Part shown: positions 1 through 48,566 of the stretch, one piece after another
Numbering within the stretch: the stretch's first letter is position 1
Layout of the letters: the number at the start of each line of letters is the position of its first letter
Source: Nitrospiraceae bacterium
GTDB lineage: Bacteria > Nitrospirota > Thermodesulfovibrionia > UBA6902
Length of the DNA: 48,566 bases
Direction: 5' to 3'
NCBI GenBank assembly: GCA_020346765.1
Contig: CP070788.1
Span: 2,165,488 to 2,214,053 of the forward strand
Translations under genes and position numbers: made by a program
The notes under the pieces: model-generated
Seen by the model: the letters and a program-made list of their open reading frames with translations, nothing else
The model's database searches: none
What the model was told of the DNA's origin: nothing

Positions 1-209
1 TTGATCTGGTCCTGGGTCATGTGGTGCTGGCCGCCCCGTTTCCCGGCGTAGATGAACTCGGCGTCGTGATTAATATAGTTCAGGATCTGGGCATTGAGGT
101 GAAAATCGTAGACCACGACTTGAGCTCGCTGAAGACATTTCAGGCCCTTTACCGTGAACAGTCCGATATCGCCCGGTCCTGCGCCGACGATGTACACTTT
201 GCCTGGCAT
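1..209 (-). CDS. cobA: Uroporphyrinogen-III C-methyltransferase (SUMT), N-terminal part only; the 3' end lies outside the window
   Basis: The minus-strand translation from the ATG at 209-207 reads [69 protein letters not shown]. This carries the GAGPGD and AGKRGG signatures of tetrapyrrole methylases. The ORF is open to the window edge, so it is missing from the ORF track. Confidence 0.8.
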
Positions 210-300
210 TGGTTTTTTGATGCGGGGAACTGCCCTTTCCGAAAATACCTGCGCCCATAATGATACCACAATGAGGGAGGCTTAATACAGGAAGGACAGG

Positions 301-1029
301 TCAGGCCCCGGCCCTGATGAGCCTGATCTCCACCCGCCTGTTCTGGGCCCGCTCGTCGGGGGTGTTGTTCGGAACTGTCGGCCGCTGGTCTCCATACCCG
401 CTTACGGAAAAGCGGGACGGGTCGAGAGAACGCTCCTGGATAAAGTAGGCGAGGACACTCGTTGCCCGTGCAACGGAAAGTTCCCAGTTCGACGGATAGA
501 GGGGGGTGTGAATGGGCACATTATCGGTATGCCCGATGATATCCACCTGTACCCGGGGATGACCTTCGAGGACTGCGGCGATATGATCGAGCACGGGCAT
601 GAAACCGGGGAGCAGTTCCGCTTCACCGGGCATGAAGGTGATCCGTTCACCCACGGTGACAATGATCTCCCTGTCGGTGGATGAAACGGAAAGGTCTCTT
701 CCCAGATCGGGGCTGGTAAACCCCGAGGCGACTTCCTGTTCTATTTTTTTCTCTTCCGAAGGTGATTCAGTGGGGAACGGTTCCTGTACCGGCAGTGCGA
801 TCTCCTGCTCCTGGGGGACTGCTTCCTCACTGACATTGCCGGGGTTTTTCGTGAGCACAAAGAACATGATAAAAAAAACGAGCAGCAGTGAGAGGACATC
901 ACTGAAGGACACAAGCCAGTTGTTGTCATCATCCCCCGACTCCTCCGTTGCTGCAGCGAGCCCCCATCGGGGAGTCCACAGGTCTTTTCCGCAGCGGGAG
1001 CAGTCTGCCGTTGCTGGTGTTTCTTTCAT
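301..1029 (-). CDS. motB: MotB/OmpA-family stator protein (one TM helix plus a peptidoglycan-binding OmpA-like domain)
   Basis: There is an N-terminal TM helix (WLVSFSDVLSLLLVFFIMFFVL). The C-terminal OmpA-like motifs are GHTDNVP, NWELSVARA and NRRVEIRL. Its start directly abuts the motA stop (1030/1029). Confidence 0.8.
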   Translation of the reverse strand: MKETPATADCSRCGKDLWTPRWGLAAATEESGDDDNNWLVSFSDVLSLLLVFFIMFFVLTKNPGNVSEEAVPQEQEIALPVQEPFPTESPSEEKKIEQEVASGFTSPDLGRDLSVSSTDREIIVTVGERITFMPGEAELLPGFMPVLDHIAAVLEGHPRVQVDIIGHTDNVPIHTPLYPSNWELSVARATSVLAYFIQERSLDPSRFSVSGYGDQRPTVPNNTPDERAQNRRVEIRLIRAGA

Positions 1030-1854
1030 TCAGCTCTCGTTATTGACGGCGAACTCTGCCGCAAAGGCCGCGGGATGAACAGCGATCCTGCCTTCCTCAG
1101 GTGCTGAAGAGGCCCCATAGTGTTCCTGGCAGCCACGCAGCCGCTCCTCGATTTTCAGGGGATGTTCGCCGCGGTGAATCGCCAGTATCCCCTCGATCAC
1201 CGTGTTCATGAGGGCTTCTGATTCAATGGCCCTCTCTTTCAGCTTTGAACAGAGGGGCAGCATAATCAGGTTGGCGATGATCACGCCGTACAAGGTGGAC
1301 ATAAGCGCCACGGCCATCATGGGCGCCACGGCATCAAGGGACTCGAGATTCCTGAACATCCTGATCAGGCTGATGACCGTTCCCGCGAGCCCCAGAGAGG
1401 GGGTAATACGGGCCAGGGTCCTGAGCATGTTCTGGCTGTGACTCCTGGTGATCATTGCCAGCATCATCTCCCGATCCATGATGTTTCTGATTTCCTGTCC
1501 GCGGTAATCGCCGACGAGCAGCCTCACGCCAAGCTTCAGAAAGTCATTGTCCAGAGTCATCATCCGGTTTTCCATGGACCGAACGGTTGTCTTCATATGC
1601 ATTCTGCTAATCGCAATGATTTCATCGATGAGATCATCCTTGCCCGGCCTCCGCGTGTAGGCCCGCTTAATTTCGGAAACGGTCGTCTTTATTCTTTCAG
1701 GGGGGAATGCCGCAAAAAGGGCTATGGTCGCACCTCCCGCGACGATCAAAAAGGCGTCAATGTTGAAGATCATGGACAGGCCGATATCCCGGAATACTGC
1801 TGTGGCAAATAATACCACGCACATGGCGACAACTGCTCTGGCGACTATGTTCAT
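1030..1854 (-). CDS. motA: MotA/TolQ/ExbB-family proton-channel protein
   Basis: The 274-aa multi-TM protein has the C-terminal conserved core SLGLAGTVISLIRMF...ALMSTLYGVIIANLIMLP. It is paired with motB. An AGGAGGG SD lies 4 nt before the ATG. Confidence 0.8.
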   Translation of the reverse strand: MNIVARAVVAMCVVLFATAVFRDIGLSMIFNIDAFLIVAGGATIALFAAFPPERIKTTVSEIKRAYTRRPGKDDLIDEIIAISRMHMKTTVRSMENRMMTLDNDFLKLGVRLLVGDYRGQEIRNIMDREMMLAMITRSHSQNMLRTLARITPSLGLAGTVISLIRMFRNLESLDAVAPMMAVALMSTLYGVIIANLIMLPLCSKLKERAIESEALMNTVIEGILAIHRGEHPLKIEERLRGCQEHYGASSAPEEGRIAVHPAAFAAEFAVNNES

Positions 1855-1905
1855 CGTCCCTCCTGGTTTCCCGATATCCCCCGTGAGGGGTTCGGGCCAT
1901 GGATC

Positions 1906-1920
1906 GCAAGAACTGTGCCT
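1906..1920 (-). promoter_or_regulatory. Putative sigma-54 (-24/-12) promoter for motAB
   Basis: The minus strand reads aGGCAC-agttc-TTGCg, matching TGGCAC-N5-TTGC. It lies about 50 nt upstream of the motA ATG. Confidence 0.45.
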
Positions 1921-2160
1921 GTAAGGGGAAAGGATTTTTCCGGGCCCCCCTTTGCCGGAACATAAGGAAGTACAAGGAGATATAACTGAGGTAGTTCAAC
2001 GTCCACACATTCGCAGGGGGAAGATTTTTCCCGGGTGGCGCACTATTTTCCTTCGTGCACCAACCTGGTTGGCAGCTTTGTTCATGCTCACAAGGTGGAG
2101 CCCAACAGATTTGCTGCATCTCGAAAGGGAGACGAATGACGGTGCTGAGCACAGGGGGGA

Positions 2161-2219
2161 AAGAAAATAAAAAAAAAGAGAAAATGCGATGCTCTGATAA
2201 GGTTACCCTTAAGCTCATC
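2161..2219 (-). terminator. Putative intrinsic terminator downstream of the USP / IF-2-like operon
   Basis: On the minus strand there is an interrupted hairpin GAUG..UUAAGG-GUAA-CCUUAU..CAUC at 2219-2188. It is followed by a long U-rich tract (GCAUUUUCUCUUUUUUUUUAUUUUCUU). The stem is weak. Confidence 0.4.
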
Positions 2220-2390
2220 CTGGAGTGATATGGAGTTGTTCCTTTTCCTCTGCTCGTGAGAGGCTGGCCACTGGCCTCCAACTCCCGCTCCGAAGCCGGT
2301 TTGCCTGGCTGTCAGCTTAATCCGCTTCAGAGAATCGCACTTTCTTCTACTTCTATTATAACCTGTTTTTCCCCAGAATCAAACCCCCTC

Positions 2391-3149
2391 TCAGCTGACT
2401 CTGATGATTTTTCCGCCCGGCTTCCAGGGAGGGGCTGTTTTCACGGGAGACGGGCGGAAGCTCTCCACTAGGTCCCCTGTTTTTACCCGGCTGAAATCAC
2501 GTATTTTAATCCCCACCTGGTGGCCGGGAAGGGCCTTCTGCACGGCACTGGTTTCCCGGTGCATTGACTCTATTCTTCCCGTGTAGACCGGGCCCATTGC
2601 CGAGATAACGCGAAACCGGCTGCCAAGGGTCAGGGATCCCTCCGTCACTTCACAACCGATGATGATGCCCCTGCGGCTGCTCTTAAAAAGGGCGATCACC
2701 CGTGCGGTTCCCAGTATCTCTTCAGCGGGAGCAGAGGGAACAAGGCGTTCAGCCATATCCCTGATATCCGTGGTCAGGGTATAAATCACACGGTAGAGCC
2801 TCGCCTCGACCGCGTGCTCCCTGAGCTCCTGTTCTATGCCGGGCAGGACATCGACCTGAAACCCGGCAATCATCCTGCTTCCCGTTTCGGCAATCAGGAT
2901 ATCCGATTTGTTGATCGCGCCGATCCCGCTGTGTATGATGGCGATCTCCACACTGGCAGAGGGTAACTTTGCAATGCTCTCACTGACTGCCTCGAGGCTT
3001 CCCGAAGAATCACATTTGAGCACGAACTCCAGTTTCGGGGCTGCCTTCTGGGCAGCCGTTTCCACTCCGGACTTTTCCTGGAATTTTATCAGCTCACTGC
3101 CTCCCGGTGATTTTTTATGATGTGCCTTCCTGCTGTGGCCATGCATCAT
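2391..3149 (-). CDS. Stand-alone paralog of the C-terminal half of translation initiation factor IF-2 (C1 and C2 domains only; no GTPase domain)
   Basis: FVLKCDSSGSLEAVSESIAKL...IIHSGIGAINKSDILIAE..RMIAGFQV..AVEARLYRVIYTLTTDIRDMAERLVP...ARVIALFKSS..GIIIGCEVTEGSL..GSRF..GRIESMHRETSAVQKALPGHQVGIKI..VKTGDLVE is collinear with the IF-2 C-terminal pattern VKADVQGSxEA...IIHxGVGxITESD...IIGFNV...IRxYxIIYxLIDD...AGCxVxxG...LxRFKDDVxEVxxGxECGI..GDxIE. A basic N-terminus replaces the G domain. Confidence 0.7.
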   Translation of the reverse strand: MMHGHSRKAHHKKSPGGSELIKFQEKSGVETAAQKAAPKLEFVLKCDSSGSLEAVSESIAKLPSASVEIAIIHSGIGAINKSDILIAETGSRMIAGFQVDVLPGIEQELREHAVEARLYRVIYTLTTDIRDMAERLVPSAPAEEILGTARVIALFKSSRRGIIIGCEVTEGSLTLGSRFRVISAMGPVYTGRIESMHRETSAVQKALPGHQVGIKIRDFSRVKTGDLVESFRPSPVKTAPPWKPGGKIIRVS

Positions 3150-3167
3150 TGCTTTGATCCCCCTGGG

Positions 3168-4109
3168 TTATTCTGCCACCTGATTGCCTGTGTGAACGGC
3201 CATGGACAGGAACTCCTGCTCCTGCTCCTTTGGGGCCTTTCCGATCAGCACCGGGCACCGGGCATGACTGAGTATCCTTCTGGACACGCTGCCCATGGCC
3301 CCCCTGATGCCCTTCAATCCTCTTGATCCGGCGGCGACGATGTCTGCATGGAAGCGTTCAGCAGCGTTCAGGATCTCAGATGCAGGATCTCCCGTTACAA
3401 TGTGGTTTTCCAGGCGAGAAAATGAGCTGCCCACTATTTCACTGGACTGCTCAATAATATGGCGGGCCTTTTCATGCTCCATGGATCTGATCCACGCAAA
3501 GTCCTCACCGATTTTCTCATCAACACCCGGGGCAAACTTTTCCGGGATGCGGGAGTAGGCTGACCATGGCACCTGGACAATCATACACGCTGTGTCAGAG
3601 GGGAAGGGCAGGTGCGTCAACAGCCTGGCGGTAGCCTCTGCTGAGGGGGAGCCGTCTGTTGCCAGCAGGACTTTCATGGGCGGGGAAAGGCCCCACTGGG
3701 TCTGCCGGGTCACGAGGACTGGCACTGATGAGGTGATGGCAACGGACCGGGTAACACTTCCGAGGAAGAGGGACTTCATCCCTGTTATCCCCCGCGTGCC
3801 CATGACAATCAGGTCAAAGCCCTCGTTGACTGCCACATTCATGATCATGCTGTCAGGAGAACCTTCCTCCTCCCGCAGGGTGACCTTTGATACAAGTGTC
3901 TTCAGGATTTTTGCCGATGACTCGAGGATCCGGGGAGATACCCCTTTAAAAAAACGCTTGATGTTCGCGTAGGCATCGTCCTCATAGGGGACCTCGGTGA
4001 TGACATGGAGGACCGTGATTTCGTCCCGGGCAGAAAAGGGGAAGCGTGTAAGAAACAGCGCTGCCCGGTCTGCGCACTCCGAACCATCGGTTGCAAGGAG
4101 AATCTTCAT
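3168..4109 (-). CDS. Tandem universal stress protein (two UspA domains)
   Basis: Two repeats of the pattern MKxLLATDGS....G.RG..G......GSV....... are present (MKILLATDGSE and MKVLLATDGSP). A GAAGGAG SD lies upstream. Confidence 0.9.
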   Translation of the reverse strand: MKILLATDGSECADRAALFLTRFPFSARDEITVLHVITEVPYEDDAYANIKRFFKGVSPRILESSAKILKTLVSKVTLREEEGSPDSMIMNVAVNEGFDLIVMGTRGITGMKSLFLGSVTRSVAITSSVPVLVTRQTQWGLSPPMKVLLATDGSPSAEATARLLTHLPFPSDTACMIVQVPWSAYSRIPEKFAPGVDEKIGEDFAWIRSMEHEKARHIIEQSSEIVGSSFSRLENHIVTGDPASEILNAAERFHADIVAAGSRGLKGIRGAMGSVSRRILSHARCPVLIGKAPKEQEQEFLSMAVHTGNQVAE

Positions 4110-4249
4110 GCCCGCACTCCTTCTGATTAAATGGTATCACATACGGGGATGCTCAACAAGAGCGGGGCCACGCTTTCTGTCGGGCCCTGCCTGGTCGCTC
4201 TTTTGCGCTTCTGCGGCTTTGTGCTGAAAACTGACAGCTTCATACACCC

Positions 4250-4278
4250 TTGAAAATAAGCGGGCCCGCGGGTAATAT
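4250..4278 (+). promoter_or_regulatory. Putative sigma-70 promoter for the ferritin-like gene
   Basis: TTGAAA (4250-4255), a 17-nt spacer and TAATAT (4273-4278). The spacer contains the GC palindrome CGGGCCCG. Confidence 0.45.
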
Positions 4279-4319
4279 AGGTGAAAAAGTAAACCACCTC
4301 AGTATCACCTGATGACATT

Positions 4320-4790
4320 ATGGAACTACAGGGCGTGATCAATGGCTGCAGGGCGGTTGAGGAGGACGTTGCAACGGTCTATATGACATTCGCTGACCTG
4401 TTTCCCAATGAAAAGGCGTTCTGGCAAGACCTGTACACCGATGAACTGGAGCATTCATTCTGGATGTCAGAGGGCGGCCGGGCCGACGCAATAGAACTGC
4501 TGCCGTCGGAGAGCCTGCTGCCTTCGTTGGAATCCATTGTAAAAACACTGGAATTCGTGCGGGGCACATTCAGGCGCGTCAAATCCAGCGCCATCACGCT
4601 TGAAGAGGCCCTCCGTCTGGCCCTGCAGATTGAGGAATCAATGGTTGAAACGTTTACCAATGAACTGTCGGCAAATCTCTTTGCATCTAATTATCAATCT
4701 CTGAATGAGAGGATCATTGCTGCTGAAAAGCAGCACGTCAGAAAAATAGAGGACATGATGATCAGCAGGGGATTTCTGCTGATGTCCTGA
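4320..4790 (+). CDS. Hypothetical four-helix-bundle (ferritin/rubrerythrin-like) protein
   Basis: The ORF is 156 aa with helical heptad character and ExxH-type motifs (DELEHSFW, QIEESMVE). The family is not recognised with certainty. No clear SD is present. Confidence 0.5.
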   Translation: MELQGVINGCRAVEEDVATVYMTFADLFPNEKAFWQDLYTDELEHSFWMSEGGRADAIELLPSESLLPSLESIVKTLEFVRGTFRRVKSSAITLEEALRLALQIEESMVETFTNELSANLFASNYQSLNERIIAAEKQHVRKIEDMMISRGFLLMS

Positions 4791-4831
4791 AAGGCTTTTT
4801 TCCCCCTCGTTTTCGGAGTGTCGGGTAGCCA

Positions 4832-5713
4832 TCAGAGGGCTTTATACCATCTCGCCAGTTTTGAGCCGATCAGGTGAGGGTTATCCTCCTGAAGGTAGTG
4901 AATGCCCCTGCCAACATCTATGGTGCTAAGGTTTTTGAGGTTCTGTGTGCACCACGTAACCATGTCGGCACCGATGATCCCGCCGGGATGCGCATGGAAC
5001 AGCAGTTTCGGTAGTTCAGACTGCTGCAGGAGCCTGCTGTAATGCTCGACTAAAGCTGCAACGTCGGCCGGCTTCCCGCCAATGGGGATCTCATTAGGCC
5101 ATCGCCAGACAGGTTTGCGGTTTTTCATGGTTTTGAAGGGTTCCCGATAATGATCCATTTCCTCACCGCTTAAGGGACGGACAATCGCTTTGGGGAGGAT
5201 CTTCTCGACAAACATGTTCATGGCTATAATCATGAACCACCCGATGACAGGGGTCCTGAAAAGCCGGAACCCGATCCTGAATCCTGCCGGAAAGTCGGCC
5301 CATGCGGCGGTCTTCAGGATCGCCTCCATGAAGGCCATACCCTTGATGTTGTCTTCATGACCCATGGCGTAATAAAATCCCAGGGCAGAGCCCCAGTCGT
5401 GCAGGACAAGGGTTATGTTTTCTAAACCCAGTTTTCCAATGAAGGCATCGACATACTTTGCGTGGTCTACAAAGCGGTACGCAATATCAGGTTTGTCTGA
5501 CTTTCCCATGCCTATCAGGTCCATGGCTATGCAGCGGGCCTGTTCAGAGATGTGAGGAATGATGTTACGCCATATGTAGGAAGAGGTTGGATTGCCATGG
5601 AGGAACAGGACCGGGTCCCCTGCTCCTTCATCAATGTAGTGTATTTCGTGGCCATGGACGGTTACGTAGTGCGATTTAAATGGAAATTGTGAAGAAATAA
5701 CATGTGCGTCCAT
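4832..5713 (-). CDS. dhaA: Haloalkane dehalogenase (HLD-II, DhaA/LinB-like alpha/beta hydrolase)
   Basis: VLFLHGNPTSSYIWRNIIPH, the nucleophile elbow VLHDWGSALGF, and HYLQEDNP near the C-terminus are all classical DhaA/LinB/Renilla-luciferase family signatures. Confidence 0.9.
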   Translation of the reverse strand: MDAHVISSQFPFKSHYVTVHGHEIHYIDEGAGDPVLFLHGNPTSSYIWRNIIPHISEQARCIAMDLIGMGKSDKPDIAYRFVDHAKYVDAFIGKLGLENITLVLHDWGSALGFYYAMGHEDNIKGMAFMEAILKTAAWADFPAGFRIGFRLFRTPVIGWFMIIAMNMFVEKILPKAIVRPLSGEEMDHYREPFKTMKNRKPVWRWPNEIPIGGKPADVAALVEHYSRLLQQSELPKLLFHAHPGGIIGADMVTWCTQNLKNLSTIDVGRGIHYLQEDNPHLIGSKLARWYKAL

Positions 5714-5773
5714 TAGCTTCCTCTTACGGTTGTGGCCTGGGGGGTGTGATGTCGTGTCCCCCGGGAGCAGGGG

Positions 5774-6406
5774 TTAAAAGGCTTTTGCCATCTTCCGTGC
5801 CTCATCCTGCGCGGCTGCGATAATCTTCTTTTTATCTTCAGGGGTGGACATGAGCATGGGCTCGGCGACAATGGACCTGATGTCCCTGAAGCCGATGAAA
5901 CCGAGGACCTGTTCCATGTAGGTCTTCTGCAGATCAAGGCTCGCTGCCTCAGTGCCAGCCTTGTATGCCCCGCCCCGCGTGTACACGAGGGCAACGGGTT
6001 TCCCCGTCACCAGGCCCTTATAGCCTTCCTCAGGCGTAAAGCTGAATGTATAGCCCGGCTGAACAAGGATGTCCACGTAGTGCTTCAGCTTGTAGGGGAT
6101 GCCGAAGTTCCACATGGGCAGGGAGAAGAGATACTTGTCAGCCTTTTTGAAGTTGTCAATCAGTATCTCAACAGGCCTCCAGGCTCTGCTTTGCGCTTCA
6201 GATGGTTTTTCACCGTTGAGAATGGCATACTTGGCGTTAATCGTTTCGCCTGTGAAGGGCGGAAACTCGTTGGCCCACAGGTCGAGGATGTCAACGGAAT
6301 CACCCCTGTGGGATGCAAGGTATTCGTCCACAAAGGTCTGTGCAATCTGAATTGAAGCAGAACGGTCTTTTCTTGGTGACGATTCGATATAGAGCAGCGT
6401 TGCCAT
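5774..6406 (-). CDS. azoR: FMN-dependent NADH-azoreductase
   Basis: MATLLYIESSPRKDRSAS...PMWNFGIPYKLKHYVD matches the AzoR/AcpD family pattern. An AAAGGAGAAG SD lies upstream. Confidence 0.9.
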   Translation of the reverse strand: MATLLYIESSPRKDRSASIQIAQTFVDEYLASHRGDSVDILDLWANEFPPFTGETINAKYAILNGEKPSEAQSRAWRPVEILIDNFKKADKYLFSLPMWNFGIPYKLKHYVDILVQPGYTFSFTPEEGYKGLVTGKPVALVYTRGGAYKAGTEAASLDLQKTYMEQVLGFIGFRDIRSIVAEPMLMSTPEDKKKIIAAAQDEARKMAKAF

Positions 6407-6449
6407 GAGGACTTCTCCTTTCTTTTCTCGATAATTTCTTCACTCCTTC

Positions 6450-6490
6450 ATCATAGCACAGGTTTCGGGGCAGTCAATGACAAATGTCAT
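6450..6490 (-). promoter_or_regulatory. Putative sigma-70 promoter of azoR-dhaA with an abutting palindromic operator
   Basis: On the minus strand: TTGACT (6477-6472), a 16-nt spacer and TATGAT (6455-6450). A perfect palindrome ATGACA-NN-TGTCAT at 6477-6490 touches the -35 element. Confidence 0.5.
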
Positions 6491-6538
6491 AAAATTATTT
6501 TTGGTACGACAGAGGCTGAGAAGGAGGGAAAGAACATC

Positions 6539-6560
6539 AAGCCCGGTCGAATCCGGGCTT
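6539..6560 (-). terminator. GC-rich hairpin downstream of ihfB (possible terminator with a weak U tract)
   Basis: AAGCCCGG-loop-CCGGGCTT forms a perfect 8-bp stem 59 nt after the ihfB stop. The trailing sequence gauguucuuucc is only moderately U-rich. Confidence 0.3.
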
Positions 6561-6618
6561 TCATGGATTACGCATTAACTGAAGATCGTAATTTCGGGAG
6601 AATGAACGGTGTGATGGC

Positions 6619-6903
6619 CTACAAATTCCTGTTAACCATCTCCCTGAGTTCTTTACCGACCTTGAAGTAAGGGACTTTCTTGGGAGGTACGTCAACGGCT
6701 GCGCCGGTCTTGGGGTTTCTGGCCTTGCGGGCGTTTCTGTTTCTGAGCCTGAAATTGCCAAACCCCCGGATCTCGACTTTGCCGCCCTGAGCCAGGGCGT
6801 CCTTAATGCTTTCGAATATAGTCTCCACGATAACTTCCGTCTGTTTCTTGGAAAGACCTTCCAGCTTTTCGGAAATTCTCTCAATAAGAACTGATTTCGT
6901 CAT
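6619..6903 (-). CDS. ihfB: Integration host factor beta subunit / HU-family DNA-binding protein
   Basis: MTKSVLIERISEKL..LSKKQTEVIVETIFESIKDALAQGGKVEIRGFGNFRLRNRNARKARNPKTG..V.V is the canonical IHF-beta pattern. The position after rpsA and sppA is conserved. Confidence 0.85.
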   Translation of the reverse strand: MTKSVLIERISEKLEGLSKKQTEVIVETIFESIKDALAQGGKVEIRGFGNFRLRNRNARKARNPKTGAAVDVPPKKVPYFKVGKELREMVNRNL

Positions 6904-6966
6904 GTGTACCTCCTCTTATGGAAATTATATATGCCAGAACTGAAATGTCAATAAAAAAAAGCGTTA

Positions 6967-7815
6967 TCACAGCGTTAACAGGTATTTCACCTGAATGCCT
7001 GAAAGGGCATTGCCGATCAGGCGCTCAGGTATTTTCCCCTTGAGGAGGTCGAAAATGCTGAACTCCTTTTCCTTGGTCACAACCTCCGGTTCCCCCTTGA
7101 TGCCCGTCAGGGATCCCGCAAGCATAATTGCGTCCTGAAGGCTTCCCAACTCATCCACAAGGCCCAAATCCCTGGCCATCTTCCCTGTAAAGATCCGTCC
7201 GTCTGCCAGCTGTTTTACTTCGTTGAGACTGATGCCCCGTCCCTCGGAGACCGCCCTGATGAACTGATCATGCACATCGTCGAGGACATTCTGGAGAATC
7301 TCCTTTTCCTCGGGGCTCATGGTCCTGAATGCCGAGGCAATATCCTTGTGCCTTCCGCTTTTGACAACCTGGGTCTCCACCCCGATCTTTTCCATCAGGC
7401 CTGACATATTGGGAATTTCCATGATCACCCCTATTGAGCCTGTGAGCGTACCGGCGTTTGCCACGATCCTGTCTGCAGGGGCAGCGATGTAATAGCCGCC
7501 CGAGGCGGCCACGGCGCCCATGGAGACAACAACCTTTTTCTTTTCCTTGAGCTTCAGCACCTCCCCGTAAATCTCCTGGGAAGGAGCGACAGCGCCGCCG
7601 GGACTGTTTACCCGGATGACCACTGCCTTTACGGAACTGTCTTTGGCGTATTTCTTGATCTCGTCTATGATATCGGCAGAGTCAATGATGACTCCCGTGA
7701 CGTCTATGAGGGCGACCTTTTCCCCCAGGGGGACTTTCTTTGCAAAGGTCATCAAGATGCTGAGGAGGACGATGATCCCAAAAATAACGGCGAAAAATAT
7801 AAGTACCTTTTTCAT
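6967..7815 (-). CDS. sppA: Signal peptide peptidase SppA (36K type)
   Basis: An N-terminal TM helix is followed by VKAVVIRVNSPGG, MGAVAASGGYYIA and GSIGV motifs. Confidence 0.9.
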   Translation of the reverse strand: MKKVLIFFAVIFGIIVLLSILMTFAKKVPLGEKVALIDVTGVIIDSADIIDEIKKYAKDSSVKAVVIRVNSPGGAVAPSQEIYGEVLKLKEKKKVVVSMGAVAASGGYYIAAPADRIVANAGTLTGSIGVIMEIPNMSGLMEKIGVETQVVKSGRHKDIASAFRTMSPEEKEILQNVLDDVHDQFIRAVSEGRGISLNEVKQLADGRIFTGKMARDLGLVDELGSLQDAIMLAGSLTGIKGEPEVVTKEKEFSIFDLLKGKIPERLIGNALSGIQVKYLLTL

Positions 7816-7885
7816 TTCAGATGTCCTGATGCCCGGCGACTTTGATAAAGGAATGTGCCCCTGCGTAAGCCATTATCCTGCGGAC

Positions 7886-9463
7886 CTATCCGATCATTGT
7901 CTTTGTCGTGAGATCTATTTTCCTTTCGGCAGGATTCACATTGATCACCCGCGCCGTTATCTCATCTCCGATGCTGAAGAGGTCCTCCAGTTTCTCGTCG
8001 GATTTCTTCTCCACCTCAGAGATGTGGATGAGGCCTTCCAGTCCTTCCTCAAGCTCAACGAAGACCCCGAAGTCAGTGATATTTGCGACCTTCCCCCTGA
8101 CGGGGTCTCCTAGTGTGTACCTGGCCTGTATGTCCCCGGTCCAGGGGTCAGGGGTGAGCTGCTTGAGGCCTACGGAGATTCTCTCTTTTTCCGGCTCGAT
8201 GCTCAGGATCTCCACCTCGATTTCCTGACCGGTTTTGAGCATGTCCGAGGGGTGCTTGACCCGCTTGACCCAGGACATGTCAGATATGTGGAGCAGCGCG
8301 TCGACCCCTTCGTCCAGGGAAACAAAGGTCCCGAACTCGGCAAAGTTTTTTACCTTCCCGGTGATCCTCTGGCCGACGGAGTACTTTTCCTTCACGACCT
8401 CCCACGGGTTGGGTTTGAGCTGCCTGATGCTCAGGGAGATCCTCTTGTCAGCCCTGCTCACTTTCAGGATGGCTGCCTCTACCCGGTCGCCGATGGAGAA
8501 ATACTTTGAGGGCTTTATGTTCTTCTCTGTCCAGTCAACCTCGCTGACATGGATGAGCCCTTCCACGCCCTCTTCGAGCTCAACAAACACACCGTAATCG
8601 GTAATAGTGATCACCTTCCCTGTTACTTTCTGTCCAGGGGGGTATTTTTCTTCCACTGATGCCCAGGGATCAGGCTTTTTCTGCTTGTAACCCAGGGTCA
8701 CCTTTTCATTTTCGGTGTTAAAGGAAAGGATCATCACTTCAACGGTATCACCCACGCGGAAGAGTTCACCGGGATGGCTGATACGTCCCCAGGACATGTC
8801 CGATATGTGGAGCAGGCCGTCGATGCCTCCCAGGTCGATAAATGCCCCGTAGTCGGTGAGGTTCTTGACGGTGCCCTCGAGGATCGCTCCATCCTTAAGC
8901 CTGGTCAGCGTCTTCTCCCGAAGTTTGCTCCGTTCCTCTTCAAGGAGGACGCGCCTCGACACGATTACGTTGGATCCCTTGTGGTTGAGGTTCAGTACCT
9001 TGAAGGTGTATTTCTTTCCGATCAGCTGGTCAGTGTTCTTCGGAGCCTTGAGGTCAATCTGGGACCCCGGGAGAAATGCACTGACGCCGCCGATGTTAAC
9101 GGTCATGCCTCCCTTCACCTTGCCGGTGATTTTGCCGTCCACGGGCTCACTTTTCTGAAATGCCTTTTCAATCATGTCCCATGATTTCACGCCCTGGGCC
9201 TTCTGCCTCGACAGCTTTACAAATCCGTCTGAATCGCTGAGACGCTCAATGAATACCTCCACGTCATCGCCGGCGCTGAGCGTTTCAATCTCATTTTCCA
9301 GAAGTTCACTGCGGGGGACGAACCCCTCGCACTTGAGTCCTACATCAACTATAATTCCGTCAGGCTTGACCTGTATGACACGTCCCTTGGTTATTGCCCC
9401 CGGGTGAAGGCCCTTAAAGGAATCGGCGTACAGTTTTTCTAAATCATTCATTTGAATTTCCAT
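7886..9463 (-). CDS. rpsA: 30S ribosomal protein S1
   Basis: Six S1/OB repeats recur along the protein (G.V....DYGAFVDL.GV.GL.H.SE pattern). Confidence 0.95.
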   Translation of the reverse strand: MEIQMNDLEKLYADSFKGLHPGAITKGRVIQVKPDGIIVDVGLKCEGFVPRSELLENEIETLSAGDDVEVFIERLSDSDGFVKLSRQKAQGVKSWDMIEKAFQKSEPVDGKITGKVKGGMTVNIGGVSAFLPGSQIDLKAPKNTDQLIGKKYTFKVLNLNHKGSNVIVSRRVLLEEERSKLREKTLTRLKDGAILEGTVKNLTDYGAFIDLGGIDGLLHISDMSWGRISHPGELFRVGDTVEVMILSFNTENEKVTLGYKQKKPDPWASVEEKYPPGQKVTGKVITITDYGVFVELEEGVEGLIHVSEVDWTEKNIKPSKYFSIGDRVEAAILKVSRADKRISLSIRQLKPNPWEVVKEKYSVGQRITGKVKNFAEFGTFVSLDEGVDALLHISDMSWVKRVKHPSDMLKTGQEIEVEILSIEPEKERISVGLKQLTPDPWTGDIQARYTLGDPVRGKVANITDFGVFVELEEGLEGLIHISEVEKKSDEKLEDLFSIGDEITARVINVNPAERKIDLTTKTMIG

Positions 9464-9477
9464 AACTATCTATTATA

Positions 9478-10317
9478 TTACCTCCTCGCAGAAATTTCTC
9501 TTATTTTCTTTACCACATCGTCTATTATCCACTGCGGCGTCGATGCGCCGCCTGTGATTCCCGCTTTCTTCACGCCTTTGAACCATGCCTTTTTCAGCTC
9601 CTTCGCTGTTTCAATGTGATGCACACGGGCACACACTTCCCTTGAGAGATGCACCAGCTGGTTCGTGTTTGCGCTGTTCTTTCCGCCCACGATAACCATG
9701 AGGTCCACCGTCTTCGCCAGTTCTTTCGTTTCCTTTACCCGCTGGGCTGTGAAGTCGCAGATGGTATTGTATATCTTTACTTCACGGCACGCGCTGATCA
9801 CGCTGTCTACTACCTTTTTAAAGGTATCAAAGGACTGCGTCGTCTGTACTATTATACCTACTTTCTTTTTTAATTCCGGCAGCTGCTCAGCATCACTGAT
9901 GACCACGGCACTGCCGCCTGCAAAACCGATAAGCCCCTGGACTTCGGGATGGTGACGGTCTCCCACAATGACGACCTGGTACCCTTCATTTTTCAGTATC
10001 TGCGCAAAATTCTGGGCTTTTTTTACAAAGGGACAGGTTGCATCGATAACATTATACCCCATTTTCGAAGTTTCAGCATACACCCGGGGTGAAACGCCGT
10101 GGGTTCGGATTATGATCGTCCTGATGTGAGGTGCCTTGAGATCCTCAACAGCTCCCACGCCCCGGCGCTCCAGTTCTTCCACGACCTGGGGATTGTGGAT
10201 CAGCGGACCGTACGTACAGAGGCCTTCCTTGTGCTCATCGGCAAGATTAAAGGTGATATCAATGGCCCGTTTTACCCCAAAGCAGAAACCGGCCTTCCGG
10301 GCGATTTTAATTTCCAT
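9478..10317 (-). CDS. ispH: 4-hydroxy-3-methylbut-2-enyl diphosphate reductase
   Basis: AGFCFGVKRAI, GPLIHNPQVV, ATCPFV and VVGGKNSANT are LytB/IspH signatures. Confidence 0.95.
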   Translation of the reverse strand: MEIKIARKAGFCFGVKRAIDITFNLADEHKEGLCTYGPLIHNPQVVEELERRGVGAVEDLKAPHIRTIIIRTHGVSPRVYAETSKMGYNVIDATCPFVKKAQNFAQILKNEGYQVVIVGDRHHPEVQGLIGFAGGSAVVISDAEQLPELKKKVGIIVQTTQSFDTFKKVVDSVISACREVKIYNTICDFTAQRVKETKELAKTVDLMVIVGGKNSANTNQLVHLSREVCARVHHIETAKELKKAWFKGVKKAGITGGASTPQWIIDDVVKKIREISARR

Positions 10318-10984
10318 GGGCCTCCCTCAGCTTCCTGATCTCTTCCATAATGCTCCTGCTGATCTCGTCATGCGCCTCATGGCCTCCCTGTCCTTTTGTT
10401 TCTGCTGCAGCACTAAAAAAAAGAGGCTTTCCGAAGACAACGGTTATCTTTGCCCGTTTCATCCACCGGGCATCCACGGGCAGCGCCCTGTCGCTCCCCA
10501 TGATCAGCGTGGGGACCACGGGCACCCTGCTGAGGCTGACCAGCATGCCTATGCCCCGCCGCGCCTCCAGGAGTTCTCCGGTGTCGCTTCTCCTGCCCTC
10601 AGGAAAGAGGGCTATAAGTTCTCCTCGCTTCAGCCTCTTCACGGTCTCCTTGATGGTGGACGGTTGGGTCCTCTGCCGGTCCACAGGAAAGGCCGCGCTC
10701 TTGATCATCCACCCGATCACGGGCACATCAAAGAGACCCTTTCGCGCCATAAAGGTGGCCCTCCGGGGGACGACAGCACCGAGCAGCGGCGGGTCCATAT
10801 AGCTAATGTGATTGGCAGCGACGAGCACTCCCCCCTCCGCAGGTACATTCTCCCGCCCCCTTATCTCGAGCCCGCCGTTGATCCGGCAGATGATCCTGAT
10901 AAGCAGGGCGACAATCCAGTATATTACGTTATTCAGGGTGGTCATGGCAAAACCGTGCCGCGCTCTTTCCGGAACTGAACGCAT
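10307..10984 (-). CDS. plsC: 1-acyl-sn-glycerol-3-phosphate acyltransferase
   Basis: The acyltransferase blocks NHISYMD (HX4D) and FPEGRRS are present. It overlaps ispH by 11 nt. Confidence 0.85.
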   Translation of the reverse strand: MRSVPERARHGFAMTTLNNVIYWIVALLIRIICRINGGLEIRGRENVPAEGGVLVAANHISYMDPPLLGAVVPRRATFMARKGLFDVPVIGWMIKSAAFPVDRQRTQPSTIKETVKRLKRGELIALFPEGRRSDTGELLEARRGIGMLVSLSRVPVVPTLIMGSDRALPVDARWMKRAKITVVFGKPLFFSAAAETKGQGGHEAHDEISRSIMEEIRKLREAHGN

Positions 10985-11068
10985 ACAACTCAGTATCTGA
11001 TGGATCCCGCAGCGGGAACCCTAACAGCAGCCGGGCTTTCTGCAGGGATAGAGGTCAGAGACCGGGAC

Positions 11069-11713
11069 TTACGTTAAATGATTCAGTATCTTTTTCACAA
11101 CCTCTTTGACTGACAGGTCCGTGGAGTCAATATAAATCATGTCTTCTGTTTTCATCAAGGGGGCGCTGTCACGGGAGGAATCCCGTGCGTCCCTTTTTTT
11201 TATGTCGTCCATGGTTTTCTCCAAGGTGGCCTCCGGGTCCCTGGCCATCAGCTCCTCATATCTCCTCCGGGCACGCTCTTCCAGCGTGGCGTCCAGATAG
11301 AACTTGTTTTTCCCTTCGGGGAATACGGCCGTGCCCGTGTCCCGTCCTTCGATCACCACGCCGCCCTCAAGGCACATTGCCCGCTGGAAGGCGAACAGTC
11401 CCGCCCGCACTGCTGGCAGGGCTGAAATGCGGGAACTCAGTTCCCCCATTTCAGCGGTCCTGATCGCCGAGGTGACATCCGTGCCGTCCACACATATCCT
11501 GCCACCTTCAAAGGATATGTCTATCTCCTTGAGAAGTGCTGCAAGCGCCGGTTCATTATCGGGGTCTATGTTTTCTTCTCTGGCTTTCCAGGCCACGGCA
11601 CGGTAGAGGGCGCCTGTGTCGAGGTACTGGTACCCGAGCCTTTTCGCAAGGATCTTTGACACTGTCCCCTTGCCTGCCCCTGACGGGCCGTCTATGGTGA
11701 TGACTCCTTTCAT
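11069..11713 (-). CDS. cmk: Cytidylate kinase
   Basis: ITIDGPSGAGKGTVSK.LA..LGYQYLDTGALYRAVA is the canonical Cmk N-terminus. Confidence 0.95.
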   Translation of the reverse strand: MKGVITIDGPSGAGKGTVSKILAKRLGYQYLDTGALYRAVAWKAREENIDPDNEPALAALLKEIDISFEGGRICVDGTDVTSAIRTAEMGELSSRISALPAVRAGLFAFQRAMCLEGGVVIEGRDTGTAVFPEGKNKFYLDATLEERARRRYEELMARDPEATLEKTMDDIKKRDARDSSRDSAPLMKTEDMIYIDSTDLSVKEVVKKILNHLT

Positions 11714-13092
11714 TTCTCTGCTGACAGGTTCTCCACCATTTTCATAAACCCCGGGAAGGACGTATTCACACAGTCCGTGTCCTCAATAATGGTCTCGCCC
11801 GGTTCGGTAAGTCCCGCCACTGCCATGGACATGGCGACCCGGTGGTCCCCGTAACTGGAGATCACTGCCGGCGTAAGGTCCTGCTGTCCCTCGATGACGA
11901 GACCGTGTTCAAGCTCCTCGACTGGAACAGCCATTTTCCTGAGCTCCTGTGCCATGGAGGAAATTCTGTCCGACTCCTTTACCCTTAGCTCCCCTGCGCC
12001 GGTTATGCGTGTTGTGCCGCTGGCCTTTGCCGCGGCAACACAGAGGATAGGGAATTCGTCAATCGCCCGCAGGACGAGGTCTTCGGCCACGTCGATCCCT
12101 GTCAGGGAGGAGTGGCGCACACGGATATCGGCCACTGGCTCCCCGGAGACGTCCCGTTCATTCTCAAGCGCGATCTCTGCGCCCATACGCACGAGGATAT
12201 CGAGAAGGCCCGACCGCGTCGGGTTAGTTCCCACATTCCTGATGACCAGCTCAGACCCGGGAACAATCAGCCCGGCTACAATAAAGAACGCTGCGGAAGA
12301 GAGGTCCCCCGGCACGGTCATGTCCATGGGTCTGAGGCCCCTTCCTCCCTGAACACTCACCTCCAGGCCTTTCACCGTGATATCCGCACCGACTGCTGCC
12401 AGCATCCGCTCTGTATGGTCTCGGGACTTTCCGGGCTCAATTACCGTGGTCCTGCCGCTGCAGTAGAGTCCGGCCAGGAGGACGGCTGACTTAACCTGGG
12501 CGCTGGCAACGGGAGACTCGTACCGGATCGGCCTGAGGGCGGCACCGGTTATCCTCAACGGAGGGTATCCACCCTTTTCAGACTCAATACGCGCGCCCAT
12601 CTGAGAGAGGGGGGTGATGACCCTCTGCATGGGCCGGCTCCGCAAAGATGAATCGCCTGTCAGCACGGACGCAAAGGGCTGACCAGCAAGCACCCCGCTG
12701 AGAATCCTCATGGTGGTGCCGGAATTGCCGCAGTCAATGACTTTTCCGGGTTTCCTGAGACCCTTCAGTCCCTTACCGTTAACGACTATTTCATTATTTT
12801 GACCTCTCACTTCTGACTTCTGACTTTTGACTTCAATCTCAATGCCCATCAGCCGGAACGCCTCAAGGGTGCACAGGGGGTCTTCGGCCCGAAGAAAATT
12901 GCGGACGATGCTTGTTCCTTCGGCAAGAGATGAAAGGATGATGGCGCGGTGAGAAATGGATTTGTCCGGGGGGCAGATAAGTTCTCCCCGGAGGGGCCCC
13001 CTGTTTGTGATGCTAATCCGTTTCAATGAGGTGCCTTGACTCTTTTGCCCGAAGGAATTCTTTTTCCAGGCCCGGCCAGTCTGACTCCTCAA
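11710..13092 (-). CDS. aroA: 3-phosphoshikimate 1-carboxyvinyltransferase (EPSP synthase); start codon uncertain
   Basis: PPDKSISHRAIILSSLAEG, the NSGTTMR region and the LRVKESDR motif are present. The ATG at 13092 overlaps tyrA by 80 nt. A TTG at 13026-13024 would give a more typical N-terminus (LKRISITNRGPLRGEL). Confidence 0.9.
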   Translation of the reverse strand: MRSQTGRAWKKNSFGQKSQGTSLKRISITNRGPLRGELICPPDKSISHRAIILSSLAEGTSIVRNFLRAEDPLCTLEAFRLMGIEIEVKSQKSEVRGQNNEIVVNGKGLKGLRKPGKVIDCGNSGTTMRILSGVLAGQPFASVLTGDSSLRSRPMQRVITPLSQMGARIESEKGGYPPLRITGAALRPIRYESPVASAQVKSAVLLAGLYCSGRTTVIEPGKSRDHTERMLAAVGADITVKGLEVSVQGGRGLRPMDMTVPGDLSSAAFFIVAGLIVPGSELVIRNVGTNPTRSGLLDILVRMGAEIALENERDVSGEPVADIRVRHSSLTGIDVAEDLVLRAIDEFPILCVAAAKASGTTRITGAGELRVKESDRISSMAQELRKMAVPVEELEHGLVIEGQQDLTPAVISSYGDHRVAMSMAVAGLTEPGETIIEDTDCVNTSFPGFMKMVENLSAEK

Positions 13093-13867
13093 AAAGGGTT
13101 ATCATGGACGAGATGGACGATGAAAAGGACCTGAGCGTCCGGAGAATGGAACTCCTGTTATAGGCACATATGTCCCGCCAGAGATCGGGCGGGCTCAGGG
13201 CGATTCTCGTCAGGTCCCTCAGTCCCCTGCCGCCGTGGGGGAGGATGTTTTTATCGATGTCGATAATGGTATTGATCAGGGCGTAGGAAACAACGTGGGG
13301 GAGATGGCTTACAGCAGCGAAGATGAGGTCGTGCTGTTCAGGGGTCATGATCACGGTCTTTGCCCCGATAATGTTCCAGAGGTCAATGACTTTCCCCATG
13401 GCCTCGCCGTTGGTCTTTGCCGTGGGTGTAATGACACACTGGGCGTCAGTGAAGAGATCGGCGGCCGCGCCTTCCATGCCAGGGCATTCCTTGCCTGCTA
13501 TCGGGTGGCCGCCCACAAAAAAGACTCCTGGGGGCATGAGGGGCTCCAGCTGTTTAATGATCTCTGCCTTGACGCTTCCCACATCAGTCACGACAGCCCC
13601 CCTTTTCAGGTGACTCCTGATGTCCCGGGCGATCTTCTCGAACTGCCCCACCGAAGACGCAAGCACGACCAGGTCGGCATTTCTGACCCCTGCTGCATGG
13701 TCCGTAGTGGAGTGGTCAATGATCCCCGCTGAAACCGCCCTTGCCAGGTTTTCCTCACGCCTTCCGATGCCGGTTATGGTCCCGGCAAAGCCCGCCTTCT
13801 TCAGGGACAGGGCAAAGGACCCGCCGATAAGGCCGACTCCGATTATTGTTATGTTTTTAAAATCCAT
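13013..13867 (-). CDS. tyrA: Prephenate dehydrogenase
   Basis: There is an N-terminal Rossmann motif ITIIGVGLIGGSFALSLKKAG. The HPIAG motif and the aromatic-operon context support the call. Confidence 0.9.
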   Translation of the reverse strand: MDFKNITIIGVGLIGGSFALSLKKAGFAGTITGIGRREENLARAVSAGIIDHSTTDHAAGVRNADLVVLASSVGQFEKIARDIRSHLKRGAVVTDVGSVKAEIIKQLEPLMPPGVFFVGGHPIAGKECPGMEGAAADLFTDAQCVITPTAKTNGEAMGKVIDLWNIIGAKTVIMTPEQHDLIFAAVSHLPHVVSYALINTIIDIDKNILPHGGRGLRDLTRIALSPPDLWRDICAYNRSSILRTLRSFSSSISSMITLFEESDWPGLEKEFLRAKESRHLIETD

Positions 13868-13879
13868 AATTAAGTGAAA

Positions 13880-13959
13880 GGGTTCAAGGGGTCAAGGGGC
13901 CCAGGGGTGGAACATTGTTTATTAAATAAACTCACTCGACCCCTGGAACCCTCGACCCC
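13880..13959. repeat. Long imperfect inverted repeat built from GC-rich octamers in the aroF-tyrA spacer
   Basis: The left arm is GGGTTCAAGGGGTCAAGGGGCCCAGGGG (13880-13907). The right arm is CGACCCCTGGAACCCTCGACCCC (13937-13959). Together they give about 20 pairing positions including G-U pairs on the minus-strand RNA. The loop contains its own palindrome GTTTATTTAATAAAC. Confidence 0.6.
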
Positions 13960-13964
13960 GATTG

Positions 13965-14990
13965 TTATATTGTTCTCCCCACCGCCCGGGCAACGGCCTT
14001 GAGTTCCTTCATAAGCAGCCTGAATTTATCCGGTTTCAGTGACTGCTCTCCGTCGGAGAGGGCCTCCTCGGGCATGGTGTGCACCTCGATCATGAGGGCG
14101 TCGGCGCCGGCGGCCACCGCAGCCTTTGCCATGGGCATAACAAGGTCCCACCGTCCGGCTCCGTGGCTTGGATCTACGAGAACAGGCAGATGGGACAGCT
14201 TCTTGAGCACAGGAATGGCGTTCAGATCAAGGGTGTTCCGCGTTGCCGTTTCAAAGGTCCTGATGCCCCGCTCACAGAGGATGACCTTGTTGTTCCCCTG
14301 GGCCATGATGTACTCTGCAGCCATGAGCAGCTCCTTAATGGTTGCTGAGAGGCCCCGTTTCAGGACAATGGGCTTGTCATGGGAGCCCACTTCGCTGAGG
14401 AGCCTGAAGTTCTGCATGTTCCGGGCGCCAATCTGGATAATGTCAGCATATTTGAGGATCACGCCCATATCGCGGGTGTCCATGATTTCCGTTACAACAG
14501 GCATTCCCGTGCGCTCCCGGGTCTCCGCAAGATACCGCAGCCCTTCCTCCCCGAGTCCCTGAAAGGCATAGGGCGAGGTCCGGGGCTTGAAGGCGCCCCC
14601 CCGTATGAATGTTGCGCCGGCCTTGTGCACTTCCTGGCCGATCTTCAGCAGGGTAGGCAGATTCTCAACAGCGCAGGGCCCGGCAATGACATGGATCTTC
14701 TTTCCCCCGATGGTGTGCCTGCCCACTTTGAATGTGGTGTCTTTTGCCTTAAAATCCCGGCTTGCGAGCTTGAAGGGCTGGATGATCCGGTGGATCTTCT
14801 CCACGCCCGGCATGGCGCCAAAGGCGTTGGTTTCATCTTCGGTGATCTTGGAGGTGTCTCCGATTACCCCGATAACGGTCCTCTCTGTTCCCCTGGAGAC
14901 ATTTGCCTTGAATCCCTTGGCCTCCAGTTTCCTGATGATATGCTTCAATTCTTTTGATGTTGCCTTGGGTGTCAGTACAATAATATCCAT
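13965..14990 (-). CDS. aroF: 3-deoxy-7-phosphoheptulonate (DAHP) synthase, type I-beta, with an N-terminal ferredoxin-like regulatory domain
   Basis: The protein is near-collinear with Thermotoga-type DAHPS: [49 protein letters not shown] and VDPSH. The first ~70 aa form a regulatory domain. Confidence 0.9.
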
Positions 14991-15076
14991 AAGGGCCCCC
15001 TGATGCTCTGTGCCGGCTTTATTGTCATGAACGTTCCTGTATGAAATTCTCTGGATGCCATCTTCCCGCTCTCTGT

Positions 15077-16159
15077 TCAGAAAAGGGCCTTCACCTGCTT
15101 CAATGCCCGGACGAGCCTCCGGTTTTCCTCAGGAAGGCCGATGGTGATACGGAGGGCGCTGGGCCCCATGGGCCGAACGATAATCCCCTTTTTCAGCAAG
15201 GCAGTGTATATCTCTGCGGCATTTCCCTGTGCCAGGGGGACAAAGATGAAATTCGCCTCCGTGGGAACATATCCTGCATTCAGCCGCTCCAGCCCGGCAT
15301 AGAGAAAGGCCTTACCCTCTTCATTGATTTTTTTGGTCCGTGCTACGTGTTGCCTGTCCTGCAGGGCTGCTGCTGCCGCGAGCTGGGCCAGGGAGTTTAT
15401 GTTAAAGGGCTGCCGCACCTTGTTCATCTCTTCTGCAACAGGAGCCGGAGCGATCCCGTAGCCGATTCTGAGCCCCGCCAGGCCGTACATCTTGGAAAAG
15501 GTCCTGAGAATAAGGATGTCCCTGCCTTCCCGGAGGTAGTGCATGCAGTCGGGGTAGTCCGGCGAGCTGACGTATTCATAATATGCCTCGTCAACGACAA
15601 CGAGCACGCCTTCCGGGACTTTTTTCATAAACGCGTCCATTTCATCCCGCCGGTTGATGGTCCCTGTGGGGTTGTTGGGGTTGGCGATGAAAACAATCTT
15701 CGTTTTCTTCGTGATCTTTGATGCCATGGCCTTCAGGTCATGGCGCCAGTCTTTAAGGGGCACCACAATGCTTTTCCCGTTCATTGCCTGGACAATGGAT
15801 GCATAGACAATGAAGGACGGGTGAGCCATGACTGCGGCATCGCCCGGGGAGAGGAAGGTCCTGACGGCCAGTTCGATTATCTCGTTGGAGCCGTTGCCGA
15901 AGATCAGTTCATCAGGGTCAGCGCCCAGCCTCTCCGCGAGGGCCTTCCGGAGATAATAACAGCTTCCGTCAGGATACCTGTTGAGACTGCTCATGCCCGC
16001 GCGCAGTGCCCTGAGAGCGCGGGGTGAAGGACCCACGGGGTTTTCGTTTGACGCGAGTTTGACGGATCCGCTGATCCCCAGTTCCCGCTCAAGCTCTTCA
16101 ACGGGCTTGCCCGGGACATAGGGCTGTATGCTGCTGATATGATCAGGCGCCTTTATCAT
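15077..16159 (-). CDS. hisC: Histidinol-phosphate / aromatic aminotransferase (class II PLP aminotransferase)
   Basis: [12 protein letters not shown], the NPNNPTG motif and the [16 protein letters not shown] Lys motif are present. Its position inside the aromatic operon suggests an aromatic aminotransferase role. Confidence 0.85.
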
Positions 16160-16216
16160 GGGGATCTCCTCTTGTGATTGCCGCAGGGCAATCTATTTTA
16201 CACTATCGGGAATAAT

Positions 16217-16246
16217 ATTATAGGAATCAAGGGTTCAAGGATTCAA
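16217..16246 (-). promoter_or_regulatory. Putative sigma-70 promoter for hisC, embedded in the octamer repeat arm
   Basis: On the minus strand: TTGAAT (16246-16241), an 18-nt spacer and TATAAT (16222-16217). Confidence 0.45.
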
Positions 16247-16418
16247 GTATTCGAGTGTTTGCTTGCACATGTTTTACTTGACTGTCTACACCATTTGCCT
16301 TCGTGTAATCTTTTCCTGCTTCAGCAACTAGTAAGCCGGCAGGTAACAGGGTTGCCCAACATTGATTGTGCTGCAGTTCACTTGAATCCTCGCCCCCCTG
16401 GCTCCTTGAATCCTTGAT
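16226..16418. repeat. Inverted repeat of tandem RTTCAAGG octamers flanking a ~120-nt core in the pheA-hisC spacer
   Basis: The left arm is ATCAAGG-GTTCAAGG-ATTCAAGT-ATTCGAGTG (16226-16257). The right arm is CACTTGAAT-CCTCGCCCCCCTGGCT-CCTTGAAT-CCTTGAT (16379-16418), which is its imperfect reverse complement. Confidence 0.6.
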
Positions 16419-16421
16419 GCC

Positions 16422-17489
16422 CTAATCCGCCGAAGGGTAGGAGCCGAGGACCTTGAAGAACAGGCATTCCTTCTGCACTTCCCTGATAGCCCTCATGACG
16501 TTCTTCTCTTCAATGTGCCCTCCCATATCCACAAAGAAGATGTACTCCCAGGCCTTTCTCTTGGAAGGCCGCGACTCGATCTTCGTGAGGTTGATCTTGT
16601 GCCGGGCAAAAGGCCGGAGGATGAGAAAGAGGGCCCCTGGTTTGTCTTTGATGGAGAACATGATCGATGTCTTGTCCTTTCCTGTCTTGCCCGGTGACTC
16701 CTTCGCAATGACCAGGAACCGTGTGACGTTTCTCTTATTGTCTTCGATCCCCTTTTCAATGAAGTTCAGTTCGTATTCCGCTGCGGCAAGCTCACTGGCG
16801 ACCGCGGCAGCAGATGGGTCTTTCATCACGCGCCGGGCTGCTGCGGCAGTGCTCAGCTCATCGATGATGGGCACTCCCGGGAAGTTTCTTTCAAGCCAGC
16901 CCCTGCACTGTGCCTTTGCCTGAGGGTGGGAGTAGATTTCCTTTACGTCTTCCTTTAAGCCGGTCTTTGACAGCAGGTTGTGGGAGATCTCGAGCATGAT
17001 CTCCGAGGCGATCATCAGATCCGAGTCCATGAACATGTCGAGGGTGTAGTTGACGACGCCCTCGGTGGAGTTTTCTATGGGCACCACGCCGTAGTTCACT
17101 CTGTTCCTGAACACGGCCTCAAACACGTCCTTGATGGTGCTCTCAGGCATATACTTCGATGAGGAGCCGAACTTTCTCCTCGCGGCAAGATGGGTGAACG
17201 TGGCCGAGGGCCCCAGATAGGCGACCTTCAGCGGCTGCTGAAGGGCCACCGATGCAGAGAGGATTTCCTCGTAGATCAGATTGAGCGTCTCATTCGGAAA
17301 GGGCCCGGGATTGGTTTCCTTTAGCCTGCGGAGGATGGCCTTCTCCCGCTCCTGGGAATGGACCTTGATCTGTTTGTCCTGCTTTGCCTTGCCCACGGCG
17401 ATGGCTATTTCGGCCCTCCTGTTCAGGAGTTGCAGGATTTTTTCGTCGATTTCATCGATCTGCTTTCTGAATTGTTCGAGATCGCTCAT
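16422..17489 (-). CDS. pheA: Bifunctional chorismate mutase / prephenate dehydratase (P-protein)
   Basis: An N-terminal CM domain (LEQFRKQIDEIDEKILQLLNRRAEIA) is followed by the PDT domain (VAYLGP..TFTH) and an ACT domain with the ESRP motif (TKIESRPSK). Confidence 0.95.
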   Translation of the reverse strand: MSDLEQFRKQIDEIDEKILQLLNRRAEIAIAVGKAKQDKQIKVHSQEREKAILRRLKETNPGPFPNETLNLIYEEILSASVALQQPLKVAYLGPSATFTHLAARRKFGSSSKYMPESTIKDVFEAVFRNRVNYGVVPIENSTEGVVNYTLDMFMDSDLMIASEIMLEISHNLLSKTGLKEDVKEIYSHPQAKAQCRGWLERNFPGVPIIDELSTAAAARRVMKDPSAAAVASELAAAEYELNFIEKGIEDNKRNVTRFLVIAKESPGKTGKDKTSIMFSIKDKPGALFLILRPFARHKINLTKIESRPSKRKAWEYIFFVDMGGHIEEKNVMRAIREVQKECLFFKVLGSYPSAD

Positions 17490-17618
17490 AGTCCAGTTTT
17501 AATTCCCCTGCATTGGTCCTGCAGGCTGAATGTGTCCGGCTGCACCGGTCTGTCCGGTCTCAGGCTGCGGAAAGAGAACAGGTGATGAACGTTAATGTAG
17601 CAGTAATACAGAGATTTT

Positions 17619-17879
17619 TCAAGATAAATAAGCGGGTAGGCGGTAAATTGGGAAAGTCCGAAAGCGCGTATGCAGGGGCGCTGTGCCCGCGCCCTCAACA
17701 GGTCGGCTGGGAGATTTATGGATTTTTCTGAAGCTGCGGCTGTGCAGCTTCCAGACCCGCTTTCTGATAGCCGCGATGTCTTCTATGACCTGGAAGAATC
17801 CGATACACAGGTTCACCACAGATACCATGATGGTGATCATTATGAGATAGACAACCGCCGTTAAAATATTCTGTGCCAT
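17619..17879 (-). CDS. Hypothetical small membrane protein downstream of the permease-molybdoenzyme fusion
   Basis: An AGGAGG SD lies 7 nt before the ATG. The N-terminal 30 aa form a clear TM helix (ILTAVVYLIMITIMVSVVNLCIGFF). The C-terminal half is basic and low-complexity, so the true length is uncertain. A TATAAT lies at 17904-17899. Confidence 0.4.
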   Translation of the reverse strand: MAQNILTAVVYLIMITIMVSVVNLCIGFFQVIEDIAAIRKRVWKLHSRSFRKIHKSPSRPVEGAGTAPLHTRFRTFPIYRLPAYLS

Positions 17880-17947
17880 TCTTCAGCCTCCTGTTTTCAT
17901 TATATCGCGAACAGGCAGTTGTGAAAATCCTGGGCAGGCAGTTTATT

Positions 17948-20900
17948 TCACAATCCGTCAGGCTTGATGACCCGTACCATAATGTCGCCAAAACCCGGTG
18001 TTCCCGTAAAGGCATTGATGTTCTGCGGGTCATGCAGCTCATTGACATTGGGGGTATACCCGCAGGTTGCGTTGATAAATCCCAGTCCGGATGCCCGCTG
18101 GCCCCCGGGGCCGAAGGGCACCTTGATAACTCCCGGCATGATCTCTTCCGTGAGGAGTGCCTTTCCCGCTATCCTCCGTTTCAGGGGGTTTTCAAGGATA
18201 ATCAGGTCTCCCGTCCTGATCCGCATGGCTTCGCCATCGCTCCTGTTCAGGGCAAAGACCGGGATCGATACCGTCCCTGCCCTCAGAAGGCTATTCCCGG
18301 TTTCCGGGAGCCCGGAATGGTTGGGAGTTGCTGAAAGGGGCGGCATGGCATATTCAAAATCATTGTTCAGCGGGGCCATGCACTCCGTCTCTGTCTCAGA
18401 CAGGTAGGAGCATATGACGGTCATGGTCATTGAGTGATGCACCCTCCCGCTGATGAGCTGGAAGGGATACTGGCGGCTCAGTTGCCGGTAGCGGGGATTC
18501 TTCGGGTTCCAGTTGCAGTCTGCCCAGTAGAAGGTCGTGGGAAAGGAGGTTCCAAACCTTTTGTTGATTTTTTCAAGATACCCGAAGGTAAACTCAAACT
18601 TCCCTGACGGTGTTGCCGGGCATTTCCCAGAAGGCGTACCGTCTGACTTCCTGTACCGGTAGTAACTGGCGGGCCAGATGGCAACGCCGTTATGTTTTCT
18701 CAGCCAGTCAACGGTGAGCAGTTCCCCGGTACTGATGACCGTGTCACCCCAGACGGCCCTCGGGTTGTCGGGCGCGCCTATGATCAGGCACCCCTCGGGA
18801 AGGTCCGGATAGGGAAGGGGGGTGCCGATGTTGTAAAAACCCGGCGTATCAAGCAGCTGCTCGTTAATGAAATCCCTCTCCCTTGCGTATTTCTGTCCAA
18901 AGTCTTCGGCCCGGATGTCAGGGTCGCCGTTTCTGATGAATGCATCGGCCATGAAGACCATAAATTCAAAGCTGGTCTTTGATTCATGGAGCGGTTTAAT
19001 CACTTTGTCCCTTAGGGCAATCTCGGGGCTCATGGTGTAAACGCTGCTCAGCCCCATCCGCTCAAGGAACCCTGCCTCAGGGAAGACAACGTCTGCGTAC
19101 GTGCCGCTCACAGTGATATGGGTATCAATGTGTACATTCAGTTCAACAAGGTATGCCCCCTTTTCATCGCGTGCCGTCAGGGCATCTACCCAGTCCTGCC
19201 TGCTGCCGGCAGTGATGACCGGGTTGCCAGCCCTCGTGACCAATGCCTTTACAGGATAGGTATAGTCCCTGAAGGGCCCATGCTTCAGCGTGATGCCGTT
19301 TCGGATCTTTTCGGGCAGGTTGGCGAGCACCCCGGCGGGTGAGGCAGGATAATCGCCGCAGGCGTCCTTGTCCATCATTGACAGGCTGCCGGAAACATCC
19401 GTGCCGAAGATGTCCCGCGTCACCGTCCTGTTCAGGAATTCAAGGCCCGCGGTTCTGGCCCCCTTTTTCGGCTTGTGGGGTCCCATGAGCACCAGGCCGC
19501 CGGGACGGTCCACATTTCCCGTAATCAGGCACAGGGCCGTAGCCAGGATCGACGTGACATCTCCGTTGGTGTGATGGGCAGTGCCGTGCATGCCCACTTC
19601 AATTGACGCGGGCTTGGTGATGCCAAAGAGATGGGATATTTTTTTGATATCCCCTCTGGGGATGCCGGTTTTTTCTTCGGCCCATTCCGGTGAAAAGTAA
19701 GACAGGCTGTTTGATGGATCCTTCCTCTTTGCCTGTGCCATGAAGGCATCCCTGAATTCCTGCCAGCCGATGGTGTAGTTGTCAATAAACTCCTTGTCAA
19801 TGTAGCACTGCGAGGGGTAGTCCTGGCAGTAGTTTTCAATAATATAATGGAGCATGGCCGCGAGCAGGGCAGCGTCCGTGCCCGGGATTATGTGGAGCCA
19901 CATGTCCGCGAGGGCAGCGGAATTGGTATGCGCGGGGTCAATCACGATGTACTTGCAGTTATTGTCTGTCCGCGCCGCCGTAATGCCGCCTGACATGTAG
20001 TTGAACCGTGTTGCCACAAAGGGATTTACGCCGACATTCACGATGAGTTTCGCGTCCTGTCTGTCCCGGTACGTCAATTCCCCCTGCTCGTTTCTGGTCA
20101 GGAGGGGCCGCTGCACATCGGGGAGGGGCCTGCTGTCGCCGGTCATGAGCCTGTGACCCCAGCGGCGGTTGGGGTCGCAGATGCTTCCGTGATGGAGGAT
20201 GTTCGGGGTCCCGAAGGCGCGGAAAAGCCGCTCATAGGCAATGCCGTCGGACATGTCCCCGCCGTTGTAGATAACTGCCTCGGGCCCGTGCTTCTTCTTT
20301 ATGCCGATCAGTTTTTTTGTGACATAGTCAGCGGCCTCTTCCCAGGTTACTGGCCTCCACAGGTCTTCACCCCGCTCTCCTGTCCGTATCAGGGGCGTCC
20401 TGACCCTGTGCGGGGAATAGGTGAGCTGCAGTCCTGAGGCTCCCTTCGCGCAGACCGCACCGCTGCTAACACAGGAATGGGGATTGCCATAGATTTTTTT
20501 CGCAATACCGTCCTCAACAAGTACAGACAGCCCGCACTCGGATGGGCACATGCTGTCGGCAGTGTAGACATATTTCTGCACTGGCGGTGCAGGGGTGGTG
20601 CCGTCGGACTCACGGGCTGCTTCCTTAACGGGAAACCGGGAAACAGACCGCCCCCTGGGGATCTCATAGTTTTTCAGGGGCGCATGCATTCCATGGTCCT
20701 CGGGGGCCAGATAAAAAACACGGGGGAAGCTCCCGTGTTCAGGGTTCAGGACCTTTATCTGGCGCCGCGAGAGGAGCTTTGCGATTTCACTGTCCCTGTC
20801 ATTCATGTCGCCAAAGATCATTGCTTTTCCCATGCAGCTCATGACGCAGACGGGCTCTTCACCGCGCTTTAGCCTGTCATAGCAGAAATCGCATTTTTCA

Positions 20901-22039
20901 GGCCCGCCGGTGCGGGGATTGATATCGATGGCATGATAGGGACAGTACTCATAGCACTTCCGGCACTCCACATGGGTGGGGCATTTGCTCCTGTTTATGA
21001 GGACTGTGCCATCCGGGGTCTTGAAAATAGCATCCTGTTCTTCACAGGCCTCAATGCAGGGAGGCTTGTCGCAGTGATTGCAGAGGCGGGGAAGAAAGAA
21101 CTTTTTCACATCGGGGTAATGCCCTGACTGGACTGTCTCGACGAAGCAGCGAAAGGCACCGAAGGGGACATCGTGCTCAGCCTTGCAGGTAACCTGGCAG
21201 GCATGGCAGCCCGTGCATTTGCTGAGGTTGATGACCATGGCGTAGTTTATGCCCTTCTTTTTCCTCTCTGAAGTCCACGACGAAGGCCGCCTCAGGAATT
21301 TGTATTTGGGAAAGAGCATGAACTCGTCCCTGCTTACATCGGGCCGGTAGGACTGAAAATCATAAATCCCGATTCTCTTCTCGAGTTTTCCGGCAACGAA
21401 CGAAAGGCCGGAGCAGACGAGGAAGAACCCGGCAGCGATACTGGCATATGCGGCGATCATCTGGTCCGGCTCCCGGTAGCTGACGATGAAACCCGCCTGG
21501 GTGAGCTCAATGACGCCGATAATAAAGACAGTCGAGGTGTCTTTGAACAGGGAGATAAAAAAGCTGATGAAGGAGGGGACCATCATCCTGAAGGCCTGGG
21601 GAAGTATCACGTACCCCATTGACTCATAGCGGGACATGCCCGATGCAAGCGCCGTTTCAAGCTGGCCCCGGGGCACTGCCGTTATGCCGGCCCGGACGAT
21701 CTCGGCCTGGTAGGCGGCGGCGTAGAAGCAGAGAGAAAGGACAACAGTCCAGAACACGCTTATATGTATACCAAACAGCGTGGGGATGACATAGTAGAAC
21801 CAGAATATGATGATAAGAAGGGGAGTTGCCCGGACGATTTCAACGTAGGCGATGCAGGGGATTTTCACATACAAACGAGAAGACAGCCTGCTGTAGCCGA
21901 AGAGAACGCCGACGGAAAAACTTAGCGAAAGGGCAAGAACGGCAAAGATGAGGTTCAGGAGCAGGCCGCCCGGCTCTCCCCGGGGGAAGGCCCCCATGAG
22001 ATAAAAATCCCAGTTGGCGAGCATATTAAAGGCACCCAT
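17948..22039 (-). CDS. Fusion protein: amino-acid-type ABC transporter permease (aa 1-225), four-cluster 4Fe-4S ferredoxin of DmsB/PsrB type (aa ~264-445), and molybdopterin (bis-MGD) oxidoreductase catalytic domain (aa ~488-1363)
   Basis: This is a single uninterrupted 1363-codon ORF. The permease has an EAA loop QLETALASGMSRYESMGYVILPQAF. The Cys groups are CTGCHACQVTC, CNHCDKPPCIEAC, CPTHVECRKCYEYCP and CDFCYDRL..CVMSC. The MopB N-terminus reads MCPSECGL..HSCVSSGAVCAKG, followed by HHGSICD, IVIDPAHT and IIPGTDAAL motifs and a C-terminal binding barrel. Confidence 0.85.
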   Translation of the reverse strand: MGAFNMLANWDFYLMGAFPRGEPGGLLLNLIFAVLALSLSFSVGVLFGYSRLSSRLYVKIPCIAYVEIVRATPLLIIIFWFYYVIPTLFGIHISVFWTVVLSLCFYAAAYQAEIVRAGITAVPRGQLETALASGMSRYESMGYVILPQAFRMMVPSFISFFISLFKDTSTVFIIGVIELTQAGFIVSYREPDQMIAAYASIAAGFFLVCSGLSFVAGKLEKRIGIYDFQSYRPDVSRDEFMLFPKYKFLRRPSSWTSERKKKGINYAMVINLSKCTGCHACQVTCKAEHDVPFGAFRCFVETVQSGHYPDVKKFFLPRLCNHCDKPPCIEACEEQDAIFKTPDGTVLINRSKCPTHVECRKCYEYCPYHAIDINPRTGGPEKCDFCYDRLKRGEEPVCVMSCMGKAMIFGDMNDRDSEIAKLLSRRQIKVLNPEHGSFPRVFYLAPEDHGMHAPLKNYEIPRGRSVSRFPVKEAARESDGTTPAPPVQKYVYTADSMCPSECGLSVLVEDGIAKKIYGNPHSCVSSGAVCAKGASGLQLTYSPHRVRTPLIRTGERGEDLWRPVTWEEAADYVTKKLIGIKKKHGPEAVIYNGGDMSDGIAYERLFRAFGTPNILHHGSICDPNRRWGHRLMTGDSRPLPDVQRPLLTRNEQGELTYRDRQDAKLIVNVGVNPFVATRFNYMSGGITAARTDNNCKYIVIDPAHTNSAALADMWLHIIPGTDAALLAAMLHYIIENYCQDYPSQCYIDKEFIDNYTIGWQEFRDAFMAQAKRKDPSNSLSYFSPEWAEEKTGIPRGDIKKISHLFGITKPASIEVGMHGTAHHTNGDVTSILATALCLITGNVDRPGGLVLMGPHKPKKGARTAGLEFLNRTVTRDIFGTDVSGSLSMMDKDACGDYPASPAGVLANLPEKIRNGITLKHGPFRDYTYPVKALVTRAGNPVITAGSRQDWVDALTARDEKGAYLVELNVHIDTHITVSGTYADVVFPEAGFLERMGLSSVYTMSPEIALRDKVIKPLHESKTSFEFMVFMADAFIRNGDPDIRAEDFGQKYARERDFINEQLLDTPGFYNIGTPLPYPDLPEGCLIIGAPDNPRAVWGDTVISTGELLTVDWLRKHNGVAIWPASYYRYRKSDGTPSGKCPATPSGKFEFTFGYLEKINKRFGTSFPTTFYWADCNWNPKNPRYRQLSRQYPFQLISGRVHHSMTMTVICSYLSETETECMAPLNNDFEYAMPPLSATPNHSGLPETGNSLLRAGTVSIPVFALNRSDGEAMRIRTGDLIILENPLKRRIAGKALLTEEIMPGVIKVPFGPGGQRASGLGFINATCGYTPNVNELHDPQNINAFTGTPGFGDIMVRVIKPDGL

Positions 22040-22045
22040 AGCGGA

Positions 22046-22777
22046 CTATGCCCTTCCCCTGATAATGCTGGCCGGATCGATCCTCAGCCGTCGCTCAAGG
22101 AGGATTACCGCCGATGCCATGATCAGCGAGAGGCCCACGTAAAATACCGTGGCCGCGATGATGGCTTCGGTACCTCTGAAGGAGAGCGATTCTACCTGCT
22201 GCGTTGCCCAGGTGAGTTCGTGGGCGGTGATGGCCATGCACAGCGTTGTGTTTTTGAAGTTGTGGACCATGCGCGTGCCCAGGGGGGGCAGCGTTACCCT
22301 GAACATCTGGGGAAGCAGCACGTAGAGATACTGCTGGATCCGGCTGAGTCCCGTTGCAATTGCTGCCTCCCTCTGCGTCTGGGGAATCATGAGCCTGCCG
22401 CTTTTCAATATGTCCGAAACGTGAGAGGCATTGTCCAGGGTCAGCGCTGCGATGCTCGCCGCCACGGGATAGTAAAGATAGCCGTTGAGCGTTGTCCCCA
22501 GCTCCCCGGGAAGCAGTTCGGGGAACAGGTAGTAGAAAAAGAGCATCCAGAAGAGCACAGGGATGCTTTGGACGACCTTAACGTAGGCGTCTCCGGCAAA
22601 CTGAAGAGCCCTGATCCGTGATACCCTGAAAACTGAAATCGCCGTTCCCAGGAGAAGGGATGCCAGCGATGAGGCAACAAATATGAGAAGGGTAAACTGA
22701 ATGCCATCAACAAGGATCCGTGAGTAGGGCTCGGTGAAGAGTATCTCCCATTTAAAATCATATTTTAAATCGAGAAT
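22046..22777 (-). CDS. Amino-acid-type ABC transporter permease (HisM/GlnP family), probably starting at a non-canonical ATT
   Basis: The track ORF begins at the GTG at 22558. The same frame stays open and permease-like upstream (WEILFTEPYSRILVDGIQFTLLIFVASSLASLLLGTAISVFRVSRIRALQFAGDAYVKVVQSIP), with no in-frame ATG, GTG or TTG. A GGGAGGA SD (22790-22784) lies 6 nt upstream of the ATT at 22777-22775. The EAA loop is QREAAIATGLSRIQQYLYVLLPQMF. Confidence 0.75.
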   Translation of the reverse strand: MLDLKYDFKWEILFTEPYSRILVDGIQFTLLIFVASSLASLLLGTAISVFRVSRIRALQFAGDAYVKVVQSIPVLFWMLFFYYLFPELLPGELGTTLNGYLYYPVAASIAALTLDNASHVSDILKSGRLMIPQTQREAAIATGLSRIQQYLYVLLPQMFRVTLPPLGTRMVHNFKNTTLCMAITAHELTWATQQVESLSFRGTEAIIAATVFYVGLSLIMASAVILLERRLRIDPASIIRGRA

Positions 22778-22913
22778 GGTTAATCCTCCCTGACTACCGC
22801 ACTGCTAACGCGATTCGTGAGCATTCCCGAAGCATGGTCATGAGGCCAAATAAAGGATTTCCCAGCGTGAAATCCGGTTAACAGAACGGCACACGTGATT
22901 TAATCGTGAATAT

Positions 22914-22943
22914 ATTGTAATAATCGGTTCATGTCTTTTGCAA
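22914..22943 (-). promoter_or_regulatory. Putative sigma-70 promoter of the permease / molybdoenzyme operon
   Basis: On the minus strand: TTGCAA (22943-22938), an 18-nt spacer and TACAAT (22919-22914). This would leave a ~130-nt leader. Confidence 0.35.
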
Positions 22944-23069
22944 TTTTCCTTCTGCTCAACATGCAGCCCGGGCCGGGTTGAAATTGACAGTGCCGGGACT
23001 GGCTGGTATAGTAAAAACCTGATTCCTGCAGTGAACAGCCCTGTTAATCAGGAATAGGAGAACGCCGGA

Positions 23070-23420
23070 ATGCCCTATCAGATAGACTGGAATATTTCCC
23101 TTGACTGCCTTACCAGTGATGACCTTCTGAAAAAGATTGAGGGGGCAAGAAATTTCATCCTCATTGACACCATTGGAACCTACGGCGGAAACAGGTGCCG
23201 GATAAAGGGGGCCACAACCATTCCCTACCCTGACGTGGTTGACAGGCGGAGGGAATTCCTTGGCTTTCAGGAGATAATCGTGTACTGCAAGGAAAAGAGT
23301 TGCGTTGCGTCCAAGAAAGTCGCTTCTGCCCTTAAAATGCTGAATGTCCCCAATGTGTGTGTTTACGAAGGCGGCATCATGGAGTGGCTGAGAAACGGTC
23401 TTCCTGTGGAAGACTATTGA
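23070..23420 (+). CDS. Single-domain rhodanese-like sulfurtransferase
   Basis: LIDT....Y...RIKGA..IPY and the active-site loop YCKEKSCVASKK fit the rhodanese fold. An SD-like AGGAGA lies upstream. Confidence 0.75.
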   Translation: MPYQIDWNISLDCLTSDDLLKKIEGARNFILIDTIGTYGGNRCRIKGATTIPYPDVVDRRREFLGFQEIIVYCKEKSCVASKKVASALKMLNVPNVCVYEGGIMEWLRNGLPVEDY

Positions 23421-23433
23421 TATCAGGGCAGAG

Positions 23434-25428
23434 ATGAAGCAGTTCGCTACACGGTCGGGCTGCAGATACCCTCCTGGAGCATCCATTCACGGCCGCGGTG
23501 TCAACTTCTCCGTATTCAGCCAGCATGCGACGGGGGTTGAACTTCTCCTGTATGAAAAGGCGGTAAGCCCGGAACCCTTTCAGATAATCAGGCTGGACCC
23601 CGAGATCAACAGGACCTTTTTCTTCTGGCATGTCTATGTGGAAGACCTTCCCGCGGGAACGCACTACACCTGGCGCGTTGAAGGGCCCGGGGACACGGAC
23701 CGCACGGGGTACTGTTTTGACAGGAACGCAGAGCTCCTCGACCCCTGGGCACGGGCAGTGTCCCATGACCTCTGGACCAGGAGGAGGCCGCCGGCAGCGG
23801 GCGGGCCGGCCCATGCATCCATGCGCGGCATTGTGATCGAGAATGACTACGAATGGGAGGGTGACCGGCCCCTCAATCACCCGATGGAGACGTCAATTAT
23901 CTATGAACTCCACGTGGGCGGATTCACTCGGCACCCGTCATCGGGCGTCCGCTCGCCGGGGACCTTTGCAGGCCTGATCGAGAAAATCCCCTACCTGAAA
24001 GAACTGGGTGTCACCGATGTGGAGCTTCTGCCTGTCATGGCCTTTGATGAGCAGGCCCTGCCCAAACATGAAGCCGTGAAGGGCCTGAGGAATTTCTGGG
24101 GCTATATGACGCACAGTTTTTTCAGCCCCCATCCCGGGTACTGTCGTGCCCCGCAGACTGGCTCGCACCAGCGCGAGTTCCGTGACATGGTACAGGCCTT
24201 GCACAATGCGGGCATCGGCGTGATTCTCGATGTTGTCTTCAACCATACGGCTGAGGGCGGAAGAGGGGAGCCTGTCATCAATTTCAGAGGCCTGTGCAAT
24301 GAGCTTTTCTACCATCTTGATGAGGCAGACCGGCGCAAATACCGTGATTACACGGGCTGCGGCAACACGGTGAACTGCAATCACCCCTTTGTCTCGAGTT
24401 TCATCGTGTCCTGCCTGGACTACTGGGTACGCGAGATGCACGTGGACGGCTTCCGCTTTGACCTTGCCAGTGCCCTCGCCCGGGGTGAGGACGGGGAACC
24501 CATGAAGCATGCCCCCGTGCTCTGGAGCATAGAGTTTTCCGACGTGCTTGCTCACTCGAAAATCATTGCCGAGGCATGGGACCTTGGAGGGCTTTACCAG
24601 GTAGGTGACTTCCCGGGCTTCCGGTGGTCGGAGTGGAACGGCAGGTACCGCGATGTGATCAGGCAGTTTGTCCGGGGTGAAAAGGGGCTGGTCGGTGAAG
24701 TTGCCACGCGGATCAGCGGCAGTAGTGATCTGTATCAGTCAAGCGGGAAACTCCCCATCAACAGCATCAATTACGTCACCTGCCACGACGGGCATACCCT
24801 CTATGACCTGGTGAGCCTGGACGAGAAAAAGGATGAGGCCGCGAGAAGGAGGCAGATAAAAAATTACATGGCCATCCTGCTGCTGAGCCAGGGTGTCCCC
24901 ATGATCCTTGCGGGTGATGAAATGCTGAGGACGCAGGGTGGAAACAGCAATGCCTACTGCCAGGACAATGAAATCAGCTGGATTGACTGGCGCCTTGCCA
25001 AGATCAACGCGGACATGGTCCGTTTTGTCAGGGAAATGATCGCCTTGCGGAAGCGCCATCCTTTGCTCATGCGACGGAACTTTCTGACGGGACGCAGGCA
25101 AAACAGCCGGGGTATTCCTGATGTGCGCTGGCATGGCATAAAGCCAGACAGGCCGTTATGGGAGGACCGGAATGCCCGGTTTCTTGCCTACACCCTGGGA
25201 GCTGTGGCTGATGGGGAAGAAGACATCCATGTCATGGTGAATATGTCTAAAAAACAGGAACTGGCTGAGCTTCCTGCCATTCCGGGGAGAAAGTGGCACG
25301 TGACAATTGATACGGGCAGGCCTTCACCGATGGATATCTGTACGCCCTCTGAGCGCAGCCCGGTGAGAGGAACGGCATATTCTGTGAGCCGGCGCAGCGT
25401 TGTTGTGCTGGAAGGACTGCCCCGGTAA
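23434..25428 (+). CDS. glgX: Glycogen debranching enzyme (isoamylase, GH13)
   Basis: GVNFSVFS..A..VELLLY, YELHVGGFT, GVILDVVFNHT, GFRFDLAS, EAWD and the YVTCHDG blocks are typical of GlgX. Confidence 0.9.
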   Translation: MKQFATRSGCRYPPGASIHGRGVNFSVFSQHATGVELLLYEKAVSPEPFQIIRLDPEINRTFFFWHVYVEDLPAGTHYTWRVEGPGDTDRTGYCFDRNAELLDPWARAVSHDLWTRRRPPAAGGPAHASMRGIVIENDYEWEGDRPLNHPMETSIIYELHVGGFTRHPSSGVRSPGTFAGLIEKIPYLKELGVTDVELLPVMAFDEQALPKHEAVKGLRNFWGYMTHSFFSPHPGYCRAPQTGSHQREFRDMVQALHNAGIGVILDVVFNHTAEGGRGEPVINFRGLCNELFYHLDEADRRKYRDYTGCGNTVNCNHPFVSSFIVSCLDYWVREMHVDGFRFDLASALARGEDGEPMKHAPVLWSIEFSDVLAHSKIIAEAWDLGGLYQVGDFPGFRWSEWNGRYRDVIRQFVRGEKGLVGEVATRISGSSDLYQSSGKLPINSINYVTCHDGHTLYDLVSLDEKKDEAARRRQIKNYMAILLLSQGVPMILAGDEMLRTQGGNSNAYCQDNEISWIDWRLAKINADMVRFVREMIALRKRHPLLMRRNFLTGRRQNSRGIPDVRWHGIKPDRPLWEDRNARFLAYTLGAVADGEEDIHVMVNMSKKQELAELPAIPGRKWHVTIDTGRPSPMDICTPSERSPVRGTAYSVSRRSVVVLEGLPR

Positions 25429-25445
25429 CTCGGCAGGACAGGTCA

Positions 25446-25637
25446 TTACAGTTCCACCGGTTTGCACACATTCTCGGCCAGACGGGCCGCGCGTCCGCAC
25501 TTTCTGCAGAGGTAGCGGGCATCTTTCACAAGCTCCCGTATCCGGTCGAACTCAAGCCTGCCGGTCATCCTGCACAGATGTCCCTCATGAACGCAGTCCT
25601 CTCCGCCTTTGCATCCGCTGTCATGTTTTTTCCCCAT
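25446..25637 (-). CDS. Hypothetical small Cys-rich protein
   Basis: The 63-aa sequence is MGKKHDSGCKGGEDCVHEGHLCRMTG...YLCRKCGRAARLAENVCKP. It has a CxxC pair plus four further Cys. A GAGGAGG SD lies upstream. It is convergent with glgX. Confidence 0.45.
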   Translation of the reverse strand: MGKKHDSGCKGGEDCVHEGHLCRMTGRLEFDRIRELVKDARYLCRKCGRAARLAENVCKPVEL

Positions 25638-25767
25638 ATCTCCCGTCTCCTCCTCTAGTGTATCATCATCTGCATCATTACGGCATGAAACCTTTCAGGG
25701 ATAACAGGATAATGGCACAGAGTGGAGAGGAGAAAACCATGCCCCTGATCCGGTAACATACAGGATA

Positions 25768-26520
25768 ATGAACATGTTCCTGTCAGACTTTTTCATTGTA
25801 CTGATTATCGGTGCGGTTGGCGGTTTCTTTAACACCTTTGTCGGAGCAGGAAGCCTTTTCACGATTCCCGTCCTGATCGTACTTGGACTGCCTCCCCACG
25901 TGGCAATTGCCACAAACAGGCTGGGAGTGACAGGATCAGACATCGCCGGATGGTATGGATTCCACATCAAGGGGGTGATAGACTACCGGGCCGGCATCGC
26001 GCTTGCAGTTCCCTCCCTGGCAGGGGCCGTCATCGGGGCAAACCTTGTTGTCCACATCGATGAAAAGATTCTCAGGGCAATCATTGCAATCATCAGTCTT
26101 ATTATCCTGCTGCTGATCGTGATGAAGCCCGACGCAGGTATCAGCAGGACAAAGGCCAGGTCAGGCTTCAGACCCTACGTCATGGGTGTTGCCCTGAGCT
26201 TCATTGTGGGGATCTACGGGGGATTCTACGGGGCAGGGGCAGGGACATTCCTTTTTTATATCCTTGTACTCATCTTTGGACAGACATTTATTGAAAGCGC
26301 GGGAACTCATGAGCTGGCAAATCTGTCATTTTCAGCCATGGCTGCGGCAATCTTTGCTTACAAGGGGCTGATCGATTACGGCTGGACCATACCCCTTTTT
26401 ATCGGCTCCTTTGCCGGGTCCTACCTGAGTGCCTACCACGCGGAAAAGATAGGAAATGTGTGGCTGAAGAGAATCTTCGTGATTGTTGTCATTGCTGTCG
26501 TGATTAAACTCTTTGTCTAG
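25768..26520 (+). CDS. TauE/SafE-family (DUF81) anion exporter membrane protein
   Basis: The 250-aa polytopic protein has two halves, each carrying a G.GGG...P motif (GAVGGFFNTFVGAGSLFTIP and GIYGGFYGAGAGTF). Confidence 0.8.
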   Translation: MNMFLSDFFIVLIIGAVGGFFNTFVGAGSLFTIPVLIVLGLPPHVAIATNRLGVTGSDIAGWYGFHIKGVIDYRAGIALAVPSLAGAVIGANLVVHIDEKILRAIIAIISLIILLLIVMKPDAGISRTKARSGFRPYVMGVALSFIVGIYGGFYGAGAGTFLFYILVLIFGQTFIESAGTHELANLSFSAMAAAIFAYKGLIDYGWTIPLFIGSFAGSYLSAYHAEKIGNVWLKRIFVIVVIAVVIKLFV

Positions 26521-26769
26521 GGCATCGCGCTTCCTGGCGGTGTGTGTCGTTGACAGAGAATCATGGTGATGAAACACAGAAGAGTCATATTGAGTGCTGA
26601 CATGTCATCGGGTGCTTCACGAAAAAAGAGAATACTAACAGCACGCATCTTTTTAATGAGTGAACATCGTGCATAATAATTGGGCACTCTCAGGCGATGA
26701 GGGTTTTACATGCAGAATCATGACGGACTGCCCGAATATGACGGGGGGCAGGAGGGTACTGCGTCAGTC

Positions 26770-27273
26770 CTACGCCTTATGTATTGTTTCCCCGAAGATG
26801 AACTGGCAGCAGCCGAGGTCAAGGATCCGGTTGTTGTCTTTGAACCGGGACTTGAGATTATCGGAGATGTGATAGATCCGGTGGACCCCGTCTTTTCTTT
26901 TTTTGAGAAGGCCGCTTGTCTCGAGGATTTTCAGGTGCTTTGATATGTTGTAGGGCTTGATGCCAAGAGAATCGGAAAGGTCCTGAACGGAAGACTCCTT
27001 CCTGAGCAGCTCGTGAATGATCTGGAGACGGTTTTCATCGGCAAGGGCCTTTAAGATGGTTGTCCAGTTCAGGTGGGCTTCAAGGTCTGAATTACCGTCG
27101 TGCCGTTCCATATATGTATGATAGAGCCTTGTCATACTGAAAATCAACCTCTCCGGACTGGCATTCTGATGGATGTGCAGCAGGGCCGGGGTGTTTCTTT
27201 CAAGGTCGCTTACGTGCAACTGCGGAGTTCCGGACTCTGCACTCCTTCTGAAAAGGGAAGTTGACGTGGGCAT
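26770..27273 (-). CDS. ArsR-family winged-helix transcriptional regulator (N-terminal extension and start uncertain)
   Basis: ILKALADENRLQIIHELLRKESSVQDLSDSLGIKPYNISKHLKILETSGLLKKRKDG is a canonical ArsR HTH. It is divergent from the GT2 operon. Confidence 0.7.
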   Translation of the reverse strand: MPTSTSLFRRSAESGTPQLHVSDLERNTPALLHIHQNASPERLIFSMTRLYHTYMERHDGNSDLEAHLNWTTILKALADENRLQIIHELLRKESSVQDLSDSLGIKPYNISKHLKILETSGLLKKRKDGVHRIYHISDNLKSRFKDNNRILDLGCCQFIFGETIHKA

Positions 27274-27315
27274 GAACGGTCCAGCACAGCATAATCACGC
27301 TATAAAAATTACTCA

Positions 27316-27345
27316 TTGTTTCTAAAAATAGTTGTATGGTATAAT
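27316..27345 (+). promoter_or_regulatory. Putative sigma-70 promoter of the GT2 / barrel / TPR / GT-C cluster
   Basis: TTGTTT (27316-27321), an 18-nt spacer and TATAAT (27340-27345). Confidence 0.5.
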
Positions 27346-27410
27346 GGCACGACAAAAAACCTGATTCACAGGGCTTCTGTTTTTTAATTAATTTATAAGG
27401 ATAAACCGGG

Positions 27411-28931
27411 ATGCTCCTCTATCTTTTTCTTGCGGTCTATTTTTTTATCCTCATCACGGTCTTTATTTACGCTTCTCACCGCTATTATATGGTCTATCTC
27501 TACTACAGGCACCAGAAGGACAGGCCGGTGCTCAAGGACAGGCTGACCCGGCTCCCCCGCGTGACGATCCAGCTTCCGGTCTATAATGAGATGTACGTGC
27601 TCAGGCGCCTCATATCAGCTGCCTGTGACGTTGATTATCCCCGGGAGCTTCTGGACATCCAGGTCCTTGACGATTCCACGGACGAGACGAAGGACCTTGC
27701 CCGGGACTGCGTGCAGGAATTCAGGGAAAAGGGGTTCGACATTCGGTATATCCACCGGGAAAAGAGGGAGGGGTTCAAGGGCGGCGCCCTGCAGAACGGC
27801 CTTGTCTCTGCAAAGGGGGAATTCATTGCGGTGTTCGATGCCGATTTTGTTCCCCAGAAGGACACCTTGCAAAAGACGGTCCACTTCTTTGCCGATCCCT
27901 CTGTGGGAATGGTTCAGACGCGCTGGTCCTACCTGAACCGTGACTATTCATTCCTCACGAAGATTCAGGCCATCATGCTTGACGGGCATTTTGTCATCGA
28001 ACATACGGCCAGAAACTGGTCAGGCCGGTTCTTCAATTTTAACGGGACTGCGGGGATATGGAGGAAGCAGGCAATAGAATCATCGGGAGGATGGCAGAAT
28101 GATACGCTTACCGAGGACCTGGACCTGAGCTACCGGTCCCAGCTCAAGGGCTGGAAGTTCATCTACCTGAAGGACGAACTCGCACCCTCGGAGATCCCTG
28201 TTGAGATAAACGGTTTCAAGAGCCAGCAGCACCGGTGGGCAAAGGGATCCATTCAGACGGCCAAGAAACTGCTGCCCCGGATTCTGAAGAGCGACCTCCC
28301 CCTGAAGGTCAAGGTGGAGGCATTCTTTCATCTCACCAATAACAGTTCATACCTGCTGATGCTCATCCTCTCCCTGCTGATCTATCCGTCCATGGTGGCG
28401 CGGATCAACATCGGGTGGTTTCAGATGCTTGTCACCGATGTCCCCTTTCTTCTCGTGGCCACGGTGGGGATATCCTTTTTCTATATCTGTTCACAGAGAG
28501 AGGCCTACCGGAACTGGAAATCGAGGATTATTTACCTGCCCACGCTCATGTCACTGGGCATCGGGCTGTCCGTGAACAACTCGAGGGCAGTGCTGGGGGC
28601 TCTCTTTAACCGGAGGACGGAATTCAAGCGCACTCCCAAGTACAGTATTAAAGGGAAAAAGGACCGTTGGCTCGGCAAGAAGTACCGGGGGGAGATCAAC
28701 GGAGTCGTTCTCATGGAACTCATGCTGGGGATCTACTTCACCTTTAATATCTATTTTGCCATTGTCAACAAGATCTACGTTTCCATCCCCTTTCTGATGA
28801 TGTTTCAGATGGGATATTTTTATGTTGCTTTTCTTTCGATTTTTCAAGTAGTATTGAGTGGCATTGCATCTAACAGGCTGACGCGCTTTATCTATTCGAA
28901 GAGAAACGCGGAAGACGTTATGGCAGCGTAA
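27411..28931 (+). CDS. Membrane-embedded processive family-2 glycosyltransferase (cellulose-synthase / CslA-like)
   Basis: An N-terminal TM helix is followed by the GT-A core: QLPVYNE, VLDDSTD, FDADF, TEDLDLS and the QxxRW motif (QQHRWAKG). Four to five C-terminal TM helices follow. Confidence 0.85.
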   Translation: MLLYLFLAVYFFILITVFIYASHRYYMVYLYYRHQKDRPVLKDRLTRLPRVTIQLPVYNEMYVLRRLISAACDVDYPRELLDIQVLDDSTDETKDLARDCVQEFREKGFDIRYIHREKREGFKGGALQNGLVSAKGEFIAVFDADFVPQKDTLQKTVHFFADPSVGMVQTRWSYLNRDYSFLTKIQAIMLDGHFVIEHTARNWSGRFFNFNGTAGIWRKQAIESSGGWQNDTLTEDLDLSYRSQLKGWKFIYLKDELAPSEIPVEINGFKSQQHRWAKGSIQTAKKLLPRILKSDLPLKVKVEAFFHLTNNSSYLLMLILSLLIYPSMVARINIGWFQMLVTDVPFLLVATVGISFFYICSQREAYRNWKSRIIYLPTLMSLGIGLSVNNSRAVLGALFNRRTEFKRTPKYSIKGKKDRWLGKKYRGEINGVVLMELMLGIYFTFNIYFAIVNKIYVSIPFLMMFQMGYFYVAFLSIFQVVLSGIASNRLTRFIYSKRNAEDVMAA

Positions 28932-28989
28932 AAAAAGGGCTGGTGCAGATTATTTAAATCATAAAACGCCGATGAAAAGGAGTCATACC

Positions 28990-29970
28990 ATGGGAAAAAA
29001 GATGGCCGTCGTTTTTGTCGCAGCAGCAGTTTGCTTGTTTGCCGCAGGCAATGCCTTTGCCGCATGGACCCAGGCCAAGGGGCACTCATACAACCAGCTG
29101 ACCCTGAGCTATTATAATAATTCTAATAAGTTCACGACCATTGAGAAGAATTCCGACGGGGATGTGGTGCGCACCGATGCCAAAGCATTCAAAAACGAGG
29201 AAGAGGAGTTCAGCTCCACCAAGGTTACCTACTACGGTGAGTATGGTCTCATGGATGACCTCACAGCCATATTCTCAGGCGGCTGGGACTATGTACGTTC
29301 CAACGATATCCTTTTTCATACTGAAGATAAAGACTCTGTCAGCGGCGTGGGGGACATTATCGTGGGTCTACGGCAGAAGATCAGCAACAACATCGGTGCC
29401 GGCATTCTCATGTCCGTCCAGGCTGACGTTAAGATTCCCGAGGCCTATGAGTATGAAAACCCCATTGATCACCAGAACCTGGGTGACGGCCAGTACGACA
29501 CGACTGTGAAGCTCGTTTTTGGCAGGGGGTTCAGCAAGGGATACACCGTATTCAGTGCAGGCTACAAGTATCGTTTTGAAAATAACGAGCTGGGTGATCT
29601 GAACTTCAAGCCTTCAGACCAGTTTCTGGTATCTTTGAGCGGCGGCTATAATGCAACCCCCTGGCTTTCAATCAGGGGACAGATCGACTGGAACAGGGCG
29701 GTGGGCAACGCCGAGGTTTCGGACGAACTCGTCACCTATGCATACTGCTGCGGCGTAAGCAGGGATTACGGGGAAGCGGTCGTGATTCTCGACACGCTGG
29801 GGCTTGAGCAGAGTGCCCTGAGCGCAGGGGTTGCCCTTGCCTTTACGATATCGCCGAATATGCAGACCGTTATATCTTACAATACTGACCTGACGGGATT
29901 CGGCCCATTCAGGACCGAAAATGCGGCCTGGGGCCAGACCTACAGCATTGCCTTTGTGTATATGCATTAA
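28990..29970 (+). CDS. Putative outer-membrane beta-barrel protein (secreted)
   Basis: The preferred start is the ATG at 28990, preceded by AAAGGAG. The signal peptide is MGKKMAVVFVAAAVCLFAAGNAFA/AW. Amphipathic strands with aromatic girdles alternate along the protein, and the C-terminus is ..YSIAFVYMH. Confidence 0.55.
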   Translation: MGKKMAVVFVAAAVCLFAAGNAFAAWTQAKGHSYNQLTLSYYNNSNKFTTIEKNSDGDVVRTDAKAFKNEEEEFSSTKVTYYGEYGLMDDLTAIFSGGWDYVRSNDILFHTEDKDSVSGVGDIIVGLRQKISNNIGAGILMSVQADVKIPEAYEYENPIDHQNLGDGQYDTTVKLVFGRGFSKGYTVFSAGYKYRFENNELGDLNFKPSDQFLVSLSGGYNATPWLSIRGQIDWNRAVGNAEVSDELVTYAYCCGVSRDYGEAVVILDTLGLEQSALSAGVALAFTISPNMQTVISYNTDLTGFGPFRTENAAWGQTYSIAFVYMH

Positions 29971-29987
29971 TAATCCTGCGGAACCAT

Positions 29988-30033
29988 AAGGTGCTTTTTC
30001 GCCGGCTTTCCGGGAGAAGGCACCTTTTTCTTT
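29988..30033 (+). terminator. Putative intrinsic terminator or attenuator after the barrel gene
   Basis: The outer stem is AAGGTGC (29988-94) paired with GCACCTT (30020-26). It encloses an inner CCGG-CTTT-CCGG hairpin and is followed by TTTTTCTTT. The 3' arm region GGAGAAGGCACC equals the terminal repeat of the 130-nt element family. Confidence 0.5.
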
Positions 30034-30074
30034 GTATGCACGATGAAGGGTAAAAAAAAAGCCTGCTCCTGCTT

Positions 30075-30656
30075 TTGTCCGCCGCCTTCCTGATTGTACT
30101 GTCTCTCTATACCTTCAAGAACCGCTATACCCTGCTGGCAGTCTTCTATCAGACACTGGGTTCCCAGCAGCAGGCCATTGAAGAATTTACCCGGGCAGCA
30201 GAGCATGATCCGGGCAATGCCTATGCCCTGTATCAACTGGGCCTTCTCCACAAGGAGCGGGGTGACATTAAAAGGGCGGAATCAGTCTACAGGAAACTGC
30301 TCAGCATCTTTCCGGAGCATCCCTTTGCCAGCTATGACCTGGGGTACCTGTACCGGGAGAAGGGAGAGTACGGCAAGGCCATTGAACAGTACCGGAAGGC
30401 CCTGGAACTGGACAGCGAAAATGTGCACGTGCATTATGACCTGGGGTTTATCTACAAAGCCCAGGGGCGCTATGATGAGGCGCTCGTTGAGTATGAGAGG
30501 GTCCTTGCTGCTGATCCTGGTCACCAATATGCCCTGTGGGACATGGCCGATGTCTATGAGCAGATGGGTCAGAAAGACAGGGCGGAAGAGCAGCGTAAAC
30601 ACTATCATGAAATGACGGACTGCAGCTTCAGGAGATTCTGGAACTGCCTGGATTGA
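30075..30656 (+). CDS. TPR-repeat protein (about 4 TPR units); the N-terminus is probably supplied from the ATG at 30043 via the A9 tract
   Basis: The repeats are A..Y..LG..Y...G.Y..A...Y.KAL.LDP (NAYALYQLGLLHKERGD.., PFASYDLGYLYREKGEYGKAIEQYRKALELDSEN, HVHYDLGFIYKAQGRYDEALVEYERVLAADPGH). The track start is a TTG with no SD. Confidence 0.8.
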   Translation: MSAAFLIVLSLYTFKNRYTLLAVFYQTLGSQQQAIEEFTRAAEHDPGNAYALYQLGLLHKERGDIKRAESVYRKLLSIFPEHPFASYDLGYLYREKGEYGKAIEQYRKALELDSENVHVHYDLGFIYKAQGRYDEALVEYERVLAADPGHQYALWDMADVYEQMGQKDRAEEQRKHYHEMTDCSFRRFWNCLD

Positions 30657-32669
30657 TTGGAAATCGCGGCATTCATATCGATAAACGTCCTCCTTTTTTC
30701 CTCCTGGTACGGGGTGCTCCGCGGCCTGAGAGACCTGCTCCTTTTTCCTGACAGGCTTATTGCCATGTTTGTGCTTGGCCTTGTCCAGATCATCGCCACG
30801 GAAATGGTGCTGGGCGTGGTCTTTCAGAAACTTTTCCCGAGGCCCCTCTTCATCGTCAATGCGGTCATATCGCTGCTTCTAATTGCGGGAGCGGTCTCAA
30901 AGGGATACCTGCGGGGGGCCTTCGCAGAGATCGGTGAAGAAAGCGCGCGTATGGTCAAGGCCGTCAGGGGCGACAAAATCCTGTGCTCCCTTGCGGCGCT
31001 TTTCTTCATGTCCCTTCTGTGGATGGCCGTCCAGGGCTATCTCTTTCCCTCCTATGCCTGGGATGCCCTTTATTATCATCTTCCCATGGTGGGGCAGATA
31101 ATCCAGAGTGGTGCCATCAGGGAAAATCTGTCACCGTCATTTATCCAGCAATACATGAATATCTTTCCGCAGAACGTGGACCTCTTTTTCCTCTGGAACA
31201 TCATTTTTCTGAAGAGCGATGTCCTTGTTGACCTGAGCCAGCTTGTCTTTACCCTGGCCGGCGTCATCTCTGTCTACAGTATGTCCGTCAAGGCAGGGAT
31301 AGGAGAAAAATACTCGCTTTTCGGAGCGCTCCTTTTTTTCTTTACCCCCGTGCTTATCCTCCAGTCAACAACAAACTATGTTGACGCTGCCGTGTCCATG
31401 CTGTTCCTCATTGCGGTGAATTTTCTCCTCTATGACAGCCAGGGTAGTGCAGCAGTGCTCAGGGAACGCGGCAAAACTGCCGGAGACACAAAGGTCCCTC
31501 TGGTGCTCTCAGGACTGGCCGCTGGGGTCCTCATGGGGTCAAAGCCAACAGGCCCCCTGTTTCCCGCTGTTATGGTCCTGTTCATTGTTCTTCAGAAGGG
31601 GATGGAGCGGTTCATGCCTGCAGCGGGCCTGACAGACAGCAGAGGGGGATACCCCGTGAAGAGGTTTAAAGACTCTCTGCTTTATTTCATCCTTCCGGCC
31701 GCGGCTGCAGGGGGATACTGGTACGTAAAGAACTGGGTGCTCCATGGCAATCCTGTCTATTACATGGAGGTCTCCCTCTTTGGAATACCAGTTTTCACAG
31801 GGCTGAAGAGCAACTGGGTCGAGCCGCCGCCCCCTGTCATTGAGGGCCTGAATTATTTCGCCGCGCTGCTCCGTGTCTGGTCAGAGCGTGTTCAGTATTA
31901 TATGTATGATTCCCGGATGAGTGGCTTCGGCCCCCTCTGGTTCATTCTCTTCCTTTCAGCGTTTTTCTTTGCCGTTCCCAGCGCCGTAAAGCGGAAGAAC
32001 GGGGCCTTCCTTTCCGTCCTGTTCATCCTGGGTGTTGCCTTTCTGCTGCACCCCCGGAACTGGACAACACGGTACGTTATTTTTATTGTTGCTGCCGGAG
32101 CCCTGTCGTTTGGCATGCTGATGGACTCCTTCCGGAGGCAGGAGCAGGTGCTCGAGGGATGCGCCCTTGCCCTTGCAGCGTACACCGCTTTTACGGCGAA
32201 CTCTCCCTGCATTATGCCGTCAAAGGCGGCTGAGTTTCTGAGGCTCCCGGCGGAGGAGCGGACCCTGACGTCGCTCAAACCCGTTAATATCGACGAGAAG
32301 GTGCGGGGTGAATACGGGCACTGGATGTGGATCGAGCGGAATGTCAAACAAGGGGAGACCCTCGTGCATACCTTTGTAGACGCAACACTGGACACGACAC
32401 GTCCCTTTTTCCTTGCCCCTTACTGGAACAGGGGATATTCAAACCGGGTGCTCTATGTGTCGGCCGACACGTATGCGGAATGGCTGGAAGCGCTGAGACA
32501 GGCCGGGGCGACTTATGTGCTGGTCAGGAAAAACTCAAAAGAGGATGGCTGGATTGAAAAGGAGCGAAAGCTTTTTTATTCCCTCCGCTGGGCAGGCCCT
32601 GTGACGGAGAAGTTCAGGATCCTTTATGAGGATAAACAATACAGAGTATCGGACTTTTCAGGTAACTGA
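30657..32669 (+). CDS. Polytopic membrane protein, putative GT-C-fold glycosyltransferase (ArnT/PMT-like) with a C-terminal soluble domain
   Basis: The 670-aa protein has about 12 predicted TM helices. The first-loop acidic/aromatic motif YAWDALYYHLP resembles GT-C enzymes. The TTG start directly follows the TPR stop in the same frame. The family assignment is tentative. Confidence 0.5.
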   Translation: MEIAAFISINVLLFSSWYGVLRGLRDLLLFPDRLIAMFVLGLVQIIATEMVLGVVFQKLFPRPLFIVNAVISLLLIAGAVSKGYLRGAFAEIGEESARMVKAVRGDKILCSLAALFFMSLLWMAVQGYLFPSYAWDALYYHLPMVGQIIQSGAIRENLSPSFIQQYMNIFPQNVDLFFLWNIIFLKSDVLVDLSQLVFTLAGVISVYSMSVKAGIGEKYSLFGALLFFFTPVLILQSTTNYVDAAVSMLFLIAVNFLLYDSQGSAAVLRERGKTAGDTKVPLVLSGLAAGVLMGSKPTGPLFPAVMVLFIVLQKGMERFMPAAGLTDSRGGYPVKRFKDSLLYFILPAAAAGGYWYVKNWVLHGNPVYYMEVSLFGIPVFTGLKSNWVEPPPPVIEGLNYFAALLRVWSERVQYYMYDSRMSGFGPLWFILFLSAFFFAVPSAVKRKNGAFLSVLFILGVAFLLHPRNWTTRYVIFIVAAGALSFGMLMDSFRRQEQVLEGCALALAAYTAFTANSPCIMPSKAAEFLRLPAEERTLTSLKPVNIDEKVRGEYGHWMWIERNVKQGETLVHTFVDATLDTTRPFFLAPYWNRGYSNRVLYVSADTYAEWLEALRQAGATYVLVRKNSKEDGWIEKERKLFYSLRWAGPVTEKFRILYEDKQYRVSDFSGN

Positions 32670-32694
32670 TGAATGATACCGTGCAAAATTTATT

Positions 32695-32826
32695 AGAGAG
32701 AAGGCACCAGCATGTTCACTCATTCTCGACGAACATCCTGTTCGTCTCCGAGGTATTTTTTCGACAAAACATCCTGTTTTGTCTTGCTGAAAAAATAAAC
32801 CCGTTCACATACCGGTGCCTTCTCTC
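32695..32826. repeat. ~130-nt structured palindromic repeat, copy A
   Basis: The terminal inverted repeats are GAGAAGGCACCAG and CCGGTGCCTTCTC. The internal twin hairpins are GACGAAC-ATCCT-GTTCGTC and GACAAAAC-ATCCT-GTTTTGTC. It is nearly identical to copies at 33232 and 42503. Confidence 0.8.
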
Positions 32827-32998
32827 AATATTGATAAGTAAGTCAGATATAGGGAGAGCTATAACAGTCTGTCATGGTGAGCTTGTCGAACCATGGCTTT
32901 TGACTCATCCTTCGACTTGATTAGGGTAACAGTTTTAGAGGATGTGACCAGGTTATCGCTAAATTTGGGTATAAGCCAGATTCGTGGAGAGGGAAACT

Positions 32999-33160
32999 AT
33001 GAGTAATGAACGGAGACAGGACCACGCATTCGTTCTTTACATGGCTGTGGTGCTGATACTGGCCATTGTCTATTTCGCGGTCCCGGAGAGAAGCGACTTC
33101 ATTGAGTTTCAGCGCCGGTGGTGGGGAGAAATCTGGCCTCTGCTGATCCCTGCTTCCTGA
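32999..33160 (+). CDS. Hypothetical 53-aa single-TM protein (below the ORF-track cutoff)
   Basis: The sequence is MSNERRQDHAFVLYMAVVLILAIVYFAVPERSDFIEFQRRWWGEIWPLLIPAS. A GGAGAGGG SD lies 5 nt upstream. There is a clean TM helix and a Trp-rich tail. It is bracketed by repeat copies A and B. Confidence 0.4.
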   Translation: MSNERRQDHAFVLYMAVVLILAIVYFAVPERSDFIEFQRRWWGEIWPLLIPAS

Positions 33161-33231
33161 AGAGCTTTTTGCTGTCAGGCAATACAGGGATCTGACGGCT
33201 TCTTGAAATATTTCATCAGAATTCATGATTT

Positions 33232-33359
33232 GGAGAAGGCACCAGCATGTTCATTCATTCTCGCCGAACATCCTGTTCGTCTCCGAGGAATTTTTTCGAC
33301 AAAACTTCCTGTTTTGTCTCATGAAAAAATAAATCCGTTCTCATGCTGTTCCCTTCTCT
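33232..33359. repeat. ~130-nt structured palindromic repeat, copy B
   Basis: It has the same architecture as copy A. The terminal stem is GAGAAGGCACCAGCATG paired with CATGCTGTTCCCTTCTC. The hairpin loops are ATCCT and TTCCT. Confidence 0.8.
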
Positions 33360-33674
33360 TATCATTCACGCTTGTGACTTGACCGAATTAAATCCTGGCT
33401 CCAAATTCATAGCTTGATATCAGAGGTGTTGCGGTCAGATCCTTTACCGGCATTCCCTGCCTTCCGTGCAGTCATAGGAATGAAGTACGCCATAAATTGC
33501 CAGGGCCTGTTCTGGAGACGGTTTCCTGATATACTGAAGGCAGAGGGTTTGCAACAGTGCCGGGTTGACCATAGATCCATCAGTTTATCAAATAACACAA
33601 TGAGCGCGTTGACTTTACCGACCCGTACTTGATAAGGTAACTCACTGAAGGAAAGGGAGTTTACAATTACCACC

Positions 33675-35108
33675 ATGAAGCACAAAAAGGCCCTTTTTAT
33701 TGTGCCCCCGACGGGGCTGTTTTACCGTGACGACCGGTGCCAGGTGTCGCTGAAGGGCGTGTCCAACGCGCCGCGGCCGCCGCTGGACCTTGCGTACATG
33801 TCAGCGGTCCTTGAGGAGAAGGGGATCGAGTGCCGGATGAGGGACTACCCCGTTGAAGGGGGGAGCTGGCAGGATGTGGAAGAGGAGATCAGGGGCTTTG
33901 CGCCGTCGCTGCTGGTGATCTACACGACGATTACGTCGGTGAAGGATGACCTGCGTGCCTGCGGGATCGCCAAGGCGGTGAAGGGGGAGATCGTGACCAT
34001 AGCCAAGGGGGGAGACACCACGATCAGCCCTGAGGAGCGGCTTGAGCTCTGTGAAGACCTGGACATAGCCATTATCGGGGAGCCTGAGGTGACCATGCTG
34101 GAGATAGCCGAGGGGCGTGAGCGGAAGGAGATCCTGGGGATCTGCTTTCGGGAGGAGGGGCGAGTGGTCAGGACGGGGCGGCGTCCTTTTGTGGAGGATA
34201 TCGACCGGTTCCCCTTTCCGTCGCGGCACCTCCTTAAGCAGGAGCTCTATGTGAGGCCCGACACGGGGGAGGTGCAGACAACGGTGCAGTCCAGCCGGGG
34301 GTGTCCAGCCAAATGCATCTACTGCCTGAGCCGTGTGGTGGCAGGGGCGGAGCTGAGGCTGAGGTCGCCGGGGAATGTGGTGGATGAGCTGGAGCACTGT
34401 GTGCGGGAGTACGGGATCAGGAACTTTTTTTTCCGGGCGGACACCTTTACCTGGGACCGGGAGTGGGTGGTGGCGGTGTGCCGGGAGATCCTGAGGAGGA
34501 AGCTGGACATCCAGTGGGTGGCGAACAGCCGGGCGAACACGATCTGCGCGGAGCGGCTCATGTGGATGAAGAGGGCGGGGTGCTGGCTGGTGTCCTTCGG
34601 GGTAGAGAGCGGGAACCAGTATATCCTGGACATGACGCAGAAGGGGATAACCCTTCAGGAGTCGCGGGAGGCGCTGAGGCTGGCGAAGAAGCACGGGCTG
34701 AAGACCTTTGTGACCTTTCTGATCGGGATGCCCTGGGACACGCGTGAGACGATCATGGAGACCTTTGACTTTGCCCGGGAGATCGACGGGGACTACTTTG
34801 AGGTGATCCTGCCCTATCCGTTTCCGGGGACACGGTACTATGAAATTGCGAAGCGTGACGGGCTGATAGAGGAAGGGGCCTATGACAAATTCTATGACCA
34901 CTTCAACTCCGTGGTGAGGACCTATCACCTGACTGCTGCTGAGCTTACGGAGCTGAAGAAGAAGTCCTTCTGGTATCTGTACGCACGGCCCCGGTACATC
35001 AAAAAGATCATATCCCAGTGCGACTCGCCCAGGGCGCTGAAAAACTACCTCTCCTTCGGCATCAGCAAGATGAAGGCCCATTTCGGAGGGGAGCCAGGGA
35101 GAAGATGA
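33675..35108 (+). CDS. B12-binding-domain radical SAM protein (class B)
   Basis: An N-terminal cobalamin-binding-like Rossmann region (ALFIVPP...PPLDLAYMSAVLEEKGIE) is followed by the radical SAM cluster motif SSRGCPAKCIYC and a GVESG motif. Confidence 0.85.
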   Translation: MKHKKALFIVPPTGLFYRDDRCQVSLKGVSNAPRPPLDLAYMSAVLEEKGIECRMRDYPVEGGSWQDVEEEIRGFAPSLLVIYTTITSVKDDLRACGIAKAVKGEIVTIAKGGDTTISPEERLELCEDLDIAIIGEPEVTMLEIAEGRERKEILGICFREEGRVVRTGRRPFVEDIDRFPFPSRHLLKQELYVRPDTGEVQTTVQSSRGCPAKCIYCLSRVVAGAELRLRSPGNVVDELEHCVREYGIRNFFFRADTFTWDREWVVAVCREILRRKLDIQWVANSRANTICAERLMWMKRAGCWLVSFGVESGNQYILDMTQKGITLQESREALRLAKKHGLKTFVTFLIGMPWDTRETIMETFDFAREIDGDYFEVILPYPFPGTRYYEIAKRDGLIEEGAYDKFYDHFNSVVRTYHLTAAELTELKKKSFWYLYARPRYIKKIISQCDSPRALKNYLSFGISKMKAHFGGEPGRR

Positions 35109-35339
35109 AGGGCGGTATAAAAAAGAGTCTTTACCGGAGGCAGAAAACTTTCTTGACATGAACAGAACGGCAATCTCTATAGGTGATCTCATGTAAAGGG
35201 CATATGCTCCTCGTTCTCACGGGAAGCATAGGGGAGGATGTTGCTCGAACGTACGAGAGGGCCCTGTACCAAGCGGGGTAACAGGTTTTCCCAGGGGGAG
35301 GGCAGGAAGAGAGGCCGTTCCAGCGAAAGGAGGAATACA

Positions 35340-35834
35340 ATGAAGAGACAGGATATCGTACTGATCGTGGTTTTTGTTTCTGCCCTGGCGGGTGCGCCTG
35401 GGCGCAATCACGAAGCATTTGCCTGTGGATGCGGCGGTCACGGTCATGGCTCATCCGCTTCTGCCGGCCAGAGCGTTCCCCTTCCGATGATGGTCCTGCC
35501 CATGCCCATATATGAAAAATGGAAGATGATGGATGTTGTTCATGCCTTCACAGAACAGGGGCTGGTATTCAGGGCCAATGAAGAAAAACCTTTGACAGGC
35601 CATACCATTTCATTCGATCTCAGTTTAGGGGAAGGGTTTCACGGGCGCATCGAGACATTCAGGGAAGAGGCTGAGCTTAAAGAGAAACAGGCGCTCTATC
35701 TCAGGCTTAATACGAGCGGCGAGCTGCACACATGGTCTTTTGTCAGGGATAATGTTCTTCTCATTCTTCCGGGGGTGATTCCGGAGGTGACGGCACGAAA
35801 TTACGAACGCGCCTTGTACAGCTTAAGTAAATAG
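35340..35834 (+). CDS. Hypothetical secreted protein or lipoprotein with a Cys/His/Gly-rich N-terminal segment
   Basis: The preferred start is the ATG at 35340, preceded by AAAGGAGGA. The signal peptide is MKRQDIVLIVVFVSALAGAPG, followed by AFACGCGGHGHGSSASAG. No family was recognised. Confidence 0.55.
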   Translation: MKRQDIVLIVVFVSALAGAPGRNHEAFACGCGGHGHGSSASAGQSVPLPMMVLPMPIYEKWKMMDVVHAFTEQGLVFRANEEKPLTGHTISFDLSLGEGFHGRIETFREEAELKEKQALYLRLNTSGELHTWSFVRDNVLLILPGVIPEVTARNYERALYSLSK

Positions 35835-35861
35835 GAAACTGATTGACAGGGGATGAAGCAG

Positions 35862-37124
35862 CTAGATCTTGGTGACCTTGATCTTCTCGATCTTCTTGCC
35901 GTCCATTTCAAGGATGAGAAACCTGAGGCCGTGATACCGGAGCTGCTCGCCTGTCTTGGGGAGGTGGCCGAAGAGGCCGAAGAGGAACCCCCCGATGGTG
36001 TGGAACTCTTCGCTGAGGATATCCGTGCCGACCAGCTCGTTGATTTCATCTATGCCTGTGGACCCTGAAACGATGAAGGTTCGCTCATCCAGGATCTCCA
36101 CCTCTTTTTCCGCTTCGATTGCCTCAAATTCATCCTGCAGGCCGCCGACGATTTCCTCCATGATGTCTTCCAGCGTGATGAGGCCGGCAGTGCCCCCGTG
36201 CTCATCAACGATGATTGCAATCTGAAATTTCTTCTTCTGCATCTCATCAAGGAGGGCAGTCACCATTTTGCTTTCGGGGATGTAGTAGGCGTCCCTTACA
36301 AAGTGTCTGATCGGCGCGCCGGGCGGGACGGACTCTTCCGCCATTTTTCTGATAATGTCCTTTACATAAAGGACCCCCGTTATGTTGTCCACGGTTTCCT
36401 TGATCACGGGATACCGGGAGTAGCCCTTCTCTGAAACCAGGGACAGCACGTCTGAGACCAGGGCCTCCTCCTGGATGGCAACTATTTCCGTCCTGGGCAC
36501 CATGGCCTCAGTGACCCGCTTGTCGCCGAAGGCGAAGATGTTGTGGAGCATTTCCTTTTCTTCCTTTTCAATGGCCCCTTCCTCTTCCCCGATCTTGATC
36601 ATTGCCTTCATCTCTTCTTCCGTGAGCAGGTGGGGGACAGGCTTGACCTCTCCGCCAAAAACCCTGATGATGAAATTGGAAAGTTTGTTGAAAATAAAGA
36701 CAAAGGGTGAAATGAGCCTCATGTACAGTTCGAGGGGTCTCGCCAGTGTGAGGGATATTTTTTCCGCGTGGCTCACGGCAAAGGTCTTGGGGGCCAGTTC
36801 CCCGAAGATGACCGTGAGGAAGGTCATGGCAACCGTTGCCACGACAATGCCGATGTCCTCGCCGAGGTAGGCGATCGACAGGGCCGTACCCACTGACGTG
36901 GCGAGGACGGTAAAGAGGTTGCCGGAGAGGATGACGGCGCTGAAGAGGCGGTCATGTTCATCACGGATCCGCTGGGCTATCTCAGCTTTTTTGTTGCCCT
37001 TTTCAGCCAAATGCCTGAGCCTGATCCTGTTGAGGGAGATGAAGGCAACTTCAGAGCCGGACAGAAGGGCAATGAAGAGAATGCAGACAGCGATGATGAA
37101 AAAACCTGTGGGGTCAGGGTCCAT
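35862..37124 (-). CDS. CNNM/HlyC/CorC-family transporter (DUF21 + CBS pair + CorC_HlyC domain)
   Basis: An N-terminal 4-TM DUF21 region (SGSEVAFISL...) is followed by a CBS pair (VTEAMVPRTEIVAI...) and a C-terminal transporter-associated domain (TIGGFLFGLFGHLPKTGE). Confidence 0.85.
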   Translation of the reverse strand: MDPDPTGFFIIAVCILFIALLSGSEVAFISLNRIRLRHLAEKGNKKAEIAQRIRDEHDRLFSAVILSGNLFTVLATSVGTALSIAYLGEDIGIVVATVAMTFLTVIFGELAPKTFAVSHAEKISLTLARPLELYMRLISPFVFIFNKLSNFIIRVFGGEVKPVPHLLTEEEMKAMIKIGEEEGAIEKEEKEMLHNIFAFGDKRVTEAMVPRTEIVAIQEEALVSDVLSLVSEKGYSRYPVIKETVDNITGVLYVKDIIRKMAEESVPPGAPIRHFVRDAYYIPESKMVTALLDEMQKKKFQIAIIVDEHGGTAGLITLEDIMEEIVGGLQDEFEAIEAEKEVEILDERTFIVSGSTGIDEINELVGTDILSEEFHTIGGFLFGLFGHLPKTGEQLRYHGLRFLILEMDGKKIEKIKVTKI

Positions 37125-37127
37125 GGG

Positions 37128-38207
37128 CTAGCCGGTCATTTTACTGATGATCGCGTCAGCCATGCCTGACGTGGTCGCGGCCGTGGGGTCATCGGGGCGG
37201 GGCTTCAGGTCATAGGTGACGTCCTTCCCCTCCCTGACTACATCGGCGACTGCTCGGTCGAGCCGTTCTGCGGCCTCTGCCTCTCCGAGGTGGCGAAGCA
37301 TCATGACCCCGCTCAGTATCATCGCAAGGGGGTTGACCTTGTTCAGGCCCTTGTATTTGGGGGCGCTTCCGTGGGTTGCCTCAAACACGGCATAGTCATC
37401 GCCTATGTTCGCCCCGGGAGCCATGCCGAGACCCCCCACAAGGCCGGCTGCGAGGTCCGATACAATGTCACCGTAGAGGTTTTCCATGACGAGCACATCA
37501 TAGAGCTGCGGCTTCTGAACGAGCTGCATGCACATATTATCGATGATCCTGTCCTCAAATTCAATGTCCGGGTAGTCTTTTGCCACGTTCCGGGACACCT
37601 CCAGGAACAGTCCGTCGGAGAACTTCATGATATTCGCCTTGTGCACGGAAGTGACTTTCCTGCGCCCGTTTTTCCTTGCGTACTCAAAGGCAGCACGGAC
37701 GATGCGCTCAGAGCCGAAGACAGAAATCGGCTTGATGCTTATTCCCGAGTCCTCGCGGATGCTGCGCTCCGACATCCGTCTGACCAGGTCGATAACGGCC
37801 TTAGCCCCCTCTGAGCCCTTCTGGTACTCTATGCCGGCATAAAGGTCTTCCGTGTTCTCCCGGAAGATCACGATGTCGATATTATCGTAGATGGTTTTCG
37901 CACCCTGGTATGACTTGCAGGGTCTGACGCAGCTGTACAGGTCGAGGGCCTGGCGCAGGGTGACGTTGACGCTCCTGAACCCTTTGCCCACGGGTGTGGT
38001 GATGGGCCCCTTGATTGCGACCCTGTTCTTTTTTATTGATTCAAGGACTCTGTCGGGAAGGGGTGTGCCCTCTCTGTTGTACACGTCCTCGCCCGCGTCC
38101 TGGACATCCCACTGGAAGGGGCCCCCTGTTGCTTCCAGTACCCGCTTCGCTGCTTCCGTGATCTCGGGGCCTGTGCCGTCCCCGGGGATCAGTGTTATGG
38201 TATGCAT
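37128..38207 (-). CDS. icd: Isocitrate dehydrogenase, NAD-IDH-like member of the isocitrate/isopropylmalate dehydrogenase family
   Basis: [54 protein letters not shown] and [19 protein letters not shown] are present. Substrate specificity is not provable from sequence alone. Confidence 0.7.
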
Positions 38208-38563
38208 AGGTCAGTACCTCGGTGTTGCCGTGAGTATCTCTGATCCTTCGGCAGGATGTTCAGCGTTCAATGGCAGTTCATCATCAGGGAGGGGCTTATG
38301 CCTGTGCAGACGGGCATTCATGATATTCACTTCATGATTCAGGGGTGGAAAGCCCGACCAGTTCTGAAATATTCCCCCGTTATCGGGACAGGGATTGATC
38401 AAGGTCTTTGCCAGCCCGATCAGCAGAATGCGCGAGGTCTGCACACTGTCTCTGATGGTAGCATCAATAAGATCAACGGCTTTCATGGGAAGGTTATTTA
38501 ACCATATCTGATCGGATATTTACAACCGGAGCAGAGATTGACACATACCCTTACATATGAATA

Positions 38564-39718
38564 ATGTATAGGTATACAGCCGCATACATTGCAACCGGGA
38601 TATCAGCAAGGAATGTCATTTCTGTGAGTGAGGAGAGCGTAAAAAGGGAAACGCAACAGGGCCTTCGTCGGCCAGGTGCCACAGGACCGATCCTTGTTGT
38701 GGACGATGACCCCTATGTCCTTGAGATCTCGTCGAAGGTCCTCGAGGAAAAGGGATATCCTGTTATCCCCTGCACCTGCGGGGAAGAGGCCCTCACGCGG
38801 CTTCGGAACAATCATGCCCGCCTTATTATCACGGATATCAAGATGCCCGGAATCTCGGGGATTGAACTCCTCGAACGCATACACGGCCTGTACCCCAAAA
38901 TGCCCGTTATCCTCATGACGGGCTTTGCCGAGCTTGACATGGCGATCAAGGCCGTGAAAAAGGGTGCCTTTGATTTTATCACCAAGCCGTACAATCCGGA
39001 ATATCTCATCCATACCATCGAGAAGGCGGACCGTTACGCCGAGCTGCTCCAGCTCGAAGAAGACTACCGGCTCAGGCTCGAGGAGACGGTGAAGCAGCAG
39101 ACCGATGAGATATTCAACCTGAGCAGAGAGGTGATAAACCGTCTCACTGCAGTGGCAGAGTTCAGAGACGTGGAGACAGGGGCCCACATATCGAGGATCG
39201 GCCTTTATGCCAAAAAGCTTGGGGAAGCGCTTGACCTGCCGCTGTACTTTATCGACGGCCTGACCTATTCAAGCGCCCTTCATGACATCGGAAAGATCGG
39301 GATTCCCGATACGATACTTCTGAAACCCGGGCAGCTGGACCACGACGAGTTCCAGATCATGAAGTCCCACACAACGATCGGGGCAAACATCCTTGCCGAT
39401 TCCCTGCATGCCTATATCCAGCTCGGCGCCTCCATTGCACTGCATCATCATGAGCGGTGGGACGGAACCGGGTACCCAAAGGGGCTGGCGGGCGAGACAA
39501 TTCCCCTTGAAGGGCGAATTGTTATCCTCTGCGACCAGTATGACGCGCTGATCAGCAAAAGGCCCTACAAACCTCCTCTGGAGCACGCTGACGTTGTAAA
39601 GATCATTACAGAGGGAGACGGCAGGACCCTCCCCGGGCACTTTGACCCCGAGGTTTTAAGGGCGTTCAGGCAAGTCGCGCCTGTATTTGAAGAGATTCAT
39701 GCCGGGAATCAGGACTGA
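38564..39718 (+). CDS. Response regulator with an HD-GYP output domain (c-di-GMP phosphodiesterase, RpfG-like); start uncertain
   Basis: The REC domain is ILVVDDDPYV...ITDIKMPGISG...K. The HD-GYP domain carries HDIGKIGIPD and HHERWDGTGYPKGL. There are about 40 aa of doubtful N-terminal extension and no clear SD. Confidence 0.85.
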   Translation: MYRYTAAYIATGISARNVISVSEESVKRETQQGLRRPGATGPILVVDDDPYVLEISSKVLEEKGYPVIPCTCGEEALTRLRNNHARLIITDIKMPGISGIELLERIHGLYPKMPVILMTGFAELDMAIKAVKKGAFDFITKPYNPEYLIHTIEKADRYAELLQLEEDYRLRLEETVKQQTDEIFNLSREVINRLTAVAEFRDVETGAHISRIGLYAKKLGEALDLPLYFIDGLTYSSALHDIGKIGIPDTILLKPGQLDHDEFQIMKSHTTIGANILADSLHAYIQLGASIALHHHERWDGTGYPKGLAGETIPLEGRIVILCDQYDALISKRPYKPPLEHADVVKIITEGDGRTLPGHFDPEVLRAFRQVAPVFEEIHAGNQD

Positions 39719-39737
39719 TTGAAAGAGGGCTTACCCT

Positions 39738-40331
39738 TTATTTCCAGCGGGGGAAAAGGCTGTGGCTGATTCCGGCACTGTCCAGTATCTTCCCAACGAC
39801 AAAACTGACCATGTCCCTGATGTCCTTCGGATTCTGGTAAAATGCCGGAATCGGCGGCGCGATGGTGACGCCCATGCGGGCAAGCCTGAGCATGTTTTCG
39901 AGGTGGATGGCACTGAAGGGCATCTCACGGGGAGAGAGGATCAGCTTTCTTCCCTCCTTAAGCGCCACATCAGCGGCCCGCTCAATAAGGTTGTTTGCAT
40001 AGCCGCAGGCAATGCCTGACAGCGTCTTCATGGAGCAGGGCACCACGAACATCGCCCCTGTGACAAAAGAGCCGCTCGACATGGGGGCGGCGAGGTTGTC
40101 TTCGCTGAAATACCAGATCTTTCCGGAAGAAAAGTGCCCACGGATCCTCTGCTCTGTTTCCGCATCTGATGCTCCCCGCAGGACAAGACCGGTTTCATGT
40201 TCAATAATGGAGAAGGCCGTTTCAGAAACGCACAGATGGACATCCTCCGGGGTCCTGAGCAGCTCCTCAACAAGCCTGAGGCCGTAAACGGAGCCGCTGG
40301 CCCCTGAGATCGCCACAATGTAGGGGTTCAT
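39738..40331 (-). CDS. ubiX: Flavin prenyltransferase UbiX
   Basis: The start is taken at MNPYIVAISGASGSVYGLRL. Its ATG forms an ATGA overlap with the rsmG stop. The longer track ORF (to 40511) would overlap rsmG by 184 nt. The PCSMKTLSGIA motif is present. Confidence 0.85.
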   Translation of the reverse strand: MNPYIVAISGASGSVYGLRLVEELLRTPEDVHLCVSETAFSIIEHETGLVLRGASDAETEQRIRGHFSSGKIWYFSEDNLAAPMSSGSFVTGAMFVVPCSMKTLSGIACGYANNLIERAADVALKEGRKLILSPREMPFSAIHLENMLRLARMGVTIAPPIPAFYQNPKDIRDMVSFVVGKILDSAGISHSLFPRWK

Positions 40332-40981
40332 TGTTTCATTGTACATGAAAGGACGACCAAATTTCTTTGTGCGTCCGTAAAGGGCAGGGGCACTTTTTTC
40401 ACGTCCTGCACGGCCCCCGTGCCAGGGGAACCCCGAAGCTCCTCGACCTCTTCGACGGCCTTCGGTCCCTTGTTCAGAACAAGAATTCCCCCGGGCTTTG
40501 CATAGGGGCATGCACGGGAGAGGAACTCCCTGATCCTGAAAGCTGCCCGTGATACAATGATGTCATAGGATCCCTCATGCTCCCTGCCCAGGTTCTCCAG
40601 GCGCTCCTGGACAACGGATATTCCCCCCATACCCAGCGTTCTGATAATGTGACGCAGGAAGGCGGCCTTTTTCCGCGACGACTCAATGAGCGTCACCTCA
40701 AGGTCAGGCCTGATGATTTTCAGAGGGACTCCCGGGAACCCCGCTCCTGACCCCGCGTCGGCAAGCTCCAGCGATCCCTCGGGGATCGCTCTGAGGTAGA
40801 GCAGCGAGTCCAGAATATGCCGGGTGACCATGCCCTGCTCATCCTTGACGGCAGTGAGATTGTATGCCCTGTTCCATTTCCTGAGTTCCTTCAGATAGAC
40901 CATGAAGGCACATATGTGCTCTTCAGAATATGAGATTCCTAATTCCTCCAGGCCCTTTTTCAGAAGTTCAGTCGTGGTCAT
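40328..40981 (-). CDS. rsmG: 16S rRNA (guanine527-N7)-methyltransferase
   Basis: WNRAYNLTAV...HILDSL and the SAM motif LADAGSGAGFPGVPLKI are typical of GidB/RsmG. Confidence 0.9.
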   Translation of the reverse strand: MTTTELLKKGLEELGISYSEEHICAFMVYLKELRKWNRAYNLTAVKDEQGMVTRHILDSLLYLRAIPEGSLELADAGSGAGFPGVPLKIIRPDLEVTLIESSRKKAAFLRHIIRTLGMGGISVVQERLENLGREHEGSYDIIVSRAAFRIREFLSRACPYAKPGGILVLNKGPKAVEEVEELRGSPGTGAVQDVKKVPLPFTDAQRNLVVLSCTMKQ

Positions 40982-41121
40982 GACAATAACATACAGGATG
41001 TTACGGGTGCTCCGCAGTGTCAGGCACGTCCATCTTTTCCGAAGAACGCTGATGGCATCATGCAGGCGCTGTGAGAAATATTATATGTCCATATCTGAAT
41101 GGGGGCAACAGGCTATGGACC

Positions 41122-41463
41122 CTACAGCTTTATCAAAAGCCACTGGCTGTCTTTAAGATGAACCAGGCTGTATTTCCCCTGTAGTCTCTCGCCGGACAGT
41201 GCAACAACGATGGATTTTTCTGATTCAGACACCATGTCATAGGTTCCGCTGTCCCAGATGCTGACCGTGCCTGCACCGTATTCGCCTTCAGCAATTTCTC
41301 CTTCAAACCCGAGGTAATCCAGTTCATGGTCTTCCACCTGGATTGCAAGGCGCCTGACCAGCTTCTTTTCAGGCACGCCCTTTGGCACTGCCCAGCTTTT
41401 CAGGACTCCATCTTTTTCAAGACGGAAGTCCCAGTGCAGATGACGCGCGTGGTGTTCCTGCAC
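41122..41463 (-). CDS. Stand-alone LigD 3'-phosphoesterase (PE, LigD_N) domain protein
   Basis: (FV)VQEHHARHLHWDFRLEKDGVLKSWAVPKGVP....RLAIQVEDHELDYLGFEGEI.EGEYGAGTVSIWDSGTY matches the LigD PE-domain consensus. It has a GTG start. Confidence 0.75.
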   Translation of the reverse strand: MQEHHARHLHWDFRLEKDGVLKSWAVPKGVPEKKLVRRLAIQVEDHELDYLGFEGEIAEGEYGAGTVSIWDSGTYDMVSESEKSIVVALSGERLQGKYSLVHLKDSQWLLIKL

Positions 41464-41474
41464 AACGAAGCGGC

Positions 41475-42188
41475 TCAGGGGACCGTCCCCACATGCACGG
41501 TCGTGATGCCGAAGCTCAGCGTGTGGTAGTGCACATCATGCAATCCCGATTCTTCCATAGCCTCTTTGAGTTTCTCCGGAGGCGGAAAGTTGAGCATGGA
41601 ATCGGGGAGGTACTGGTAAGCCCCTTTTTTGCCGGAGATGATCTCTCCGATGAAGGGAAGGATCCTGGTGATGTAGAAGACATAAAGCGGCCTGAAGAAC
41701 CCGCTCTGGACGCTGGCAAACTCAAGAATAACGACCTTCCCCCCGCTTTTCACGACCCTCCCCATTTCACTGATGCCTTTCCGGTAGTCCCTCACATTGC
41801 GTATCCCGAAGGCAATGATCGAGGCGTCGAAGGAGTTGTCCTCAAAGGGCAGGGTCGTGGCGTCGGCAAAGCGGACCTCGATCCTCTCCTGGTTTCCGCT
41901 CTTTCTTACCTTTTCCCGGCCCAGCTCCAGCATGCCTTCGCTGAAATCAACACCCACCACCTTCGCGCCCGGGCCCTGGCGCCTGATTATCTCCAGGGCT
42001 ACGTCACAGGTACCCGTGGCAACATCGAGGAATACTCCTTTGCTGACCGCGGGAAGCTGGCTTACGGCAAAGGTCCTCCAGCGGCGGTCAATTCCCAGGC
42101 TGAGGACCCTGTTGAGGAGGTCATAGCGGCGGGCTATGGTTGAGAACATTGACTGGATCTTTGCCGGGTCTTTTGCTGGGCTGTCCAT
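41475..42188 (-). CDS. ubiE: Demethylmenaquinone / ubiquinone C-methyltransferase
   Basis: The start is taken at MDSPAKDPAKIQSMFSTIARRYDLLNRVLSLGIDRRWR, the canonical UbiE/MenG N-terminus. The SAM motif is VFLDVATGTCD. The track ORF extends 27 implausible codons further, to 42269. Confidence 0.85.
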   Translation of the reverse strand: MDSPAKDPAKIQSMFSTIARRYDLLNRVLSLGIDRRWRTFAVSQLPAVSKGVFLDVATGTCDVALEIIRRQGPGAKVVGVDFSEGMLELGREKVRKSGNQERIEVRFADATTLPFEDNSFDASIIAFGIRNVRDYRKGISEMGRVVKSGGKVVILEFASVQSGFFRPLYVFYITRILPFIGEIISGKKGAYQYLPDSMLNFPPPEKLKEAMEESGLHDVHYHTLSFGITTVHVGTVP

Positions 42189-42502
42189 GGGATAGAGAAT
42201 TATAAACCAAAGCGGGAAGAGAATGCAGGGGAACGCCTTTCCATGGAAGGGACACCGGGATAAAGGCACAGAGGAGGCGCAAAGGGGGGCCTGAGGAGGA
42301 ATTTCTATACGACACTGATGAAAAAGAGATGTGAGTCTGGAGTTATGAGTTAAGCAAGTCAGGATTTATGATTAGCTCGAAGCGAACTGTAATATGGTGT
42401 TTGTCGATTATAGAAATTCCGAGGCAGGTTGCTCTTTGCGCCCGTAAAGATATTAACTGAAAGTCAAGATGTTGGGAATTAATAACATAAACGTGAATGA
42501 GG

Positions 42503-42632
42503 AGAGAGGGCACCAGCCTTTTCACTCATTCTCGACGAACATTCTGTTCGTCTCCGAGGTATTTTTTTGACAAAACCTCCTGTTTTGTCTTTTCAAAAAA
42601 TAAATCCATTCAAAGGCTGGTTGCCTTCTCTC
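42503..42632. repeat. ~130-nt structured palindromic repeat, copy C
   Basis: The twin-hairpin core is the same, with loops ATTCT and CTCCT. The terminal stem has changed on both sides (CCAGCCTTT paired with AAAGGCTGG) yet remains complementary. Confidence 0.8.
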
Positions 42633-42746
42633 TGTGTACCGCCCTGCCGTACATTTCATGAATGATGACGTTAAAACGCCGGCAATTATATTTTAGTTGC
42701 GCACTGCCCGTGCGCCCGTCAGGCCCCCGTAAGTTATAATCAACCT

Positions 42747-44591
42747 ATGGATTTGATCAAAAAGGTTCAGCAGGCACCAGCGTCTCCCGGCATTTACCTC
42801 ATGAAGGGCGCAAAGGAGCGGGTCATTTATGTGGGCAAGGCAAAAAACCTCAGAAAGAGGCTCCGGTCCTATTTTCAGGGCAGTGGTACCCTCGATGATC
42901 GGAAGGCCAGGATGGTCCGGGAGGTCAGGGGCTTTGAGTGCATTGTCACGGGCAATGAACTGGAGGCCCTGATCCTTGAAGCGAGCTTCATCAAGAGGTT
43001 AAAGCCCTCGTACAATATCATCCTCAGGGACGACAAGAACTATCCCTACCTTAAGATGACCGTCAGGGAGGAGTGGCCCAGGCTTGAGGTGGTGCGCCGG
43101 GTAGAAAAAGACGGGTCCCTCTATTTCGGCCCCTATGTCCCTGCCGGGGCAATGTGGGAAATGCTGAAGTTCATCCGGCGCACCTTCCCGTTCCGCATCT
43201 GCCGGTACAGTATGGACAAGCCCTTCCGCCCCTGTGTGCAGCATCAGATGGGGCGATGCCCTGCGCCCTGCTCGGAATCGCTGAGGTCGCCCCGGCACCG
43301 GGAGGAATACCGCGAAACCGTCAACGAGGTGATTGCCTTCATCCAGGGGGAAAAGAAGGAGCTGCTGGAAAGCCTCAGGAACCGCATGCAGAAATACTCA
43401 GAAGAGATGCGCTACGAAGAGGCTGCGGGAATACGTGACAGGCTCAGGGCCCTTGAAAAGGCATGGGAATCCCAGCGGGTCATTGCCCCTGAACTGGGTG
43501 ACCTGGACGTGATCGGGATCTACCGGGAAGGAGAAGAGGCGTCCCTCTTTGTGCTCTTTATCAGAAATGGTGCTGTGATCGGGCAGAAAGATTTTTTCAT
43601 AAAGGAGCTGGGCGGCATGGAGGACAGCGAGCTTCTTGAGAGCTTCATCAATCAATTCTATTCAAAGGAGCTTCTCCTGCCCCGTAAAATAGTCATTCCT
43701 CTCAAAACTGCCTTGCCTGCCCAGCAGAAATGGCTCAGCGAACGGGAAGGGCATCCTGTGCGATTTGTTCAGGCCCGGGGGGACAGGGAGCGTGAGGTCC
43801 TGAAGATGGCCGGGGAAAATGCCTGTTACTCCTTTAGCAGGCACAAGGGCTCGGATCTAAACGAAACCCTCCTCAGGATCAAGGACCTCCTGGACCTGAA
43901 GAAGGTACCCCGCAGGATAGGGGCCATGGATATTTCGACCATTGCGGGTGCAGAGTCCGTGGGCGCCCTGATCATGTGCGAGGACGGGAAGTTCATGAAG
44001 GACGACTACCGCCTGTTCAGGATCAGAGCGGTCCCGGGAATGGACGACTTTGCTAGGATAGAGGAAGTGATGGGGAGATACGTGGAGAACATCTCCGGCA
44101 AGGGGGAGGAACTGCCCCAGCTTTTTCTCATTGACGGCGGGCGGGGCCAGCTCAGGGCCGCGCTCTCGGCACTGGGCCGGCTCAATGTAGACGTTGAGGT
44201 GGTAGCGATCGCCAAGGCCCGTGATGAGGTCCCCGGAAGGAAATCCGCTGTCCGCAGTGAATTCGAGCGCGTGTACCTGCCCGGCAGGCGCTCCCCCCTG
44301 CACCTGGATCCCTTTGCGCCGTCAACCCATCTTCTCAAGAGGATCCGCGATGAGGTGCACCGCGTAGCCGTGGGGTATCACCGTAAGATCAGGGCACAGA
44401 GGACGCTCGAATCGCCTCTTGAGAAAATAGCAGGGATCGGGAGGACACGAAGGCTTCTCCTCCTGAAGCACTTTGGCAGTATCGAGGCCATCAGAAAGGC
44501 GGCCATCGATGACATTGCTTCCCTGAAGGGGATGAACAGAAAGGTTGCCGAGAAGGTGAAGGAGGGGCTTGCCCGGGGCCCAAAGGCATGA
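42747..44591 (+). CDS. uvrC: Excinuclease ABC subunit C
   Basis: The GIY-YIG N-terminus is PGIYLMKG..ERVIYVGKAKNLRKRL. UVR domain, endonuclease V-like and C-terminal (HhH)2 regions are present. Confidence 0.95.
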   Translation: MDLIKKVQQAPASPGIYLMKGAKERVIYVGKAKNLRKRLRSYFQGSGTLDDRKARMVREVRGFECIVTGNELEALILEASFIKRLKPSYNIILRDDKNYPYLKMTVREEWPRLEVVRRVEKDGSLYFGPYVPAGAMWEMLKFIRRTFPFRICRYSMDKPFRPCVQHQMGRCPAPCSESLRSPRHREEYRETVNEVIAFIQGEKKELLESLRNRMQKYSEEMRYEEAAGIRDRLRALEKAWESQRVIAPELGDLDVIGIYREGEEASLFVLFIRNGAVIGQKDFFIKELGGMEDSELLESFINQFYSKELLLPRKIVIPLKTALPAQQKWLSEREGHPVRFVQARGDREREVLKMAGENACYSFSRHKGSDLNETLLRIKDLLDLKKVPRRIGAMDISTIAGAESVGALIMCEDGKFMKDDYRLFRIRAVPGMDDFARIEEVMGRYVENISGKGEELPQLFLIDGGRGQLRAALSALGRLNVDVEVVAIAKARDEVPGRKSAVRSEFERVYLPGRRSPLHLDPFAPSTHLLKRIRDEVHRVAVGYHRKIRAQRTLESPLEKIAGIGRTRRLLLLKHFGSIEAIRKAAIDDIASLKGMNRKVAEKVKEGLARGPKA

Positions 44592-45655
44592 TTAACGAAA
44601 AAAGCATCAAGAACTATCTCAGCGGCATCTTTGGCAGTGAGGCCCGATACGTTCATATTGAAAAGCTGGGAGCGGGCGTGCAGGGCGCGGGGTTTCTCAT
44701 TGAAATACAGACGCCGGAAGGGAAGCGGCAGTACGTCATCAAGGGGCTCTTCCCCGAGGGGCTGGAGCATGACTACCCTGCTGACCGGGCGGGGGTTTTT
44801 CTTCTCGACCTGGATGAATTCGGACGGCTGCCCCGGCATGTCAGGGCCGTAGACGTGCTGTCGGAAATGGAGGACGGGTCGATCAAATCAATCGGCGGGG
44901 GCAGAGAGTATTACCTTCTCATGGAACGGGCCGAGGGCAGGCATTATTTTCACGACCTTGCATCCTTTGCAGGCAAGGAGAAACTGGACACCTCGGACAT
45001 TATCAAGGTCCAGTCAATGGCCTCCTATCTTGCCAAGATCCACGCTGTGAAGAAGGACTCGCGGCACCTGCACTGGCGGAAAGTACGAGACACCATTGGC
45101 CACGGCGAGTGCCTTATGGGCGTCTTTGACATGTATCCTGACAATACGCTGAGCTATAGCGACATGGCTGAGATAGAAAAAAAGTGCGTGGACTGGCGGG
45201 CGAGGCTCAAGCCGAAATTCAGGCGGCTTTGCCAGGTGCACGGCGATTTTCATCCGGGGAACATATGGTTCCGGGGGCCGGGGGACTTTATTCTCCTGGA
45301 CCGCAGCCGGGGGCCCTGGGGAGATGCTGCGGACGATGTGACGGCGCTGACGATTAATTACATCTTTTTTTCGATCAACCACTTCGGGAAACTGCAGGGA
45401 CCCTACGAGGAAGCATTGCGCCTGTTCTATGACAAGTATTTCAATGAGTCAGGGGACATGGAGCTGTTCAGCGTGGTCGCCCCGTTTTACGCCTTCCGGG
45501 GCGCGGTTGTTGCCAACCCGGTCTTTTACGCGGAGGTGACGCGGGAAAACAGGCGGAAGATCTTCAACTTTATTCACGGCGTGCTCGATGATGAGAGGTT
45601 TCATATTGAGAAGGTGAATGAGTATATAAAAACAGGGGCCAAGGGGCCTCGATAA
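44588..45655 (+). CDS. Phosphotransferase-family protein (APH/ChoK-like kinase fold)
   Basis: The catalytic loop is HGDFHPGNIWF and the downstream motif is ILLDRSRGPWGDAADDV (DxD). It overlaps the uvrC stop by 4 nt. The substrate is unknown. Confidence 0.6.
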   Translation: MINEKSIKNYLSGIFGSEARYVHIEKLGAGVQGAGFLIEIQTPEGKRQYVIKGLFPEGLEHDYPADRAGVFLLDLDEFGRLPRHVRAVDVLSEMEDGSIKSIGGGREYYLLMERAEGRHYFHDLASFAGKEKLDTSDIIKVQSMASYLAKIHAVKKDSRHLHWRKVRDTIGHGECLMGVFDMYPDNTLSYSDMAEIEKKCVDWRARLKPKFRRLCQVHGDFHPGNIWFRGPGDFILLDRSRGPWGDAADDVTALTINYIFFSINHFGKLQGPYEEALRLFYDKYFNESGDMELFSVVAPFYAFRGAVVANPVFYAEVTRENRRKIFNFIHGVLDDERFHIEKVNEYIKTGAKGPR

Positions 45656-45659
45656 AGAA

Positions 45660-45685
45660 AGTTGTCAGTTTTTAGACTGACAACT
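45660..45685 (+). other. Perfect 10-bp stem-loop between the kinase-like gene and the IMPase gene
   Basis: The structure is AGTTGTCAGT-TTTTAG-ACTGACAACT. There is no U tract on the plus strand, so it is not a classical terminator. Confidence 0.3.
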
Positions 45686-45742
45686 GAAATATGAAAACTA
45701 ACAGCTTTATTTTCTCTCGAAACGTGGACCTCTGGCTTAATC

Positions 45743-46534
45743 ATGGATATCACTGACCTGAGAAACATCGGCAGCAGGCTTCAGGAGGAAATATCACGGT
45801 GCCTCCATGACCTGCAGAGCGGCACCCCATTTGGCAGGGGCGCCGGTGGCGACATAACGCACCTGATCGACAAGCGGGCTGAGGACATTGTCATCAGGGA
45901 ACTGGAACAGCTCAGGTTCCCGGTAACACTCGTTTCAGAGGAGTGCGGGGTGAGGGACTTATTCGGAGGCGGCCCGCGGCTGCTCTTGGACCCCATCGAC
46001 GGGAGCAGAAACGCCGTAAGCGGCGTCCCGATATTCTCCCTGTCCATCGCCCTCATAGAGGGCGACACCATTGGCATGGCTTCATCGGGGTACGTGATTA
46101 ACCTGGCAGGCGGCGATGAGTTCTGGGCACTGAAGGGAGGGGGAAGCTACCTGAACGGGCGGCCCCTGCGTACTCAGCAGGACGATACCTTCCGGGTCAT
46201 TGCCTATGAAGCACAATCGCCGGGACGCGACATCCCACGGATCATGCACCTCCTTTCCCTGTTCAGCAGGGCACGCTGCTTCGGATCTACAGCACTGGAC
46301 ATGGCCTTTCTTGCCCAGGGTGCCCTGAGCGTATTTGTCGTTCCTTCTGCGTCGCGGAGCTTTGATTTTGCGGCGGGCTGGCTGCTGATACAGGAGGCAG
46401 GAGGCATTGTGACGGACCTTGACGGCAGGGCACTCGATGATATACCCGTCAGCCTCAATCGATCGTCACCCCTCCTTGCGTCGGCCAACGAGAATCTTCA
46501 CAGGAAGGCACTGGCAGCGTTGAAGGGCCGGTAA
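45743..46534 (+). CDS. Inositol monophosphatase / fructose-1,6-bisphosphatase family protein
   Basis: The metal-binding motifs SEE, LDPIDGSRNA and FDFAAGWLLIQEAGG (WDxAAG-like) are present. Confidence 0.8.
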   Translation: MDITDLRNIGSRLQEEISRCLHDLQSGTPFGRGAGGDITHLIDKRAEDIVIRELEQLRFPVTLVSEECGVRDLFGGGPRLLLDPIDGSRNAVSGVPIFSLSIALIEGDTIGMASSGYVINLAGGDEFWALKGGGSYLNGRPLRTQQDDTFRVIAYEAQSPGRDIPRIMHLLSLFSRARCFGSTALDMAFLAQGALSVFVVPSASRSFDFAAGWLLIQEAGGIVTDLDGRALDDIPVSLNRSSPLLASANENLHRKALAALKGR

Positions 46535-46564
46535 CCATGCCCATGGTATTGACATCAGGCTGAG

Positions 46565-46720
46565 ATGCCCCCGAAAAAAACCCCAAAAAAGAACCCCTGT
46601 CCTGACTGTGACTTTTGTCAGTGGTGCAGTGATGAGCGGTGTGCCATGTGCCGTCATAGCTGCAGGAAAGACCCCCCCCGGAAAAGAAAACCCCACAAGC
46701 CGCTCTTTCTCAAGTATTAG
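46565..46720 (+). CDS. Possible 51-aa basic Cys-rich protein (below the ORF-track cutoff)
   Basis: The sequence is MPPKKTPKKNPCPDCDFCQWCSDERCAMCRHSCRKDPPRKRKPHKPLFLKY. It has seven Cys spaced CxxCxxCxxCx4CxxCx3C between Lys/Pro-rich tails. The SD is weak, and the flanks are A/C low-complexity DNA, so coding status is uncertain. Confidence 0.3.
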   Translation: MPPKKTPKKNPCPDCDFCQWCSDERCAMCRHSCRKDPPRKRKPHKPLFLKY

Positions 46721-46804
46721 AGTTCCAGGGAACCATTAAGTACGGAAGTGCGGAAGCAGGCAGGTGAGGAAACCGCGGACCGTCGCTCGACGATGGCCGC
46801 AGAG

Positions 46805-47167
46805 TCACGGCATGCTGACATTGATATCATAGCTTCCCACGGAGGCCTTGTCAGCGATCCCCTGCTTCCAGAGGAGGTCGATGACCCGTGCCTTTGACGT
46901 CCTGGGCACCATGAGGATGAGCTTGGCGCCGAGGCCGGTGATTTTTTTCCATTCCCCGGCCCTTTGCTCGGTAATGGTGCCCTCTGTCTCAACCTCCATA
47001 ATGGCGAGGACCAGGCCGTGGTTGCCCAGGATCAGGTCAGGATAGTGCCCCTTGAATTCGCTCTTCCGTTCCCCGGCGGGATTTGTCTTTACATCACTAT
47101 AGTCGCGGGAAAGCTTGTTGCTGAGATAGGAAACCATCCAGTCATGTATCAGCTGCTCATTCATCAT
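46805..47167 (-). CDS. Hypothetical protein (possible PD-(D/E)xK-like fold)
   Basis: The 120-aa ORF has plausible composition. YPDLIL...AIMEVETE vaguely resembles a nuclease-fold core. No confident family was found. Confidence 0.45.
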   Translation of the reverse strand: MMNEQLIHDWMVSYLSNKLSRDYSDVKTNPAGERKSEFKGHYPDLILGNHGLVLAIMEVETEGTITEQRAGEWKKITGLGAKLILMVPRTSKARVIDLLWKQGIADKASVGSYDINVSMP

Positions 47168-47178
47168 ATGCCGGCCCC

Positions 47179-48147
47179 CTACAGCCTGAATTTATAGGTA
47201 AGGTTGATGATGAAATCCGGGACCCCCGTGGTGTTCAGGTCCTCGGTGAGTGAAAGGTCAAAGACCCTCCCCTCCTTCTGGTATCTGCCGCCGAAGGCAA
47301 TGAGATATGCCCAGCCGTCAACTGCATCCACCCCGGTGTCAGGATAGGTCCCGGACTGCCCCTGGACCTGGACAAGGCCGCTGAACCCCCTGCCGAGCAT
47401 CATCTCAACTGCAGCGCCGGCATGAAAGTAATTCCTGACGTTCACGCGTTCATGGCCTCGGACATCGCCGGGAAACACACCGCCCACATTCCAGAAGGTC
47501 ATGACTTTCTCTGTGACGGCCGCATCGAGCAGGAGGGAGGCCCCTCCGTCAAGGCTGCCGTTGCTGAAGCCCTGCTCAGAGCTGCTCACCGGAACTTCCA
47601 CACTTCCCTGCACGCTCAGGCGGTAGCCGTCAGATGACAGCAGAGGCTGTTTTACGGCAAGCCTGATGTCACCCAGCCGCGTGCCGCTCTTCCCCGAAAT
47701 CACGGGAGCGCCATCCCGGGATACCGAATAGAGGAACTCATTGTGGGGACGGTTGCTTCTTCCATAGTCGCTGAAGCCGAATGCTTTGTGGAAGTTCTCC
47801 ACAAAATTGTCCATAAAGCCGCCCCCTGTGATTATCACGGGTATTGAGGCGCTGATTTCAAAGAGGTCCCTGACGGTCCTCCTGTAGATAAAATTGATTT
47901 CCGTTATCTCCATGTCAAGCCCGATGTCCCAGTCAGCGGAATCCTGCACAACATAGGTGCTTGAGTGGGAGAGGCTGTAAGACATGGAGCTTTCCGTGGC
48001 GGCCTTTTCCAGAAAGGGCTGGTCAAGATGGAGGGAAAGGGGAAAGAGGTTTCTCGTCTGAATGGGGCCCTCAAAGGATGCAGTGACCGGCGAGGATGAC
48101 GCACAAAGGAAGATGACTGCCGCGGCACAGGCCAGTAATACTTTCAC
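47179..48147 (-). CDS. Putative outer-membrane protein (DUF3187-like beta-barrel)
   Basis: The signal peptide is MKVLLACAAAVIFLCASSSPVTA. Amphipathic strands alternate along the protein, and the C-terminus is INLTYKFRL. Its GTG start overlaps the stop of the upstream PGK-like gene (GTGA). Confidence 0.55.
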   Translation of the reverse strand: MKVLLACAAAVIFLCASSSPVTASFEGPIQTRNLFPLSLHLDQPFLEKAATESSMSYSLSHSSTYVVQDSADWDIGLDMEITEINFIYRRTVRDLFEISASIPVIITGGGFMDNFVENFHKAFGFSDYGRSNRPHNEFLYSVSRDGAPVISGKSGTRLGDIRLAVKQPLLSSDGYRLSVQGSVEVPVSSSEQGFSNGSLDGGASLLLDAAVTEKVMTFWNVGGVFPGDVRGHERVNVRNYFHAGAAVEMMLGRGFSGLVQVQGQSGTYPDTGVDAVDGWAYLIAFGGRYQKEGRVFDLSLTEDLNTTGVPDFIINLTYKFRL

Positions 48148-48566
48148 AGGATACTCTTCCCCGAACGCTCCTTGTTTTCAATCAGGGCGCGGACAGGCTT
48201 CAGACTGTAGGGGCTCCCTTCTTCTATGGCCTTGAGCACGGTCCCGCCGCCGGTGAAGAAATAGTATTGCTTGCTGTCAAGGATGGAGAGGTACAGTCCG
48301 GGGCAAAGGTTTTTAAATTCCTGCAGGGGGTCTCCGCCGCCGTACATTTTCAGGGCGGTTTTGTTCTTGTCGAGGGTTATGTCCAGGGCCCGGGAGCCCT
48401 CGGCAAAGGGCGGTGTCAGGCCCATGACGGCATTGACAAAGATTGTCCTGGCATCGTGAACGGCGTCTGATATTCTGTTGTCGGAAAAAGAGCGGGGGTC
48501 TATGTCCAGAAAATATCCATGCTTGCCGCCCTTCTTCAGATCGGCAAGCGACAGCGTCCTGTATTT
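48144..48566 (-). CDS. Divergent phosphoglycerate-kinase-family protein, C-terminal part only; the 5' end lies outside the window
   Basis: The frame is open to the window edge. FLDIDPRS...DARTIFVNAVMGLTPPFAEGSRAL...MYGGGDPLQEF...FFTGGGTVLKAIEEG is collinear with the PGK pattern LDIGP..KTI.WNGPMGVFE...F..GT......GGGD......STGGGA.LE.LEG. Confidence 0.6.
   Translation of the reverse strand, partial: KYRTLSLADLKKGGKHGYFLDIDPRSFSDNRISDAVHDARTIFVNAVMGLTPPFAEGSRALDITLDKNKTALKMYGGGDPLQEFKNLCPGLYLSILDSKQYYFFTGGGTVLKAIEEGSPYSLKPVRALIENKERSGKSIL

Follow-up and report, generated by a model that had tools for sequence, protein, structure and literature searches.

Complex iron–sulfur molybdoenzymes (CISMs) that face the cytoplasm are known from sulfur and nitrogen oxyanion metabolism, with SoeABC sulfite dehydrogenase and NarGHI as examples. 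Their MopB and FeS subunits carry no export signals and lie on the cytoplasmic side of the membrane, as in the enzyme described here. However, they are held by an NrfD-type or cytochrome b anchor that reacts with quinone, whereas our enzyme is joined to a cofactor-less ABC importer transmembrane domain (TMD). The closest systems in sequence are PsrABC and PhsABC, represented by Thermus PsrABC (PDB entry 2VPW). They share with our enzyme a four-cluster PsrB-type ferredoxin and an aligned cysteine ligand of molybdenum. The rhodanese partner at our locus recalls the link of Sud/rhodanese to Psr. In contrast to these systems, our protein has no Tat signal, which indicates a cytoplasmic location, and no PsrC/NrfD quinol anchor. 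Its B and A subunits are fused in the order B-then-A, an aspartate replaces the first cysteine of FS0, and the membrane partner is an ABC permease. ArrAB from Shewanella (PDB entry 6CZ7) comes first in the Foldseek search (E 1.5e-36, TM 0.70 on the target) with the ligand cysteine again aligned, and it also consists of two subunits, A and B, and lacks an integral anchor. Unlike our protein, Arr is periplasmic, Tat-exported and built from separate subunits.

On the transport side, the permease domain resembles the polar amino acid importers Art(QN)2 (PDB entry 4YMS), GlnPQ and HisQMP2 in TMD fold, length, EAA loop and 5-TM topology. A GlnQ-type ATPase is encoded in relatives, and the permeases form a heterodimeric pair like HisQ/HisM. 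Unlike in those importers, there is no gene for a solute-binding protein (SBP), the ATPase comes first in gene order, the first permease starts with ATT, and the C-terminus of the second permease bears a conserved tail or an entire enzyme. Type I TMDs tolerate covalent accessory domains, as seen in SBD–TMD fusions of the GlnPQ/OpuA type and in a kinase–SBP–TMD protein (P0094). Among the top 150 representative matches these extra domains are N-terminal and periplasmic or sensor-like, with the TMD last, whereas here a cytoplasmic redox enzyme follows the TMD. To our knowledge, no ABC importer has a redox enzyme on its permease, and we know of no CISM with an ABC permease as membrane partner. In agreement with the preliminary description of this DNA, which knew of no family with such an architecture, no description was found in the literature searched or by a search across the junction in 1.84 billion representative proteins.

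A conserved gene joins an ABC permease, a ferredoxin and a molybdoenzyme

The features of the locus are listed in Table 1, in coordinates of the window, which is the whole 48.5-kb stretch of DNA that was analysed. The fusion gene is the uninterrupted reading frame that was first reported, with 1363 codons and zero internal stops. Permease, ferredoxin and molybdopterin domains are found by Pfam on one polypeptide in the order initially given: BPD_transp_1 (residues 64-223), Fer4_2 (267-287), Fer4_11 (312-411), Molybdop_Fe4S4 (489-542), Molybdopterin (545-1025) and Molydop_binding (1241-1350). A stretch of about 215 residues (1025-1241) has no Pfam match.

Table 1. Features of the locus in window coordinates
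Feature	Position	Strand	Basis and remarks
Fusion gene (permB TMD, tail, 4-cluster ferredoxin, MopB catalytic domain)	17948..22039	-	Single ORF, 1363 aa
MopB catalytic domain (bis-MGD), residues 488-1363	17951..20578	-	FS0 D495/C498/C502/C530; Mo ligand C621
Ferredoxin–MopB linker, residues 451-487	20579..20689	-	Variable; aa identity 0.32, dN 0.74; low pLDDT
PsrB/TtrB/DmsB-type ferredoxin, residues 263-450	20690..21253	-	Four Cys groups; Pfam/TtrB model
Cytoplasmic tail/linker, residues 226-262 (37 residues)	21254..21364	-	Motif IGIYDFQSYRPDVSRDEFMLFPKY...; K/R-rich; predicted disordered
ABC type I importer TMD (permB), residues 1-225	21365..22039	-	5 TM helices; EAA loop at about residues 125-150
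permA, second unfused ABC permease (243 aa)	22046..22777	-	BPD_transp_1, GlnP model; EAA loop
Shine-Dalgarno-like GGGAGGA	22784..22790	-	Sequence; 6 nt upstream of permA ATT
Promoter-like site of permA–fusion operon, TTGCAA-18-TACAAT	22914..22943	-	Consensus scan only
Promoter-like site of divergent rhodanese gene, TTGACA-17-TATAGT with TG	22984..23012	+	Consensus scan, 11/12 matches
Single-domain rhodanese (116 aa), divergent from operon	23070..23420	+	Pfam Rhodanese (PF00581), 39 bits
TauE/SafE-family anion (sulfite-type) exporter	25768..26520	+	Pfam TauE, 148 bits
ArsR-family regulator	26770..27273	-	HTH_5; likely start internal Met at about 27111; C-terminal motif LDLGCCQF

The same fusion is found in 13 protein clusters (that of the window and 12 further ones) from independent Thermodesulfovibrionia assemblies of NCBI, JGI and Logan, with 64-74% identity, an identical in-frame junction and a conserved linker. 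It recurs on at least nine independent contigs, which excludes chance and mis-assembly. The fused forms make one clade in a neighbour-joining tree of FeS-MopB computed without support values. All domains of the fusion are under purifying selection: among seven fused genes dN is 0.206 for the permease TMD, 0.204 for MopB and 0.210 for FeS. The EAA region has the lowest value (0.154) and the ferredoxin–MopB linker drifts (0.735). In the same seven genes the TMD has an amino acid identity of 0.70, and the EAA region one of 0.78. Fusions in single assemblies are frequently erroneous and the relative L005 is interrupted within its ferredoxin part, but a pseudogene, or a sequencing or assembly error that erased a stop codon between two genes, has a negligible probability and is effectively refuted by the common junction in 13 clusters and the selection on every domain. 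Thus, the fusion is confirmed as a real and conserved gene of uncultured sulfur-cycling Nitrospirota.

The permease pair and the cytoplasmic tail

The N-terminal domain (PermB) had been recognized as a HisM/GlnP-type ABC TMD with an intact EAA loop, and the profile and structural matches agree. It matches BPD_transp_1 with 48.5 bits (cut-off 26.4) as well as GlnP, EhuD and cystine permease models, and its residues 23-224 align end to end with residues 16-215 of the 220 residues of ArtQ (PDB entry 4YMS). Five helices are seen both in the AF2 model and in the hydropathy profile. The orientation is N-out/C-in as taken from homology and the positive-inside rule; K/R distribution and hydropathy agree with it. 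The EAA coupling loop between TM3 and TM4 (EAA-x3-G-x9-I-x-LP) is intact in the fusion (LETALASGMSRYESMGYVILP). It is the most conserved segment of the TMD, also in loci without a local ATPase.

The motif of the cytoplasmic tail is conserved in all fused forms. It also terminates the unfused PermB proteins that are encoded beside the enzyme, whereas the PermB' copies of the ATPase operons, which do not adjoin the enzyme, lack it. The pLDDT of the tail is below 50 in both AF2 models, which leave it disordered and docked neither to the enzyme nor to the TMD. Short and unfused homologues of the enzyme begin directly at the ferredoxin, and no Tat/RR motif occurs in the fusion or at the start of any short or unfused form. 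A ferredoxin–molybdoenzyme without a Tat signal is expected to be cytoplasmic. The cytoplasmic placement of the redox module, proposed earlier, is therefore borne out by the 5-TM, C-in TMD, the K/R-rich tail and the Tat-less homologues.

The second permease, PermA, ends 6 nt upstream of the ATG of the fusion. It belongs to the same family (BPD_transp_1 56.2 bits, cut-off 26.4; GlnP model 101 bits) and has an EAA loop as well (REAAIATGLSRIQQYLYVLLP). Its position, family and EAA loop are as in the preliminary description. The start given there at 22777 is, however, an ATT codon (22775-22777), and no in-frame ATG, GTG or TTG is found before 22558. The N-terminal segment carries a coding signature. 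An isoleucine codon is the start in 13 of 15 homologous genes, ATT being nearly always the start of permA, and a GGAGG-like motif lies 5-9 nt upstream of the start in other loci. With such a conserved ATT start, current gene callers truncate or drop permA and the system is systematically mis-annotated. The fusion and the adjoining permA together tie the redox module to a two-gene permease pair, as was first suggested.

The ferredoxin and the catalytic domain

The ferredoxin domain matches Fer4_11 with 87.5 bits and the TtrB model with 173 bits. Its 16 conserved cysteines are arranged in four groups, with group III of the fused clade being C-x5-C-x2-C-x3-CP. These matches and the invariant cysteines support its identification as a DmsB/PsrB/NrfC-type ferredoxin.

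The catalytic domain matches Molybdopterin (111 bits), Molybdop_Fe4S4 (39.6 bits) and Molydop_binding (26.6 bits, just below the cut-off of 26.8). Cys621 in the motif HHGSICD, the previously suggested candidate for the Mo ligand, indeed corresponds in the alignment to Cys173, the Mo ligand of Thermus PsrA, and to the ligand cysteine of ArrA. For the N-terminal FeS-type cysteine cluster the first assignment stands in part. Molybdop_Fe4S4 is present, but the first ligand position is an aspartate and three cysteines remain (D495-x2-C498-x3-C502...C530). This aspartate in place of the usual first cysteine is nearly invariant (at least 90% of homologues).

The AF2 model of the MopB domain has a pLDDT of 81 and a pTM of 0.86. 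Sequence search finds PsrA (2VPW, 1e-36) and ArrA (6CZ7, 2e-34), and the top Foldseek matches are ArrA, acetylene hydratase and PsrA, with TM 0.70-0.77 on the targets. The best NCBIfam model is PhsA (NF012032), which reaches 223.7 bits over residues 487-1031 only and stays below the equivalog level (cut-off 694). ArrA (NF041714, 136 bits against 1600) does not reach this level either, and with dmsA_ynfE (188 against 778) and bisC_fam (78 against 1018) all curated MopB equivalog models are far under their cut-offs. DMSO/TMAO reductases rank under Psr/Arr/Fdh in sequence and fold searches. The nearest are thus PsrA and ArrA in sequence and structure and PhsA by model. Judged by sequence and fold, the catalytic domain groups with Psr/Phs/Arr rather than with the DmsA/BisC/TorA type. 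An S-/N-oxide reductase of the DmsA/TorA/BisC type was rejected, with Cys, not Ser, at the ligand position and low model scores.

Gene neighbourhood and relatives

The active-site loop of the divergent rhodanese (YC-KEKS-C-VASKK) has six residues, the length of sulfurtransferases. Its C-x4-C pattern is invariant in about 25 homologues, and sulfurtransferase activity is predicted. The gene stands directly upstream of short and fused forms in about 21-25 loci. A TauE gene is also present in the fused loci L058 and L060. ArsR homologues are found in 33 loci of all three architectures, with an invariant LDLGCC[KQ]F; no ars genes are seen nearby. The conserved rhodanese, the ArsR-type Cys–Cys regulator and TauE indicate sulfur chemistry. 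Together with the grouping of MopB with Psr/Phs/Arr, they leave the earlier idea of an S- or N-oxide of an amino-acid-like solute as substrate without support.

Three architectures exist among the relatives. Most genomes have only the divergent rhodanese and the ferredoxin–molybdoenzyme without a permease (short form). About seven genomes have a four-gene operon of ATPase, permA, permB and enzyme; unfused operons of the order ATPase–permA–permB–FeS–MopB are found in L018, L019, L039, L040, L050 and L051. In the fused clade, permA is accompanied by permB joined to the enzyme. The ATPase, which is GlnQ-type (GPSGAGKS...LSGGE), adjoins permA in all unfused operons. A block of an orthologous ATPase and a second permease pair (ATPase–permA'–permB') is kept in at least five fused-type genomes. 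In the relative L059 a phosphate/anion-type porin gene follows this block, and a TerC gene is found at the locus L003. The block is missing at the syntenic site in the window and in L063. Fused loci without a nearby ATPase (the window, L006, L061, L062 and L063) make up about half of those with adequate flanks. No close ATPase or permA' orthologue from the 2.69-Mb contig of the window was among the top matches, and this genome may be without any cognate ATPase. The initial statement that there is no ATPase is thus right for the 48.5-kb window, where no real ORF has a Walker A/LSGGQ ATPase, but not for the family.

A scan of the flanking genes in the window found no SBP, NrfD/DmsC or cytochrome. 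Furthermore, no SBP_bac_3-type gene is found in the annotated neighbourhoods of about 60 loci or in the recurrent-family census, and no quinol anchor or cytochrome at any locus, nor an anchor family in that census; an SBP gene may lie outside these neighbourhoods. The lack of an SBP, an NrfD/DmsC/cytochrome b anchor and a Tat signal, noted at first for this locus, thus extends to the loci of the relatives. No electron donor is encoded nearby. The three architectures form a natural series (soluble enzyme alone, operon of four genes, covalent fusion) and give strong genomic support for a joint action of transporter and enzyme. The unfused operons add gene-neighbourhood evidence to that of the fusion.

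Proposed mechanism and alternative explanations

We propose an ABC importer that is physically coupled to a cytoplasmic Psr/Phs-like enzyme, and give this explanation an even chance. The fusion protein and PermA would together make up the membrane-embedded heterodimer of an ABC importer of the GlnPQ/Art type (type I), and the cytoplasmic C-terminus of the second permease would carry the Psr/Phs-like enzyme with Cys621 as Mo ligand. The ancestral arrangement would have been ATPase, permA, permB and enzyme as separate genes of one operon, in which the conserved short tail of PermB probably recruits the enzyme. A duplication of the permease pair would have followed in one Thermodesulfovibrionia clade, with an in-frame fusion of the enzyme to the copy that bears the tail. 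On the inner side of the pore, an imported sulfur-containing solute could be handed directly to the enzyme, which would act as a reductase. The likely substrate class would be thiosulfate, polysulfide, persulfide or an S-conjugated amino-acid-like compound. The locus context points to a sulfur compound rather than an S-/N-oxide because of the ArsR regulator, the C-x4-C rhodanese, TauE and the Psr/Phs/Arr-like affinity. The rhodanese would handle sulfane sulfur, TauE would export a sulfite-type product, and control of the locus would fall to the ArsR-type Cys–Cys regulator. A soluble or trans-encoded donor would supply electrons through four [4Fe-4S] clusters. Canonical type I importers require an SBP, and its absence from about 60 loci therefore speaks against an importer. 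The ATPase block missing in the window and L063, the undocked tail in AF2 and the lack of a nearby electron donor also weigh against our explanation. So do the low scores of all curated MopB equivalog models, given a substrate assigned from context, and the neighbour-joining trees without support values. It is a more tentative and rather doubtful proposal that importer and molybdoenzyme are one obligatory machine for vectorial import-coupled redox chemistry, similar to group translocation.

A permease pair that does not transport and has been exapted as a tether, placing the Psr/Phs-like enzyme at the inner membrane face, is an unlikely alternative. Such a tether could stand, for example, beside a trans-encoded electron-donating membrane complex or a separate sulfur importer. 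It would fit the lack of an SBP at any locus, and short forms are evidently soluble working enzymes without a permease. Every unfused operon has an ATPase, one is lacking nearby at about half of the fused loci whose flanks are adequate, and no close orthologue was seen for the genome of the window. However, the constraint on the permease equals that on the enzyme and is even stronger on the EAA coupling loop, also without a local ATPase. For a tether, a second permease gene with its conserved unusual start would be superfluous, and a dedicated ATPase is present in the ancestral operons and kept in at least five fused genomes.

We consider it distinctly improbable that the same architecture reduces or oxidises an oxyanion of arsenic, selenium or tellurium, with the ArsR-type regulator sensing the metalloid. 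The PhsA model scores 224 bits against 136 bits for ArrA, the rhodanese loop has the six-residue sulfurtransferase length and is not of the Cdc25/Acr2 C-x5-R type, ars genes are not seen nearby, and TauE family membership and the sulfur-cycling host lineage indicate sulfur. These points outweigh the vicinal Cys pair of the regulator, a known kind of As(III) site, the rank of ArrA as top structural and second-best sequence match, and the porin (L059) and TerC (L003) genes.

Least probable of the three, and very unlikely, is a regulatory coupling in which the tethered enzyme is a sensor or gate that switches the transporter by the cytoplasmic redox or substrate state, similar to trans-inhibition. 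The importers MetNI and ModBC bear cytoplasmic C-terminal regulatory domains, and the flexible conserved tail would permit large movements. Yet the enzyme, with 1100 residues and full cofactors, has kept an invariant Mo ligand and all 16 cysteines of the ferredoxin, as a catalyst would, and it is free-standing in most genomes.

Implications

Each part of this protein is familiar, while their combination has not been described before. The fusion is a directly testable case of transport-coupled catalysis. If the obligatory machine were true, a reactive sulfur solute would pass from the pore to the enzyme funnel and never be free in the cytoplasm. Such a system would work without a classical binding protein, and the CISM would use an ABC permease instead of a quinol-oxidising anchor. 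Thermodesulfovibrionia are central to subsurface sulfate reduction and sulfur disproportionation, and their enzymology is still being worked out. The cytoplasmic Psr/Phs-like enzyme, the C-x4-C rhodanese and the ArsR-type regulator form an undescribed and widespread core module of this group.

Architecture and recurrence of the fusion

The fusion gene is one minus-strand ORF that encodes 1363 residues without interruption. Its Pfam domains follow in the order permease, ferredoxin, molybdopterin enzyme (Table), in agreement with the preliminary description. NCBIfam models of GlnP, EhuD and cystine-type permeases match the N-terminus and TtrB/DsrO/NrfC-type models match the ferredoxin part, in every case with scores far short of the equivalog cut-off. 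Among 5.8 billion proteins searched, 12 further clusters were identified in NCBI, JGI and Logan assemblies (1359-1369 aa, 64-74% identical over full length), all with the identical domain order. The 52 loci found by a scan of GTDB species belong without exception to Thermodesulfovibrionia/Nitrospirota MAGs. Neighbour-joining on the FeS-MopB part (ferredoxin plus molybdopterin enzyme) places the fused genes in one clade, within which two short forms, L009 and L010, nest as secondary losses. Over seven fused genes, amino-acid identity and dN are 0.70 and 0.206 for the permease TMD, 0.78 and 0.154 for the EAA region, 0.68 and 0.210 for the ferredoxin, 0.32 and 0.735 for the ferredoxin-MopB interdomain linker, and 0.70 and 0.204 for MopB; because of saturation at synonymous sites (pS ~0.8), the comparison is confined to dN and identity and does not extend to omega. 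Since the fusion recurs across clusters and all its domains are constrained, an assembly or frameshift artefact and a decaying pseudodomain are excluded. Judged from these sequences, the fusion is real and old.

Features of the fusion protein, the window and related loci
Feature	Position	Strand	Remark
BPD_transp_1	fusion residues 64-223		Pfam
Fer4_2	fusion residues 267-287		Pfam
Fer4_11	fusion residues 312-411		Pfam
Molybdop_Fe4S4	fusion residues 489-542		Pfam
Molybdopterin	fusion residues 545-1025		Pfam
Molydop_binding	fusion residues 1241-1350		Pfam, 26.6 bits against a cut-off of 26.8
pheA	window 16422-17489		syntenic with L058/L060 loci
86-aa ORF	window 17619-17879	-	just 3' of fusion; hydrophobic N-terminus, no Pfam match, may be spurious
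Fusion	window 17948-22039	-	permease-ferredoxin-MopB
D495 codon	window ~20555-20557	-	first FS0 ligand position
permA	window 22046-22777	-	unfused permease, BPD_transp_1
permA start region	window 22775-22790	-	ATT start with strong Shine-Dalgarno motif; also in permA'
Rhodanese	window 23070-23420	+	syntenic with L058/L060 loci
GlgX/isoamylase-type debranching enzyme	window 23434-25428	+	between rhodanese and TauE
TauE	window 25768-26520		syntenic with L058/L060 loci
ArsR	window 26770-27273	-	syntenic with L058/L060 loci
GT2	window 27411-28931		syntenic with L058/L060 loci
GC-rich region	window 33675-35192		GC rise to 0.60, GC skew +0.23, no Rfam match; long overlapping ORFs of 477 aa (+) and 463 aa (-)
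permB remnant	L040:11474-11725		between unfused permB and FeS-MopB
Orphan GlnQ-type ATPase	L035:13315-14097		right after short-form FeS-MopB; no permease genes in 23 kb
~100-aa ORF	L050:8750-9055; L039:6549-6878		before ATPase
OprO/P-type anion porin	L059:3906-5111		after ATPase-permA'-permB'
Sulfatase	L062:6910-8883		directly upstream of permA in a fused locus

Membrane topology and the tail segment

The permease part can be aligned end to end with ArtQ of Art(QN)2, and five long helices are predicted by AF2 (residues 26-50, 56-89, 95-121, 137-183 and 191-223). There are 15 Lys/Arg in residues 220-300 versus one in residues 1-29, which together with hydropathy fits an N-out/C-in topology, and the hydropathy profile contains no hydrophobic segment beyond residue 220. 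The ferredoxin and MopB are thus placed on the cytoplasmic face, beside the site that an NBD dimer would occupy. Tat export or a periplasmic location is ruled out by the missing RR motif and the C-in topology, and the earlier assignment of a cytoplasmic redox module without a twin-arginine signal is upheld by homology, AF2 and charge.

Classification of the stop-to-stop frames in all loci with phmmer revealed three arrangements. In most genomes there is no permease, and the FeS-MopB gene (~1090 aa) is accompanied by a divergent rhodanese gene of 116 aa. In seven loci (L011, L018, L019, L039, L040, L050 and L051) permA, permB and FeS-MopB are separate consecutive genes. In the fused clade, permA is followed by permB joined to FeS-MopB. 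The short and unfused enzymes begin right at the ferredoxin (e.g. MSNQPKRYAMLIDLERCIGC) with neither a twin-arginine motif nor a hydrophobic segment, so that the enzyme is cytoplasmic in all three arrangements. In L040, a degraded permB C-terminus continues into the frame of FeS-MopB (...LFPKN...), which may be left from an earlier fusion or from gene conversion and indicates fusion/fission dynamics.

All fused forms share a conserved stretch of 37 residues (IGIYDFQSYRPDVSRDEFMLFPKY...) that links TM5 to the ferredoxin. Its motif, D[YF][EQ]S[YF][RK]P[DE]xxR[DE][ED][FL][ML]L.P, forms the free permB C-terminus in every unfused operon and is missing or degenerate in permB' copies that no longer adjoin the enzyme (permA'/permB' being a second permease pair found beside the ATPase in some fused-type genomes). 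This distribution suggests that PermB engages the enzyme via its tail and that fusion made the link covalent. Two AF2 models (residues 226-1363, mean pLDDT 81 and pTM 0.86; residues 1-470) predict no docking of the tail on the enzyme or the TMD, with pLDDT <50 for residues 226-262, where the alignments are shallow. In these models the tail behaves like a flexible linker with a short linear motif.

Start codon of permA

The permA frame, a second BPD_transp_1 permease, ends 6 nt before the fusion ATG, as described earlier. The start assigned to it at 22777 does not hold as a canonical one, the codon there being ATT. An Ile codon is the sole possible initiator in 13 of 15 permA genes (11 ATT, 1 ATC, 1 ATA). 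These codons fall on a single alignment position, 5-9 nt behind a GGAGG-like motif; canonical starts are present only in L005 (ATG) and L006 (GTG). In the window and the loci with an Ile-codon start, no ATG, GTG or TTG is available upstream of TM1. The same-position non-canonical start occurs in L003, L004, L007, L008, L011, L018, L019, L039, L040, L050 and L051. In most loci, 20 codons around a conserved FDW motif precede the first canonical start. Codon differences there are 574 synonymous versus 843 non-synonymous in frame, and 144/1280 and 136/1290 in the other two frames, and this in-frame excess of synonymous differences shows that the segment is translated. Gene callers have shortened permA genes to 126-223 aa or omitted them.

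Enzyme family and the FS0 cluster

PhsA is the best NCBIfam model for the catalytic part, far below its equivalog cut-off, and every curated equivalog cut-off is missed by the enzyme. The closest solved relatives by sequence are Thermus PsrA (1e-36) and Shewanella ArrA (2e-34). In both, the Mo-ligand Cys lines up with C621, which supports the candidate ligand proposed previously. Foldseek ranks ArrA, acetylene hydratase and PsrA on top and DMSO/TMAO reductases lower; ArrA, acetylene hydratase, PsrA, Fdh and Nap score alike, so that the fold search does not discriminate substrate class. By these comparisons the enzyme constitutes a distinct Psr/Phs/Arr-like family and belongs to no named one. 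Reduction of an S- or N-oxide, as first proposed, is rejected on the grounds of family affinity and the Cys ligand.

The N-terminal FeS-type Cys cluster (FS0) of the preliminary description stands at C498, C502 and C530, but its first ligand position is Asp (D495-x2-C498-x3-C502...C530). At least 90% of the family have Asp in place of Cys here, which suggests an Asp-ligated [4Fe-4S] or a [3Fe-4S] cluster.

ATPase and other transporter components

No Walker A/LSGGQ ATPase is found in a real ORF throughout the 48.5-kb window. The earlier statement that an ATPase is lacking is thus correct for this locus but not for the family, since the ATPase is kept in unfused operons and some fused-type genomes. 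Wherever the sequence of an unfused operon extends far enough, the gene immediately before permA encodes a GlnQ-type ATPase (GPSGAGKS...LSGGE). The order in the fused-type genomes L058 and L060 is GT2 (reverse), ArsR, sometimes PilZ, ATPase, permA', permB', TauE (reverse), rhodanese (reverse), permA, fusion and pheA. In L003's genome, ATPase-permA'-permB' is located at a second site on the 82-kb contig of the fused locus, with an OprO/P-type porin gene behind it; in L005's MAG it is on another contig, and an ATPase orthologue is present on the contig inferred to be that of the fused-type protein P0011. The window and L063 have no such block at the syntenic locus. In related fused loci, rhodanese adjoins TauE, and the block absent from the window lies between TauE and ArsR. 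Among the top matches of protein database searches with the L058 ATPase and the window permA there was no close orthologue of the L058 ATPase or permA' on the window's 2,693,480-bp contig; the window's own permA, probably never called, is also missing from that database. These results are indirect evidence for a loss of the block from the window's genome.

No SBP gene is present in any locus examined, and an unbiased census of recurrent neighbours gave no NrfD/PsrC, cytochrome or Hdr-like partner. A ~100-aa ORF that precedes the ATPase in one subgroup of unfused operons has a lipoprotein-like signal (...IIPLLCC / IIPMMGC...), a shared C-terminal KDKPP and no Pfam match; it might encode a minimal binding or accessory protein.

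Partner genes and substrate

The recurrent neighbours in the census are ArsR (29 loci) and rhodanese (21), with otherwise only housekeeping synteny. An ArsR-family gene whose product carries an invariant LDLGCC[KQ]F vicinal-cysteine motif at the C-terminus occurs in 33 loci that cover the three architectures, and it always adjoins the rhodanese/FeS-MopB module. Its product may be a persulfide or metalloid sensor. The loop YC-x4-C-xASKK of the single-domain rhodanese is invariant (YC-KEKS-C-VASKK in the window; C-x4-C in ~25 homologues), and this two-cysteine active-site loop is unusual. Tandem rhodanese genes occur in L003 (five) and L007 (three). TauE is present in three fused-type genomes, those of the window, L007/L058 and L060. 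The pairing of rhodaneses and TauE-like exporters with persulfide sensors of the ArsR type is known from BigR, SqrR and YgaV. By this analogy, and given the host lineage, a sulfur substrate is favoured, the chief alternative being an oxyanion of arsenic or selenium.

No riboswitch (e.g. Moco) was found upstream of the operon, there being no Rfam match anywhere in the window. In the rhodanese/permA intergenic region, a k-mer screen for a conserved ArsR operator yielded only two words, one AT-rich (GTTAAATTAA-type, 10 of 20 loci) and one containing TTGACA; in the window, neither forms a clear palindrome.

Proposed mechanism and novelty

PermA would pair with the fusion as the membrane dimer of an ABC importer, whose ATPase is encoded in cis where the operon is of the ancestral type and in trans where the genes are fused. 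At the pore exit, the tethered enzyme would reduce an imported sulfur solute or transform it in another way; sulfane sulfur would be shuttled by the rhodanese and sulfite exported by TauE. Recruitment by the tail, coupling of import to catalysis, the substrate and the electron donor are what we infer beyond the architecture, recurrence, cytoplasmic side, operon linkage, constraint and partners of the fusion. The main weaknesses of the importer mechanism are that no SBP is found anywhere, no ATPase at the window locus and no predicted docking, and its chief rival is that the permease pair serves as a membrane tether for the enzyme, without transport.

Among 1.84 billion representatives queried with residues 100-330, no protein outside the fused clade covers both the permease and ferredoxin halves, and in the multidomain permeases among the best 150 matches the extra domains are all N-terminal. 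The 'MOLY' cluster is a Tat-exported, chaperone-dependent system distinct from the fusion (PMC12998232). Full-text search found no literature on a permease-molybdoenzyme fusion. The fusion can be seen as a complex iron-sulfur molybdoenzyme whose partner is an ABC permease or, just as well, as an ABC importer to which an enzyme is tethered, in which known kinds are newly combined.

Follow-up and report, generated by a model that had tools for sequence, protein, structure and literature searches.

The window (the whole 48.6-kb stretch of DNA analysed here) is an ordinary piece of Nitrospirota chromosome, carrying motAB, rpsA, ispH, cmk, aroA, tyrA, pheA, leuB, ubiE and uvrC. Three copies of a ~130-nt repeat (copies A, B and C) are set among its genes, and no transposase, RAYT or IS was found within it. 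The features around the copies are as follows.

30657–32669, + strand: gene for a 670-aa protein, upstream of copy A (no Pfam match; Nitrospirota homologues at most 59% identical)
32696–32826, + strand: copy A (covariance model 148 bits; folds at -52.6 kcal/mol on the + strand, -65.8 on the - strand)
32696–32715 and 32807–32826, + strand: the two arms of the copy A closing stem (from alignments)
32724–32753, + strand: hairpin 1 of copy A (loop ATCCT at 32735–32739)
32754–32797, + strand: hairpin 2 of copy A (loop ATCCT at 32771–32775)
32804–32832, + strand: sigma-70-like site across the right end of copy A (-35 hexamer TTCACA in the element, -10 hexamer AATATT in the flank; predicted by consensus scan only)
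32999–33160, + strand: small ORF of 53 aa between copies A and B (motif YF.VPE..EF.EFQ.KWWGE)
33231–33360, + strand: copy B (covariance model 137 bits; folds at -43.0 kcal/mol on the + strand, -42.6 on the - strand)
33270–33274 and 33306–33310, + strand: loops of copy B, ATCCT and TTCCT
33338–33365, + strand: equivalent sigma-70-like site at the right junction of copy B (predicted by consensus scan only)
33675–35108, + strand: B12-binding radical SAM gene, downstream of copy B (Pfam PF04055, PF02310)
41475–42269, - strand: ubiE/COQ5-type methyltransferase gene, left of copy C (Pfam PF01209)
42502–42632, + strand: copy C (covariance model 148 bits)
42541–42545 and 42577–42581, + strand: loops of copy C, ATTCT and CTCCT
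42747–44591, + strand: uvrC, downstream of copy C (Pfam UvrC domains)

A preliminary description of this DNA had reported three near-identical elements in the same orientation, and both a repeat search and a covariance model bear this out. The repeat search places the copies at 32698–32813, 33233–33348 and 42504–42619, with 80–86% ungapped identity; the covariance model gives the ends listed above, all on the + strand, at 137–148 bits. With its filters off, the model finds no further site above 20 bits in the rest of the 48.6-kb window, and its weak matches at 13889–13958 and 45654–45712 are unrelated hairpins rather than repeat copies. In a chance test, matches to a conserved 16-mer and matches to the hairpin 2 pattern are both in excess of what shuffling predicts. 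The stop of the 670-aa gene precedes copy A by 26 nt, and the conserved small ORF begins 172 nt beyond that copy; copy B lies 71 nt past the small ORF and 314 nt ahead of the radical SAM gene. Copy C sits in the divergent spacer between ubiE (-) and uvrC (+), 114 nt from the uvrC start and 232 nt from the start of the ubiE ORF. A local duplication joining copies A and B was considered and rejected, their flanks being dissimilar.

The consensus fold is a three-way junction, in which a closing stem encloses two tandem stem-loops. The closing stem is ~20 bp long and is built by the terminal inverted repeats GAGAGAAGGCACCAG... / ...CTGGTGCCTTCTCTC (also given as GAGAGAAGGCACCAGCATG... / ...CATGCTGGTGCCTTCTCTC). 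Each stem-loop consists of (i) a lower stem, (ii) a 3–5-nt bulge on the 3' side, (iii) an upper stem of 7–8 bp, and (iv) a loop that reads (N)UCCU on the + strand. The upper part of hairpin 1 is GACGAAC-ATCCT-GTTCGTC, and the hairpin in full is CTCG-ACGAAC-ATCCT-GTTCGT-CTC-CGAG. For hairpin 2 the upper part is GACAAAAC-NTCCT-GTTTTGTC, and the full form TATTTTTTC-GACAAAAC-NTCCT-GTTTTGTC-(4–5 nt)-GAAAAAATA. The hairpins, with their loops, are repeated directly at the centre of the element, and their common architecture marks them as an internal duplication. The terminal inverted repeats and twin paralogous hairpins of the preliminary description are thus both recovered by alignment and consensus fold. 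The same is true of the recurrence of an end motif outside the copies: GGAGAAGGCACC is found at 30013–30024, within a + strand terminator-like hairpin. Copy B is the most degenerate of the copies, with six non-pairing positions; the closing stem of copy C differs from those of A and B by two compensatory pair changes (columns 17/115 and 19/113).

Each window copy folds better than its shuffles on both strands (z -4.9 to -10.2), as is expected of a palindromic sequence. Including a fourth copy (described below), RNA folds range from -43 to -68 kcal/mol (z -4.9 to -12), and folding as DNA is also stable (-32 to -47 kcal/mol, z -8 to -13). The window copies cross ORFs in three different reading frames and differ from each other by indels, which argues against any coding signal and rules out a coding repeat. 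In protein searches, a chimeric six-frame translation of the element had zero matches among 5.8 billion proteins, and an 83-aa ORF crossing copy A had three phmmer matches among 1.84 billion representatives, all of them 28–34% identical and unrelated (two are long tandem-repeat proteins).

A fourth copy was found outside the window, on the unrelated Nitrospirota contig Ga0224505_10021191 of the JGI metagenomes (locus L003; positions 882–1011, 126 bits). It was detected with an exact pattern limited to hairpin 2, to which it is the sole match in the JGI metagenomes. Other pattern searches were empty: GTTCGTCTCCGAGGN{7,11}GACAAAAC, which includes hairpin 1, has no match in GTDB genomes, JGI metagenomes or IMG/VR; a second pattern, of hairpin 2 only, has none in GTDB genomes; and a third has none in viral contigs. 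Neither did covariance searches (models R1 and R2) of ~115 kb of related Nitrospirota loci reveal further copies. Four copies are therefore known, three of them from one 48-kb window.

Comparison of the fourth copy with the other three separates the element into two parts. Over the ~90-nt twin-hairpin core, the L003 copy is 84–88% identical to the window copies, which are 89–91% identical to each other. The outermost 12 bp, by contrast, are 75–92% identical within the window and only 35–43% identical (about random) between the window copies and L003. The outer closing stem of L003 has a different sequence and yet is perfectly complementary, such that the stem reaches ~30 bp. Within its core, hairpin 1 carries two compensatory pairs, changing GACGAAC/GTTCGTC to GACAGAC/GTCTGTC.

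These differences can be expressed as statistics over the alignment. In the four-copy alignment, pairing holds for 94.9% of cells, and both partners have changed in 13 of the 49 pairs; values this high did not arise in any of 500 shuffles, and slid controls gave 0–3 doubly changed pairs. The structured repeat family is thereby supported by covariation. Sequence variation falls mainly in the closing stem (28 of 41 columns variable, compared with 19 of 91 in the core; p = 3.5e-7), and the same trend is seen among the window copies alone (14 of 41 and 12 of 91; p = 0.008). On these alignments, the fold is kept, the sequence of the centre is constrained, and the sequences of the ends are free. The unpaired junctions and loops are also conserved across the two lineages, between which the OppC homologues—possibly not orthologues—are ~66% identical.

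In searches of known families and collections, the claim that the repeat represents a new family holds up: no match was found in Rfam, plasmids, phages, E. coli genomes or protein collections. At Rfam gathering thresholds there is no hit, the best sub-threshold score being 17.1 bits for the CsrB model, whose threshold is 71. Comparison by blastn with plasmids, phages and 5,426 E. coli genomes was similarly negative. Literature searches on CsrA in Nitrospirae, on CsrA plus MITEs and on the sequence strings returned nothing relevant. Known ribozyme and riboswitch families have no supporting Rfam match; on inspection only, neither fold nor context hints at a retron or riboswitch, and the element ends do not resemble attC sites.

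Related loci show what the insertion sites look like when the element is missing. Two of these, L001 and L002, come from related genomes whose 670-aa protein is 57% identical to that of the window. Both share the window's gene order (670-aa gene, small ORF, radical SAM gene), and a comparison of translations shows the small ORFs to be homologous to that of the window. In these genomes the 670-aa gene runs into the small ORF, which overlaps its stop codon, and the gap to the radical SAM gene is nil or ~150 nt; neither locus contains the repeat element. These compact, element-free junctions indicate that copies A and B are extra DNA in a conserved string of + strand genes. The A and B empty sites are known from distant relatives only (57–59% protein identity), and so the age of these two insertions is not fixed.

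The L003 copy provides a second case. It lies in sense orientation between oppB-like and oppC-like permease genes, and its site is empty in four other loci (L004, L005, L006 and L007). In relatives whose OppC proteins are 88% and 84% identical, the oppB/oppC spacers are merely 3 nt and 17 nt. The right flank of the L003 copy aligns to the relatives' oppC start, and none of 2000 shuffles scores as well. By sequence comparison, L003 is a filled site opposed to empty sites in relatives. All three copies between same-strand genes—A, B and L003—are sense-oriented (3/3); since only four copies are known, this bias is statistically weak, as is any target preference. We also considered whether the outer arms were copied from the 5' end of the target gene, and rejected this, the resemblances not being significant (copy A arm and small-ORF start, p = 0.08; L003 arm and L007 oppC start, p = 0.19).

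Turning to transcription signals, the interval 32400–33800 contains only two promoter-like sites, namely the sigma-70-like pair listed above, one at the right junction of each of copies A and B and both on the + strand; the consensus scan found no such junction site at copy C. No minus-strand promoter-like or terminator-like site adjoining any window copy was found by the scans. A T-run follows none of the four copies, and the terminator scan was negative at the three window copies. This negative scan, together with the position of copy C between divergent genes, rules out an intrinsic terminator or attenuator. Sequence similarity ends where the closing stem ends, implying that the repeated unit has neither promoter nor terminator of its own.

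We consider that the repeat is most probably a rare family of non-coding palindromic insertion elements, ~130 bp long and dispersed in Nitrospirota, similar in kind to MITE-like elements, ERIC, Correia elements and REPINs; we assign this reading a probability of about 0.6. The preliminary description had named a MITE- or REP-like mobile palindrome without target-site duplication as its alternative, and that alternative fits much better than the small RNA it preferred. Units have been added into short spacers within or beside operons. Their sense orientation makes them part of + strand mRNAs, and the genomic context favours a + strand RNA. Given the covarying stems, the lineage-specific outer stem and the 84–91% identity of the core, a trans-acting enzyme most likely drives propagation by recognising the core in its folded form. 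The foremost candidate mobiliser is a single-strand transposase of the HUH/Y1 type, a dimer of which may engage both hairpins; a transposase recognising the terminal repeats by their sequence is less likely.

Such an insertion could affect its host operon in two ways. Firstly, a very stable fold in the mRNA would separate formerly coupled cistrons, and may act in processing or stability. Secondly, the right arms of copies A and B would supply a -35-like hexamer facing the downstream gene. Searches for the usual traces of transposition were negative: no target-site duplication of at least 3 nt is shared across copies, even when boundaries are shifted by up to 3 nt; the flanks contain no common target motif; and the window contains no parent element. 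In addition, the exact patterns have one match in the JGI metagenomes and nil in GTDB genomes, a rarity that is unusual for a successful mobile element.

Among the alternatives to an insertion element, a selected, sense-strand, cis-acting RNA module that regulates the translation, processing or stability of host operons is unlikely, though the least so. Under this hypothesis, the twin hairpins would be bound by a dimeric RNA-binding protein, or would pair with Shine-Dalgarno-like purine runs; copies would arise through duplication, and the closing stem would need only to pair. A core that remains 84–91% identical over two divergent lineages, inside a closing stem that covaries, is what such a module predicts, as is the conservation of unpaired junction nucleotides and of seven of the eight loops. 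Junction and loop conservation could equally mean a selected cellular RNA function. Every operon-internal copy is in sense orientation, and the invariant U-G pair at the base of hairpin 1 (columns 29/58 in all four copies) works on the + strand only. However, the neighbouring genes are functionally unrelated (the 670-aa protein of unknown function, radical SAM, uvrC and the opp permease), the orthologous junctions of relatives lack the element and have tightly coupled genes, copy B is decaying (six unpaired positions), and the + strand does not match any Rfam family.

A classical MITE—an internally deleted insertion sequence mobilised by a DDE transposase that binds its terminal inverted repeats—is rather improbable. 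The repeat resembles one in being under 300 bp and non-coding, with ~20-bp terminal inverted repeats, several dispersed copies, filled sites opposed to empty sites in relatives, and AT-rich flanks at A, B and L003. It differs in that there is no terminal inverted repeat sequence conserved across the family, and no target-site duplication within boundary shifts of up to 3 nt. Conservation is lowest at the ends (for example, GAGAGAAGGCACC), which are wholly different in L003, and highest in the interior, the reverse of the pattern predicted for ends bound by a transposase. Paired, compensatory changes in the two arms would also be unexpected if each end were read as sequence, and the window is devoid of IS and transposase genes.

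It is improbable to a similar degree that the twin-hairpin core binds protein as a mobile regulatory RNA module, kept by purifying selection rather than persisting only as selfish DNA. Here, the element would serve as a portable plug-in that places two identical hairpin binding sites into operons, with a closing stem free to covary. The sense RNA would present UCCU loops resembling an anti-Shine-Dalgarno sequence, and the antisense RNA would present CAGGANG loops of the CsrA type.

The preliminary description had preferred a further explanation: that transcription of the minus strand yields a CsrB/RsmZ-like small RNA, whose two GGA-bearing hairpin loops titrate CsrA. We regard this as very unlikely. 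The consensus of the CsrB repeat is CAGGA(U/A/C)G, and the resemblance of the loops to it is real. The minus-strand loops are exactly as had been read—CAGGATG and CAGGATG in copy A, CAGGATG and CAGGAAG in copy B, CAGAATG and CAGGAGG in copy C—and, once the fourth copy is included, seven of the eight hairpins, two per unit, present CAGGANG (CAGGA(U/A/G/C)G) on that strand. The two hairpins of a unit are, though, duplicates of each other, so their GGA content amounts to roughly one observation, and by our own estimate a GGA would fall in a 5-nt loop on either strand ~9% of the time by chance. Known CsrA sponges contain far more GGA sites than the two per unit seen here. The CsrB model scores 17.1 bits over copy B on the minus strand (E = 0.029 in a 1.3-kb search), but the gathering score is 71, and 17 bits is not significant over the whole window.

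Strand preference had been part of the same argument. Copy A does contain the two A-C mismatches that had been described on the + strand (columns 14/118 and 16/116), which become G-U pairs on the minus strand; the inference of a minus-strand transcript does not follow from them, as they are unrepresentative of the family. Copies B and C each have one G-U that is valid on the + strand only. Counting also the U-G that closes off the base of hairpin 1, the family as a whole shows three events for the + strand and two for the minus strand. Likewise, only copy A folds better on the minus strand (by 13 kcal/mol), while B, C and L003 fold equally well on both.

CsrA-FliW systems are common among flagellated bacteria, and the window carries motA and motB, which point to a flagellated organism. 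Neither the 48.6-kb window nor ~115 kb of related loci yielded a csrA gene. The minus strand of copy C faces ubiE, so a leader is a possible setting for this copy. For A, B and L003, the sense orientation within operons makes the GGA-loop strand antisense to the mRNA. Conservation does not extend beyond the palindrome, no promoter-like or terminator-like site stands beside the copies on the minus strand, and the element is missing from orthologous loci. The claim of a CsrA-titrating small RNA is accordingly not supported. The antisense GGA loops are a property of the conserved core, and provide no evidence of CsrA titration.

An insertion element of this kind can be compared with several known systems. 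ERIC (the enterobacterial repetitive intergenic consensus, or IRU) is a 127-bp repeat found in transcribed spacers, where it forms a long stem-loop RNA with an orientation-dependent effect on mRNA stability, and bacterial small repeats of 100–200 bp more generally are co-transcribed and fold into long stem-loops (PMC2229807). The Nitrospirota repeat likewise is an imperfect, non-coding palindrome of ~130 bp that lies within or beside operons and has a stable folded RNA; by function it falls among the ERIC-like, co-transcribed structured repeats of 100–200 bp. It shares no sequence similarity with ERIC (blastn against 5,426 E. coli genomes, E up to 1), and belongs to another phylum. TA ends and target duplications have been reported for ERIC (PMC2229807), whereas the Nitrospirota repeat is without target duplication and forms a three-way junction instead of a single long hairpin.

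Neisseria carries the Correia (NEMIS) elements, which are MITE-like, 100–155 bp in length, inserted close to genes and co-transcribed; their stem-loops are proposed RNase III substrates, and their ends provide parts of promoters (PMC2229807). Copies A and B are similar in this respect, each having a -35-like hexamer at its right end. Correia elements, however, have 24-bp terminal repeats of conserved sequence as well as a TA duplication (PMC2229807), and the Nitrospirota repeat has neither a conserved terminal sequence nor a TA duplication. Among the small RNAs, CsrB, RsmZ and RsmY (Rfam clan CL00106) resemble the repeat in their CAGGANG hairpin loops, present here on one strand; the repeat is distinguished from them by having just two sites, on the antisense strand, with no promoter or terminator of its own, and by being an insertion polymorphism rather than a conserved gene.

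As to mechanism, the nearest analogy would be the hairpin recognition of REPIN/RAYT and IS200/IS605 systems, in which the structure of hairpins in single-stranded DNA is what is recognised, compensatory changes are frequent, and two similar hairpins are bound by a transposase dimer (PMC3116915). REPINs are mobile hairpins with compensatory changes, for which recognition by a RAYT dimer has been proposed and a two-hairpin 'clover' fold described (PMC3116915). In common with REPINs, the Nitrospirota repeat is short hairpin DNA with compensatory changes, two small modules and no classical target duplication. The modules of a REPIN are inverted, with conserved ends and a variable spacer, while the hairpins of the Nitrospirota repeat are direct and central and its ends are variable; moreover, the window contains no RAYT-like gene.

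In IS200/IS605 elements, a Y1 transposase dimer acts on two similar, direct hairpins, without target duplication and with strand-biased insertion. Their ends lack long terminal inverted repeats, and insertion occurs 3' of a fixed tetra- or pentanucleotide. The Nitrospirota repeat differs in having a closing stem of 20–30 bp and no common motif in its flanks.

The work described here characterizes a repeat family that is new with respect to the databases searched, and that comes from a poorly studied phylum, the Nitrospirota. Its invariant twin-hairpin centre, flanked by covarying, lineage-specific ends, points to recognition based on structure rather than on end sequence. The family also flags loci at which insertion polymorphisms break translational coupling in operons, and its covariance model can be used to annotate the element. 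More generally, the repeat is a warning that GGA loops alone are insufficient to call CsrB-like small RNAs. Should the core prove to bind a cellular protein, the family would exemplify regulatory RNA modules that are mobile.

Comparison of translations revealed a conserved small ORF of 53–58 aa lying between the 670-aa gene and the radical SAM gene, both in the window and in L001 and L002, two related Nitrospirota loci with the same gene order and without the ~130-nt repeat. Its positions are as follows:

Conserved small ORF
Window, 32999–33160 (+)
L002, 11998–12159
L001, 11997–12173

The small-ORF products share the motif YF.VPE..EF.EFQ.KWWGE and, judged by eye only, an apparent hydrophobic stretch. 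In all three loci, one neighbour of the ORF encodes the 670-aa protein, for which Pfam gave no match, and the other encodes a B12-radical SAM enzyme; Pfam also returned no family for the window's small ORF (32999–33160). In the collections searched, even the best homologue found for the 670-aa protein is just 59% identical; they therefore contain no close relative.

In L001 and L002, the small ORF overlaps the upstream stop codon. Where the small ORF starts in these relatives, the window has the start of an 83-aa ORF (32669–32920, +): its start codon overlaps the stop codon of the 670-aa gene in the sequence TGATG, and it reads through copy A of the repeat without interruption. Rather than being a gene, the 83-aa ORF is probably what remains of the ancestral coupled start.

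Copies A and B each form a sigma-70-like site at their right junction, with the -35 hexamer inside the element and the -10 hexamer in the flank:

Sigma-70-like sites at element junctions
32804–32832 (+), right junction of copy A: -35 TTCACA, -10 AATATT
33338–33365 (+), right junction of copy B: -35 TTCTCA, -10 TATCAT

Both sites face downstream genes. Copy C carries no equivalent junction site, and at the junction of the fourth copy, on metagenome contig Ga0224505_10021191 (L003), only a weak equivalent was discernible by eye.

Downstream of a 332-aa ORF lies a terminator-like hairpin (29988–30031, +) of the form AAGGTGCTTTTTCGCCGG-CTTT-CCGGGAGAAGGCACCTT, followed by a T-run. The motif of the repeat's left arm, GGAGAAGGCACC, recurs in this hairpin, whose GGTGC-TTTTTC arm is similar to the right arm; the order of the arms is reversed with respect to the repeat. 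By our own estimate, about 0.02 occurrences of an exact 11-mer are expected in the window. The covariance model built from the repeat copies matched 30012–30070 on the minus strand at 12.8 bits only. These repeat-like motifs could be the relic of an element end, or could have arisen by chance.

The window contains further palindromes. A second intergenic type (13868–13964 and 16217–16411), built of TCAAGG-type short repeats (GGTTCAAGGGGTCAAGGGG... / ...CCCCTGGAACCCTCGACCCC; GAATCAAGGGTTCAAGGATTCAAGT / ACTTGAATCC...CCTTGAATCCTTGA), occupies spacers within the aromatic amino-acid gene cluster. A 34-nt inverted repeat (42276–42309 / 42409–42442), whose arms are 99 nt apart and 76% complementary, is found immediately upstream of the ubiE ORF start, in the interval that separates ubiE from copy C. 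Finally, a perfect AT-rich hairpin, GTTGTCAGTTTTTAGACTGACAAC (45654–45712), directly 3' of an APH-family gene and ahead of an inositol monophosphatase gene, was rejected as a repeat copy, being unrelated to the repeat; it looks like an ordinary terminator.

A palindrome also occurs in the opp operon of L011 (also L012–L014), another relative of the L003 organism (OppC identity 82%). While L003 carries its repeat copy between oppB and oppC, the same junction in L011 (7984–8095) holds a different, imperfect palindrome of ~95 nt, TTCAGCTGCCGGCGATCAGCT...AGCTGACTGCTGAA; the L011 oppC-oppD spacer (9074–9241) measures 168 nt. Unrelated palindromic insertions appear to collect at the intercistronic junctions of the opp operon.
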